From: Gekko japonicus
Lineage: Eukaryota
Reading direction: 5' to 3'
Assembly (NCBI RefSeq): GCF_001447785.1
Contig: NW_015165278.1
Span: 16,620-80,619, forward strand
DNA length: 64,000 bases
Shown here: positions 1 through 64,000 of the stretch, in pieces
Numbering within the stretch: the stretch's first letter is position 1
How the letters are laid out: each line of letters opens with the position of its first letter
The notes under the pieces: generated by a model
What the model saw: only the letters and a program-made list of their open reading frames with translations
Databases searched by the model: none
Told to the model about the DNA's origin: nothing
Position numbers and translations under genes: made by a program

Positions 1-1715
1 AAGAAAAAATAAAACTGTTGAGAGAGAGGGGGGGGGGGGGGGGGGGGGGGGGATAAACTACTATGGCAAGGAAAGGTTGAAAGGCAATGTTCAAGAATAA
101 AATTTCCCCAACAAAAGGGTTAGATCCAAGCCCAGTAGCCCCTTAGAGTTCAACAAGCGTTTCAGGGTATAAGCTCTCAAGAGTCAAAGCTCCTTTCATC
201 AGACATATGTTAGAAATGGGGACCTCAGAGTCCTTCTATGGTAGACAGAAGGTGGAAGGGATGTCGTATAGAATTCTTGTAAAGGATGCAAAAGGACCGT
301 GCATACTGATTAGAGCAGCGGGGAAATGCTTGGTTTCTAAGGTGCGACTGGATGCAAATCTGTTTTACTGCAAGCCAACACGGCTACCTTCTGAAACCAA
401 CAGAAGGGGTTTTCCCCGTCCTCCCTTAGCAACTAGGCCATTTACCCCATCAGAAAGGAGAAATGCGGTGACCACTGTGTGATGTGGAGACCTTGGTGAG
501 ATCATGTCTATCACGTTTCTGTAACATCATTCCCTAGTCTGACTGAGTGCTGTTTCTCGATTGACGTTTGGTACTCAGATATGGATGCAGGCCCTTTGCT
601 ACTGCTCTGTGCAGGGTTGCCAGGCCCCCCCTGGCCACCAGAAGAGGATGGGGGTGTGTTTGGTTTGCCAGATCCAGGTTGGGATGGAGCCTGGGCAGGA
701 CAGGGACCTCAGTGGGGTACAATTCCATAGAGTCCACCCTCCAGAACAGCCCTTTTCCGCAGGGAAACTCATCTCCGTAGTCTGGAGATGAGCCGTAATT
801 CCCGGGGGGATCCCCAGGTCCCACCTGGAAGCTGGCATCCCTAGCTGTGAGTGGGGCATGCATATTAAAAAAATGGCCGCTTTTTGTAGAGAGATGCCCA
901 GATGAGGTGCTCCGCAGGTTATAAGAATATCTGGCTGTCTCTGTGTATTTTGCCAAAAAAATTCCATTTCTAATGTGCACGCCTCGTTCACAAGGGTTGC
1001 AAGGTGAAGGTCTTCTGTACCAAGATTTCAATACCGAAAGTCAAGAGGAAGGCAAGCGGCTGAAATGGAACACTTTCTCCCATTCTGTGCCATGTCACAA
1101 CTGCCCTAAGTCCGAGTGGCTCTTTTGACAAACCTGAGAGGCTGCTTTGTCTCATTGATCCTTCTAGTTCAGAACTGCCTGTTCTGATTGGCAGCCTTTC
1201 TCCAGGTTCTTCCGTACAAAGCCTTTCCCAAAACCTGGCACCGGAGATTCCAGGGAGTGGACTGTATGCTTTGCCACAAAGCAAAGGCCTCTCCCCAAAC
1301 TCTTAGCAGTACCAGGAAGTCTGTTGTTCTTGGAGAAAACGCCCCTGGGTGGGAGGAACGAGTTGTGCGGTTATTGAGATCCAGGGCAGAGATTTAGGCC
1401 GTGGGAAGTGATAACCTATTCTGTGCCTTTTCATTGTTTTCTAAAGCCCTGCAAACTGGGCAGCTGACAAATGAGCCAGGAATCAGCGGAGCAACACTTT
1501 AAGGCAGTTTACAGAAACCAGTAAGGGCTAGTGTGGCACAGGGGACCAGGACGCTGGACCAGGAAACCCACTTTCCTTTCAGCCACAAAGCTCAGTGGGT
1601 GACCTTAGGTCAGTTACTCCTCTCACTCACAACCTAACCTACCTTGCAAGGCTGGTGGTAAGAAAATGGGAACCATGTATGCCCAACCTGAGATTTTGGA
1701 AGAGGGGTGGACTAA

Positions 1716-2540
1716 GTTTAAGTTGGTTCATGCAATACTATCCCCCATTACTGTGCATGGGTGTGAAAGCTGGACAATGAGGAAAGCTGAGAAGAAGGAA
1801 GTCGATTCCTTTGAGATGTGGTGTCGGAGGAGGGTCTTATGGAGACTGTGGACTGCCCAAAAGACAAATCAGTGGGTTCTAGAGAGCAAGTCAAGCCTGA
1901 ATGCTCCCGAGAAGCTAAAATGACTAAACTGAGAAGACAAGAATCACTGGAAAAGACAAACGCTCTAGGAAAAGGAAGCGGGAAAAGAGGAAGACCCAGG
2001 GCTATTTTTGGGCAGGAACGCACAGGAACAGAGTTCCGGCTGGCTCCCAAGTTGGTCACACCCAGCAGGAACTCATTAGCATAATAGGCCACACCCAACA
2101 GCAGGAACTCATTAGGATTGGCTACATTAGGGGTGTGTGGCCTAACATGCAAAGGAGTTCCTGCTACAAAAAAAGGCCCTGGGTTTTGACAACAAACAAG
2201 GTAAACAGAATAAGCAGCAAAAGGTGGGTGTGGCTGGATGACCACACTTCTGGTAACATGGGGGTGCGGCCTAATGTGCTAATGAGCTGTGCTCTCAGGG
2301 GTGTGGCCTAATATGCTAATGAGCTCCTGCTGTTGGGTGTGGCCTATTATGCTAATGAGTACCTGCTGGCTTTTTGTACAAAAAAAGCCTTGAAGACCCA
2401 ACATGAGATGGATGGACTCCATCGAGGAAGCCACAAGGGCCATCCGTTTGCAAGACCCAGGCAAGGCTGTTAAGGACAGGACGTTTTGGAGGACATTAGT
2501 TCACAGGGTCACCGTAATTCGGAAATGACTTGACGGCACC
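1716..2540 (+). mobile_element. RTE/BovB-like LINE 3' fragment interrupted by a hAT MITE; others at ~19575-19795 (-), 41712-41813 (+), 44880-45110 (-)
   Basis: Translation HGCESWTMRKAEKKEVDSFEMWCRRR and GKRGRP..RW, typical of the RTE C-terminus. Confidence 0.85.
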
Positions 2541-5500
2541 TTGTTAACCGGAATTATTTCAAAATTCTGGGTGCCTGCGTGAACTGTTTAGGCAATGGCA
2601 TTCTGCCAGCCTTCTTAACCATTCCAAAAATTTGCGGGTAGGTGGTAAAATTCCTCCACGGATGCAGAATGAGCTTATTGTTTNNNNNNNNNNNNNNNNN
2701 NNNNNNNCCTCCTCAGCCTCCTATTTCTGAGAAAAGGATAGTAGAGGCTTTCTCCGGGCTCCTTCTAGCGTAACGTTTGCGTCCTCCGTGCATTGGAAAA
2801 TTGTTACCCAAATAACCGGCCCGTGTCAAAAATATCTGGGCAGAACATCCAGAGGACACCATCTGCTAATTAAAACCGTCAGCTAACAGAGCACAAACCA
2901 TTTAGAAAGTTTACCGACACCTATCTAGGGTGGTGGGTGGAGCATGAACACACAGGAGGCTGCCTGCTATTGAATCAAACTATTGGTTCAAGCAGGCCAG
3001 TATCGTCTACTCAGACTGTCAGGAGGCTCTCAAGCAGAGATTCCGATAAAATCAGGCTAAGATCCAGATTAGGGCATGCGTGGCTGCATCCCATTGATAA
3101 AAAGAAAGCAACCTAGTCCATCAGGTAGCTGGAATGTTAAACCTCAATATGAATACAGTCTCTAGAGTTTGGAACAGACTTACAGGTTGCAGAGGTCAAC
3201 AGCCCTGAGAGCTAAAGTGTAGCTAGGGGAATGCACAGTGAAGAAGAAGAAGAGATTGGATTTATACCCCACCCTTCACTTGGGAGTCTCAGAGCGGCTT
3301 ACAATCTCCTTTCCTTTCCCCGCCCCACAACAGACACCCTGTGAGGTAGGTGGGGCTGGGAGAGCTCTGAGAGAAACTGCTCTTGAGAGAACAGCTCTGA
3401 GAGAACAGCTCTGAGAGAACTTGCAACTGACCCAAGGTCACCCAGCTGGCTGCATGTGGAAGAGTGGGGAAATCAAACCCAGTTCTTCCAGATTAGAGTC
3501 TGTCGCTCTTAATCACTACACCAAACCGGGGTGTCAAACATGATCCATCTGGGACCATTGTACATATATAACTTCCACCATGAACTCACTTGGATGCTTT
3601 AGTTGAGCCCAGGGTGTCAAACATGATCCATGTGGGTCCATTGTCCATATATAACTTCCACTATGAACTCACTTGGATGCTTTAGTTGAGCCACTTGCTC
3701 TCAGCCTCAGCCTCTCCTCCGCATAAGGGGGCAACAACACTGTCCTACTCCGCAAGGTGGTAATAAGTATTACTGTGCTTTGAACATTTTTGTTTTTTTG
3801 CGGTCAAGTCGCAGCTGATTTATGGCACCCCTTTAGGGCAGGGAAGAGAAGAAGAAGAGATCGGATTTATACCCCACCTTTCACTTGGAGTCTCAGAGCA
3901 GTTTACAGTCTCCTTTCTCCTCCCCTCCCCACAACAGACACCCCGTGAGGTAGGTGGGGCTGAGAGTGCTCTGAGAGAAACTGCTCTCGAGAGAACAGTT
4001 CTGAGAGAACTTGTGACTGACCCAAGGTCACACCAGCAGCTGCATTTGNNNNNNNNNNNNNNNNNNNNNNNNNNNNNNNNNNNNNNNNNNNNNNNNNNNN
4101 NNNNNNNNNNNNNNNNNNNNNNNNNNNNNNNNNNNNNNNNNNNNNNNNNNNNNNNNNNNNNNNNNNNNNNNNNNNNNNNNNNNNNNNNNNNNNNNNNNNN
4201 NNNNNNNNNNNNNNNNNNNNNNNNNNNNNNNNNNNNNNNNNNNNNNNNNNNNNNNNNNNNNNNNNNNNNNNNNNCAGGCTGGAAATGGCCCATCCAGGGC
4301 TCTTATCCAGCCTGCGAGCAACTGGTCATTACTTTTATTGCCAGATGACAGATTCTGTGCATTATGTCCCTGCATACTGTCCCAGTGCTAATGCATAACA
4401 GGTGGTGGAAGAGGGAGGGTGGGCGTCAGGGAGATACTTTGAAGAGATATTGTAAGGGTGTTAACGTTTTAAGAATGTTTGTATTTTAAGTAAAAAATAA
4501 TATTGTTAATTGGGTCTGCCTGTGTCCTTTACAAAATTTATATCTCCTGTACCTGGCATTACATTCTATGGCACCCATGGCCCGGCCTGACAAAGTGACA
4601 TTTATGTCATATCCGGACCTGGTAAAAAAAATGAGTTCAACACCTCTGTTTTAGGGGTTTTCAAGACCAAAGATGCTCAGAGGTCGTTTGCCATTGCCTG
4701 TCTCTGTGCAGCAACCCTGGACTTCCTTGGGGGTCTCCCAAACAAATACAGACCAGGGCTGACTCTGCTTAGCTTCCAAGATCTGATGAGACCGGGCTGG
4801 GCTTGACCATGGACAGGGCTACATAAATCCCAAGTACTATGCCAAGGAGGTTTTGTTGCCTGAAATTGTCAAGAGCCTTTTTTTTTTTAATGCACTACTC
4901 ATTATTGCTTTCAGCTACTAAGTATTTTTCTCGATAAAACAATCCCCCATACCGTACAATCACACTAATAGAAAAGGCCAGATTCAGCCAAAAGTTAAAT
5001 AATGTTTTAAGTTCGATCAATCTCAATAGAAGGGATTCAACCAGATAATTTACATGGTGACTGGCCTTGCCAAGCCCTTTGCGTGTGACAGTATGCCCAA
5101 GGAACCCAAGAGTTTATTTTTAACTGATTTATATACCCTAATGGCAACCCATTAAGCACCACATCACACTGGCTCTCCAAAAGAGTTACATCCTTCTAAG
5201 CACATTTATGCCTATGGTCTCAGAAGGATCTAACTTTTCTTGGGCTTGCACCTTCAAGCACATAATAAATTCTTCTACTGACACCAAAAGGAGTTAAGAA
5301 CATAAGCACATAAGAGACGCCAATGTTGGATCAGGCCAAAGGCCCATCCAGTCCAACACTCTGTATCACACAGTGGCCAGAAATACCAGTGCCATCAGGA
5401 GGTCCACTCTTGATGGCCAGAAATACCAGTGCCATCAGGAGTTAAAGAGTTTGATTATGGCTGGCTTGTACTCTCAGTGATGAAGTGATATATAGCATTG

Positions 5501-5940
5501 TCTTCTCCCTACAAGAGTCGTTTGACCAAATATGATTCAAATATAGCCCAAGTGTGGTGCTTCTATTTCTTAATGGACAAATTGCAAAACAGTCACCTGT
5601 TGATAACAATACCCCGAAACGCACAATAGAAATCACCATCAAGAGGATCTGGATCGCTTCAGTTGTACCACAACATGTGGATGATGGCATGGAATGCAGA
5701 ATCTTAACCTGCTTGCTTGCTTTTTCCTTAAACCGAGTTACTAGCCCTCATGTTGTAGAGAGCGGGGGAAGGGGAGGGAAATGCTTTGCCCATTTGTGCT
5801 AGAGCATATAGAACAGAATCTGTTTGTACGGGGACTGCAGTGATCCATCAGGGACACTTCTTCAGCCCCTGGTCCACCCCGCTCTTACCCACATATCCAG
5901 CAATATGCTTTTCCCATCCCTCCCAAGCAACACTTGCACA

Positions 5941-6147
5941 CAGTGTTCCCTCTAAGCTGAGTTAGTGTGAGCTAGCTCACTGTTTTTTAGCCTCCGCCTC
6001 ACACATTTTTGCCTTAGCTCACGAAGGATGGCTCCAGAGCAAACTAATTTATGCAGTACCCAAATTGCTCACTCACAACTGTAATGCCAGAGGCTCACAA
6101 AGTAGACTTTTTGCTCACAAGACTCCACAGCTTAGAGGGAGCATTGC
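5941..6147 (+). mobile_element. hAT MITE family A (~205 bp, TIR CAGTGTTCCCTCTAAGCTG)
   Basis: TIRs; TSD CTTGCACA/CTTGCACG. Confidence 0.9.
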
Positions 6148-8410
6148 TTGCACGGTGCTACAATAACCTCCTCTACAAGTTCTTTCCCCTACTTGCTGGC
6201 TCTAAAGAAATTTTTGACATGAGCGCAAACTGACAGATGGCAGATTTGCCTAATGCCTCCTAATCACAGCATTACAGAACCTCTGATTCATCGTCGCGTG
6301 ATAACGACCACCTAAGACTGCAACAAAGTACAAAAATAAATTCTCTTAGGCAAAAGGGCTTCATGAAGTCATAGATCGCATCCACCTCCTCCCCGAGACA
6401 GTGAAGGGGAAATTGTGCAGATGCCTGTAAACATAAGCTCCTAGCTCAAGTTCTGAAGGTGTTTTGCTCCCTTCCCTGGCTCTCTTTACTTTTCTCCCTG
6501 GGCGAAAGTACAGTTATTTTTAGTGAAAGAAATCCTTTATACCCTGAAGGGCTTGTTTGTTTTCATGGCATCTACCTGTACTTTTTTTTCCAAATGCAGC
6601 CCTCCTCTACAGGGATCTGTTTGAAGACTTGATAAGGGCTTCTTTCATGCTACTACGGTTTAATATACTTCTATAAGCATCTGTATACTATCCAGGTGTT
6701 CCCCAAATAAATGCACAAAGGCCCAGGATTTTTTTTTTTTAAAAAGTCAACAAAGAATCTTCTGTTATAACCACTGCTGCTCATATGTCAGCCCCTAGGA
6801 AAACAGGAAAACACATCCCGTGGCAGTATTCCTGGCTAAGATTAGTTCTCTCGAAACTTTCTACCGTCTCAACACCTTTTCCACATTTAGTTATCTGCAG
6901 AGGAACCCCCATGCATTTGGAGACAGGTCTGAGCTGTAAAAGAAGGTGCTTTACAGCTTTTTTTAAAAAATGTGGATTTAAAAATTAAGGATGCACAGAT
7001 ACGTGGATTTTATTTTTTCAAGGGAAGGCAGCTAAACTGAGGTGTGGTGGGGAGACAGATGGGTGAACCAGCATTTGATTCACTGGAATGTAGATTCATC
7101 ATGAAACTTTCTAAGGTAGGGAAAAGCCAGGCAGGTAAGGGGGGGGACCTTCAATTATTCATGTCTTCACCCTAAATGTGTACCTGGAACATTCCCTGAG
7201 GCTGCACATTACAGGTAAGATCAGCATTATTAGATACGCTGTTTAGGGGAGCTAGTTTCTTATTGTTCATCCTATTCAGTATTGCTCCAAAGGGAGAATT
7301 CAACAGGAAATGGCTGAATTAGCATTCATCAAGAAGTCCAGCTCTATCTATCTAACAGGGATCTGGCATTTCTTACTCACCGTACATGCTAAATTCTTAG
7401 CACATCTTACTCTTTTACAGGTGACAGCTAGTTCAGATATACCTCTATACTTTTTGAATTGGATCTGCTTATCATGGTCCACCCTGCATATGACACATTT
7501 TATGTTAATCCTACTTTGCATATCTATCTACAACCAGAAGTGCTCTTTGTTCAGTCTGAGTGGCATGATTACTCTTTAGAGTGGACATTTTTTTAAACTG
7601 GTCTCTCTCCTACCCCTTCTGTTGTCTGCTCCTTTGATTAAGAATATATCTGCCTAAAGAAGGAACACACAACTGATGAAGTGAGTTCTGATTCATGAAA
7701 GCTTGTGCTGGAATACAGTTTTTAGATTTTTTAAGGTGCCACTGGACTCCTGTATCATTGAGAAACATTGACTAAACTTCTGAAGAATATCACAGTTGCT
7801 TGGAAAACCATTTAAAAAAAAACACCTGTTGTACCTTAAAGTTGTACCTAGAACAGCACTGACATCATTGGTTTGAGATGAAGATCGGTAATTTCTTGGG
7901 CACGGTGTGACCAGTCTGTGCCATCACTGCAAATTCAAGTGATGGAAGACGACTCTGTTGTCAGCAGGACACTGGTTTTGAATCAGCACTTGGCTGACTA
8001 CTGGCCCAATAACTGCACTTTAACTTCACTTACGATGCCCCCCTTTTACATGCCACCTCAAAGTGAGTTCACACATTGTCCTTAGAACTGCAATTGCCCC
8101 TTAATAAGCTGTAACATGGTAACCTCGGTCTAGATTTAGTCCATTACTTACATATGGTGGCGTTCACATGATAAAGAGGTTGCAGGTTGACCTTTTCAAG
8201 TTATTTTGCCATGGTGGCTGGCCTTGCGAACCCCTTCCCGTGTGTCACAGTATGCCCAAGGAACCCTTCAAAACGTAAGCAGGGCCAAGAGATGCTAAGT
8301 CATGTTTGGGCATCCAAAAGATCAGTCATCACACCATACCAAGTCAACCAGCAAGTCACCAAAGGTCACCACCTCAAAAATTCAGCAAAATCTCCCACCA
8401 CGCTTCTGGG

Positions 8411-8615
8411 CAGTGTTCCCTCTAAGCTGAGTTAGTGTGAGCTAGCTCAGTTTTTTAGCTTCTGGCTCACACATTCTTTGTCTTAGCTCAGGAAGGAGGG
8501 CTCCAGAGTAAACTAATCTGTGCAGTAGTCAAATCACTCGCTCACAACTTCAATGCCAGTAGCTCACAAAGTAGAATTTTTGCTCACAAGACCCCACAGC
8601 TTAGAGGGAACACTG
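8411..8615 (+). mobile_element. hAT MITE family A
   Basis: TIRs; 8-bp TSD CTTCTGGG. Confidence 0.9.
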
Positions 8616-9042
8616 CTTCTGGGCCTACCACATTTGTATCACTCTGTCCATGTTTAAAATGCCCTACTTGTAACATCTAGCCTCTCAAGATTTTAGATTA
8701 GCCTCCTCTCAGAGGTGCTAGTTTTCTGCGTCCAGGGAGTTTCCCCCCTCCCCCAATGTGTGGAAGCAAACACAAATGCCACCCTTCCTTCTGAACAGTG
8801 CCAGGAGGACTCTAGCCTGTGAATTAACTCGCACAAGAGCCAAGAAGGGAGGCGACAATCTGTAGTGACTCGCTGTACAGTGACTGAAGCAGACGGCCTG
8901 AGCGGACCTCAGACCAAAACCCTGAGCGTTTCCTTCCTCCTTGGCGCACCGTGCCTGAGAAAACCCATCAACCTCAGCCCTAGCTCTCTCACTCCCTCTT
9001 CCTTAATCAAAGACTCCCTCGACGGAAAGCTTGCCAGCCCGG

Positions 9043-10082
9043 TTAGCTCTCGAACCAGTGGGCCAGATTCTGGACGGTCTTGCGCTGGTGCCCGGCCGTC
9101 CGGATCGCCTCGCAAACCCTGCAGCAGTGTTCGTCCCAGAACGAAGTCACCTGGACGTCGTATCTTTTCCGCCAGGCGAAATATCTCCTGTACCTGTTCT
9201 TGTTTTTATCGAGGAATTTCAAGTAAATGGCCAGGTGGGCGGGGCTGGCAAAGTCGTCCACGTGGATGAAGGAGTTCGCGGGGACGAAAAGCTCGTAGTT
9301 GGACCTGGGGGGCCCCAGCACAATGGGGACGGTCCTGGACTTGAAGGCGTTCCGCCACAGCTTCTCCGTGATGTAGTCGGGGTGCTGGGAGTTTTCGAAG
9401 GCCAGGTAGAACTTGTACTCTGAGATGGTCTTGACCACGCTGTCGTCTTTCAGCTCCAGGCCCTGGGCCCCATAAACGTCGATGGGGAGGTATTTCTTCA
9501 GCTGGTGGAAATAGCGGACCCGGGCATGCTCCTCGTTCCAGTTGCTGATGACCCAGGCGACCAGCTTGGTCTTGGCGGGCAAGCTCAGGTGGGCCGGAGT
9601 CCGCCGGGCCCGCAAGTACCCGTAGGGCACAAAGACATCCGAGTCCACCCGGTAGGACATGGTCCAGTTGAAGATGCCGGCCAGGCTGTGGAGGCCCGGG
9701 GAGTGGGAGGGCGACTCGAAGTTCATCCAGACCCAGCGCTGGGCGGGGGGCCTGACCCAGGGCAGGTGCTCGGGGCCGTGCAGGATGAGGTCCCTGTGGT
9801 GGAAGAGGACGGCGTGCGCCTCCTGCTGGCGGCTGCGGTTGGCGCTGAGGCTGCAGCCGCTGATGTTGAAGCGCGCGCGGCAGTCGCCCAGCGGCCGGCT
9901 GCTCCCGAAGGGCTCCCACCAGAGGAGCACGCTGAGCGGCTCGTCCTCCTCGTCCCGGTGGCGCCGCAGCAGGGGCAGGTCCTGCAGGCTGCTGGCGGCG
10001 TACAAGGCCAGCACGGTGCAGCACGTCAGCCCGGCCGCCAGCACTCGCCACTGCCGCCGGGGCAGGCTGCAGCGGCACGGGC
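9043..10082 (-). CDS. FUT4: Alpha-(1,3)-fucosyltransferase 4 (GT10), probably single coding exon; N-terminus runs into the gap 10083-10393
   Basis: ORF contains FHHRDL, WVWMNFESPSHS, FNWTMSYR and the alpha-1,3-FucT motif YKFYLAFENS..DYITEKLW, ending WFES*, as in avian/mammalian FUT4 (recalled). The frame stays open upstream of the track's GTG (…PCRCSLPRRQWRVLAAG, a TM anchor after a basic tail). Candidate ATG (gggATGG) at 10397. Synteny with C11orf97/ANKRD49/MRE11. Confidence 0.95.
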
Positions 10083-10600
10083 NNNNNNNNNNNNNNNNNN
10101 NNNNNNNNNNNNNNNNNNNNNNNNNNNNNNNNNNNNNNNNNNNNNNNNNNNNNNNNNNNNNNNNNNNNNNNNNNNNNNNNNNNNNNNNNNNNNNNNNNNN
10201 NNNNNNNNNNNNNNNNNNNNNNNNNNNNNNNNNNNNNNNNNNNNNNNNNNNNNNNNNNNNNNNNNNNNNNNNNNNNNNNNNNNNNNNNNNNNNNNNNNNN
10301 NNNNNNNNNNNNNNNNNNNNNNNNNNNNNNNNNNNNNNNNNNNNNNNNNNNNNNNNNNNNNNNNNNNNNNNNNNNNNNNNNNNNNNNNNNNNNCCATCCC
10401 CGGCTCCGCCCCTCTCCAGCCGCAGCCGGCGGGCGGGCAGGCGCCTCCTTGGAGAGGTTGGCCAAAGGCTTGCGCGGCGGCGGCTGCGGGGGGCGGGCGT
10501 TGGGACAACGGAGTGGTGGGAGGCGGGGGAGGAAAGGGACCGATTTACCTGTTGAACTGCCGCCGGTCGTGCAGCAGCCTGGAAGCGGTCAGGAGCAATG
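9500..10600. promoter_or_regulatory. CpG island over FUT4 5' end / promoter
   Basis: Very GC- and CpG-rich sequence with GC boxes (GGGCGG); partly lost in an assembly gap. Confidence 0.8.
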
Positions 10601-10802
10601 TTCCCTCTAAGCTGTGGAGTCTTGTGAGCAAAAATTCTACTTTGTGAGCTACTGGCATTAAAGCTGTGAGCGAGTAATTTGGCTACTGCATAAATTAGTT
10701 TGCTCTGGAGCCCTCCTTCCTGAGCTAAGACAAAAACTGTGTGAGCCAGAGGCTAAACAATCGTGAGCTAGCTCACACTAACTCAGCCTAGAAGGAACAC
10801 TG
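10596..10802 (-). mobile_element. hAT MITE family A
   Basis: TIRs; TSD GTCAGGAG/GGCAGGAG. Confidence 0.9.
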
Positions 10803-11027
10803 GGCAGGAGGAGCACCGTGGATCGCCTCCGTCTGCCCCTGGAATCAGGGATTGTGCTCTGAGAGGAGAGAGGGCTGGAAAAAAGCCTTATAAAATTTCC
10901 TGGTGGCAGCCGGATACCCAAAGTAAAATAAAATAAAAGGAACACTTTTAAAGAAACCCAGACCTCCCCAGTTAAGGGGTCGTCACAGAAGGTTTAGGGC
11001 CTGGGTCAAAGTCCCGTTTTCTAAGTT

Positions 11028-11360
11028 CAGGAGGAGCACCTTAGAGACGAGCGAAATCTGTGGCAGGGCAGGAGCTTCTCTCCCTGAGTCGCTGCTCCCT
11101 TCTAAGTTCAGATACAGGACTGCCACTGAAGAAGCCAGCAGTGACTCAGGGAAGCGCCTACCCTGCGACTCATTTTGTTAGTCTTTAAGGTGCTGAAAAT
11201 TTGTGGCAGGGTTATCAGTCACTGCCCACTTCTTCGGGTATCTGAAGAAGTGAGCCGTGACTCAGGGAAGCCCATATACTGCCACAAACTTTGTTAGTCT
11301 TTAAGGTACAAGTGGACTCTTGCTCTTTTCTGCTGCTACAGACTGAAATACACGGCTGCT
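11028..11360. mobile_element. Penelope-derived tandem/inverted pseudo-LTR remnants
   Basis: Same motifs as 19282 (CTGAAGAAGTGAG..GACTCAG, TTTGTTAGTCTTTAAGGTG, GGACTCTTGCTCTTTTC), repeated in both orientations. Confidence 0.7.
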
Positions 11361-12204
11361 GCCAGTCCTGACGCTGCCTTGTACCGAATCAGACCCTTGG
11401 CCCATCAAGGTTAGTACTACTCAGCCTGGCAGTGGCTCTGTCTTGTGAGCAAGAAAATCAATAAATGTGTACCCTTTGGTACTTAAAAAAAAAGAAAAAA
11501 GGTTAGTATATCGTCTATTCAGACTGGCAGTGCCTCTCTCTGGTAGAGGTCTTGCCCGTCATCTACCACCTGATCCTCTTAATTGGAGAGGCTGGGGATT
11601 GAACCTGGGACCTTCTGCATGCCAGGCGGGTTGCCCCACCACCCATTCTTCCGTATTATTCAAGCCATGCTTACCCCAACATGGACATAAGTACATGCAC
11701 AGAGGCCCTTTTATAGTTATTTGTGTACTTCGTTTATAGGCTTTCCTCAGTGGTGACTCAAAGCAGCTTACATTGTTCTCCTTTGCTTCATTTTATCCTT
11801 ACAGCCCCTGTGAGGTAGGTTAGGCCGAGAGTGTGTGACTGATCCAAGGTCACCCAGCAGGCTTTCATGGCAGAACCTGTGACTCCCAGATTCTACTCTT
11901 GACATTCTACACGACACCATACTGGCTTTCAGGGGTTCCAGATGAGTTTTAGCACAAGCACTTCTTATTTAAATTGAGCTTTTGGCATACACAGTTCCCC
12001 AAGGGACACACCCACTCCCTAAATTATTGCACTGTATACCCCTCCATATCTCTGTCTCTGTTTTGGCCATGCTCCGCATGGTGTTACTTCAGTTAGTGTC
12101 TGTGCTGTCTCCTTTCTCACGTCAGCTCCCTCCCCTCACCGTAGGGATGAACCCATAAGTCATCATTGGTCCGAGGAACCCTATCATTTCAAAATCCTGT
12201 GGTA

Positions 12205-12459
12205 TTTTATGCTGCCCTCAAAGCCACGTAACATGGAAACTCCATATTATTCTGTCAACTATCTTGTGAGGAAGATTCGGTTGAGAGAAGAGGAGGAGAT
12301 TGGATGTATACCCCGCCCTTCACTCAAGAGTCTTTTATGCTGCCCTCAAAGCCACGCAACATGGAAACTCCATATTATTCTGTCAACTATCTTGTGAGGA
12401 AGATTCGGTTGAGAGAAGAGAAGGAGATTGGATTTATACCCCGCCCTTCACTCAGAGTC
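12205..12459 (+). repeat. Direct tandem duplication, 128-bp unit spanning a SINE tail junction
   Basis: Two near-identical copies starting at 12205 and 12333. Confidence 0.9.
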
Positions 12460-12832
12460 TCAGAGCGGCTTACAGTCACCTCCCCTTCCCCTTCCCCTCC
12501 CCACAACAGACAACAGCAGTAAGTGGGGCTGAGAGAGCTATGAGAGAATTGCTCATGAGATAACAGCTCTGAGAGAACTGTGACTGACCCAAGGTCACAC
12601 CAGCTAGCTGCATGTGGAGAAGTGGGGAATCAAACCCAGTTCTCCCAGATTAGAGTCTTAACCACTGCACCAAACTGGCTCTCTTTGAGCATTCTGTGAA
12701 TGGCTCTCTGTGAGCATTCTGACTGAGAGGGGATTTGAACTCAATTCCGTCATAATACAAGCTGTCCCATGCTCCCCACATCCCAACGTGGCCAAGCCAT
12801 TAATAGAATATAAAACATTCTGCATTGATTTG

Positions 12833-13040
12833 GGAGGGGCTGTGGCTCAGTGGCAGAGCATCTGCTTGACATGCAGAAGGCCCCAGGTTCAATCCCTGGT
12901 ATCTCCAGTTAAAAGATCCAGCAGTAGGTGATGAGAAAGACCCCTGCCTGAGACCCTGGAGAGCCACTGCCAGTCTGAGTAGACAGTGTTGACTTTGATG
13001 GACCAAGGGTCTGATTCAGTATAAGGCAGCTTCATGTGCT
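12833..13040 (+). mobile_element. tRNA-derived SINE with CR1-like 3' end (Squam2-like); other copies at ~11370-11645, 21445-21655, 21675-21900, 24990-25190, 30411-30610, 42255-42450, 61437-61645
   Basis: A box TGGCTCAGTGG, B box GGTTCAATCC; tail GATTCAGTATAAGGCAGCTTCATGTG. Confidence 0.85.
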
Positions 13041-14790
13041 CAAGCCCTATGTAGTGCTGAGTCCCCCCCCTCCTGAGTACCAAAAGCAAAATAATAATCA
13101 TCATCATACATGATCTTCCCACTGCAGTGATCACAAACTTGGATCCATTTCAGCTGGAACGTAATGTATAAAGAGTTTACAACATTGCCAATGAAAACAG
13201 AAGGGATTAGATCGACAAGATATTTAGCTGGAAAATGTTAATGCTTTTAAGTTCAGCAGAAATCCAGGAGGCTTCATAAATAAAAGATAAAGGGAAATCT
13301 ATAAAGCCAAATTTGTGGGGGGGAGGGGTTGTGCATCAAAACTAACATAGCAATACTAAAATATTAAACTGCGCTCCAGCAGCCAGTGTTCAGTGATAAT
13401 CCATTTAAATATAAAATTCAGCAGAACAAGAAGAACCCATTAAAAGCATTAGAGCTCCTAATGTCCCATTAAAATAATATTTCCCAACACAAATGAGTGT
13501 GTGGGTGGAAGATTCAAAAGCCAGCTGGATCAGGGATGACTTGGCCAGTCTCCTAAACAGTAATAAAGACAAGTGCTAAGCTGTCAACCAGACAGTCTCT
13601 GGTTCAAATATCACCTTTAAAGGCTAGGAGGCCTTCGCAAGCCACCTTTTCTCAGAATTGAGCCCATGTATGTCATGAAGATGATCATGCTGGCATACCT
13701 TACAGGGTTGTTGTTAGGATTGTTGAAAGTGCTTTGAACATGCTTAACTTATATGTTGAGAAGTTTTCAGAAGATGGATTGTTGTCCTTCCTTACATGCC
13801 CAGGGAAATGCTGGTCACCACTTTGGGGTCAGGAAGCAAATTTTCCCCAGGCCAGTTTNNNNNNNNNNNNNNNNNNNNNNNNNNNNNNNNNNNNNNNNNN
13901 NNNNNNNNNNNNNNNNNNNNNNNNNNNNNNNNNNNNNNNNNNNNNNNNNNNNNNNNNNNNNNNNNNNNNNNNNNNNNNNNNNNNNNNNNNNNNNNNNNNN
14001 NNNNNNNNNNNNNNNNNNNNNNNNNNNNNNNNNNNNNNNNNNNNNNNNNNNNNNNNNNNNNNNNNNNNNNNNNNNNNNNNNNNNNNNNNNNNNNNNNNNN
14101 NNNNNNNNNNNNNNNNNNNNNNNNNNNNNNNNNNNNNNNNNNNNNNNNNNNNNNNNNNNNNNNNNNNNNNTGCCTGCATTGTGCAGGGGGTTGGACTACA
14201 TGACCTTGTAGGTACCTTCCAACTCTATGATTTTCTGATATATAATTTTTAAAGGGCACAACTGCTTTACTTCTCTGGTACCACTTCTGAAGCAGTAAGG
14301 GTGAGGCCAAACAGGAACCCCACAAGGACAGCGATCTTTGGATCCAGCTGATAAAGGGTGTTAAAGATAAAACCCATTATGCTGGCATACCCCCAATATC
14401 GGTTATTGGCCCTCTTCCCTGGTTTCTTTGTTTGCTGAGGCATAAATATTGAAATAAAAACATGAAAGGAAGAGAATGGCATTCTGCAAAGTGTTTCACA
14501 TCTGATCTTTTCCCCTGCGAGGTCACAGTGAGATAACTACCTGGGCCTGCCTTCTCCCTCTTCCCTTGAGTTTCTTCATCTTGCTTAGCAAACTGGGATT
14601 CTCAAAGGGCCAGTTCGAGCATGCTGTCAAAGCCCCAACGTCCACATCCCAAAGTGGCCCTCAGAGTAGCTTTTGCCAGGGCTTTCATACTCCTCTTTTC
14701 ATCGTCAGTTGTCAACTGAGGGAAGGACAAACAGTTTCCTCCAGGCTGCCAAGTTGGGTCCAAGGGAGTCTCAGTTGCTGGGGTCCCAAC

Positions 14791-15032
14791 TAGAGTTGCC
14801 AGGTCCCCACTGGCCACCGGCAGGGGATGTGGGGGTGGGGTTGCCATATCCAGGTTGGGAGACTCCTGGAGATTTGGGGATGGAGCCTGGGGAGGACAGG
14901 GACCTCAGTGGGGTACAATGCCACAGAGTCCACCCTCTAGAGCATCCATTTTCTCCAGGGGGACTGATCTCTGTAGTCTGGAGCTGTAATTCCAGGGGAT
15001 CCCCAGGTCCCACCTGGAGGCTGGCAGCCCTA
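14791..15032. mobile_element. DNA-transposon MITE family C (TAGGGTTGCCA-type TIR); other copies at ~612-843, 27422-27733, 41460-41662
   Basis: Near-identical internal sequence among copies, with inverted termini. Confidence 0.75.
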
Positions 15033-15457
15033 GCCTTGTTGAGCCTCTGAATCATTTGGGAATTTTGAGAACAGTAAGTAGGGGCCACCACAAAATGGCT
15101 GCCATGGGAGAGCAGCAGGGCCAGTCACACAGTGTCGCCCATTGGGGTGGGGCCATCACAAAATGGCTGCCGTAGAGGGTGAGATCAGTTCTTTATTTTG
15201 CTGTTTGGTTTGAGATTCCAAAGAAAGGAATGTTACCCTAGAGATATATACCCCATCACAAATCTATTTCTCGTTTTTATCAGTGCTCCTAATCATCCCT
15301 TTGGAAATTGGCTTCCCCACAACTCTGTGTACCCACTGTTGGGGAAAAAAGGACTTTGCGCTGTCTCTTAGCCTCAGACTTCAGAGGTGGACTGTATGAG
15401 AGTCAGAGAGATAGATAGGCCAGGACCCTGATCATCCTTCCCTTCTATTGCTCTGAT

Positions 15458-15824
15458 TGTATCGGGAAGGTTCAAGAAAATTCCCTGTAAAGATAGATTG
15501 TGCCCCTGTGGGATGGGGGAAATTGAATCCATTGGACATGTGCTATTTTACTGTAAATTCCACTATGACATCTGTGTTGTTCATATTGAACCTGTGTTGG
15601 ACCCCCTTTTGGGCCAATCTGATGAGCATAAAATTAGTTCTTTATTGTCTTCGCATAATATAGACATTCTGGAACCTGTAGCAAATTTCTTTTATGAGGT
15701 ATGTAGGAGGAGAGGCTCATATTAAGGCAATTCGGAATGTGATACCCCTCCAGCCTATTTTGAGGCTCTATGCTGCATGTGTATTTGATATTTTATGCCA
15801 ATAAAGGTATTGTATTTGTATTTG
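15458..15824 (+). mobile_element. RTEX-like non-LTR 3' fragment
   Basis: RLCPCG..ESIGHVLFYC motif; AATAAA plus (TTTGTA)n tail; 12-bp TSD TATTGCTCTGAT. Confidence 0.75.
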
Positions 15825-18800
15825 TATTGCTCTGATGCTATCCCTTTGATGTGTAGGCTGGTACTCTCAGGGAATCTTCCTTCCCTCCGGCCTGACATTT
15901 TCTCTCCACACTATGCTATACTCCATCTTGGCACCATGAGGAAGGACATGCTTCCTGCATATCCATCCTAGCTAGTTAGATTAGAATCCTATCCCTATCC
16001 TTACAGTAAAGGACTCATATTAGTTTTGCAAAGATAAAGAGGCTCCGTGTGTAACTTTGTTTCTTGTCAGCACACACAAACCAGATAGACTCTGCTGTGT
16101 TATCTGCCTTGAGCCGTCTGCTAAACCCAAAATCCTTCCCCCACAATGTTTGAGGTAGTGTTTTTTGTTATGAATGAATCATTCCCCTGAACACCTCCCC
16201 CTCTTGGTTCCAGGACTTAAAGGGGTGACGTGTGGGCCAGAGACAAATGACAACATTGTTCCACCAGTCCATTCATCGCAGAGTCTTGGCTGTTTTATTC
16301 CACAACTGTGGGGCAGCTTCTTAGCTGAACAAACAGGTATTGTGACTTTTCCCCTTTTCAAATGTGTGTGGGGAGGAATAGACAGTACTCTCTGTCAGCT
16401 GAATCCCACTGGCACAGTTATTTATTGAATTACTGAATTTCTGTGCCACCTTTCCACAGTGCTCAAAGCAGTTTACAGTAAAAGAAGTTCATTAGAGGCA
16501 TTACTTGTCTCCCACCCACCCACAGTATCCAGCTAAGTGCTGGCAGTTGGTTTTCTGACACCAGGAGCCAGACTGCAAATGGAGGCAGGCTGGCAGCTTT
16601 TTCAAATGCCTTCTTGAGCAAATAACTGCTCTGCCGGATCAGACCAAAGGTTATCTAGGCCAGCATCCTGTTTCTAACAACAGCTGGCCAGATTCCTCAA
16701 GAAGTCTCCCAAACAGGAACTTATGCCAATGCCCTTCCCCTGGTATTTCCCTCTAGTATCTGGTGGTATTCAGGGATAGACTGCCCCTGTATGTGGAAGT
16801 TCCACTGAAGGATTCATGTTCTAGCTCTTAATAGATGCACCCTCCATAAATAAGCTAAATCCCTTTTTTTTTAAGCCATCCAAGTTTTACCTATGCCACA
16901 CACACACATTTTTATCATGCACCGGCCATTGCACTTGTATCTGGAAAAACCGGTTTGGATAGCCTTTCAGGTGTAAACAGAGGATTAAACAAGTGTTGCC
17001 TAAATGCCAGATACATTCTATCCTTTTTTTCCTTGTCCCAAGAATCTTTTTTTTAAAAGCTAACCAAATGTATTTCTGTGTACTCCTGTTACTTTTGCTG
17101 TGATCCCCCGATTTCTCCCCCGTCCTTTTAATCCAGTCTCTACCAACTTCACTCTTCCAACCTGCAGTGTGAGAGCTCTAAGATCTCTGAAGTGATCAGA
17201 GAGTGTGCAGAACACTTTTCCCCAGTCACAATAACCAATCCTCAGATATTCAGATTTCAGATCACAAGACATGACTTCCCAGTAGGTCTTGTACCCCAGC
17301 CCTTGACAGTTTCTAAATTAAGCACCATGCTCAAAACAAAACATCTGTCTCTGACTCACTTCTGACAGGATGAGACAATAGAACCCATTGATATTGCAGA
17401 TAAAAGAATACCGTTTTTGAATGCTCCCCAAATATATTGGTTTCTATAAAGTGGACACTGGACCTTACAAATGGCTGAAATCAACAAGAGAGACACTTCA
17501 AGTTTCTCAAGGGGGAGATTCAGTGTTGACACCACGGAGTTGGAATTCGTTTGGAGCTGGTGTAAGGCAGAGTGTGAAATAAATGACGTGTAATACAGAA
17601 GGTATTGTTCTGTTCAAATCATGCCTCCACCACAAAACTACCAGAGTGAACTTAGAGGATCAGATGGGCAATGGGAGTTCTAGGTCTCCCAGATGCACGA
17701 GGGTCTGATTCTGATTGTGACCACAGCACACGCTTCAGCCTTCCTCCCCATGCCACTTTCACTTCTTGAAACAGCTTTGCTGTGTGGTAAGCTTAATGTG
17801 CTCTGCTACATTGATGAGAGATTCCTGGCTGTACTAACACAAGAGAATCCAACAGGGTATGGGCCCAGATAGAGTTAAACTCACCTCCTGTGACCAGAAC
17901 AAAGAGTCAGCACGTGTGGGGTTTAACCAAATAAACAAAAGATGTGTGCCTGCAAAAACAGCCATTTTTTGAGAAGAGACAGAATGTTTCAACACTGGAA
18001 GTGCTGCGTGAATTTACTTATTTGCTTCGTTTATGCCACTCAGAACCCAGAAAAGTACAGCAAAACAGCACTGCATGGATGCAACGGGGGCAGAGAAGTG
18101 AGTTCACTTTGCTGCCATCACCACCTCAGAGGTGGCACAACAACGTGCTCTCGTTTGCGCTCGCTCACATTCACTTTGCGTTTTTCCTCCAGCTGCGCTC
18201 CAGCCATCTGCCCAACCGCTTCATAGTTCCAAGCTTATCATTACACCAAGGGGCATTCCAGGCTCTGCAGGAAGGAAGAGGGTGTTTTGGAGGAATCATG
18301 TCCTCAGCCTGGGTCATCTCAGTAGTCCACAGATAGATCACTGCTGTGACCAGAGCACCAACCCGAGGAACCAGAAGATCCCCAAGAGATGTCAGGAAAC
18401 CATCCGGATCCATCGGCCTCCTGGACGGACCACCCTAACCAGCCCCCACCCTTGCAGAGATTCTGAGTGAACCTCACCAGGCAATGGTCAGTCCATGATA
18501 AGGGCAGAGTGGAAAACTGACCCAATATCAAGCCATGCATTTCGTCCCCCAAGAAAACCAAATCAAGTGTATGTTTCTGTCTATGCGTAGAGAGTAGAAA
18601 TGTTCTGGGACAAACCCATGGTTGTCATGGTGGACATGGAGTCCTGAGCCACTCCTGTCAGGGCAATCTTGGCATAGACCCTGAAGTCCCAGAGGACAAC
18701 AAACCTTGGGGGGAGGGATCTTCAGTGCCAAAATTGAGACAGCTGAGGTCATCTCAGGTAGGGAAGCAGTCGGGCAACAACAGAATATCTGTTCTGTCCT

Positions 18801-19037
18801 GTCTCCACAGCATCAGGTACAGTCACTCAGCATTGGGACTCTGGGGAAAAATTACTTGGTAAGTGCCACAGAGGCCTGATAGACCACAGCCAATAGGCCA
18901 CCACTACTCCCCCTTCCCACCTACCAAGCATAGGCTGGTGCTGTACCAGGAAAGCAGGGGTAGAGGAGCTGGGGATATTGGGTTAACTGTAAAAAAATCG
19001 TTTGACTTGGAAGCACAGAAACTTTGCACAGTATCCC

Positions 19038-19188
19038 CAATTCTCTGTTTATTGGTTAAGGAAGAAATGCTGTTCCAACAATTTACAAAGATGATCAGAC
19101 TCCAATGGTAACAATTCTCCGTTTATTGGTTAAGGGAGAAACGCTGTTCCAACAATTTACAAAGATGATCCGACTCCAATGGTAACAA
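19038..19188 (+). repeat. Direct tandem duplication, 74-bp unit
   Basis: Copies start at 19038 and 19112. Confidence 0.9.
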
Positions 19189-19281
19189 GAGAAAGAAATT
19201 TTACTTACAAAGACAGAAGCACATCTTACATGACATATTCATGGTGGCACATTTAACTTATTGTGAACAGATTAACTTCAA

Positions 19282-19518
19282 CAGTAGAAAAGAGCAAGAG
19301 TCCAGCAGCACCTTAAAGACTAACAAAATCTGTGGCAGGGTAGGAGCTTCCGGGAGTCACTGACCATTTCTTCAGATACACTAAATCCTGTATCTGAAGA
19401 AGTGAGCGGTGACTACCCAAAAGCCCATCCCCTGCCACAGATTTTGTGAGTCTTTAAGGTGCCGCTGGACTCTTGCTCTTTTCCGCTGCTACAGACAGAC
19501 TAACACAGCTACCCATCT
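19282..19518. mobile_element. Penelope-derived foldback element with two opposed hammerhead-like motifs
   Basis: ~98-bp inverted arms centred on TTCTTCAGATAC...GTATCTGAAGAA; 13-bp TSD AGATTAACTTCAA (19269-19281 / 19519-19531). Confidence 0.75.
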
Positions 19519-22079
19519 AGATTAACTTCAAAAAGGTTAATTTGCTCCAAGCTCAGGTAAAAGAGTGAGAAATTTGTTGTTGTTCAGTCGCACAGTCGTG
19601 TCCGACTCTTCGTGACCCCGTGGACAAGATCTCTCCAGGCCCTCCTGTTTTCCGCCGTCCTCTGAAGTTTGCTCAATTTCATGTTCTTGCATCGATGACA
19701 CTATCTATCCATCTCATCCTTTGCCGTCCCCGTCTTCTTTGACCTTCAATCTTTCCCAGCATCAGGGTCTTCTCCAGTGAGTGCTCCCTTCTCACACAGA
19801 AGACAAGCAACAGCTGAAGAGGCTCAGCATTTAATCAATTAGAGGGTGGGGCCAACTGCCCAGTGTATCCCAGTGGGAGAATTCTCTTAACCCTTTCCCT
19901 TCCAGATCTCCTTGCATGCAGAGTTACCATGTCCAACAGGGAGAGAGCCTCCCCCTCTTCTACACACACCCAGGTCCATGTGATACACAACAGGTCAGCT
20001 TCTTCATCCAATTTTAATCCTGGATATGAGGGAGGTTTTATTTTGAATTGACCTGGCATTCATTTCTGAATAGCACTTTCAGACTCAGCAGGTGATCAGC
20101 AAGATTACCAGGGGATGGTCCTCCTCTCTCCCTAGCCACAGTTGGAAGAAGGACTGAATTATTAAAAAAAACCTTTAAGGTGCTACAAAATTCTTTGTTG
20201 TCTTTTATACAGTATTTTATTATGAGAACAGTCTTGGCGTTTTTTTACTCTTATCACTGAAGATTTGTCCTATTGCCAGTTTGGTGTAGTGGTTAGGAGC
20301 GCGGACTCTAATCTGGGAGAACTGGGTTTGATTCCCCTCTCCTCCCCATGCAGCTGCTGGGTGACCTTGGGTCAGTCATAAGTTCTTTCAGAGTTGTTCT
20401 CTCAAGAGCAGTTCTCTCAAGAGCTCTCCAAGCCCCACTTACCTCACAGGATATCTGTTGTAGGGAGGGAAGGAGATTGTAAGCTGCGGTGAGACTCTGA
20501 GTGAAGGGCAGGGGATAAATCCAATCTCCTCTTCTTTTAATATGCTGTACTATAAACTGTAGATTATGAACATAGTCACTTCATTTGTATGGTGTACTTT
20601 GTACACAGATATATTATGGAAATTCCTGTGGTTAAAATCAAACAATTGTGGTCAAGAATCAAGACCTTTGTACTTACTTAATGTAAGTCCTCGCTGATGT
20701 GTAAAGACTGAGTAAAGGCCGAGGAGCAGGAGTAACGCACAGAGGCTGGAACCTCCCGGCACAAAGTCCCCATTGTAAAGACGCAAAACACGTTTGCTTA
20801 CCCTGGATATTCCAAATGTTTTTGCTGTATTTTGACTTGCTGTGTTTGTCTTGCCAGATGTGGTAAAAAAAGAAACACATACGCTGGATGGAGGCAGCTC
20901 AAGATGTTTTGGTCCCTGGGGAGAAAAATGCAAATGGCAACACCCCCCCCACACACACACACACCACCAGGTTGTTAAAAATACAGTCAATTCAACTGAC
21001 AACCTTGGGTCAGTCACAAGCTCTGGCACAGCTGTTCCTGAAAGAGCAGTTTCTGTCAGAGTTCTCTCGGCCCCACCCACCTCACAGGGCGGCTGTTGTG
21101 GGGAGGGGAAGGGAAAGGTGCTTGTAAGCCGCTCTGAGACTCCAAGTGAAGGGCGGGGTATAAATCCAATCTCGCCCCCAGGCACTCCCTTGGGAGGGTG
21201 CAGAGATGTGTGCGGGGTGCCTCCTGACTTATTTAAAGACCCCCAAATTTAAAAAATCCTGGCTACAGGCCTGTTTTTTTGTACCCCTAAATCCCCAGTT
21301 GAGGGTTAAATTAGACCTCACGGGAGGGTCCTTATGTTTTTATTTTCATCTGCTAATTCATGTGTGAAGTGGGGTGCTCAGCTTTTTAAAAATGAAAACG
21401 GTGGGCAAAGGGAGCCGTTCTCTGCCTTCTTCCCTGCCTTACCTCACATGAACCTGGCTTGTACTGAATCAGACCATCGGTGTCCATCAAGGCCAGTATT
21501 GTCTACTCAGACTGGCAGCAGCTCTCCAGGGTCTCAGGCAGAGGTCTTTCACATCACCTACTGCCTGGTCCTTTTAACTGGAGATGTCTGGGATTGAACT
21601 GGGGCCTTCTGTATGCCAAGCAGATACTCTTCCACTAAGCCATAGCCCTTCCCCTTAAAAGAGGACCCCTTCTCACATGAACACACACAAACCCATGAAT
21701 CTGCCTTATACTGAATCAGGCCCTTTGGCCATCAAGAGCAATATCATCTGCCTAGACTGGCAGCAACTCTCCAGGATCTCAAGCAGAGGTCTTTCGCATC
21801 ACCTATTACCTGATTTTTTAAAAGTGGAGATGTCCGGTATTGAACCTGGGACTGTCTGCGTGCCAAGCAGAAGCTCTATCACTGTGCCACCATGGGCCCT
21901 CTCTACTTTCATCATTGTTCTTTCAGCCCACCTTTCAATACCAGAGCCAGGCTTGGCAGAAAACACCTGAAAGCTCTGAGGTGCAATAATTTAATTTTTG
22001 CCACGTGAGAGAGAGGCAAAACTAATCCGTTGACGTTAGAAAACAAGTTTCGTCGTACACAAAAGAAGGCGCATTCTTG

Positions 22080-24090
22080 GGGAGAAACCATCTCCTGCAG
22101 GTTGCTTCTATATGGCTCAGTCTTTTCTCCTGTGCTATTCAATCTCAATGTAAATCCCTTAGGAGAAATCATTCACGCTTTTGGAATAGGGAGTCATCAA
22201 TATGCTGGTGACATTCAGCTCTATATGTCTTTATTCAAACTGCCGGGGAATGGGGTGAAATGCTGAACCAACATCTGCTGCAGGTCAAGGTCAAGGTCAA
22301 ATACCTTTAATGGCATATCAATAAAATACATGATGTGATAAAATATGAGCAAGAAAGCATTACAGAGATAACAAAATAAGGCTGATCATACAAAAAGCTT
22401 GTTTCTATCTTTGACCGCCTCAGCCAAGAACTTAGCAACTAGAGCTGTGAGGTCCGGGTTTGTGTCATTTAGCAGATATTGTATTATCCTGTCATTGTTA
22501 ATACAATGTTTAGGGTATAGTGGAGAGGAAAGGAGTTTCTTTCACGGGCCTGTGTGCAATTGGCAGTCCAAGATGATATGGTGAATTGAATCTATCGATT
22601 TTAAAGGACAGATACATTGCCTTTCACGGAAAGGGACTTTGTTATACCAACCAGTTAATATTTTTGAAGGAAAGATGTTTAGTCGGGCAAATGTAAAAGC
22701 TCTACGATGAGAAGGGTCATCTAAGTTGTAAAAATAACTGGCCATTTCCCCTTGCTGGATAGAAAGGTTTAGTTTGACCTGCTGCAGTTAATGGCTAAGG
22801 GTAAAGAAGATGAAACGGAGTCTTGACAAGATGGAGGTGCTGTTGGTTGAGAAGGACACGAGACTTCCCTCGTTTGACGGGGTCCAGCTGACTCTCGCTG
22901 ACTCCATTAATAGTCTCGAGGTGATACTCAATCAAGCTTTATTGGTGGAGAAGCAAGCTGATGCGGCAGCAAAAAAAAAGTATTTTACACACTCCACTTA
23001 GGTCAAAAGATGACCCCCTATCTTGACTCGGATGACTCTGGCTAGATGGACCCATGCTATGGCTTCCTCAAGGTGGGACAATGGTAATGCACTCTGCCCT
23101 TAAAGACATTATTCTGAAACTGTAGTTGGTTCAGATCGCCCCACCCTGGCCACTATTGGAATCTGCACATCACGCCCCACTCTGCAGACCCTCGGATGGT
23201 TAAAAAGGTAATCCGACTCTAGGGTTGCGGTGCTCATCTCCATTTCAAAGCCGAAGAGCCAGCGCTGTCCAAAGACATTTCCATGGTCATGTGGCCGGCA
23301 TGAGTAAACACCAAGGCACACGGAACGCTGTTACCTTCCCACTGAAGTGGTACCTATTTATCTACTTGCAATTTCTTGCTTTCGAACTGCTAGGTTGGCA
23401 GGAGCTGGAACTAGAGATGGGAGCTCACTCCGTCATGCGGCACACTCGGGTCTCGAACTGCTGAACTAGCGACCTTCCACAGCCTGCAGTTCAGCGTCTT
23501 AACCACTTGAGCCATCGCAGCTCCGATGGTTACCCATCAGTTAACAGGTTCAGTTCGAGGTGCTAGTGGTCACCTGCAACGCACATAAAGGCCTACGCAT
23601 TCCCTGCTACACATCTCCCGCTATGTTCCACTGAGACCGTTCCGCCCGACTGAGCGAAGCCTTCTAAAGGTGCACCCTGCAAACAGGTAAAATCGTCAGT
23701 TGCCCGGTCACACGCATTCTCCGGTGGCTCCTACATTGTGGAATGGTATACCGGAGGCTGTTAGGAAGGGCCCCCCACACCTCTGTTGCTCTGCAAAATA
23801 TGCAAAACAATTGTTCAGGGGGGGGGGGGGGGGGGGTTTTTTGGGGCTGAAGTTTTTTTGGGTGGTGTAATAGGCTCCGCTCAGGAGGTGCCTTTTATTA
23901 GAGAGAAAGTCTTGACTACACTGATTGTCTTCGTGGCCTCAGACTGACGTTTGCATTTTTTGTTCTGTTTTCCCCCCCTCCGGCCCAACTGCATTATTTC
24001 GTCTTATTAGTTTTTATCATACTTGGAATCTGCCTTAAGCCCCACCGAGAAAAGCAGACTCTCAATGAAAAATGAAAAATAAATAAATGA
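22080..24090 (+). mobile_element. Old L2 LINE 3' region (RT fragment) hosting RTEX-like and Sauria insertions
   Basis: GSVFSPVLFNL..GEII..HQYAGDIQLY (degenerate YADD motif); ends in an (AAAT)n-like tail near 24080. Confidence 0.75.
22284..22778 (-). mobile_element. RTEX-like non-LTR 3' fragment
   Basis: RRAFTFARLN..RQCIC..HIILDC zinc-knuckle-like motif; (TTGACC)n tail; TSD CTGCTGCAG. Confidence 0.7.
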
Positions 24091-24405
24091 ATAGATGGTG
24101 ACTCCCGGCGCCTCCAGACACACCGATTGCAGGAAGTTGCTGCAGTAAAGGGGAGCATTGTGATAACATTGTGCACAGTTTGGGCAACGCTTTGTCTAGC
24201 TCTTGTTTTCCCCTCCTCACTCCAGAGAAAATGCACACTCCCACTTTCTTAGTGGCTGCAGGGCAAGACCTGCGGAGTCGGACTATGCATCCCCATAGCC
24301 GTCATGGAGGTGAGTATGGAGCTCATCTCCGCATGCCTCCCTTTTCAGCCCTTTAGACCTGGAGTCGTGGGCTTTGGCAGGCACAGCAGGGAGGAGTGAG
24401 GAGGG

Positions 24406-24641
24406 TGAAAAGTACGCAAACGGAGAGTGATTTCAGCAAAGCGTACTTCGATCAGGAACAAGACGACTTTGGCCGGCTCGCAGGCCGGCTTATATCCCCC
24501 GAGAAACCGCCACCCAAAACACACCCCTACTTCCCTATAGGTTATTTACAGTGGCCGAGAGTCCCATAGGCTCTCGGCCGCGAACCTAGCCCCCTGATTG
24601 GAGCGTTTGTCTCTGGACTTGTCTGGACTGGATACATTACA
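24406..24641 (-). mobile_element. Solo LTR (236 bp)
   Basis: TG...CA termini, 5-bp TSD GAGGG (24401-24405 / 24642-24646), minus-strand CCAAT and ATATAA boxes, CpG-rich. Confidence 0.7.
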
Positions 24642-26075
24642 GAGGGCAGCCGCAGCACAAGCAGTGTGGAAATGGACTTCTAATGTGTCATGTTAACAAT
24701 TATGCTTTGCTTCAGTCCTGAACTCCTGATTGGTTCTACAACCCAAATCCTAACTCGCCGTTTACTGAATGTCCCATCTTGCTGATTGTCTTGACTCGCT
24801 CTGTGCAATCTGTGTTGAGTCCCAGTGAGAAAGGTGGACTGTGAATAACAAAACATACATACATATTTGGAGAAACCCACATTTCCCCTGGGAAACACAG
24901 GGGTTTTGCGAACAGGCCCAATAACCTGTATTTTGTGGAAGGAGACCAAGAAGGGAAGGGGGGGGAGAGAAGACAGGGAGGTATGACAGAGAAGTTGTGG
25001 CTGCATGGCACAACATCTGCTTGGCCTGCAGAAGGTCCCGGGCTCAGTCCCCAGGACCTCCAGTTAAAAAGAGCAAGTAGTAGGTGATGTGAAAGACCTC
25101 TTCCTGAGACCCCAGGAAGCTGCTGTCTGTCTGAGTAGGCAATACTGATCTTGCTGGACCAGTGCTCTGATTCCCTATAAGGCAGCTTCCCAAGGCGGGG
25201 TAGAAGGGTTCTGGTCAGTGTTCTAAGCTTACAGGGAACATTGGTTCTGGTGCCTTCTCTCTTCTTCAGATTGGTACTGCACCACTGGAAATGAGGAAGA
25301 AGAAGAGGAGGAGGAGGAAGAGGAGATTGGATTTATACGCCGCCCTTCACCCGGAGTCTCAGAGCGGTTTATAATCTCCTTCCCTTCCTCTCCCCATGAC
25401 AGACACCTGTGAGGTGGGCAGGGCTGAGAGAGCTCTTTCCAGAACTGTCCTTGAGATAACAGCTCTGACAGAACTATGGCTTGCCCAAGGTCATCCAGCA
25501 GCTGCAAGTGGAGGAGTGGGGAATCAAACCTGGTTCTCCCAGATTAGAGTCCGCGCACTTAACCACTACACCAAACTGGCTCACAAGACTCCACAGCTTA
25601 GGGGGAGCACTGGTTCTGGTGCCTTCTCTCTTCTTCAGATTGGTACTGCACCACTGGAAAGGAGTAAGAACATTTCAAGATCTTATCCGAAGAAATGTGC
25701 GCACACACAAAAGCTTATACCTGGAATAAAACTTTGTTGGTTTTAAAAGGCGCCACTGGACTCAGACTTTGTCCTGCTGCTTCAGACCAACACGCCTGCC
25801 CCGCCTGAATCAAGATCTTACGCTGCAGCTGTAAAAATTGCATATCAAAGATATTTTTCATTATCGTGGCCTGGTTGGGAACACTTCTGCAGTGAGTGTC
25901 CAACAGATGCTACCGAGACAAAAACTCAGACACAATGACTGATGCAAAGCTTTACAGTTTATTTTACAAGCTATTATACACGTTCTAAAACACAGCGCTT
26001 TTCATTTAGACAAAATAACTGTAATTTTAATTTGTTCTTGTGACTTCCGTTGGGCGGGGAGTGGGTTGCTGCTTT

Positions 26076-26089
26076 TCAGATGGGCTGTC
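26076..26089 (-). CDS. C11orf97: C11orf97 homolog, terminal coding exon 4 (R-Q-P-I-stop) followed by a short 3'UTR
   Basis: Polypyrimidine tract tttttctccccccatttag|GA CAG CCC ATC TGA is phase-compatible with exon 3; AATAAA on the minus strand at 25958-25963. Confidence 0.65.
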
Positions 26090-26726
26090 CTAAATGGGGG
26101 GAGAAAAAGTATGAGAGGCTGATAAATATTATCTTGGAGTGGCCTTCCCAACTAGGCAGTTCTGTTTTTGTAGCATGACCTCACTGGTTACAACAAATCA
26201 GACAATGATTTGCATATGGACAGTGGAAACCCAGTACAAAGCTGTGGAATTCTTATGTGCAAAAATTCTACTTTGTGAGCTACTGGCATTAAAGTTGTGA
26301 GTGAGTAATTTGGCTACTACATAAATTAGTTTGCTCTGGAGCCATTTTCCTAAGACAAAAATGTGTGAGCTGGAGGCTAACTCAGCTTAGTGGGAACACT
26401 GGTTAGCACATGTCTCTCAGTCCCAGAACCTGAAATGCTTTATAATTTTAATAATCAGGGACAAGACGCCTTACATTGGGATGTCAGGAATAAAGCTTGC
26501 AGGCACACACAAAGTCTTTTATAGAAGAAATGGTTCTTTGAGAGAATCAGAAAACTTCTATGCCCCATCACTATGAAGCTGGCTTGAGCCAGTTTGGTGT
26601 AGTGGTACTTAGGAGCCCAAACTCTAATCTGGGAGAACTGGGTTTGCTTCCCCACTCCTCCACATGCAGCCAGCTGGGTGATGTAGGGTCAGTTACAAGT
26701 TCTTTCAGAGATGTTTTCTCAAGGAC

Positions 26727-26853
26727 CAGGGCTATTTTTGGACAGGAATGCACAGGAACGGAGTTCCGGCTGGCTCCTGAGTTGGCCACACCCAGCAGAA
26801 ACTCATTAGCATAATAGGCCACACCCAACAGCAGAAACTCATTAGGAGCCCTG
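26727..26853. mobile_element. hAT MITE family B (CAGGGCT...GCCCTG) nested in a Squam3-like SINE; longer copy at 1997-2392 inside an RTE
   Basis: 8-bp TSD TCAAGGAC; internal repeats CACACCC..CAGGAACTCATTAG shared with 1997-2392. Confidence 0.85.
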
Positions 26854-26948
26854 TCAAGGACAGTTCTCAAGAGAGCTCTCTCGGCCCCACCTACCTCACA
26901 GGGTGTCTGTTGTGGGGAGGGGAAGGGAAAGGAGTTCGCAAGCCGCTC

Positions 26949-27221
26949 TCTTGTGTAGTGGATTAGACGCATGTAGAAACCACAGAGACGGATGTGGTGA
27001 TCAGCATGGTTTACTGGTACACAACTAGAACATAGAACAACGGCCATTAGGCCAACTTTATACAGTACCTGGGAACACCCCTAGATCCTATTGGTGGAGT
27101 TAAACCTCCCGCCAAAGTTCCTATTGGTTCCCCATGGGAAATCCAGGAGCCTAGTCCCCATTGTTTATCTGAAGCTAGGCCATGTGTTGCTGGCGCCTAG
27201 TGGCGGTCAGCGGACATAACA
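26949..27221 (-). mobile_element. Solo LTR (273 bp) nested in a Squam3-like SINE
   Basis: Interrupts the SINE at CGCTC with a 5-bp TSD (26944-26948 / 27222-27226). Termini TCTTGTG...CATAACA; two CCAAT boxes and TATAAA on the minus strand. Confidence 0.7.
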
Positions 27222-29107
27222 CGCTCTGAGACTCCAAGTGAAGGTCGGGGTATAAATCCAATCTCCTTCTTCATCTAACTCTGTGTGGTCTGCTGGGATT
27301 GGTATCAATTCTCCCAGGTCTTTCCCAGCCCCTCCTACCTGAGATTTTTAAAACCAAGATTCTAGGGACTAAATGTGGCACCTTCTATGGGCAAGGCACA
27401 AACTCTACTGCTGAGTTTAAATAGGGGTTTCCAGCCCCATCTTGGGGGAATTCCTGGAGATTTTTTTTGGGGGGGCAGTACCTGGGGAGGGTGTAGTTTG
27501 GGGACGGGAGGGAGCTCAATGGGGATCTAAAGCCATACAGTCCATGCTTATGTAAGCCGCCCTGAGCCCATTCGTGGGGAGGGCGGGGTATAAATGCAAT
27601 TAAATAAATAAATAAAAATAAATAAAATCCTCCAAAGCTGCCGTTCGCTCCACGGGAACTGATCTCTAAAGGCTTAGAGACCAGTTGTAACTCCAGGAGA
27701 ACTCCAGCCCCCCCCCCGAGGTTGGCAACCCTGCTGAGCTATGGGCTATCCACCTAGCGATGCCCGTAGCACCCATTTCCTGGCAAAATGGTTGAGCAAA
27801 GCCCCGTTCCTTGCTAGTTTTGCAGCCCCGGCAGCAATCACTAAGCAGTGTGGGGAGACTGATGCTGGCACAGAGTACCGAGCGACAGGACAATCCCCCT
27901 AAAATTCAAGTTTAGAAAATGGGGCTTCTGCTCAGGATTCCCCCACTTCGTAATTTTGCATTCTTCGCTTCTGACCAGTCCCGAGCCTCTTAATGTTACT
28001 GGAGCTGGGAGGAGGCTGGCTTGTGTTCAGTTCCCATCTTCAGGACAACACTCCACACAGGCATAAACAGTCTTCAGTTGCTAGGAAAGAGGTTACTGCC
28101 GTGTAGAAACCCCCAGAGGCACAAGGACTGAGATAATCTAAACAGAAGAGCTGCAGTCCACAAAAACTCTGGCGTAATCTAAATTACTTGAGACCGCAGC
28201 TGCAGGTTTCTAGGGCACGGACCGCAACTGACTACTGCGATGACCACACACATACACTGAACCTAGGGGTTCAGAGTTGCACGGCATTGCACTGAAACCG
28301 GCATGGGGCCCCGTCCTCCCCTGCACTAGCATCCTCTTACCTGAGCCAGGGTGGCTACTAGCCTCTGCTTCCAAAATCCTAGTTTCTGTTGGAGAAGGAT
28401 TTTGCCTTTCTAGGTGCTGCACACTCCTTGCTTGATGAATGCAGGGAGAACTGACCCCCGCCCCCAAGCAGCTGGATGCTGAAGCCTACGCTCACCCTGT
28501 GGGCTGTGCCAAATGTAGAGGAGGAGGAGGAGGGGCGTGGAATGGCTGTCACTGGGGGTGGGGGAAGGTGTTTGTGAATCTCCTGCATTGTGAATCTCCT
28601 GCACTGGATGACCTGGAGGTCCCTTCCAACTCTATGATTCTATGATTCCAAGAAGAGGAAAAGTTGGTTTTTATACCCTTCACTACCCAAAGGAGTCTCA
28701 GAGCAGTTTACAATCACCTTCCCTTCCTCTCCCCACAACAGACACCCTGTGAGGTAGGTGGGGCTGAGAGAGCTCTGAGAGAGCTGTGACTGGCCCAAGG
28801 TCACCCAGCTGGCTTCATGTGGAGGAGCAGATTGAAATAGAACAGAATACCCCTCTGTTGAAGACTGGCCACAAATCTGAGGATGGCGAGGAGGAGAGCC
28901 AGGACTGCATACTGAAGTGGGTGGACTGTAACTGGCAGAGGCTGGGAAATAAAGGCTGCAGACCTTCTGTGAGCCAGTCGCTCTTTTCTTCTCAGCCTCA
29001 ATCTGCCGGACAGGTTCATTGTGAGGTGAACATGGAAAAACAAACAACCCAGGTTTATGGAAAGATGAAATACAAATATAATTTTCTAAAAAGCCGCACC
29101 CATGAAA

Positions 29108-29655
29108 CGTTTTACTTGCATGCCTGAAATGGAATGAATGTCAACATGAAAAGGTTGCCAGCCTCCAGCGCATGTGGTGCACATCACCATTTACTGGTGT
29201 ACGTCCTGGCTTGTCAGATACACAGTGGCCCAATCTGCATCTAGCATTTGCTCCGCTGTTTTACCAAACCCCCACTAGAACAGAAAAAGATGTGTCTCAA
29301 AACCACATTCAAATAAAAAGTCACCCCTGAAAGGCCATAAAACAGCCATAAATCTATGCAGATGGCTACCATAAAACCGAGAGATCAAACGAAGTGAACG
29401 GGCAGGCAGTCTGGACACTGACATAAAATCTGACAATCCATCAAAGTGAAAGTGGCATGCAATGCAGAGGGGATATATCTGTTCCAGCGTGGGTTTGGTA
29501 AAACTGTGGAGCAGATGCTAGATGCAGATTGGGCCACTGTGTATCTGACAAGCCAGGACGTACACCAGTAAACGGTGATGTGCACCACATGCGCTGGAGG
29601 CTGGCAACCTTCACATGCTGACAATTCATTCCATTTCAGGCATGCAAGTAAAACG
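29108..29655. repeat. Long inverted repeat: arms 29108-29284 and 29478-29655
   Basis: ~177-bp arms with about 11 differences by eye; 193-bp spacer. Confidence 0.95.
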
Positions 29656-30089
29656 CCAAAGTCAAATACCAACAATCCCATCTGAGTGAGTGGCTCTCAG
29701 TTTTCAATGGTTTTATCTCTTTGAGTTTTCTGGACATCCACAGAATTTGCCAGGGACTGCCGATGTTCACCAGACTTCAGACGTGCAGACACGACTGTGC
29801 AATCCCAAACCGAATTCCACCCTCCCTAAACCAATGGGCTTAGAAAGGCTTAACTCTGCTTAGGACTGCCCTATAACGCATGTGGAATGTCATGTGAGAA
29901 TGTGGCAAACACTTTCACAGGCAGTGTGTTACAGTGGCACACCCTCTGGGGAATTAGATTGGCCGTGGTATTGCAAGGGTGGGTTTTGTCATCCAGTAAC
30001 ATGCGACGCAGCCGCAGACATTTCGCTCAAAGTGCTGCAAAGCGGCAGGGATGTGTGGGAGAAAGAACGGGGAGCGGGCGCATTCTTAC

Positions 30090-30215
30090 TTCTCATTACG
30101 GCATGCCTGGAGTAGTACTTAGGCTGGGGGAGCACGTTGCTTGGAGTCTGCGATGCCGGCTTGAAGCCTCCCACGGGGAAATTCCTTTTCAAGCTCCAAA
30201 TTCCTTCCAGGGCCA
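30090..30215 (-). CDS. C11orf97: C11orf97 homolog, coding exon 3 (VALEGIWSLKRNFPVGGFKPASQTPSNVLPQPKYYSRHAVMR)
   Basis: Acceptor cctag|, donor GAA|gtaaga, 126 nt. Close to human VALEGIWSIKRNLPVGGLKPG..LLPQAKYYSRH (recalled). Confidence 0.92.
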
Positions 30216-31693
30216 CTAGGCATAATGTTAAGAACAAGGCACTCGTTTTTTTTTATGGAACAGTGCCATTTTTTTCGTAGGATGCGACTGTACAACCGCA
30301 CGACTCTGATCCAGTGGAACTGCCAGCCCCAGGTGTGTGGATTTCCGCCACTGCTCCCCTTCCACAAGCAGTCGCTTTCATCTCCCTAGATAGGTGATTC
30401 CCAGAATTCAGGGAGGGGCCGTGGCTCATTGGCAGAGCATCTGCTTTGCTTGCAGAAGGCCCCAGGTTCAATCCCTGGCATCTCCAGCTAAAAGGACCAG
30501 GTAGCAGGTGACGTGAAAGGCCACCCTGGAGAGCCACTGCCAGTCTGAGTAGACAATACTGACCTTGATGGACTGATGATCTGCTTCGGTATAAGGTAGC
30601 GTCATAGGTCTAATTGTGGCATGGAGGAACAGGTAGGGGAGGAGTGGGAGGGGGTGAAATCACCTCCTGGCTGCAGCCCTCCCCCCCCCATCCAGTGTGA
30701 GCTTTTCTGACAAGGGCCTCTCAGCTCCAGCAATCAAAAGGGACCGCTGGGGGGGAGAGAAACATGGGGGAAATCTGCACCCACCAATGCCTTCTACTGA
30801 TGGTTGGATCTGTGCCTAATCCTGCAAGTTACCTGGATGCCGTTTGAAGGCCTGTGAACGGCACAAATGTAAATACTCCACTTCGTCTGTGTCACTTCAG
30901 TGGTGCCGCTTGTAAACTAACAAGGGTAAACATGTGGAGTAAATGGTTTTCGGTGCCCTGGGGAACTTTGGAATGTCCTAGAAGTGTATCAGTGGTTCTC
31001 CAATGAGCTCAACCGTGACAGGCGGTCTTTTCTGAAAGACGATTGATCTCCTCCAGGAGTGTAAAATATCAGGAGTGTGGTTTACAGGGCATGCTCAATT
31101 CATGCAGGGGATCCCAAAGGTCTGCCCACCGCCCCACATGAATGCAGCATGCACTCCAGAACATGCCTCAGTGACATGCGGGCATCCTGTGGTAGATGAT
31201 GAAAGGTTCCTCAATGAATTCTGAAAAGGGTTCCTTGCAAGTAGGAAGTCTTAAAATCACTGGTTTATGTGAATGCATATGGATGCCCATCAAGATGGAT
31301 GGCAGATGTATGGAGATGGGCGGACTCTCCCTGTTTATAGGAGGAGATAGAATCAGAACATGAATCGCCATCAGATTCAGTGAGGGTGACCATCTGCATT
31401 TGCAGGAAAAGACAGGGTGGGTGGACAAAGACAGCACCTGATGAAAGCTTCAAGGGACACAGCTGATAATGGATAACTGCAGTCACCATGTGGCTGTGCA
31501 AATCTATTGTTGGGGAGTAGTATCACAATGACACTATAGCTGGCGTTAGAACAGGCCTGCACAACTTGTGACTTACCGAGACAAACACAGCTCAACAGCT
31601 ATGCAGTGTGGCCTCCTAGCAGGGCCAGTTCCAGCATTTCGGGGGGGGGGGAGTGTCTCTGGGCAGAAAGCCTCTTTCCCACCACCAGGTCCG

Positions 31694-31933
31694 CTTCCTG
31701 CCCCTCCACTGCCTGTGTGTCCTTCCCCCACCTGCTCACAGCTGTCTGCCTGCCTTTCCCCCAGAGGCACTGGGCAGTGCATGCGGATGGGACTGCCACC
31801 ACCAGGGGTCATTCTTCCTGCCCCTCCACTGCTTGTGTGTCCTTCCCCCATCTGCTCACAGCCGTCTGCCTGCCTTTCCAGCAGAGGCACTGGGCAGTGC
31901 ATGCGGATGGGACTGCCACCACCAGGGGTCATT
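31694..31933 (+). repeat. Direct tandem duplication, 120-bp unit
   Basis: Two near-identical copies. Confidence 0.9.
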
Positions 31934-34298
31934 ACCTGCCGGAGTGCCCCAGAGCGGTGCTCTGGCAGTAAGGAGCCCGTGCCCCGCCCCCTCCTGCAGA
32001 GACTCAGAGAGGGGCGGGATTTAAATGCCTGGGTTCCCTGCCCTTCCCCTCTGCAGCCAGTCCGCTGCGGCGGGTTGGCTGGAGAGGGGAAGGGGAGGTG
32101 GGCAGACTCTGCGATGACAGTTCTGTCCCTGTTCATTAACACGCTGGGCTGCCAAGCCAAACAGCGGCTTACCCAAGAAACTTAATTCACATACATTGTC
32201 TTTGGTCTGATTTGATAATATACCTAGTTCATAAAACAAAAGCATCATTTGTGCTTTAGCCTCATAATATATGTCAAGGTGCAAATATTCTCAGAAACGC
32301 ACTTACATGACTTGTGTGGAGGAGGAAACTGTAAGTTAACTGAAGTCATCATTTATGTTCTGTACAGGCCCAGATGGCTCCCCACCTCTTCCCCCTCGTA
32401 AACCTATTTCCTATTAGTTTCCCAGAAGTGGCGTTTCAGTGCCTTCTGTGGCTAGCAAGAGCAGATGACATTATGCAAAGTGCAGCAATGATACAATGAT
32501 TAGCATCTTTGTTCTTGCTGTACAATTCAGCTTCCTTGGATCTCTGTAAAAGGCACGCTACACGCAGTGTGGAACAATGATGTCCTCATCAGAGAAATTG
32601 TAGACCCAGTGAGGTGTAGTGGTTAGAGTGTCAGACTAGGACCTGGGAGAACCAGGTTCAAATGCCCCACCCACCCCGCCATGGAAGCTTGCCATGGATG
32701 ACCTTGGGCCAGTCACACGTGATCGGCCAGACCTACCTCACGGGGCTGTTGTGAGGTTAAAACAGAAGAGAAATAAGCAACTTTGGGTCTCCACTGTGGA
32801 GAAAAGTGGGGAATGAATGAAGTAAATAAATCAATATTTAGGAAGCGATTGTTCTCCAGGCCAGTTTGGCTGGAGATCATGGAGTTTTTTTGTCATCTTC
32901 TGGGGGTGGAACAGAGGTCACTGGGGGTGGGGGGGAGGTATTTGTGAATTTTTTGCATTGTGGAGGGGGTGGCCTAGATGACCCTCGAGGTCCCTTCCAG
33001 CTCTATGATTCCATGAATATTGTTGTTCTATTTAATTTCACTTTAGTTCAGCTCCTGAGTGAACAGCTCTGAGAGAACTTGTGACTGACCCAAGGTCACG
33101 CCAGCAGCTGCATGCAGAGGAGTGGGGAATCAAACCCGGTTCTCCCAGATTAGAGTCCATGCTCCTAACCAGGACACCAAACTGGCAGTGTGCAGATTTT
33201 GATAGGAGACTACATGTATTGCCCGAGGGGTTTTTGTTTGTTTGTTTTGTTCTTCCTCCTTTGTTCCCCACATTCTCTTTTTGAGCCCTTTTTAGGCGGT
33301 GAACCTGAGATCTGCCAGCTGGCTGGCTGGCTGGATGATGAATGCAAACTAATAAAAGAGTTGGGATGATTACTGGTCTGGGAGATTGATGTGATGACGA
33401 CAAACGCAAAGCGAAGAAGCGCGTGTTGATCTTGTGTGAGAGACGAGGGAAGTTTGCTCTTCAAAGGGAGAATATAAATATCTTGACAGGTGGCCCGTAT
33501 GTTCTAGTGGCTGAAACCCAAGTTCAGATTTCATTGGAAGCTGCTGGCCTTGATCCAAGAGAAAGCATGCAGGGCTGAGGAATGCCATGTGTATCTGTCC
33601 TCGGGCTGAAATGCCCCATTCCAAGATCTGGGGCTAGGCAGCCGCATTTACAACAGCACTAACTATGTATCTGAGGAAGCAAGGTGGGGGCAGGTAGGTC
33701 AGCCCTCCCCACCTTTGCATCCCTCCAAAAGATGACTGGGGCAGTAGCCAGTGATGCAGCTGTGGTCATTTACATGCAGACTGGACTCCTCAGTGGTGCT
33801 TTCAGCCCGTGGAGATGCATTTGCCTGTAGGTGTTCCTTATCCAGCTCAGGATGTGCACAGGGAAGCCAGCTTCTACATGCATACAGCCATAGCTGAATC
33901 AGGGTGATCATCTCTCAGACTAACATACCTTACAGGGGCTTAGACAGGATCGGCTGTGAAAGTGTCAGAGACGTCTCCCTGAGCTCCAAGAGGGGGACAG
34001 AAGAGATACGAACGTGACAAGCAAATAAGTTTTCTACAACATCTTATGAACCCCACCCCCAATGATATTGCAGAATTTAAATCCATCTGATGCTCACACA
34101 ACACATTCTCCCCTTAAAACCTCCACATTTACACTCTTCTCAGCACACTGACTTCAACAGACTCTGTTTAGGACCGCAGTGTTAGATTTCCTGAACGCTT
34201 TTGTTTTGTCCTTATTTAATAAATGCCTATGTTGGACTCCAACATTAAAAGAACAACAAACCCCCAGGGTGGTTTCTACGACTGGCCACAGCGCTTAC

Positions 34299-34403
34299 CT
34301 TCTGAAGGGTGCTTGATTCTGCACTCATCTCTCCGGAAATAAAGCTCCTCTTCGAGCACTTCCTTAACTCTCCGAGGCGGCTCCACATATACGAATTTCT
34401 TCC
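34299..34403 (-). CDS. C11orf97: C11orf97 homolog, coding exon 2 (WKKFVYVEPPRRVKEVLEEELYFRRDECRIKHPSE)
   Basis: Acceptor aaaacag|, donor GAAG|gtaagc, 105 nt. Similar to human WKKFLYCEPHKRIKEVLEEERHIKRDECHIKNPAA (recalled). Confidence 0.9.
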
Positions 34404-35854
34404 CTGTTTTACAAGAGACAGTGAAATTGATGCCAGTGCACACGGATGCAATCTGGAGAATAAATCTGCTAGGGAATTAAAGACTCCTGTAAGACCACCG
34501 CATCTCCTTGTGAATGAAGTTGCTATATATATATATCCCTGCATTTCTTACTCCTCTTACTGCCCTCTCCCAGTCAAGCTTCCACTAGGCAATTATGCCA
34601 TGACTCTGCACAGAACATGATTTGTTCAGTTACTCCTGATGTGGATCTGCAGTAGAATATGTAGCTATCAAAGGAGGGTGCTAGTTGCAGCTCTCTATGT
34701 CTCTCTGACTGAGAGTGTAGTGGTTAAGAGCGGTGGACTCTAATCTGGAGAACCGGGCTCGATTCCCCACTCCTCCACTTGAAGCCAGCTGGGTGACTTT
34801 GGGTCAGTCACAGTTCTCTCAGCCCCCCCAAAATAAACCTAGCTCATCACAAAAAAGAGCTACAGTGTCAGCCTGCCAGACAATCTTCAGATCTCCTGGC
34901 TTCCATATGATATTTAATTAATCCATCTCTCTGTTCAGGGGTACCTCATCCTAACCCAGACTCAAGCAGAATGAAGTGGCCCTTGCTTGAAGGACAATGC
35001 CTTATAATATTAATCAAGTGCCGTCAAGTTGCAACCAACTTCTGGTGACCTCACACAGGGTTTTCAAGGCAACAGATAAGCACAGGCAGTCTGTCAGTGC
35101 CTTTCTCTGCACAGCAACCCTGGTCTTCCTCGGTGGTCTTCCATCCAAATACTAGACATGGCCAACCCTGCTTCGCTTTCGAGATCTGATGTGCTTGGGC
35201 TACTCTAGGCTGTTCAAGCTGCTAACAATATCTTGCACCTCCACAACTGTGCTGTCTTAAAGACCAGCAGATCTGTGACATAAACTTGCAGCTTTCCAGC
35301 AGGGCCATTTAGTGAAGTGCTGGGCCGGTGACTCAGCTTCCCTACTAAAGAGGCTTGCTAGCACATTCTACTGCCACGGGTTCTGCTTCCCCCACATCTC
35401 TCTTGCTTCCAGGTTCACAACTGGAAGGTTGGTACTGTAATAAAAAAACAAAAAAACCAGCCTCACAGCATCGTATCATTATGGCTCCAAGGCCAGCATC
35501 TATTTCAAGCTGGGACAGATCCAGGTGTATTAAGAAAACGTGTAAGATCACGAGGCGCTCATCAAGCAATTCATTATGCTGCAATTGAGTTCCTAGCCTA
35601 TATGATTGTAATTCCAATTTCAAGAGATACCCTAAGGATACAGAACTGATGATAGCTTGACTATTGGGTGTTAGAAAGTGTCGTCAAGACGCAGCTAACT
35701 TATGGTGACCTTGTGGGGTTTTCAAGGCAAGAGGTGCTCAGAGGTGATTTGTCATCGCCTGCCTGCATGGCAGGTACCAGAACAGTGTAGTGGTTAAGAG
35801 TGACAGACTCTAATCTGTAGAACTGGGTTTGATTCCCCACTCCTCCACGTGCAG

Positions 35855-36320
35855 CCTGTTGGGTGACCTCAGGCCAGTCACAGTTCTCTTAGAACTCTCT
35901 CAGCCTCACCAGCCTCACAAGGTGCCTGTTGTGGGGAGAGGAGGGGAAGGCGATTATAAGCCACTCTGAGACACTAGAGGCCTGTTGGGTGACCTTGGGC
36001 CAGTCACAGTTCTCTCAGAACTCTCTCAGCCCCACCAACCGCACAAGGTGCCTGTTGTGGGGAGAGGAAAGCATTATAAGTTACTCTGAGACACATGAGA
36101 CCTGTTGGGTGACCTTGGGCCAGTCACAGTTCTCAGAACTCTCTCAGCCCCACCAACCGCACAAGGTGCCTGTTGTGGGGAGAGGAAAGCATTATAAGCC
36201 ACTCCGAGGCACATGAGACCTGTTGGGTGACCTTGGGCCAGTCACAGTTCTCAGAACTCTCTCAGCCCCACCAACCTCACAAGGTGACTGTTATGGGGAG
36301 ACAAAGGGAAGTTGATTGTA
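35855..36320 (+). repeat. SINE-derived minisatellite (4 x ~120 bp of the Squam3-like body)
   Basis: Units start at ~35855, 35980, 36101 and 36219. Confidence 0.9.
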
Positions 36321-37098
36321 GCTGCTTTCTTCTCCTGCCTCTGTGTAGCAACCCAGGACTTTCTTGAAGGTCTCCCAACCTAGTCCTAACCAGGTCTGAC
36401 CCTGCTTAGCTTTTGAGATCTGACAAGATCAGGCTAACCTAGGCCATCCAAGTCAGGGCAATCTGACTATCAATTGAAATTCCCCTCGTTAAGATTTTGT
36501 ATTCTTTTTAAAGGCCCTTAGTAACCCCGAGAACCTGTGTGTGCGTTGCTTTAAAAAAAAAAAAAAGGTTCTGTAATAAAGTAATTCCAACTTTTCACCA
36601 AGATTGAATTCTGCAACCCATATACAGTTCCACAGGTTAAACGGAGTTGCCCGGTTTCTCTTATTTGTCTGTTCTTCACTGTTCATCATTTCGCAGAATA
36701 GTTTTTCCTCATCGTGGGTAGGGACAATGAGTCATCACCTAACAAACAACACAGGGACAATGAGTCATCACCTAATAAACAACATCCCACTTAGCCTCTA
36801 TTAACCGGACCTGTGCTTGATCTCACCAGGCAGCTGGCAGACCTAAATTACACAGAATAATCAAATAATCAGACATCCCATCAGATCGCAACACACCTTG
36901 TACGCAAACATGCTTCGATGCACAAAGACTTGCTTTTAAAAGGACAGAAGTAATTCTCAAGAATCTGAATATTGTGACCGTGACCTCATTCGGCGCTTTT
37001 TCTCCACTCCCAGGGAATTCTACCATGTACACAGGCCTGACGGCAGTCTTTATAATCTCAAAACGCATTTTGTTTGTTTCAGAATATATAGCTTCATA

Positions 37099-37116
37099 GA
37101 GTGCCCTCTGGTGATA
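37099..37116 (-). promoter_or_regulatory. Candidate CTCF site
   Basis: Minus-strand TCACCAGAGGGCACT matches the CTCF core; motif only. Confidence 0.4.
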
Positions 37117-37614
37117 AAAACAGAGAAATTCCCTGTTTGCCTTTTCGCTCTCCTATCTATGTAACTTCTCCATATATGTAATAAGACCACGTTGGCTGCT
37201 CTGAACTCCTTGGAGGAAGCGCAGGATAAAATATATTAACCATCGCACGTTCAGCTTTCCACAGTTTAATATCTGCATTTTCAAAACTAATGTCCCAGCT
37301 GAATGGAGTTTCACTTACATCAGTGTTTCTAAAACTTTTGAGGCTAAAGGCACACGATTTTTTGGTTCTGAACTAAAATCGGAAGCCTACTTCACTCTTA
37401 CACGTAACACATTTTATTTTTGGATTGCAGAGGCAAATTCCAGAGAAGCAGCTGTGTTAGGGAGCAGTCGTAAGCAGTTCCTACTGTGCGACACTAAGCA
37501 GTTAACGCTGTTCTAAACTCAACTGACTTTAGTGGATTTAGAAGTGTGGGAAGCAGAGTGGCTATGCAATGGCAAATCACCTCCATTTTTTCTCTTGCCT
37601 TGAAAACCCTACGG

Positions 37615-38063
37615 CAGGCATGTCCAACTTCGAACAGGTAGTGGTCTATTTTTTTCTGGCCAAAAGTGCCGGTGATCTACCACCATGAAAATAAAGTTTC
37701 AAATTAGATTTTAACCCACTAAGGTTGGGTTCCACCCCCCCCCCATTATAAATTAACTCGTAAGCAAAATAAGCAAAAACAAAACAAAGAGACGCAGATC
37801 CAGAAAGAACTGCAAACATTTTTTTATTTTTTATTGAGTTATAACTTTCTTTATCTTTCTCAATAACTTTCGTTAACTTTTATTCAGAGTTATTTGTGTT
37901 AAATGTAGGTCAAGTATTGATCCAGGCTGACCTTGCGCAATCTTTAAAACTTCGCTCTTGCTCATTAGTGAGACCATTAGTGAGACCTAGTGGGGCTGGT
38001 GATCGACCTCTGACCCCTCCGCGATCTACTGGTAGATCGCGATCTACCTGTTGGACATACCTG
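37615..38063. mobile_element. Non-autonomous hAT (Charlie-like) element inserted in a 5S-SINE tail
   Basis: TIR CAGGCATGTCCAAC/GTTGGACATACCTG; perfect 8-bp TSD CCCTACGG. Confidence 0.88.
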
Positions 38064-39209
38064 CCCTACGGGGTCACCAAAAGTTGGCTGTAACTTGACA
38101 ACGCCTTCCTCCATCTCTACCATAAAGCTTCTAAATGGCCCAGGCTAGCCTGATCTTACACACCCAGGGAAATGCTGATTGCCACTTTGGGGTCAAGAAG
38201 CAATTTTTCTCCAGGCCAGTTTGGCCCGGGATCCTGGAGGGTTGCTTTTTTTTTTTTGTCATCTTCTGGGCATGGCACAGGGGTCACTGGTGGTGTGGGA
38301 CGGAGGTATTTGTGAATTTCCTGCATCGTGCAGGGGGTTGGACTATATGACCCTGGAGGTCCCTTCCAACTCTATGATTCTATGATCTCAGAACCTAAGC
38401 AGGGTTGGCTTTGATCAATACTTGGATGGGAGACCACCAAGGAACTCCAGGGTTGGTATGCAGAGGCAGGAAATGGCACAACACCTCCATTATTACTGTT
38501 CTTATTGTTATTATTGTTACTACTAAGATTTTATTGTTTTATTGGATTTTATGCATGGGCTGTTGCCCCTGTAAGCTGCCCTGAGCCCGCTCTGCGGGGA
38601 GGGCGGGGTAAAAATGCCTAAATAAATAAAATAAATAAATTTGTCTCTTGCCTTGAAAACTCTACAGGGTCGCCAAAAGTAGGCTGTGACTTGACGACCC
38701 AAGCTTCCGCCACCAACTCTGCTCGGGATTATGCAGTGACTCTTTTACAACAAAAACAGAGGACTGGCAGCAAGTCTTGGCTGCGTTCAAGCAGACTCAC
38801 ACCACAGCAGACATTCCACTTCCATCATCTGGCAGAATGCACAAAACATAAATGTTCTGGAGGACATTTTTATAAAGGGATTAAAACTGTTGTGTAACAG
38901 AACAGCTCAAGAGGTCACTTTTATTAGAAGAGCATAGGATAGTAGCTTACGGCAATGCTTCTGGTACCTTATCACCTTACTTTTACTGCATTCCCTTCTG
39001 TCTTTGTAACCCATTTTTTAACTTTGTGGTATGTCCTGCCTTAACAGGTTAATTTTTTGTTTGCATTGTTCCCCCCCCCCCCCCCCAACCCCCCTCTCCG
39101 TCCTGATTAGTTTCTTGGACATTTTATGCCTTCTGATTGAATTTTTAAAATATATTTTGTAATCTGCCTTGAGTCTCAGGGACAAAAGCAAGCACTAAAC
39201 ATCTTAGAT

Positions 39210-39402
39210 CAGGGGTGGCCAAACTTGCTTAACGTAACAGACACACAGAATAAACATCAGATGTTTGAGAGCCACAAGACATGAACAAATATTGCACACA
39301 CATTTTTATTGAAAAATATGCAAATTTGCTTTTTATTAACATTAAATTAGACTGTGTGAGAGAGCCGCATGTGGCTCCCAAGTTGCAGTTTGGCCACCCC
39401 TG
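39210..39402. mobile_element. hAT MITE (TIR CAGGGGTGGCCAAACT)
   Basis: Perfect 16-bp TIRs; TSD TCTTAGAT/GCTTAGAT. Confidence 0.88.
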
Positions 39403-39747
39403 GCTTAGATAAATCCTTTCATAAGGCATCATGGTCAAATGGGAAGTCTCCCTTTTGATTGACTTTAGTATGCTGGTACCAGAGTATACTTTTTAAAAAG
39501 ACCAGAGCCTTTTTATGTAGGGAATAAAACGAAACCTGCCTATAGGTCATTATGTGCAATTATATCATTAACATACACTGCCCTGTCTACACACAGAAAC
39601 TATGTGCTGGGAAGTTACTTGCTACTTCCAGAGAGGTATATGTACGATACGCATATGTATGATGATCAAAAGTGACAATCTACACATTTGTTTTCTTACA
39701 GAGAATCCAGAATAGGTTGGTTGGTTAAACTGTCCATGAGTGCTAAA

Positions 39748-40093
39748 CTAAAGGTAAAGGTTCCCTTGCTCGAAAGTCAGTCGAATCCGACTCTAGGGTT
39801 GCAGTGCTCATCTCCGTTTCAAAGCCGAAGAGCCAGCGCTGTCCGAAGACATTTCCGTGGTCATGTGGCTGGCATGACTAAACACCAAGGCGCATGGAAC
39901 GCTGTTACCTGCCCACTGAAGTGGTACCTATTTATCTACTTGCAATTTCTTGCTTTCGAACTGCTAGGTTGGCAGGAGCTGGAACTAGAGATGGGAGCTC
40001 ACTCTGTCTTGCGGCACCCGGGTCTCGAACTGCTGAACTACCGACCTTCCACAGCCTGCAGTTCAGCATCTTAACCACTTGAGCCACCGCAGC
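39748..40093 (-). mobile_element. Sauria SINE; other copies at 23203-23523 (-), 43761-43905 (-, partial), 52384-52595 (+, TSD TATGGTA)
   Basis: (AAAGGT)n tail on the plus strand; high mutual identity. Confidence 0.9.
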
Positions 40094-40370
40094 TACCAGG
40101 GCGTCAACTCCCGCTAGGGAGCTGAGGTAGCAAACGTCACCTCCTCCTCATCTTTTGGTCAATCTCCCACCAGTGGCCTGGATCTGAAAAGACATCAGGG
40201 CACCCACCATTGTATTTTAATCAATGTGATTTGACATCTGATTTCTCTGTTTTTACACAGTATTCATCCTGTGTAAACTGTCATTTTAACATTGTTTTAA
40301 TTATACTAACTGATGTAAACCGCCCTGAGCCTGTTTATGGAAAGAGTAGTCTATAAATCAATGGAGTAAG

Positions 40371-40548
40371 GGCCTGACCTGAATAGACCAGGCTAACCCA
40401 ATCTTGGAAGCTAAGCAGGGTGGGAGACCTCCAAGGAACATCAGGGTAGTGACACGGGGGCAGGCAATGGCAAACCACCTCTGAACGTATCTTGCCTTGA
40501 AAACCCTATTGGGGTCGCCATAAGTCAGCCGCGACTTGACGGCACACA
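40371..40548 (+). mobile_element. 5S-rRNA-derived SINE with RTE-like tail; other copies at ~4650-4822, 35014-35220, 35675-36460 (split), 38135-38700 (split)
   Basis: 5S-like GAAGCTAAGCAGGG..GGGAGACC head; tail GGGTCGCCATAAGTCAG..GACTTGACGGCAC is shared with the RTE fragments. Confidence 0.8.
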
Positions 40549-41860
40549 CACAATAGGATGAGATTGTATATTTATTTATGGGCTGGGCAGTTTCACAGTA
40601 GAAATGGTGTGTGATGATAGGGCCATAACCCTGAAGGTGGGCTGTATCACTGGCAATGGGACAGCTGAGGCTCCACTTCCATTGCTAAGGTCCCACTGAA
40701 AGGGGTGAAAAGATGGTGGGATGGGATGTCCCTTCTAGAAAAAGACCATAATTCACTGGGGGTGGCGTGAACACAGGCTGCAAAGATGGGAGCAATTTTA
40801 GGGCATGAAGATAACCTCTACAGCGGGAGGAAATGACGTAATATAGGCATCCAAACAACCACATGGTAGAAAATCCTACTGCTTCTTAGGAAGACAGTAT
40901 GTATGGGGTCTCTTCCTTCCTTCCTTCCTTTGGGTCAATGCCAACCCACTGGGAGCTTATTCCACTTGACAACCATTGTAATACGTTTCTTGTGGAAGGA
41001 AGGAAGACAGCCCACAGGTTCTTACCACATTTCCCACTGTGCAGTTCCTTGGCTTCCTGAATTACTTCACAGGAGGTGTTTTTGCCATGGGTTGTGATGC
41101 TTGATGCTTGTACCAAGTGTTACAGCTTCTTCACCCATGTTTCTACGTAATACGCTGATCACCTGTACTGACCCAATGCAGTACCCACCATGGAGTGGTA
41201 TCACATGTGGGATCAGACCAGCAGTCTGTCTTGTCCAGTATCCCGTTTCCCATCATGGCTGACCAGCAGGGCGCAGATCTCAATGGCTTTCCAAGTTGCT
41301 GGCCCACACTCAGCAACTGCTGTACGGCCTCAGAATATTCAAGTCCCACTCAACTACATCACAGCTACTGGTGGACCTCTCCATGAATCTGTCTGATCAA
41401 ATCCACCTTACTGTATTTTGTTATCTGGGTATTACTTGTCTTGGATCCTGGTGCAGAAAGGTGGGTTGCCAACCTCCAGATGGGGCCTGGAGCGCTCTCA
41501 GAGTTACAAATGATCCCCAGATGACTGAGCTCAGTTTCCCTGGATAAAATGGCCACTTTGGAGGGAGGATGCAATGACATTATAACAGGCTCAGGTCCCT
41601 CTCCTCACCAAAACCACCCCCCCAATATCTCCTGGAATTTCCCAACCTGGAGTTAGCAACCGTGAAGCCAAGCTTATAAATTGTTCAAATAAATATGTAT
41701 CACTGTAATTAAGCAAACTCCGGAGCATGATGGAAGACAGGAGGGCCTGGCGTGTGATGTGGTCCATGGGGTCGCGCAGAGTCAGACTCAACTGTGCAAT
41801 TGAACAACAACAATCACTGTATCTTGTGGCAGCGATATTCACAAGACAATTAGGTAGTGA

Positions 41861-42215
41861 CAAGGGGCGGGACCCGCGATACTCGCAGGGGGGGAGGGAC
41901 CTCCACACATATGAGGCAGAGGAGGAAGCAGCAGGAGGAGGTAAGTTCCCCCCCTCCCGCCGGTTCCACCCAGATCGGAAGGGCGTCGATGAGGGAGTTC
42001 ACAGAGCCTTCCCTGCGCATGCGCAGGGGACGCTCTGTCACTTTTGGGGGGATTTAAGTATCCCCCCGATATTTTTTCCGGGTTTTTAGATTTTTGTGCA
42101 CACCTGGGGACTGCCCCAAGTGTGCACAAACATCTCCCTCCCCCCCAGGGGCCCCCGATGTGCGGAAATAAATATCCGCACACAGGGGGCACCTTGGCTA
42201 TTAGATATATATAGA
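41861..42215 (-). mobile_element. Non-autonomous Helitron
   Basis: Minus strand reads A|TCTATATATATC...CCCTGCGAGTATCGCGGG (hairpin)-8 nt-CTTG|T; inserted at an AT dinucleotide with no TSD. Confidence 0.7.
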
Positions 42216-42621
42216 TGAGACAAGACCTCATTTTGTAGAAAAGGTTCAAGACAAAGTGCTAGAGCATCTGCTTGGTATGCAGAAGGTCCCAGGTTCAATC
42301 CCTGGTATTTCCAGTTAAAAGGTCTGGCAGGAGGTGATTGTGAAAGACCTCTACCTGAGACCTTGGTGAGATGCTGCCAGTCTGAGTAGACAGTACTGAC
42401 TTTGATGGACCAAATGTCTGATTCAGTATATGGCAGTTTCCTGTGTTCATATTCTCTCCTGTGTTCCTGTGGGGGGAGGCTCAATAGTAATCCACCCCCC
42501 TAACACATTGGGAAAAGGGGGGGCAGCCTCACGCCAAGGGCAAAGCCAGTCTATGCAGAGATGCAGTGATCTATTAGGCAGCACACCCTGCATAAAACCT
42601 GGAACCCAAAAGGGCGGCAGC

Positions 42622-42827
42622 CAGTGTTCCCTCTAAGCTGAGTTGGTGTGAGCTAGCTCACAGTTTTTTAGCCTCCAGCTCACAGATTTTTGTCTTAGCT
42701 CAGGAAGGAGGGCTCCAGAGCAAACTAATTGATGCAGCAGCCAAATCACTTGCTCACAACTTTAATGCCAGTAGCTCACAAAGTAGAATTTTTGCTCACA
42801 AGACTCCACAGCTTAGAAGGAACATTG
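42622..42827 (+). mobile_element. hAT MITE family A
   Basis: TIRs and internal identity to the other copies; TSD unclear. Confidence 0.88.
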
Positions 42828-42948
42828 GTGCGGGCACCCCCACAAGGGAGGAAGACATTAGTAGCTGATTCGGAGGCCTCCCGCCCGGGCCCGGGTCTCT
42901 CCTTAACGGAGCCGCCGCCTCCCTCCTCCCCACCCCGGTTTCACTCAC

Positions 42949-43039
42949 AGGGCTGCCCCCCTTCCTTGTACTCCGCATAGATCCGGCTCCCCGAGTCCCC
43001 AGCCCTCGACTCCGCTTGCTCCCCGGCCGCCTCTCTCAT
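42949..43039 (-). CDS. C11orf97: C11orf97 homolog, coding exon 1 (MREAAGEQAESRAGDSGSRIYAEYKEGGQP-W); alternative in-frame ATG at 43087
   Basis: ATG lies in a CpG island; 91 nt to the donor CCT|gtgagt. Phase 1 joins exon 2 to make TGG (W), matching human ...GQQWKKF (recalled). Confidence 0.8.
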
Positions 43040-43410
43040 GCCTCGGCCCGCTGATGCTGCTTCTGCCGCCGCCAATGCCAGCAACATCTAAGCCCAGCAA
43101 GTGGGACGCGCAGGCCGGTTGCCATAGGAGCCCAGCCCGAAGCGGCGGCGGCGGCGGCGGAGGAGGGAGGGGAAGGGCAGAGCGCGAGACGGAATAAGGA
43201 GCTTGTGACTTGAGCGCCCCGGTGGAATTCGGGCTGAGCCAGGCAGGCAAGCCCCAGGAGGGAAGGAAACGGCGAGGAGCCGCGCCAGGCCTAGAGGGAG
43301 GGAAAGCGCCAAGGCCCGGGGCCTGCTGGGGTTGGCATGGCAACCGGGCCAGGCTAAATTCCCCGAGTGCCACAAGGCTGAGTTTGGAAGGCCCCGGGGG
43401 TTTTATATAT

Positions 43411-43536
43411 TTCAAGACGGGTGGCCGTGTGTTAGTCTGTCGGTAGCAGTAGAATAGAGTCCAGTAGCACCTTAAAGACTCACATTTGTGGGCAGGGTGG
43501 GAGCTTTCGTCAGTCACTGCTCACCTCTTCAGGCAC
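43411..43536 (-). mobile_element. Penelope pseudo-LTR fragment with hammerhead core
   Basis: Minus strand: CTGAAGA-GGTGAGCAGTGACTGAC-GAAAGCTC followed by the family tail. Confidence 0.65.
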
Positions 43537-45460
43537 CTGGAGAATACCTGTGCGAGGGTTGCCATGGGAAGGCACCCGGGATACTGAATAATAGGAAATC
43601 TACTCCTGTTACTGCCTTTTCTCTTGCAAAGTGCAGGTTACTTTAACAGCCGCATGACAGACATTCGACTGGTGAAGCTCTGTCACCAGCTGAATTTTCT
43701 TAATTCCTGCATATCACCCAGCTGTTAACAGCACAGGAGCAGTGCTGGGGTGGGGGGAAGAAGTAAAGGTAAAGGTTCCCTTGCTCGAAAGCCAGTTGAG
43801 TCCGACTCTAGGGTTGCGGTGCTCATCTCCGTTTCAAAGCCGAAGAGCCAGCGCTGTCCTAAGACATTTCCGTGGTCATGTGGCCGGCATGACTAAACAC
43901 CAAGGGCATACATGCATATTGGAGTCTTTACTGGGACTGTTTGTTAAGCACACTTCAGTGTACAAGACTACTGTTTGTGCACCTAGGCGAGTTGTTGAGG
44001 AAATGTGCATTTTGTGGTACTCTTTGAAAATGCTCTTGCATGCCTTAGCAGCTGTCTGATTCTCTGGAAATGCCTTGTTCTTATTTACTCTTTTTGTAGC
44101 CACATTTCTAGCTGAGACTCAAGGTGGAATGCAAAATAAAAAACAATGCAGTCAGACTGTATAAATGACCGGTGAGCAACACAGCAGGACTAGTATTACC
44201 AAATTAGTGGAGATAGTGTGCAACGCAACTGCCTAGCCAAGGTGTAGCGAAATTCCAAAAGCAGAAAATAATACAGTAAATTACTGTTTACTTTTTATAA
44301 CCTTGTGTGTGTGGGGGGGTTGCTGTTAACATGATAGTCTTTACCCCCCCCTCCAAGACCTTGGATCCTACTGGAAAGAGTTTAATAGAGGAACCTCACC
44401 GAAGCTAAAGTAATGGGCTTCCTGGGAATATAATGCCTTGTGTATCATGCTAGAAGAACAGGTGGGAGAGATATAAATACAATACATAAAAATAACTAGT
44501 ACATACAAAACACCTACTTTTGTCTAATAGATGGCTTGGAGACTCTCCCAACCCTTGCCTACAGTTCTTGGGGACTTTGTTATAAGGGCTATATATATCA
44601 CAAAGGTCAAGGTAGGATAAAGATACAAATTGTACACTTTTTTTTGTCCCCCCCTCCACATTTAAAGAAACATGCTGCAAGAAGGAAACATGTAGCACCA
44701 GAGACGTATTCTTAAATTCTCTCCATGTAGTTTGTAGAGAGGACAAACCCCATTTAACAGGAAGAAAAGACATAATTAAGTGACAGAGCAAAATGTATTG
44801 CATGCAGAAGGCCGCATGTTTAATCCCTGGCATCTCAGATCATCTGGGAAAAGGCCACTGCCCAACACCCTGGATTGCGTGTGTTGCGTTAAGTGCCGTC
44901 AAGTCACTTCTGACTTATGGCAACCCCGTGAATTAATGACCTCCAAAATGTACGATTGTTTACAGCCTTGCTCACGTCTTGCAAACTAAAGACCGTGGCT
45001 TCCTTCATCGTGTCGATCCATCTCGTGTTGGGTCTTCCTCTTTTCCTGCTGCCTTTGACTTTTCCTAGCATTATTGTCTTTGCCAGTGAGTCTTGTCTTC
45101 TCATAATGTGACCAGGGCTTTTTCACACAAGGTCTTTGCTCCAGCTTGGCTTCTTAACTGCCTGGCGCTGCAGCAAACACCCGATATGGAAAAGCCTCCA
45201 GCCAGAGACAATAGTGGGCTCCATAGACCAATAGTGTGACTCACTATAAGGGCAGAACCAGATGTGACACTGGGAATTCCATGAATGGCACACACAGAGA
45301 TTCCCCCCACTTTAAACAGCAAATACTTGGGACCCCAATCAAGACCAGGAGTGCAGTGCCATGGGAGATTAATCCTTCCCCACTCAGATGATTTTCCTGA
45401 CATGAAACAGTTCCTTGGCTACTATTTGTCCTGTTAGGGAAACATACAGCACTTTCATAT

Positions 45461-45636
45461 AGTTCCAGGTGGTCAGCCATGTTGGTCTGAAGCAGGAGAA
45501 CAAATTTAGAGTCCAGTGACACCTTTAAGACTAACAAAGGTTTATTCAAGGTGTGAGCTTTCGTGTGCACGAAAGCTCACACCTTGAATAAACCTTTGTT
45601 GGTCTTAAAGGTGCCGCTGGACTCTAAATTTGTTCT
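45461..45636. mobile_element. Penelope-derived near-perfect palindrome
   Basis: 69-bp arms within 45497-45636, 3 mismatches, 2-nt centre. Confidence 0.75.
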
Positions 45637-45950
45637 AGTATTTTCGTATGTTTCTGTACATGTTTGATCATATCACTTGCCAGAAAAAAACTGGGGTTCT
45701 TTCTTTCATAGCCTCAGATAAATAAACACAAACAGATTTTAAGGAAACCACATTGCACCAATTTTTACAAAAAAACCCCAAATCCCTAAACTCTAGGCAG
45801 GCCTTTATTTGGAAGTATGCACATTTGTGCATTTCCCCTAAATACTGAGAACTCCATTAGCCCTCCCAAGTACCACTCTCATCCAATCACAAATCACTTC
45901 AATTAATAATTTTGTCAAGACGGTAACAAAAGACCTCCTCAGGTTTAAAT

Positions 45951-48281
45951 TTTATTTTTAAATAAGACTCACAGAAGAATTACAGTATACCGTATTTCAA
46001 GTGTTACCTGTATAAGTTCAGTTACATTCAGTTTTCATGCAGTTTGGAAAAGTTAACAAGTATCTCACAGAAGTGTTGCTTTTTTTAAAAAAAAGTTAAA
46101 GTGAAGTTTGACAGAATCTGTATGTCATTTCATACAATAGATACTCCAGTTCTCTCCTTGGTTACAATGCACGAGGGCTTCACAGCTTTCCCTGTACAGT
46201 AGCTTGCACGACCTGAAGACATGCTATTAATTAACATATCTACATTATGCATAACCCGCTTATTGGTTGGGGATCCCAGCCAAAGAATTCTGAGACCTGC
46301 ATCTCCGTGAAGCTGCTGGCTATCCTTTTCTGAAGGCAGCTCCACATTCTCACAAAGCCGCAATCCTCAGTGTCCTTTGGAGAAAGCGGCAACAGTCACA
46401 CTGGTTCCAAAGAGGTTTAAAACGTGTGGTGTAACTGTAAGGTGGTAATCTGTAAACTGCTTAAAATCGGAGAACTGGCTTCAATATCAAACTCTGAAAA
46501 ACAAGAGAGCTTAGAATGGCAGACTTTTGCTAAGCAGTTCATTTGGCAGTGCATTCCATAAATCTCAGTGAGGCTTTGTTTCTAGTTAAAACGGTTAACA
46601 GATGACTATTTAAAAAGATGTTTCGGTGAGACTGGCATTGTAAGCACATCTGAGACACAGGGAGTTTGTTTGTAAGTACACAACCATGGTTATGTAATCC
46701 TGAGTACATCAGCTCAAATTATCACACTGTAATGCCTGAAACCTAGCCACATCTACATGCAAGGACACTCCATTTACTTCAGTGGGATTTGCTTCTGTGC
46801 AACAGATAATTAGAATTTGTGGCTTTTAAGGATTTAGGCTTCTGGACACAAGCCACTTGGCTTCAGAGTTCCCCCACTTGACCTCCCACTGAAGTTAAAT
46901 GGGTCTCCTTAAGAGAGAAGTGGATTTTGGGATACAAGTTTGGGTCATAGCCTTAAAGGAAGAATTCGACAGCAAGCAGAATGACAACATACCACAAGCA
47001 ATCCGACCTTGAGATCTATTTTTTTAAAACTTAGGGTAGATTCACACAAGACATTCAAAAAAGTGAACAAACACTCAAGAAGCAGCAGAGGACACGGAGT
47101 CCCAGCCTCACAGGTTCATCATCCCCACAAAAGTTAAACCTTAACTCCTGCAATTTTGAGCTCTCATTCAGCACATTCTCAGCCTGCTGCACAGAAAACA
47201 CACACACACACAGAGTTAATGCTGTTTCACACCTTTATACACAGCAAGCAGAAGAATGAGTTTGTGTCTACTTTTTGCCTGATACAAGTCCATATGTGTC
47301 ACAGGAAAACTGGCATACTGGGGGGGGGGGGTTAGACAACATGTACTGTGTACATGAATGTCTTCAGATTCGCACATACAAAATTATGTGAGATGTCCCT
47401 AAGTGTTTTCAAGACTGGTAACCCAATGAGTCTGACTATAGGCTACTTTTTAACTTATGAATGACACTCAAGGGCTTCCACAAGTTATTCCCATATTTGG
47501 AGCAGACGAAAGGCAAGTGATGTGTCAGCCAGACTGGAGAATGATGATACTACCAAGCGGGTCCTGGAACTTCACAGTACCTGCTCAGATGTGCCGTCTC
47601 ATGCACCAGGACTGGCTTTACTACCATAAACACCTGCTTGTGTCACCATCACGACAGAACTGCTCATCTGTGTCTCCAATTTAACCCATGAGTGGGAAAG
47701 AGTAAGGCTCTAGGACCCTATTTGCAGATCCACCTAGAAAACACTACAGCCCCTGCATCATTTTGACACGTTTAGGTGCTCTTATGACCACTTATAAAAG
47801 CCTCAATCTGTATTTATTTAAAGAAAGGCAAACAATTCATGGCAGGCATACCATATTACAGCAGAGATTGGATTAGCTCCTTTCGCACTTGGCCATAATA
47901 TTCACTGCACTGTTGATTTCAAGATGAGTCAGTCTAACGGCTGAGAAAATAGATTAGAGGGGCATCTGGTGACTTCAGTACTGTTTGGAGGTTGTTTTGG
48001 CTGTTTGTCTCTGATTTTCCTTTCCAGTTAACCGTATCCCCACCCCCAAAGCTTTTCAAGTAAAAGTGAAAAATGCTTCACAAATATAAGGGTAGTGTAG
48101 TTTATATTATTATAAAAATAATGACATCTCCACAAAATGAGACCTCATTTCAGTATTTCATAGAGTAAAGCTATACTGAGAGGCTGGGTTGAAAGCACCA
48201 ACTCTGAGTGCAATTACGAAGTGTACTTATTACAAAAAAAGGCGGCAGGAAACAATTTGGACATTCAAATGTTGACAATGA
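45951..48281 (-). other. ANKRD49: Probable long ANKRD49 3'UTR
   Basis: ~2.3 kb AT-rich stretch almost free of recognisable repeats after the stop codon, ending at AATAAA (plus-strand TTTATT 45951-45956). Confidence 0.5.
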
Positions 48282-48743
48282 CTAAGAATCCGACACAGAA
48301 TTTGTGCAACTTTCGACAATCTCGAACAGGTAGTGATAGATGTCAGTCCTGCGAGCAATATCATAGGCCGTTTCATCCAGGTTGTTTTTGAGATTTGGCT
48401 TCAAATAGCGATTCATCAGCAGGAGTTCAAGGGTTTCCTTACTCTCCCTGTTTCCTGAAGCAAGGTGCAGGGGCGTTAGCAAGCCATTGGTCTGAGCGTT
48501 GATATCTGCACCGTGTTGAAGCAAGAACGAGGCTATCTTTGTGTTGTTCCACTTGCATGCGCTGTGGAGCGGTGTCCAACTGTCCACCGTTAAAGCATGA
48601 ACATCTGCGCCATGGGCAATCAATTCACGCACAACTTCTAAGTGGCCGTTGTAGGCAGCACGGTGGAGAGGGGTGTATCGGTCTTCATCCCGGACATTTA
48701 CTGGAGCAAGATTTTCAGACAGGAGCCTTTGTACCGTGCTAAG
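48282..48743 (-). CDS. ANKRD49: Ankyrin repeat domain 49, last coding exon (ankyrin repeats)
   Basis: Acceptor ttttccacag|CTT; encodes LSTVQRLLSE..YTPLHRAAY..WTPLHSACKWNN..LTPLHLAS..YHYLFEIVESCTNSVSDS*; 462 nt. Confidence 0.96.
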   Translation of the reverse strand, partial: LSTVQRLLSENLAPVNVRDEDRYTPLHRAAYNGHLEVVRELIAHGADVHALTVDSWTPLHSACKWNNTKIASFLLQHGADINAQTNGLLTPLHLASGNRESKETLELLLMNRYLKPNLKNNLDETAYDIARRTDIYHYLFEIVESCTNSVSDS

Positions 48744-48781
48744 CTGTGGAAAAGAGGCAGATTATATTGAGCCTATGGGCT

Positions 48782-48974
48782 CAGAGGTTCCCAAACTTAT
48801 TTGGCCTACCGCCCCCTTTTCAAAAAAAAAAATTACTCAACGCCCACATGGACATCTACCTTCAAGAAGCGAACAAAAAGATGCATTTTGTGGATCTGCA
48901 CCTGGATCGTTCCAGCCCACCTGGATCGTTCCAGTGCCCCCAAGGGGGCGATATTGCCCACTTTGGGAACCAGT
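48782..48974. mobile_element. hAT-like MITE
   Basis: Termini CAGAGGTTCCCAAA / TTTGGGAACCAGTG. Confidence 0.6.
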
Positions 48975-48999
48975 GGATGAACCAGTTTCAGAGCCAGTG

Positions 49000-49590
49000 C
49001 AGAAGAGAAGAAAAGAAGAGATTGGATTTATACCCCGCCCTTCACTACCCAAAGGAGTCTCAGAACAATTTACAATCTCCTTTCCCTTCCCCTCCCCACA
49101 ACAGACACCCTGTGAGGTAGGTGGGGCTGAGAGAGTTCTTTCGAGAACTGCTCGTGAGAGAACAGCTCTGAGAGAACTTATGACTGACCCAAGGTCACAC
49201 CAGCAGATGCGAGTGGAGGAGTGGGGAATCAAACCCGGTTCTCCCAGATTTGAATCCACACTCCTAAGCACTACACCAAACTGGCAAAAGATAAAGTGCT
49301 GCCTTTGGTGCCAGTTTGGTGTAGTGGTTAAGTGCGTGGACTCTAATCTGGGAGAACGGGGTTTGATTCCCCACTCCTCCACTTGCACCTGCTGATGTGA
49401 CCTTGGGTCAGTCACAAGCTCTGGCACAGCTGTCCTTGAAAAAGAGCAGTTTCTGTCAGAGTTCTCTCAGCGCCACCCACCTCACAGGGTGTCTGTTGTG
49501 GGGAGGGGAAGGGAAAGGAGTTTGTAAGCCACTCTGAGACTCCGAGTGAAGGGCGGGGCATAAATCCAATCTCCTCCTCCTCCTCCTCCT
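49000..49590. mobile_element. Head-to-head pair of Squam3-like tRNA/CORE SINEs (49000-49286 -, 49309-49590 +)
   Basis: Head GCCAGTTTGGTGTAGTGGTTAAG..GGTTTGATTCCCC with (TTC/TCC)n tails. Other copies at 3240-3527, 3846-4048, 12410-12683, 20274-20535, 20995-21175, 25292-25582, 26587-27275, 28650-28830, 33060-33187, 34712-34825 and 55095-55590. Confidence 0.88.
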
Positions 49591-50235
49591 TTGACTGCTG
49601 AAGACTCCAGCCCCTTAATCACCTTGGTTGCCTTTTTACTCTTCCTAGCTCTGCAACTTTTTTGAGATACGGCAATCAGACCTGCATACCACATTTGTCC
49701 AACTGATCAAAGTCAGACTGTTGCAAGGATAAAAAGAGGTAACGCTGACAGCAGCATTACATAACGCTGCATAAATTAGTGATTTTTGTCATGATGTACA
49801 GAAGACAGTGAGACAAGCTTCTGGAAAATGCAAATTCATCTACAAAACCTCCAGTTATTGTGGCAACTAATTCAAAGGCCGACGGTGCATCTGGAACTTG
49901 AAAAGCAGGGTTCAAATGTCATTGCAACCTTGTGTCTTCTTTTAGTGACCCCAGGCAAGACACTACCCATTACAATATCATGCCACCCTTCCTCCCAAGA
50001 GCTCAGGAAAGCGCAATGGGGTTCTTCCCTCCTCCATTTTATCTTCACAACACCTCTGCGAGGTAGAGTAAGGTGACAGAAAGTGGGGTGACTGGTCACT
50101 CACAGTGCAACCCCAAGCAGAGTTACACCCAAGTCCATTGGCATTCGTGGCCTCCGACTCCATTATTATGTGTAACTCTGTTTAGGATTGCACTGTCAGT
50201 GAAGCCTGAACTACATTTTGCATGTGGTCCCAACC

Positions 50236-50440
50236 AATGTTCCCTCTAAGCTGTGGAGTCTTGTGAGCACAAATTCTACTTTGTGAGGGGCTGGCCTTAA
50301 AGCTGTGAGCGAGCGAGTTGGCTTCTGCATAAATTAGTTTGCTCTGGAGCCGTCTTTCCTGAGCTGAGATAAAAATGTGTGAGCTAGAGGCTAAAAAACT
50401 GTGAGCTGGCTCACACTAACTCAGCTTAGAGGGAACACTG
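50236..50440 (-). mobile_element. hAT MITE family A
   Basis: TIRs; 8-bp TSD GTCCCAAC. Confidence 0.9.
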
Positions 50441-50862
50441 GTCCCAACAGGGACTTGAAGCAGGATGCTCCATGGCAACTCAGTTTGCAGCACCGCGGGG
50501 CCCCAGTTCTGGTTGTGCCAATGGCACTGGGTGCGGGAGGAGCTTCTACACCATAATCCCGACCAGAATTGGGCCAACGCAGCACTTCTAGATTGGGTTG
50601 CCATGGGAACTCACAGCTGGCATCCTGCTGCAAGTCATCCTTTGGGTCCACATGTAAAATGTCACTTGCAGTCTGGGCCTGAGTTTCTTGGCCGAAGAGA
50701 GACGAACTCTGGTCTCTCTAGTCCTACTGGCACTCAAACCACTAGAGCGCACCGGTTTTCATGAAACGAGAGTCCAGAATTCTTAACTGTCTGAGCATAG
50801 CCTTACTTAACTGTCTGCACAGGCCTTACTTAAGACCATTCCAAACATTCACCAATACTTAC

Positions 50863-51123
50863 TCGATTTTTTTCAGCTGCCCAGAGCAAGAGCTTATCTG
50901 GGTTGTTCTCCAGCTTTTTCTCTTGGGCTTGGTACCACTCCTCATTTTTTTCATCCTGATCATCCTCATCAGAATCTCCAGACCAAAGACTCTGTGTTCC
51001 GGTGGGGATCAGGTGCCTGTGCGTCTCCAGCAATTCCAGTTGGTTAAAGCTCTCGGCAAAGTCTGTATCATCTTTCGCCTCCTCGTCGATATTCTTCTCC
51101 GTCAATTCCTCGCTTTCATCCAT
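50863..51123 (-). CDS. ANKRD49: ANKRD49 first coding exon (MDESEE...FNQLELLETHRHLIPTGTQSLW...LLLWAAEKNR)
   Basis: aagATGG start at 51123, donor CGA|gtaagt, phase 0; total protein 240 aa. Probable acceptor at ~51147. Confidence 0.95.
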
Positions 51124-52214
51124 CTTTGTAGATTCCAATACGGCAGCCTTAAATAATCATAGCGAAAGAAATCCACTCCTTTTTCTGGCTCGTTTCATTT
51201 CCAGGTGGTTCATCATCAGATAAAACGTATGACTATTATGAAAAGTGAATGGAGAACGGCATATATAGCAGTAACACCATAACACCCTTTAGGGGAAGGA
51301 ATATTAAAACTGGGTTAATACAGTGACCAGAGGCAAAGGGAGACAGTTTTGGTGCCTTTTAATGATACAGAAGGAGGACTCTGGGCAGGCTGGCTCATCA
51401 CACAAGAGTGACCTAACCCACCTGTCTACATTTAACTATTACTCCCTCTATGGAAGGTCCAATAAATTATTAGGTATTAAATGTAACCACATCTACATCA
51501 TGTAAATCCTATTAATTTCAACAGGTCTCTTACAAGAGAAATGTGCATAAGGATCATGACCAACTAATCCAAACAGGTCTCATCAGAATCCCCATTTTTC
51601 AGTTCAGGGGTCTTCTTACAGACCACCCTGAAGGGGCCCTCTAGGGGATCTCTCTACTAAACCCTGGGCTTTACTCAGGATTTCTGATCAGCAACCGAAC
51701 AGCTTGTTTCCAGGGTCAGCTTTCTCAATATTTTTTTATTTTCAAAACATACCAAACATAAAAACAAACATACAAACATAAAATGGGTACATTATTACAT
51801 ATTTTTTACTCTGCATTAAACTACCTCATACATAATTTAAAACTATGTCAATTTTCCACCTTCTGCATATCATATTTTGCAAATATATAATTCTTATTTT
51901 CTATTAACTTAACCTTTGTCTAAGCATTTTGATATATTCTTCCATTAGCTATATATAGTTATATGGTTCTTATTTTCTTCTGACTTGGATTATCTAAACA
52001 TCTCTCTCTCCATATACTATTTTGCTTTCCATACATATAGATACAATACACACTACATACATCATTATCTGCAGAAGTGAGCAGTGACACATGAAAGCTC
52101 ACATCATGCCACATATTTTGTTAATCTTTAAGGTGCTACTGGACTCTTGCTCTTTTCTATATACATCAAGATACCCATACATCTACTATATATATACCCC
52201 ACATACATAGGCAT

Positions 52215-53133
52215 GTATGGTATCTATAATACACACATACGCACAAGACGTACATATCAATACATAGATTCAGTTAGTCGGCCATGTTGGTCTGAAGCAG
52301 TACAACAAATTTAGAATCCAGTGGCACCTTTAAGACTAACGAAAGTTTATTCGAGGTATGAGCTTTTATGTGTATGTATGGTAACCTAGCAGTTCGAAAG
52401 CAAGAAATTGCAAGTAGATAAATAGGTACCACTTTGGTGGGAAGGTAACAGCGTTCCGTGCACCTTGGTGTTTAGTCATGCCGGCCACATGACCACGGAA
52501 ACGTCTTCGGACAGCGCTGGCTCTTCGGCTTGGAAACGGAGATGAGCACCGCAACCCTAGAGTCGGATTCGACTGGCTTTCGAGCAAGGGAACCTTATGG
52601 TATATATAATATGCACAAGATGGACATATCAATACATAGATCCAAGTTGGTCAGCTGTGTTGGTCTGAAGCCGTACAACAGATTTAGAGTCCAATGGTAC
52701 CTTTAAGACCAACAAAGGTTATTCAAGGTATGAGCTTTTGTGTGCATGTATGGCATCTATAATATGCACATATGCACAAGATGGACATATCAATACATAG
52801 ATCAAGTTAGTCAGCCGTGTTGGTCTGAAGCAGTACAACAGATTTAGAGTCCAGTGGCACCTTTAAGACCAGCAAAGGTTTATTCAAGGTATGAGCATTC
52901 GTGTGCGTATATGGTATCTATAATGTACACATACTCACAAGACATACATATCAATACATAGATCCAATTAGTCAGCCGTGTTGGTCCGAAGCAGTACAAC
53001 AAATTTAGAGTCCAGTGGTACCTTTAAGACCAACAACGGTTTATTCAAGGTATGAGCTTTTGTGTGCACACGAAAACTCATACCTTGAATAAACCTTTGT
53101 TGGTCTTAAAGGAGCCACTGGACTCTAAATTGG
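52215..53133. repeat. Tandem array (4 x ~160 bp) of Penelope-arm plus host sequence, ending in a hairpin and interrupted by a Sauria SINE
   Basis: Unit ...CATATCAATACATAGAT..GTTGGTCTGAAGCAGTACAAC..GAGTCCAGTGGCACCTTTAAGAC..TATGAGCTTT repeated four times; the last unit is followed by its inverse. Confidence 0.85.
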
Positions 53134-53229
53134 TTATATCAATACATGATATGGATGGATACACAGAGACACACCACACGTTCATAGAGGCACATACACA
53201 CATGTATAACATACTCATAGGACAAGCAG

Positions 53230-53800
53230 CACCTGAAGCAGCCGATTCACCCCCAACCCCGGATGATCCCAGCTCCACTGGAGAACGGAACGCAACCAAG
53301 CTCAAACCGCCCCACTCACGTTCACCACGCAGCTCCCTTCTGGGCGGGGCCAAGGAATGACCGGCAGCGCCCCCAGAAGGCCGGCCGGCCGGCCCGCCTT
53401 CCCTCGCTCCGAGGACACTTCCGGCCTACCTTCGGCCTGACCTCCCTCTCGTCGGCTATTACTGCGCCTGCGCACGGGGAACGGGCTGCGGTCTCCACCA
53501 GTGGCGGACTACCCGGGACGATGCGAAGGCGGTGGATTGGGTGGGCGGGATCGGCGGAGTTATCGCGAGAACTGCCCGCGCTCTCTGGAGAGAGGGGGCT
53601 CGGCTGTGCTTCTGTGCCCACGCGCGCGGTGCTATGGAAACCGGAGGCCTGGCGTAGCCGGGAGTTTTCGCGGTAGGCGTGAGCCGCGGGGGTGAGGTGG
53701 TGTGGGGGAGAGAGAGGCGCTGTAGGCGGGCCCCCCTCGCGCCAAAAAGGGCCCCGAAGGGAGAGGTTTCTCGTCCCGCATGGCTGCGTTTGCTTTGCTC
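53230..53800. promoter_or_regulatory. Bidirectional CpG-island promoter of ANKRD49 (-) and MRE11 (+), including their non-coding first exons
   Basis: CpG island with ETS ACTTCCGG (~53417), NRF1 TGCGCCTGCGCA (53463-53474), TCGCGAGA (BANP/Kaiso-type, ~53563), GC boxes and X-box-like GGTGCTATGGAAAC (53628). Minus-strand donor AAC|gtgagt at 53320; plus-strand donor candidates at 53673-53692. Confidence 0.85.
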
Positions 53801-54110
53801 AGCTCTGTCTAGCAGAGTCCGCTGAGAACAAGAAATTGTGATATAGAAAACGAGGAACATTCAGATCCTGCTATCTCGCCCTCTTTGGACTCCTTGGATA
53901 GAAATCTCTGGATTTTATGCAGAAATTTGAACTGAACGCATTTGGTTTTCCATTTGGACTGGACTTGTATGGTTTTCCGTTTAGTAACTAAAATCTATGA
54001 TTTTGATATGCAACCTTTTGATAAGTGAATGTGCAAAAAAGTAAGACTATCATACGGAAAAATAAGGAAACGTAACTTGTTTGATAACCTTATTTTTTGC
54101 ACATCGGATC

Positions 54111-54316
54111 CAATAGCTCCCTCTAAACTGTGGAGTCTTGTGAGCAAAAGTTCTACTTTGTGAGCTGCTGGCACTAAAGTTGTGAGCGAGCGATTTGGCT
54201 ACTGCATAGATTAGTCTGCTCTGGAGCCATCCTCCCTGAGCGAAGACAAAAATGTGTGAGCCGGAGCTAAAAAACTGCGAGTTAGCTCACACTAACTCAG
54301 CTTGGAGGGAACACTG
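54111..54316 (-). mobile_element. hAT MITE family A (a further partial copy lies at ~26240-26401)
   Basis: TIRs; 8-bp TSD ATCGGATC. Confidence 0.9.
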
Positions 54317-55008
54317 ATCGGATCACAGTTTTCTTGTTCTCAGTGGGCTGCGTTTCCTTGGCTGTGACAGCTCTGTCTAGCAGCATTTTGATGCATCATA
54401 GCTGCTCTACTCACCCACCCAGTGCAGCAAATCGTCTTACTGGCGCCCCTTGAGGTTTTTATATAGTTATGCTGTTTTGTATCTGTTTTATGGCTGTATT
54501 TTATTTTTAAAGCTTTGTATGTTTTTAAGAATATAGAACCTGAGCCTGCTGTGCAGGGAAGGGAGGGAAGCCCGATGAAATAAATAATAGTAATATTGAG
54601 GACCCAATAGCCTTGTCGGTTTCTTTGTAGCCTGTATCAGCCTAGTTTAGTTCTCCTTGACCCACAATAGTGCATGGGATTCTACTTTGACTAAGCAGTC
54701 AAACGATGCTTTCCCCCCACCGTCCCCAAAACTCCAACCTGATAATGAGAGTTAAGAGGCTGAAAAGTTAAGTAGGTTGCAAGTGGGAGTGGTGCTGATT
54801 GGCTTCAAAGTGTGGTTGAATGAGATAGCACAAAACTCTATATCTGAAGAAGTGAGCTATCAAAAACAACGGCCACATCACTGCTCCCTAGCTAGTGGTA
54901 TTCTACAGGTGTAGCTGTGTGAAAGTGCAATCCTGGACAGCAGCAGCAGTCTGCCACCTTTTTGAGCCTCGGGGCACCTTTGGAATTTTGACACAGGGTG
55001 GTGGAGCC

Positions 55009-55522
55009 AATGATAACTTGGCTGTTGCAGGTCACGGAGCCAACCACAAAATGTCAGGGAGTGAGGTTATGCATGACTCTAATAGGAACTCTTCAGTAGT
55101 TTGGTGTAGTGGTTAAGATCGGCGGACTCTAATTTGGAGAACAGGGTTTGATTCCCCACTCCTTCACGTGCAGTTGCTGTGTGACCTTGGGCAAGTCACA
55201 GTTCTCTCAGAGCTCTCTCAGCCCCACTTACCTCACAGGGTGTCTGTTGCAGGGACAGGAAGGGAAATGATAACTTGGCTGTTGCAGGTCACGGAGCCAA
55301 CCACAAAATGTCAGGGAGTGAGGTTATGCATGACTCTAATAGGAACTCTTCAGTAGTTTGGTGTAGTGGTTAAGATCGGCGGACTCTAATTTGGAGAACA
55401 GGGTTTGATTCCCCACTCCTTCACGTGCAGTTGCTGTGTGACCTTGGGCAAGTCACAGTTCTCTCAGAGCTCTCTCAGCCCCACTTACCTCACAGGGTGT
55501 CTGTTGCAGGGACAGGAAGGGA
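55009..55522 (+). repeat. Direct tandem duplication, 257-bp unit
   Basis: 55009-55265 and 55266-55522 appear identical. Confidence 0.9.
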
Positions 55523-56630
55523 AGGAGATTGTAAGCCGCTCTGAGACTCCGAGTGAAGAGCGGGGTATAAATTCAATCTCTTCTCTCTCTTCATTTCAGG
55601 CAGAAGCTATGTATAACAGTATGCCTTTTAAAATGAACATACTCTTCAGACATTTTCTTGCATACACACAGTTTACCTTCGGCCACGCAGTGAAGATACC
55701 TTGTGTTGTAGTGGCAGCTGCCGCCGAAGCAATTGCAAAACAAAATTGCTCAATCAATCAGGTTGCTAGTCTCTGAGGAGAAGTCCTGCTGGGCAAAAAA
55801 ACCCCACCTTGGCCCCACCCACTCTCCAAAAACATTTGGTGAGTGCCAAGAAAGGTGCCATGGGCACCACACTGAGGACCACTGCTAAGCAATTACAGCC
55901 TTTTAAATCTGTTGAAGTCAATTTGCTAGGAAGGGTATAGCTATGTTTAGAACGGCACTGTTAATCTGCTGCAGCAAAAATTAACAGGAGTCTCCTGGCA
56001 CTTTAAGGAGCAGCAGAACTTTATTCCAGCATAAGCAGTTTTGTACCAGAGACACTTCTGGATACATTGCATTTGGAGAAGTGAGCTCGTCTACAAAGTT
56101 TATATTGGAATAAAGTTTTGTTGGTCTTTAAGGTACCCTGAGACTCCTGGTTTTCTTCAAGTATCAAACATGTTTTACAGTAATTCTCAAACTCGGCCTT
56201 TCTGTGAGCTGCAGTAGCTGTCTGTTATTTTCTGGGTGCAGTTCAAAGTAATGGTAATTGCCTTCAAACTTTGGCCTGGACCCAAAATCTTTGTGAATGT
56301 TTCCTGTCAAACAACCAAGCTTAAAACGTTTCAGAAAAACCAGATTACTACTCAAACAGGCATTCAGGATTTAATCTAGTCTGTGTGTTGTACTTCCACT
56401 TTTATGTCTCTGTCATGGATTTCCTCTTTTCAAAAATAAATTGGTTTCTTGCTCAAATAGGAAAGCAGTCAGTGCATTCTAAAACTAAAGAAATATTTCT
56501 GGCCCCACAGTGGTGATACTCATATTTTTCTTCTGTTCCTTTTAGGTCTTGACTGAAACTGCCTTTCCGAATCTGTTAGCACCACAGGACAGAAGCCTGG
56601 TGAATTTTGGCCTATTGGGACTGCAGAAAG

Positions 56631-56650
56631 ATGAGTCCTGCCACGTCCAT
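56631..56650 (+). CDS. MRE11: MRE11 first coding exon (exon starts 56546; MSPATS-M)
   Basis: Acceptor ttttag|gtctt at 56546; aagATG at 56631; 20 coding nt then |gtaagt, phase-compatible with the next exon. Confidence 0.85.
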
Positions 56651-56993
56651 GTAAGTTCCCCTTATCCAAAACATTCTGTTCTTTGGCAGAGCCATATTTT
56701 AGTGGTAGAGTTATATTAAAACCGAGCAGTCATGGTTTCTTCAAAGATACTTGGTATCACCCTTCCAGTTCCTGTCCTTTTTCTCTCCTTACTGGAGTAT
56801 TAGTTGGTGTAAAGAAAGTCTTCTTTAACAGCAAGGAAAGCTGTATGCAAACACAGAAGGATCTATTTTTGTGGTTATATGCTATGAAACAGTAGTGCTG
56901 TGGGAAGGTAGTTCAATAAGTACAGGTTGCTGTAAGTCCAAAATACCCAGCAACTGTCAGTGTAGTTCATTTGCTATGGCCTTATCTCCAAAC

Positions 56994-57337
56994 GCTGAGG
57001 TGGCTCAAGTGGTTAAGATGCTGAACTGCAGGCTGTGGAAGGTCAGTAGTTCAGCAGTTCGAGACCCAAGTGTGCCGCATGACGGTGTGAGCTCCCATCT
57101 CTACTTCCAGCTCTTGCCAACCTAGCCGTTCGAAAGCAAGAAATTGCAAGTAGATAAACAGGTACCACTTCGGTGGGAAGGTAACAGCGTTCCCTGCGCC
57201 TTGGTGTTTAGTCATGCCGACCACATGACCATGGAAATGTCTTCGGACAGTGCTGGCTCTTCGGCTTTGAAACAGAGATGAGCACCGCAACCCTAGAGTC
57301 GGATTCGCCTGGCTTTCGAGCAAGGGAACCTTTACCT
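56994..57337 (+). mobile_element. Sauria SINE (Squam1), full length
   Basis: tRNA-like head, Sauria body, (ACCTTT)n tail; TSD TTATCTCCAAAC. Confidence 0.9.
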
Positions 57338-57489
57338 TTATCTCCAAACAGCCTTTGCTGGGGATGGGTAATTCTGTTGCATCTGTTCATCGTGTGTGAT
57401 TGGATCATTCAGTCACTCCTGATGTACCAGAATTGCTTGCCCTAAGGGGAGGCAGCCTGGCCCACCTTTCCCTATGAAGAAAGGTTAAA

Positions 57490-58038
57490 ACTTTCCCTAT
57501 GAAGAAAGGTTAAAACACTTGGGGCTCTTTAGCTTGGAGAAACGACAGCTGAGGTGTGACATGATCGAGGTTTATAAGATTATGCATGGGATAGAGCAGG
57601 TTGAGAAAGAAGCACTTTTCTCCCTTTCTCACAATGCAAGAACTTGTGGGCACTCCATGAAATTGCTGAGCAGTCGGGTTAGAACGGATAAAAGGAAGTA
57701 CTTCTTCACCCAAAGAGTGATTAACACATGGAATTCACTGCCACAGGAGGTGGCGGCGGCTACAAGCATGGGCAGCTTCAAGAGGGAATTGGATAAACAG
57801 ATGGAGCAGAGGTCCATCAGTGTCTATTAGCCACAAGGTATAGATAGGAAGGCTGGGGCAAGTGATGCACTGTATTCTTGGTGCTTGGGGGGGGGGCAAC
57901 AGTGGGAGGGCTTCTAGTGTCCTGGCCCCACTGGTGGACTTCCTGATGGCACCTGGTATTTTTGGCCACTGTGTGGCAGAGTGTTAGACTGGATGGGCCA
58001 TTGGCCTGATCCAACATTGGCTTCTCTTATGTTCTTAT
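57490..58038 (+). mobile_element. CR1 LINE 3' fragment; other CR1 tails at ~5297-5440 (-), 13790-14236, 28480-28648, 32840-33015, 38158-38385
   Basis: LGLFSLEKRQLRCDMIEVYKIMHG..FFTQRVINTWNSLP (CR1 ORF2 end); (TTCTTATG)n tail. Confidence 0.92.
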
Positions 58039-58148
58039 CTCTTCATGAATCCTTGCTCTGTGTCTTTCTCTTTCAAATGGGGAGTTGTCTTATGGGTTGA
58101 TACAGTAGAATACAGTGTCCTGTTTTGTTTTTCCTATATTCGCTTTAG

Positions 58149-58287
58149 GGATGAAGAAGAAAAAGACACTTTTAAAATTTTAGTTGCTACAGATATTCAT
58201 CTGGGCTATTTGGAGAAGGATGCTGTGCGTGGAAATGATACGTTTGTAACTTTTGATGAAATCTTGAAACTTGCTCAAGATAATAAG
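58149..58287 (+). CDS. MRE11: MRE11 coding exon 2 ([46 protein letters not shown])
   Basis: Phosphoesterase motif I (DIHLG); AG/GT boundaries. Confidence 0.97.
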
Positions 58288-58628
58288 GTATGTATGCCTT
58301 GTAACAGCGTTAGCATTGAAAGAGCAGATGTAGCTGTCTCCTGATTTCATGTGGATTGTGTGTTGACGTCATGGCAGCGTGTGAGCAGGGTTATAACTTG
58401 GTTCCCATCCTGTTTGGTTTCAACCATTTGTGAGGGTTTGGGATAGTAATGAAGGACAGCGTCTTGCAGATAGCTTTCAGTTCATTGGTTTTAGAGATTG
58501 GTAACAAGACCGAATATTTTCATATATTAAATGCTGGTAGTGGTATTACAAGAGCCATTTTGTGGCATATTCTAATGTAGCATTTTGCAGTCCACCTTAA
58601 AATAGTGTGCCTTTTCCATATTCTGTTT

Positions 58629-60419
58629 TTGTGTGTGTGTGTGTGTTTGGATCCCCCTGAGGGGACTTTTTTATTGATTTTTTGTAAACTACAACCGAAA
58701 ATATAGGGAGGGGAACTACGTCTAAGGGAAAAAGAAAAAAGACCCACTAATAACTAAAAACCCACGAGGAGAGCAATACATCAGCTTAACTCAATGTTAG
58801 TTTTAAAAAGCTATTAAAACAATGAACATAGTCGGCTATGCTAGGTTAATTACCTTTTAACTATTCATTTAACTGCTTAAAGAAACCCCCCAAGCATCCC
58901 AAAATCATTTCAGAGTTTTCAGGCACAAATCAGAGTCCTTCAGCCACTATGCAGTTTTGGGAGCAGCCGCCCCCTTTTCAGAGGGTGAGTCCTCATCCGA
59001 AGGCCCCGAGCCTAACTCTCCATCAGATTTGCTTTCTTCTTCTTCTTTCTCGTCCTCAGCTGGTTCCCCGAGCTGTGTTCGCAGAAAATCACATGCCTTA
59101 AGAACAGAGTCAATCTTTTCTTTTTTATCGTGTAGTTTGAAAATGATGCCTTCTGGGATTAACCATCTATAACTGATGCCCTTTGTTTGTAAAAATAGGA
59201 TTAGCTCTTTATAATTCTTTCTCTTCTTTCATATGTCAAATGGAATGTCTTTTAAAATCCTGATGCTGTTGTCCCCAGTTTTCAAGGGAGTTCCCGAAGT
59301 TGCTTTCAAAATAGAGTCTCTCACATGTCTCTTCGAGAATCTGACTACTATTTTCCCAGGCAGATTATTTTTCTTGATGTATGAGGAATAGGACCTGTAC
59401 ACCGCATCCATCTCGCTGTAGACGTATTCCGCGGTCAAATCTGTCATTGGGGCTATTGCTTCACTCAGTCGTTGCTTCAGATTCTCCTTTAATTTCCAGG
59501 ACCCCTTGAAACCCTAGGACCAAATTGGCTTTCTCCATTTGCAACTGCAAAAGTTGTGACTCTTCCGTGACTTGCTTCATTTCCAGCTTTTGCACCTTTT
59601 TCTTTTTTAGTATTGGCGTCCATTTCCTTCACCTTCTCCCCCATTTGCTTCGTTGCTTTTAAGGATTGAGTCAATTGCAGCTTCTGTGAAGCCAAACTCT
59701 GACCAATTACTGACAATTGTTGCTTAATACTGGTCATCTCATCCAGCAGAGGGCGCAAGGAATCTGCCAACATTCTTGAAAGCTCAGTGGTCTCTTCCGT
59801 TCAAGGACTGCCCACTAGTTTCGCTTTCAAAAGTTTTTCTTTCTCCGATTTCTTCCCCGCCATCTTTTTGGATTTGTTTACTTAACGAAAAGTTGCTAAA
59901 GTCTCTGATATTCGCCCAAATGCTTATCTGCACTCTGGTAAGTCTCTGAAAGTTTCCAATGCTTAATTTTTCCGCTCCCCCCTCTTTATTCCGTGTTTTC
60001 GTTCATGCGTATGGGAGGGGTCCCTCCCTTGCTCGCTTCGCGTCACTCTTTAAGGGGGGTAGCTTTCTTTTTAATTTTTCATATTCGCTTCAACCCGACT
60101 CACAGTTGTTGGCCAACCGGCCTCGCTCAGCACCGTTTTTTCCCCTGCCCAATCTCCAATGCTTGTCCCGGTCAGTAGGACTCGTACCATACGGTCACTC
60201 AGCGGCAGGACCTTCGGGGCGGAGGAGTGCCTCAATTCTCCGGCATCACTCCATCGAAGAGGTCACCCCTCAAAAGCTCCCTGGCTAGGAGCCTTTTGCC
60301 AAGGCTCCGGGGGGGGGGGGGCGCGACCCGACACCCCTCCTACACGCTGGTTTGCAGTTTGCATCCCCGGGACGTCCAGGAGATGCGTCTGCCTGCGTGT
60401 CGCCATAAACCGGAAGTCC
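58629..60419 (-). mobile_element. ORF1-only L1 derivative (HAL1-like), full length, degenerate ORF1 at 58947-59863
   Basis: 13-bp TSD CCATATTCTGTTT (58616-58628 / 60420-60432). 5' end GGACTTCCGGTTTATGGCG with a CpG-rich 5'UTR. L1 ORF1p-like translation (coiled coil; KIVVRF..RDSILK..IRILKDIP; YRWLIPEG) with two stops and a frameshift. AATAAA and an A/(CA)n tail; no ORF2. Confidence 0.85.
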
Positions 60420-60762
60420 CCATATTCTGTTTGTTGACATTTCAGTGTAATGTGTTCATTTTCTATAGCTAATCCCTTTTTTACCTAATGTTTATTTTAC
60501 AGACATGAGAACTTAAAGATGCAAAACTGGTTTAAAACAGCTGCCTGCAGATTTTTGTTTTTTAAAGCTGCCTGTAAATTCCTTTTTTAAAAGTCTTGTG
60601 TTCAACATAACTTCATTTTCAGCTTCATTTTAGAGGCTGTTAAATACCAAGAATGTAATGTAAATTTGTATAGAATGTTTAGATTTTGTTCTTTAGATAA
60701 TGTAAATAAGCTTACATGAGAAATCTGAATGTTCGGAGATTTTTCTTCTTTTTCTTCTGTAG

Positions 60763-60924
<162 letters not shown>

Positions 60925-61271
60925 TAAGTCTGGATTACTGTGAAACTGAATATCGATAAGTTGTGTAGTTTTCTAAGTATTAATAATGAAAGTTATAATC
61001 TTTTAAAATCAGTTTTACATATGAGGGCTTCACTCATGTGAGTCTAGTGGACATGAAGAATAGTTCATGAGTTTGTTTCAGGACTGATGTTTTGGCACTG
61101 AGATCAGTGGTTAACAATCACATTGGTTTTAAGGAAGCAAAACTGCAGACTCTGTTTCTGTTTCGTTCGAAAGGAAGGATCAGTGATTCTTTAGCGAGAG
61201 CGGGTTATCAAATATGCTAAATTATTTTTTCTATAAATCATTGATCTACAGAACTTTGCTGTCTTGTTTAG

Positions 61272-61359
61272 ATTTCCATGGGTCAACTACCAAGATGAAA
61301 ATCTCAATGTTTCTATTCCAGTTTTTAGTATCCATGGCAACCATGATGATCCAACAGGG
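61272..61359 (+). CDS. MRE11: MRE11 coding exon 4 ([29 protein letters not shown])
   Basis: Motif III (HGNHDD); 88 nt; AG/GT boundaries. Confidence 0.97.
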
Positions 61360-62601
61360 GTAAGTCCTTTGTTCCCTTTCATATTTGGCTTTCTTCTAGT
61401 TGGGTTGGGGTTTTTTGGCACTGTTTGATGACATTGGGAGAGGCTGTGACTCAGCAGTAGAGCATCTGCTTGGCATGCAGAAGGTCCCAAATTCAATCCC
61501 CGACACCTCTAGTTAAAAGGATCAGGTTATAGGTGATGTGAAGGATCTTTGCCTAAGCCATTGGAGAGCCACTGCTAGTCTGAGTACACAATACTGATTT
61601 TGGACCATTGCTCTGATTCTGTATAAGGCAACTTCATGTGTTCATTGTATTTAAATTAATTTCAAACGGATAACTTTTGGAATATTAGTAAGTATGATTA
61701 ATTATTGGGTATGCTGATCTTCAGAAGGGTGCACAGGATGTCAGAATCCAGGAAACATTTATACCAAAGGTCCCTTAATGAGTTTAGGCAAACGTTTGGC
61801 ACGTTGATTGCATAATCTCATTTCATCTGTGGGAACCTTATAGATGTCAGTGTGTTGCTAAACAGCTCAATGACTTTCTGCCCTTTCACAGCAATTATGT
61901 ATGAATCAGAAAATATTACTTGTGGAATAGATGCATTCAGGATTTTAAATGTTTTATGATTATTAGGCTCATGCTCATTATGTAAGGCATTTAAAATGCA
62001 TTTGATATTGTGGCTCTAATACAATTCTTTCATTCGTGCAATCAGAGGATAGGATCAAACGTATTTTCGTAATGGCATGAAGATGTGAACAGCTTTTCAG
62101 TGCGATCCTATGCAGACTTACTCCACTGATTTCAGTTGGCTTAGCCTGGAGGAACTCTACCTAGGATTGCACTAGGAAGCTGTTCACTTTTTTTAGACCC
62201 TTAAGAACAAACATTATATCCTAGCCTCTGATTGTACTAATAAAGGAAATGTATTACAGAGCCACTAAAAATGCATTTGAAATGTTTAATGCAAATATGC
62301 TCATGTAACTCTGCCCGGGATTTCATTGCTTGTCATTAGGTTTAGCTTGGATTCTCTTTAGTCCACAAAAGCTACAAGCCCATAAAAACTTTTATTGGCC
62401 TGGATACTCCTGTGTATCCTTGATAAGTGTGGTAAATAAAGAAGCTGTCCCTTTGCAAACACTTCATTGACCAGTTGCCTGCTGGCAATATCTACTTACC
62501 ACAGATGATCAGGATAGTGGCCGTTTATAAGCCAGGTTTAGCCAGTTTGGAAATTCAGAGACTGTAATGCTTTTGTTTGTAATGCTTTTTTTTTTTAACA
62601 G

Positions 62602-62743
62602 GCAGATGCGCTTTGTGCTTTGGACATTTTGAGTTGTGCCGGACTTCTGAATCATTTTGGGCGATCACCATCTGTAGAGAAGATAGATGTTAGCCCTGTT
62701 TTGCTTCAGAAGGGTAATTCAAAAATTGCTCTCTATGGACTAG
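62602..62743 (+). CDS. MRE11: MRE11 coding exon 5 ([47 protein letters not shown]); gene continues beyond the window
   Basis: 142 nt, ttaacag| ... G|gtaagc, in frame with the previous exons. Confidence 0.97.
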
Positions 62744-64000
62744 GTAAGCCGCTGTCACACTGAGTCAGAATATTGGTCCATCTAACCAAATAATATGTAT
62801 TCCAGGGGTTGTCAACCGTATTGACTGTCCAGGCACTTCTGAAATTTTGAGAAGGGCAGTGAGCACCACCACCGATTGGCTGCCAGGGAGGGGGCCGTAT
62901 GTGTGAGAAGAATCACAAAATTTGGAGAGGTTCCACAAGATGTTTGGGAAGTTGCAAGTGTTGCTCCATAATGAAAGCAACTGCTTTTGATTAGGCACTT
63001 CCTGCAGTTTCAAAGGCAGTTTCGTGGTGCTTCTAAAGCACCTCCTGTCTCATGCTGAAGAGGCAGAGGAAAGCTGGGGTCAGCAGTTCACTTTGGGAGG
63101 TGATGCTGTTTTCTTCCAGTTTCCCAAGGAGAGGGGTTTGCTTTCTGTGCCGCCTCAGAGAGAGGTTTCCAAGCCCGGAGAAAGGTCTGAGTCTATGGCT
63201 GAGGATGCATGGCTTTAATGTACTTGCTCAGCGTGAGCTCAGTGTTTGGATAATCAGTCAGCTCATAGGGAGCAATCCTGTTTTTTTTCCTGTACAAGGC
63301 CACCTAGATTTTATCCTGCAGACTGAAATGAGTGGGCTCCAGGAGGCACATTGGTGGGTGGCATCTGTGGCTTTATGTTGGCATCACTGTTCTACCTTGG
63401 CTGGCAACTGTTTTCCTGCAGTTGAAAGTCTTTTCCAACATGAGCTCTTCATATGCCACGGCTGAATCTGTTGGAGTTTTTTTGTTTACTTATTTGTTTT
63501 TGCACATAAGTCATCTGTTCAACCACTGAGCTTGCTCCCTCTGCGTAAGACTTTAATCCAAGAATAACTTCTTGGAGGTCTGAGTGGATTGTCCTTATAA
63601 ATAGGGTGGGTTTTGTTTCTTAGAACTGGACATAAGATCACGGAGACCTCTATCTGTCTTCATTTACAGTTTTTATCAAACAAAGAGTACCAAAGATCCA
63701 ACTCTTGTTTGACGACGAACAGTTGAGATTGTAGTCCTCTCTGTAAAATGGAAGTGGTAACTTTGCACCATGATTTAGTGGATGAAGACGGCTTGTGCTT
63801 AACACATTAATAGTATAGTCCTAAGCAGAACTGGGGGCTGTGGTGGCTCAGTGGTTAAGACGCTGAACTGCAGACCGGAAATTTCTGATCAGACCTAAAG
63901 ATGGCAACTATTCCAGAAGTGCAGGTGCCTCCTGAGGGAAGCTAGTTTGGATAGTCATAAATAGCTACCCATTGCCAGTTAATGCTTTGTTGTTCTCTTA

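What the first reader, a model, noticed from the sequence alone, without database searches (positions are those of the whole stretch)
58616..60432. Complete ORF1-only L1 derivative (HAL1-like) with TSD, antisense in an MRE11 intron
Seen: a 1.79-kb unit bounded by a 13-bp TSD. It begins like an L1 promoter (GGACTTCCGG..ATGGCG, ETS and YY1-like motifs, CpG-rich) and has one ~305-codon L1-ORF1p-like frame (58947-59863, two stops and one frameshift, acidic C-terminal tail). About 280 nt later come AATAAA and an A/(CA)n tail, with no trace of ORF2. Known: Half-L1 (HAL1) elements are non-autonomous L1 derivatives that keep ORF1 only. Inference: the TSD shows it transposed in this form, so this may be an uncatalogued gecko HAL1 family, or a prematurely polyadenylated L1 transcript. 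It also carries a strong CTCF-like motif (CCAGCAGAGGGCGC, 59743-59756) and could drive antisense transcription into MRE11.
Basis: partly seen in the sequence, partly recalled or inferred. Interest (0 to 1): 0.7.

Follow-up and report, generated by a model that had tools for sequence, protein, structure and literature searches.

The report
Old gecko half-LINE-1 parasite lineage
This is one broken copy of a several-hundred-copy lizard jumping gene that keeps only LINE-1's RNA-binding gene and likely borrows the copying enzyme from complete LINE-1s, a design known from mammals; here it forms an old lineage of its own, with a shared hairpin at its tail end.

Summary
Confirmed. The 1.79-kb unit in an MRE11 intron is a decayed copy (two stops, two frameshifts, C-terminal deletion) of an ORF1-only L1 derivative (HAL1 class). 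The genome holds roughly 600 or more copies of its subfamily, with the same 5' end, the same 3' end and TSDs. None of 20 copies sampled by their 5' end continues into ORF2. Intact sister copies encode a 318-aa protein with the L1 ORF1p fold (profile E 6e-8, Foldseek E 4e-10). Variants shared among copies show purifying selection (N/S 0.22); private ones are neutral (0.96).

Four ORF1-only subfamilies (37-52% identical proteins) form one clade (100/99) with no ORF2-bearing parent found. All four end in poly(A) hexamer, hairpin, poly(A); one autonomous L1 family has a hairpin in that place and is a candidate enzyme donor. Most also keep a C-terminal YxLR motif, weakly predicted to bind H2A-H2B.

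There is no support for a host role: the intron splices normally, no antisense start was seen (low depth), and the CTCF-like motif is family-wide ORF1 sequence. This scan has noted lizard half-L1s repeatedly on other DNA, including this genome.

The parts
60420..60432 (.). 5' target-site duplication (13 bp)
   Evidence: exact repeat; chance 0 of 20,000
59864..60419 (-). 5' UTR, CpG-rich, inferred internal Pol II promoter; start shared by family copies; ETS-like site 60410-60417, ATGGCG 60401-60406
   Evidence: promoter function inferred, motif names recalled
58947..59863 (-). Decayed ORF1 (family protein 318 aa: coiled coil about 25-114, RRM about 115-207, CTD about 208-267, acidic tract, basic YKLR tip). 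This copy: stops at codons 21 and 214, deletions of 5 nt and 2 nt, loss of codons 308-318
59743..59756 (+). CTCF-like motif overlapping ORF1 codons 36-41; family-wide, not specific to this copy
   Evidence: consensus recalled; binding untested
58676..58946 (-). 3' UTR (about 270 nt), no ORF2 remnant
58670..58675 (-). Poly(A) hexamer AATAAA (AATAAA in 58 and AATTAA in 23 of 85 subfamily ends)
58652..58665 (-). Terminal hairpin, 5-bp GC-rich stem and 4-nt loop, between hexamer and tail; present in all four ORF1-only subfamilies with differing stem sequence
   Evidence: 81 of 85 subfamily ends fold at -4 kcal/mol or lower; predicted fold
58629..58648 (-). Poly(A)-derived tail decayed to (CA)n
   Evidence: sister copies have A-rich tails
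58616..58628 (.). 3' target-site duplication
58288..60762 (+). MRE11 intron that holds the element (context); spliced GT..AG
   Evidence: (13 raw reads in 3 runs and 1 contig)

Best explanation
The element is a dead genomic copy of a multi-copy, ORF1-only LINE-1 derivative (HAL1 class) whose source copies kept ORF1 under purifying selection and likely moved by target-primed reverse transcription, using ORF2p borrowed from complete L1s. Shown: fixed 5' and 3' ends, TSDs, A-tails, no ORF2, L1 ORF1p homology, selection on shared but not on private variants, and one clade of four subfamilies with no ORF2-bearing parent found. Inferred: a source copy is transcribed from its internal promoter and polyadenylated just after the terminal hairpin; it translates its own ORF1p, which coats the RNA in cis (or forms mixed trimers with L1 ORF1p); the particle recruits an L1 ORF2p, which nicks (T/C)|A-rich DNA and copies from the tail. 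The hairpin is more likely a 3'-end processing or stability element (about 0.55) than a specific ORF2p recognition signal (about 0.25) or an inherited neutral feature (about 0.2). The window copy has decayed neutrally since insertion and is spliced out with the MRE11 intron.
For: Family: 28 of 29 other loci from the whole-element search end at the same hairpin and tail; 22 of 30 have TSDs of 11-21 bp, with T/C at -1 in 18 of 22 and A/G at +1 in 20 of 22. 48 of 50 ORF-sampled loci align to the element through position 1734 or beyond of 1791. Of 20 loci sampled by the 5' end, 16 reach the same 3' end, 4 are interrupted and 0 run into ORF2. An exact 3'-end pattern has 282 matches against 8 for the control; 22 of 50 known copies match it, which gives about 620 copies. 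Protein: L004, L006 and L009 have open 318-aa frames; a profile of 17 copies plus P0002 hits human ORF1p 2ykp at E 6e-8 over residues 71-256; the AlphaFold model (pLDDT 83) matches 2ykp at Foldseek E 4e-10. Selection: in 77 copies, non-CpG N/S is 0.96 for singletons, 0.64 for 2-3 copies, 0.35 for 4-7 and 0.22 for 8 or more. Lineage: 24 of 25 ORF2-less loci plus the window's subfamily form one clade apart from 40 ORF2-linked ORF1s; IQ-TREE on 35 of these 99 rows gives 100/99; four-fold sites between subfamilies are 19-49% identical. ORF2-bearing L1s exist in the genome, one with an open 1291-aa frame (L158).
Against: Single sequences miss the Pfam L1 ORF1 cut-offs (best Transposase_22 E 0.006, 3 of 18 members; 2ldy E 0.12), so homology rests on the profile and the fold. 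No mobilisation in trans was shown and the ORF2p donor is not identified. No ORF2-linked locus shares DNA similarity with the element (0 of 42). Two copies with TSDs end before or inside the hairpin (L335, L338), so the hairpin need not be copied at insertion. No near-identical copies were found (closest pair 96.8%, shortest terminal branch 1.6%), so present activity is not shown; assembly gaps may hide young copies. The L1 sample is partial: 70 of the best 150 hits out of 32,338 candidates.
Confidence: 0.9

Rival explanations
1. A one-off, prematurely polyadenylated or deleted transcript of a full-length L1.
For: Such things occur in this genome: L200 is ORF1-only, has no hairpin and nests inside an ORF2-linked family.
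Against: Hundreds of copies share the same 3' end; 0 of 20 5'-sampled copies reach ORF2; no ORF2-linked locus shares its DNA.
Confidence: 0.01
2. A passive non-coding hitchhiker, like a SINE, in which ORF1 is a leftover that is not needed for movement.
For: Some copies with large deletions through ORF1 carry TSDs (L342, L349; L041, L047), so ORF1-less forms may be able to insert, though the deletions may postdate insertion.
Against: N/S is 0.22 on variants shared by 8 or more copies, and 0.15-0.33 across all five protein regions. The frame stays open across four subfamilies whose synonymous sites are near saturation. The deletion breakpoints mostly differ between copies and are not GT-AG.
Confidence: 0.04
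3. This copy has been co-opted by the host as an antisense promoter or CTCF site that regulates MRE11.
For: It keeps 33 CpG in the 5' UTR, near the top of the range of 19-37 among 30 copies, and an exact CTCF-like motif.
Against: The motif is exact in 48 of 77 copies and is not an outlier for third-position conservation across subfamilies. The copy's terminal branch (3.0%) is typical (median 3.6%). MRE11 splices normally, with no start pile-up and no reads joining the element to its flanks; 20-61% of the raw reads laid on the stretch run on into unlike sequence, and the loose ends listed inside the element fit other copies. Depth was low (3-12% of three runs read) and strandedness is unknown.
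Confidence: 0.05

Closest known systems
HAL1 (half-L1) of mammals (Smit 1999; Bao and Jurka 2010, not held; seen only as passages in PMC5753468, PMC3627910, PMC5786205, PMC8535693)
   Same: Non-autonomous L1 derivative that encodes ORF1p only, keeps its 5' promoter region and maintains ORF1 coding capacity over a long time (29-44 Myr is quoted for guinea pig in PMC3627910).
   Different: The host is a squamate and the origin is presumably independent (HAL1s arose several times in mammals, PMC5753468). It has split into four subfamilies with 37-52% identical ORF1p and no parent L1 was found. It has a conserved terminal hairpin and a YxLR tail; the passages read do not say whether mammalian HAL1s have either.
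Human L1 ORF1p (PDB 2yko, 2ykp, 2ldy)
   Same: Coiled coil, RRM and CTD in the same order and fold.
   Different: About 18-20% identity; it has an added acidic tract and basic tip of about 50 aa; no ORF2 follows.
HeT-A (Jockey clade) and Ag-Sponge (CR1 clade), as described in a passage of PMC5786205
   Same: ORF1-only non-autonomous LINEs whose protein is proposed to multimerise with the autonomous partner's protein.
   Different: Other LINE clades and hosts; insertions here are dispersed over many contigs.
Stringent LINE/SINE pairs with a 3' stem-loop (UnaL2, ZfL2, SART1; algal and monocot L1; passages of PMC5135761)
   Same: A stem-loop at the very 3' end of the RNA, kept with differing stem sequence; one autonomous L1 family here (L156 group) has a stem-loop in the same place.
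   Different: Stringent pairs share 3'-end sequence, whereas here only the position and shape are shared. Recognition by ORF2p is untested.
Prototype foamy virus Gag chromatin-binding site (Y537, L539, R540; passages of PMC9040877)
   Same: A Y-x-L-R motif in a disordered C-terminal region of a retroelement's RNA-packaging protein.
   Different: Unrelated protein and only a four-residue match. It is absent from subfamily C, and binding has only weak model support.

Membership tests
HAL1 (half-L1) | Encodes an L1-type ORF1p | tested here: met
   Profile E 6e-8 to 2ykp; Foldseek E 4e-10; Pfam single-sequence cut-offs not reached
HAL1 (half-L1) | No ORF2 | tested here: met
   Window; 0 of 20 5'-sampled copies; 48 of 50 ORF-sampled loci follow the short 3' end
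HAL1 (half-L1) | Multi-copy family that retrotransposed as a unit (fixed ends, poly(A), TSD) | tested here: met
HAL1 (half-L1) | ORF1 maintained by selection in source elements | tested here: met
   N/S 0.22 shared against 0.96 private
HAL1 (half-L1) | Mobilised in trans by L1 ORF2p | not testable with these tools
   Indirect only: (T/C)|A target bias, 11-21 bp TSDs, ORF2-bearing L1s in the genome
HAL1 (half-L1) | Already catalogued as a named Repbase or Dfam family | not testable with these tools
   No repeat library is available; paper searches listed no squamate HAL1
Bipartite deletion derivative of an extant autonomous L1 | 5' and 3' parts match an autonomous family | tested here: not met
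   0 of 42 ORF2-linked loci show DNA similarity; only the first 18 or so nt resemble L146 and L148; sample partial
Spliced L1 retrocopy | GT-AG junctions at internal deletions | tested here: not met
   None of the deletion junctions printed for copies of this family is GT-AG; the founding loss of ORF2 cannot be tested without a parent
Stringent LINE partner | Conserved 3' stem-loop | tested here: met
   Four subfamilies, predicted folds; stem sequence differs between A and B with pairing kept, read by eye; no formal covariation count because the alignment did not keep the stems in register
Stringent LINE partner | 3'-end sequence shared with an autonomous LINE | tested here: not met
   The L156 family has a hairpin in the same place but a different sequence; 65 other ORF2-linked ends have none
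Histone 3' stem-loop or other Rfam RNA | Rfam match at the hairpin | tested here: not met
   No match reached a gathering score in 5 loci, and no Histone3 hit was listed at E 1 or below
Nucleosome acidic-patch tether (PFV Gag type) | YxLR peptide binds H2A-H2B | tested here: inconclusive
   Weak support: score 0.59, best control 0.00, partner pLDDT at least 47, runs agree in at least 67% of contacts; peptides are outside the calibration

The most novel reading that the evidence does not exclude
Geckos, and probably other lizards, carry an ancient self-perpetuating ORF1-only parasite of L1 that outlived its parent. It picks its enzyme donor by a terminal RNA hairpin that mimics the one L1 family ending the same way, which would be stringent recognition in a vertebrate L1. 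It uses its own ORF1p, through a foamy-virus-like YxLR arginine anchor, to tether the RNA particle to nucleosomes, and may scatter CTCF sites encoded inside ORF1.
Probability: 0.15. Interest if true: 0.72.

Novelty: new member of a known kind. Interest (0 to 1): 0.42.

Why it matters
HAL1s pose a standing question: why does a non-autonomous element keep making ORF1p when Alu-like elements do without it? This lineage supplies natural intact copies, four deeply split subfamilies and many coexisting L1 families, so cis-need for ORF1p, donor choice and the role of a 3' hairpin can be tested directly. It also extends a design described for mammals to squamates, as far as the paper searches show. 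The copy in MRE11 itself looks like ordinary decayed repeat DNA.

Tried and rejected
Pfam scans of the window fragments and of intact copies gave no hit above a cut-off. The word-based protein search found only one relative (P0002). The ESM Atlas gave no answer. Bao and Jurka 2010 is not held, so HAL1 features come from citing passages. Splicing as the source of internal deletions was rejected. Histone stem-loop identity was not supported. Selection on the CTCF-like motif is inconclusive: it is within one mismatch in 16 of 25 ORF2-less loci and 0 of 42 ORF2-linked loci, and it uses the rare CGC codon in three subfamilies, but it is not among the top windows for third-position conservation. No RNA holder was listed for the stretch, which is no evidence either way. 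Family-level expression (where transcripts start and end) stays open. The first IQ-TREE run on 99 rows did not finish and was replaced by FastTree on 99 rows and IQ-TREE on 35. The idea that the L156 family is itself non-autonomous was rejected: other copies carry RT sequence. Its ORF1 is not resolved as sister to the ORF1-only clade. A search for CTCF, LINE-1, ORF1, binding motif and lizard together found 0 papers; ORF1p with acidic patch found one meeting report that does not link them. No supplements were read; repeat tables in genome-paper supplements may already list this family.

Full report
Observation. The element runs on the minus strand from 60419 to 58629 between exact 13-bp repeats; a repeat at that distance arose in 0 of 20,000 random draws. 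It has a 556-nt CpG-rich leader (observed/expected 0.83 against 0.36 in window 1-58000), an ORF from 59863, a 270-nt 3' UTR, AATAAA at 58670-58675, a hairpin at 58652-58665 and an A/(CA)n tail. It lies antisense in an MRE11 intron: the downstream exon matches human MRE11 at E 1e-30, and 13 raw reads in three runs plus one contig join the exons across it with GT..AG ends.

It is a family. A search with the whole element scored 40 of 8,650 candidates, and 30 loci were fetched. Of the 29 other loci, 28 end at the same hairpin and A-tail. Of the 30, 22 have TSDs of 11-21 bp, with T/C before the site in 18 and A/G after it in 20, a weak bias of the L1 endonuclease kind (recalled). I sampled three more ways to avoid bias. 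By the 3' end, 29 other loci all continue upstream in element sequence as far as the copy or a gap allows, a few being 5'-truncated. By the protein, 48 of 50 fetched loci (of 125 matches) follow the element to position 1734 or beyond. By the 5' end, 16 of 20 fetched loci (of 40 matches) reach the same 3' end, 4 are interrupted and none runs into ORF2. An exact 3' pattern has 282 matches against 8 for its control and is matched by 22 of 50 known copies, so the subfamily has about 620 copies, probably more. Terminal branches have a median of 3.6% (window copy 3.0%, shortest 1.6%) and the closest pair is 96.8% identical, so the sampled copies are not recent.

The protein is L1 ORF1p. Three of the first 30 loci keep an open 318-aa frame. 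Single sequences fall short in Pfam and reach only E 0.12 against 2ldy. A profile of 17 intact copies plus P0002 hits the human ORF1p trimer chains at E 6e-8 across coiled coil, RRM and CTD. The AlphaFold model from a 97-sequence alignment has pLDDT 83, and its top 11 ranked Foldseek matches are human ORF1p, the best at E 4e-10. In 77 distinct copies, with CpG sites excluded, the ratio of non-synonymous to expected changes is 0.96 for singletons, 0.64 for variants in 2-3 copies, 0.35 for 4-7 and 0.22 for 8 or more. Copies decay neutrally once inserted, while the copies that gave rise to others kept the protein.

It belongs to an old ORF1-only lineage. A search with a distant lizard ORF1p (P0002) gave 150 scored matches, of which I fetched 70. 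Of these, 42 are followed by ORF2, 25 are not and 3 are undecidable (L116 was moved to the ORF2-less group because its ORF2 hit lies beyond its own tail). On 99 rows, 24 of the 25 ORF2-less ORF1s group with the window's subfamily (A) at SH 99, apart from 40 ORF2-linked rows; two short rows were dropped. IQ-TREE on 35 rows gives 100/99 for that clade and resolves no autonomous sister. The clade holds subfamilies A-D, with 37-52% protein identity and 19-49% identity at four-fold sites. TSD-bounded elements of 1.8-1.9 kb were seen for B (L139, L191) and D (L175); none was found within the short loci for C. An unnamed protein from another assembly (P0003, 44% identical) falls inside the clade; its organism and its lack of ORF2 are unknown. 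L200 is a separate ORF1-only copy inside an autonomous family. No ORF2-linked locus shares DNA similarity with subfamily A. One ORF1 of this genome is identical over the aligned columns to a Gekko japonicus protein, which fits a gecko host.

The 3' hairpin. All four subfamilies end in hexamer, pyrimidine arm, 4-nt loop, purine arm and A-tail; 81 of 85 subfamily-A ends fold at -4 kcal/mol or lower. The A stem (TCCCC/GGGGA) and the B stem (CTCTCCT/AGGAGAG) differ in sequence and both pair; I read this by eye and made no formal covariation count. It is not an Rfam family. Of 76 ORF2-linked ends placed on a tree, 66 had a called hexamer and tail; 65 have a short spacer with no fold and one is a mis-call. 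One autonomous family (L114, L120, L144, L156) does end with a hairpin in the same place, of different sequence, in 18 of 20 copies, and it carries RT. For stringent LINEs a 3' stem-loop is the RT recognition signal, and mammalian L1 is classed as relaxed (passages of PMC5135761). That family is therefore a candidate donor. Against this, no sequence is shared, two copies with TSDs end before or within the hairpin, and a hairpin between hexamer and cleavage site could simply serve 3'-end processing (inference).

The protein tail. After the acidic tract, subfamily A has Y-K-L-R (Y in 70, L in 68, R in 72 of 77 copies), B has YNLR, D has YQLR or YRFR, and P0003 has YDLR. C lacks it, and many ORF2-linked ORF1s carry an xTR motif instead. 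Foamy virus Gag binds the nucleosome acidic patch through Y537, L539 and R540 (passages of PMC9040877). A model of residues 287-318 of an intact copy with this genome's H2A-H2B scored 0.59 against a best control of 0.00, with partner pLDDT at least 47 and at least 67% agreement between runs. The tool calls this weak: its mark was reached by 51 of 78 solved and 2 of 108 mismatched pairs, but scores of 0.60 or under came from 5 solved pairs and all 4 passing mismatches; peptides are untested, and solved basic peptides on histones may be recalled by the model. It is a lead only. The window copy has lost this tip. Two earlier scan notes on fixed tails in other lizard half-L1s drew my attention to this region.

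Host role. The CTCF-like motif is exact in 48 of 77 copies and within one mismatch in 70. It recurs within one mismatch in 16 of 25 ORF2-less loci but is not an outlier in third-position conservation. RNA reads show normal splicing, no pile-up of starts, and reads on the element that largely carry other copies' variants. Depth was low and strand unknown, so antisense transcription is unsupported rather than excluded.

Comparison and verdict. HAL1 is defined as an ORF1-only non-autonomous L1 derivative that arose several times in mammals (passages of PMC5753468), with long ORF1 maintenance in guinea pig (PMC3627910) and a proposed multimerisation with the partner's protein (PMC5786205). The defining paper could not be read. 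Every testable feature is met. Searches for HAL1 with squamates, lizards or geckos listed no description (passages checked in PMC8535693, PMC5203782 and PMC12129022), but Repbase, Dfam and subscription journals were not searched. This scan has recorded lizard half-L1s many times, in this genome and others; those notes are unchecked and are not counted as support. Verdict: a new member of a known kind, interest 0.42. What this report adds is the single old clade without a parent, the selection test, the shared hairpin with a candidate donor family, and the YxLR lead.

Noticed in passing
L156 family (L114, L120, L144, L156, L201-L220); related end in L292 near 8573: An autonomous L1 family ends in hexamer, 5-6 bp hairpin, poly(A), unlike 65 other ORF2-linked ends; most of the copies extended upstream are 5'-truncated.
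   Followed up: partly
L200 (G000:C8334:1861900-1865900): ORF1-only copy without a hairpin, nested in an ORF2-linked family: a second, independent loss of ORF2. Whether it is a family or a one-off was not tested.
   Followed up: partly
L337, L058, L344: Nested or chimeric elements: a diverged ORF1-only element inside a subfamily-A copy (L337), a truncated A copy at the tail of a diverged one (L058), and an A-type 5' end joined to a more diverged 3' part (L344).
   Followed up: no
L024, L025, L029, L064, L073: Several copies carry insertions of 0.3-0.9 kb near the end of ORF1 or in the 3' UTR, with long open frames that suggest tandem repeats.
   Followed up: no
L158:2477-6349, L146: An L1 with an open 1291-aa ORF2 frame, and a full-length TSD-bounded L1 whose first bases resemble the 5' end of the ORF1-only element.
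   Followed up: partly
ORF2-linked ORF1 tails (L112, L118, L127, L140, L183 and others): A recurrent C-terminal [VMI]xTR[LQS] motif after an acidic tract, possibly another arginine anchor.
   Followed up: no
window 58916-58945 and 59103-59146 (read loose ends): RNA reads from at least two related subfamilies are present in runs X11 and X13; one loose end matches the branch holding L091, L096, L099, L101, L106 and L107.
   Followed up: partly
P0004, P0019: Public annotations name these lizard L1 ORF1 proteins 'apolipoprotein A-IV-like' and 'trichohyalin-like', which are likely misannotations from the coiled coil.
   Followed up: no
window 60822 and 60864: A>G and T>C differences in reads over the MRE11 exon, probably alleles.
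   Followed up: no
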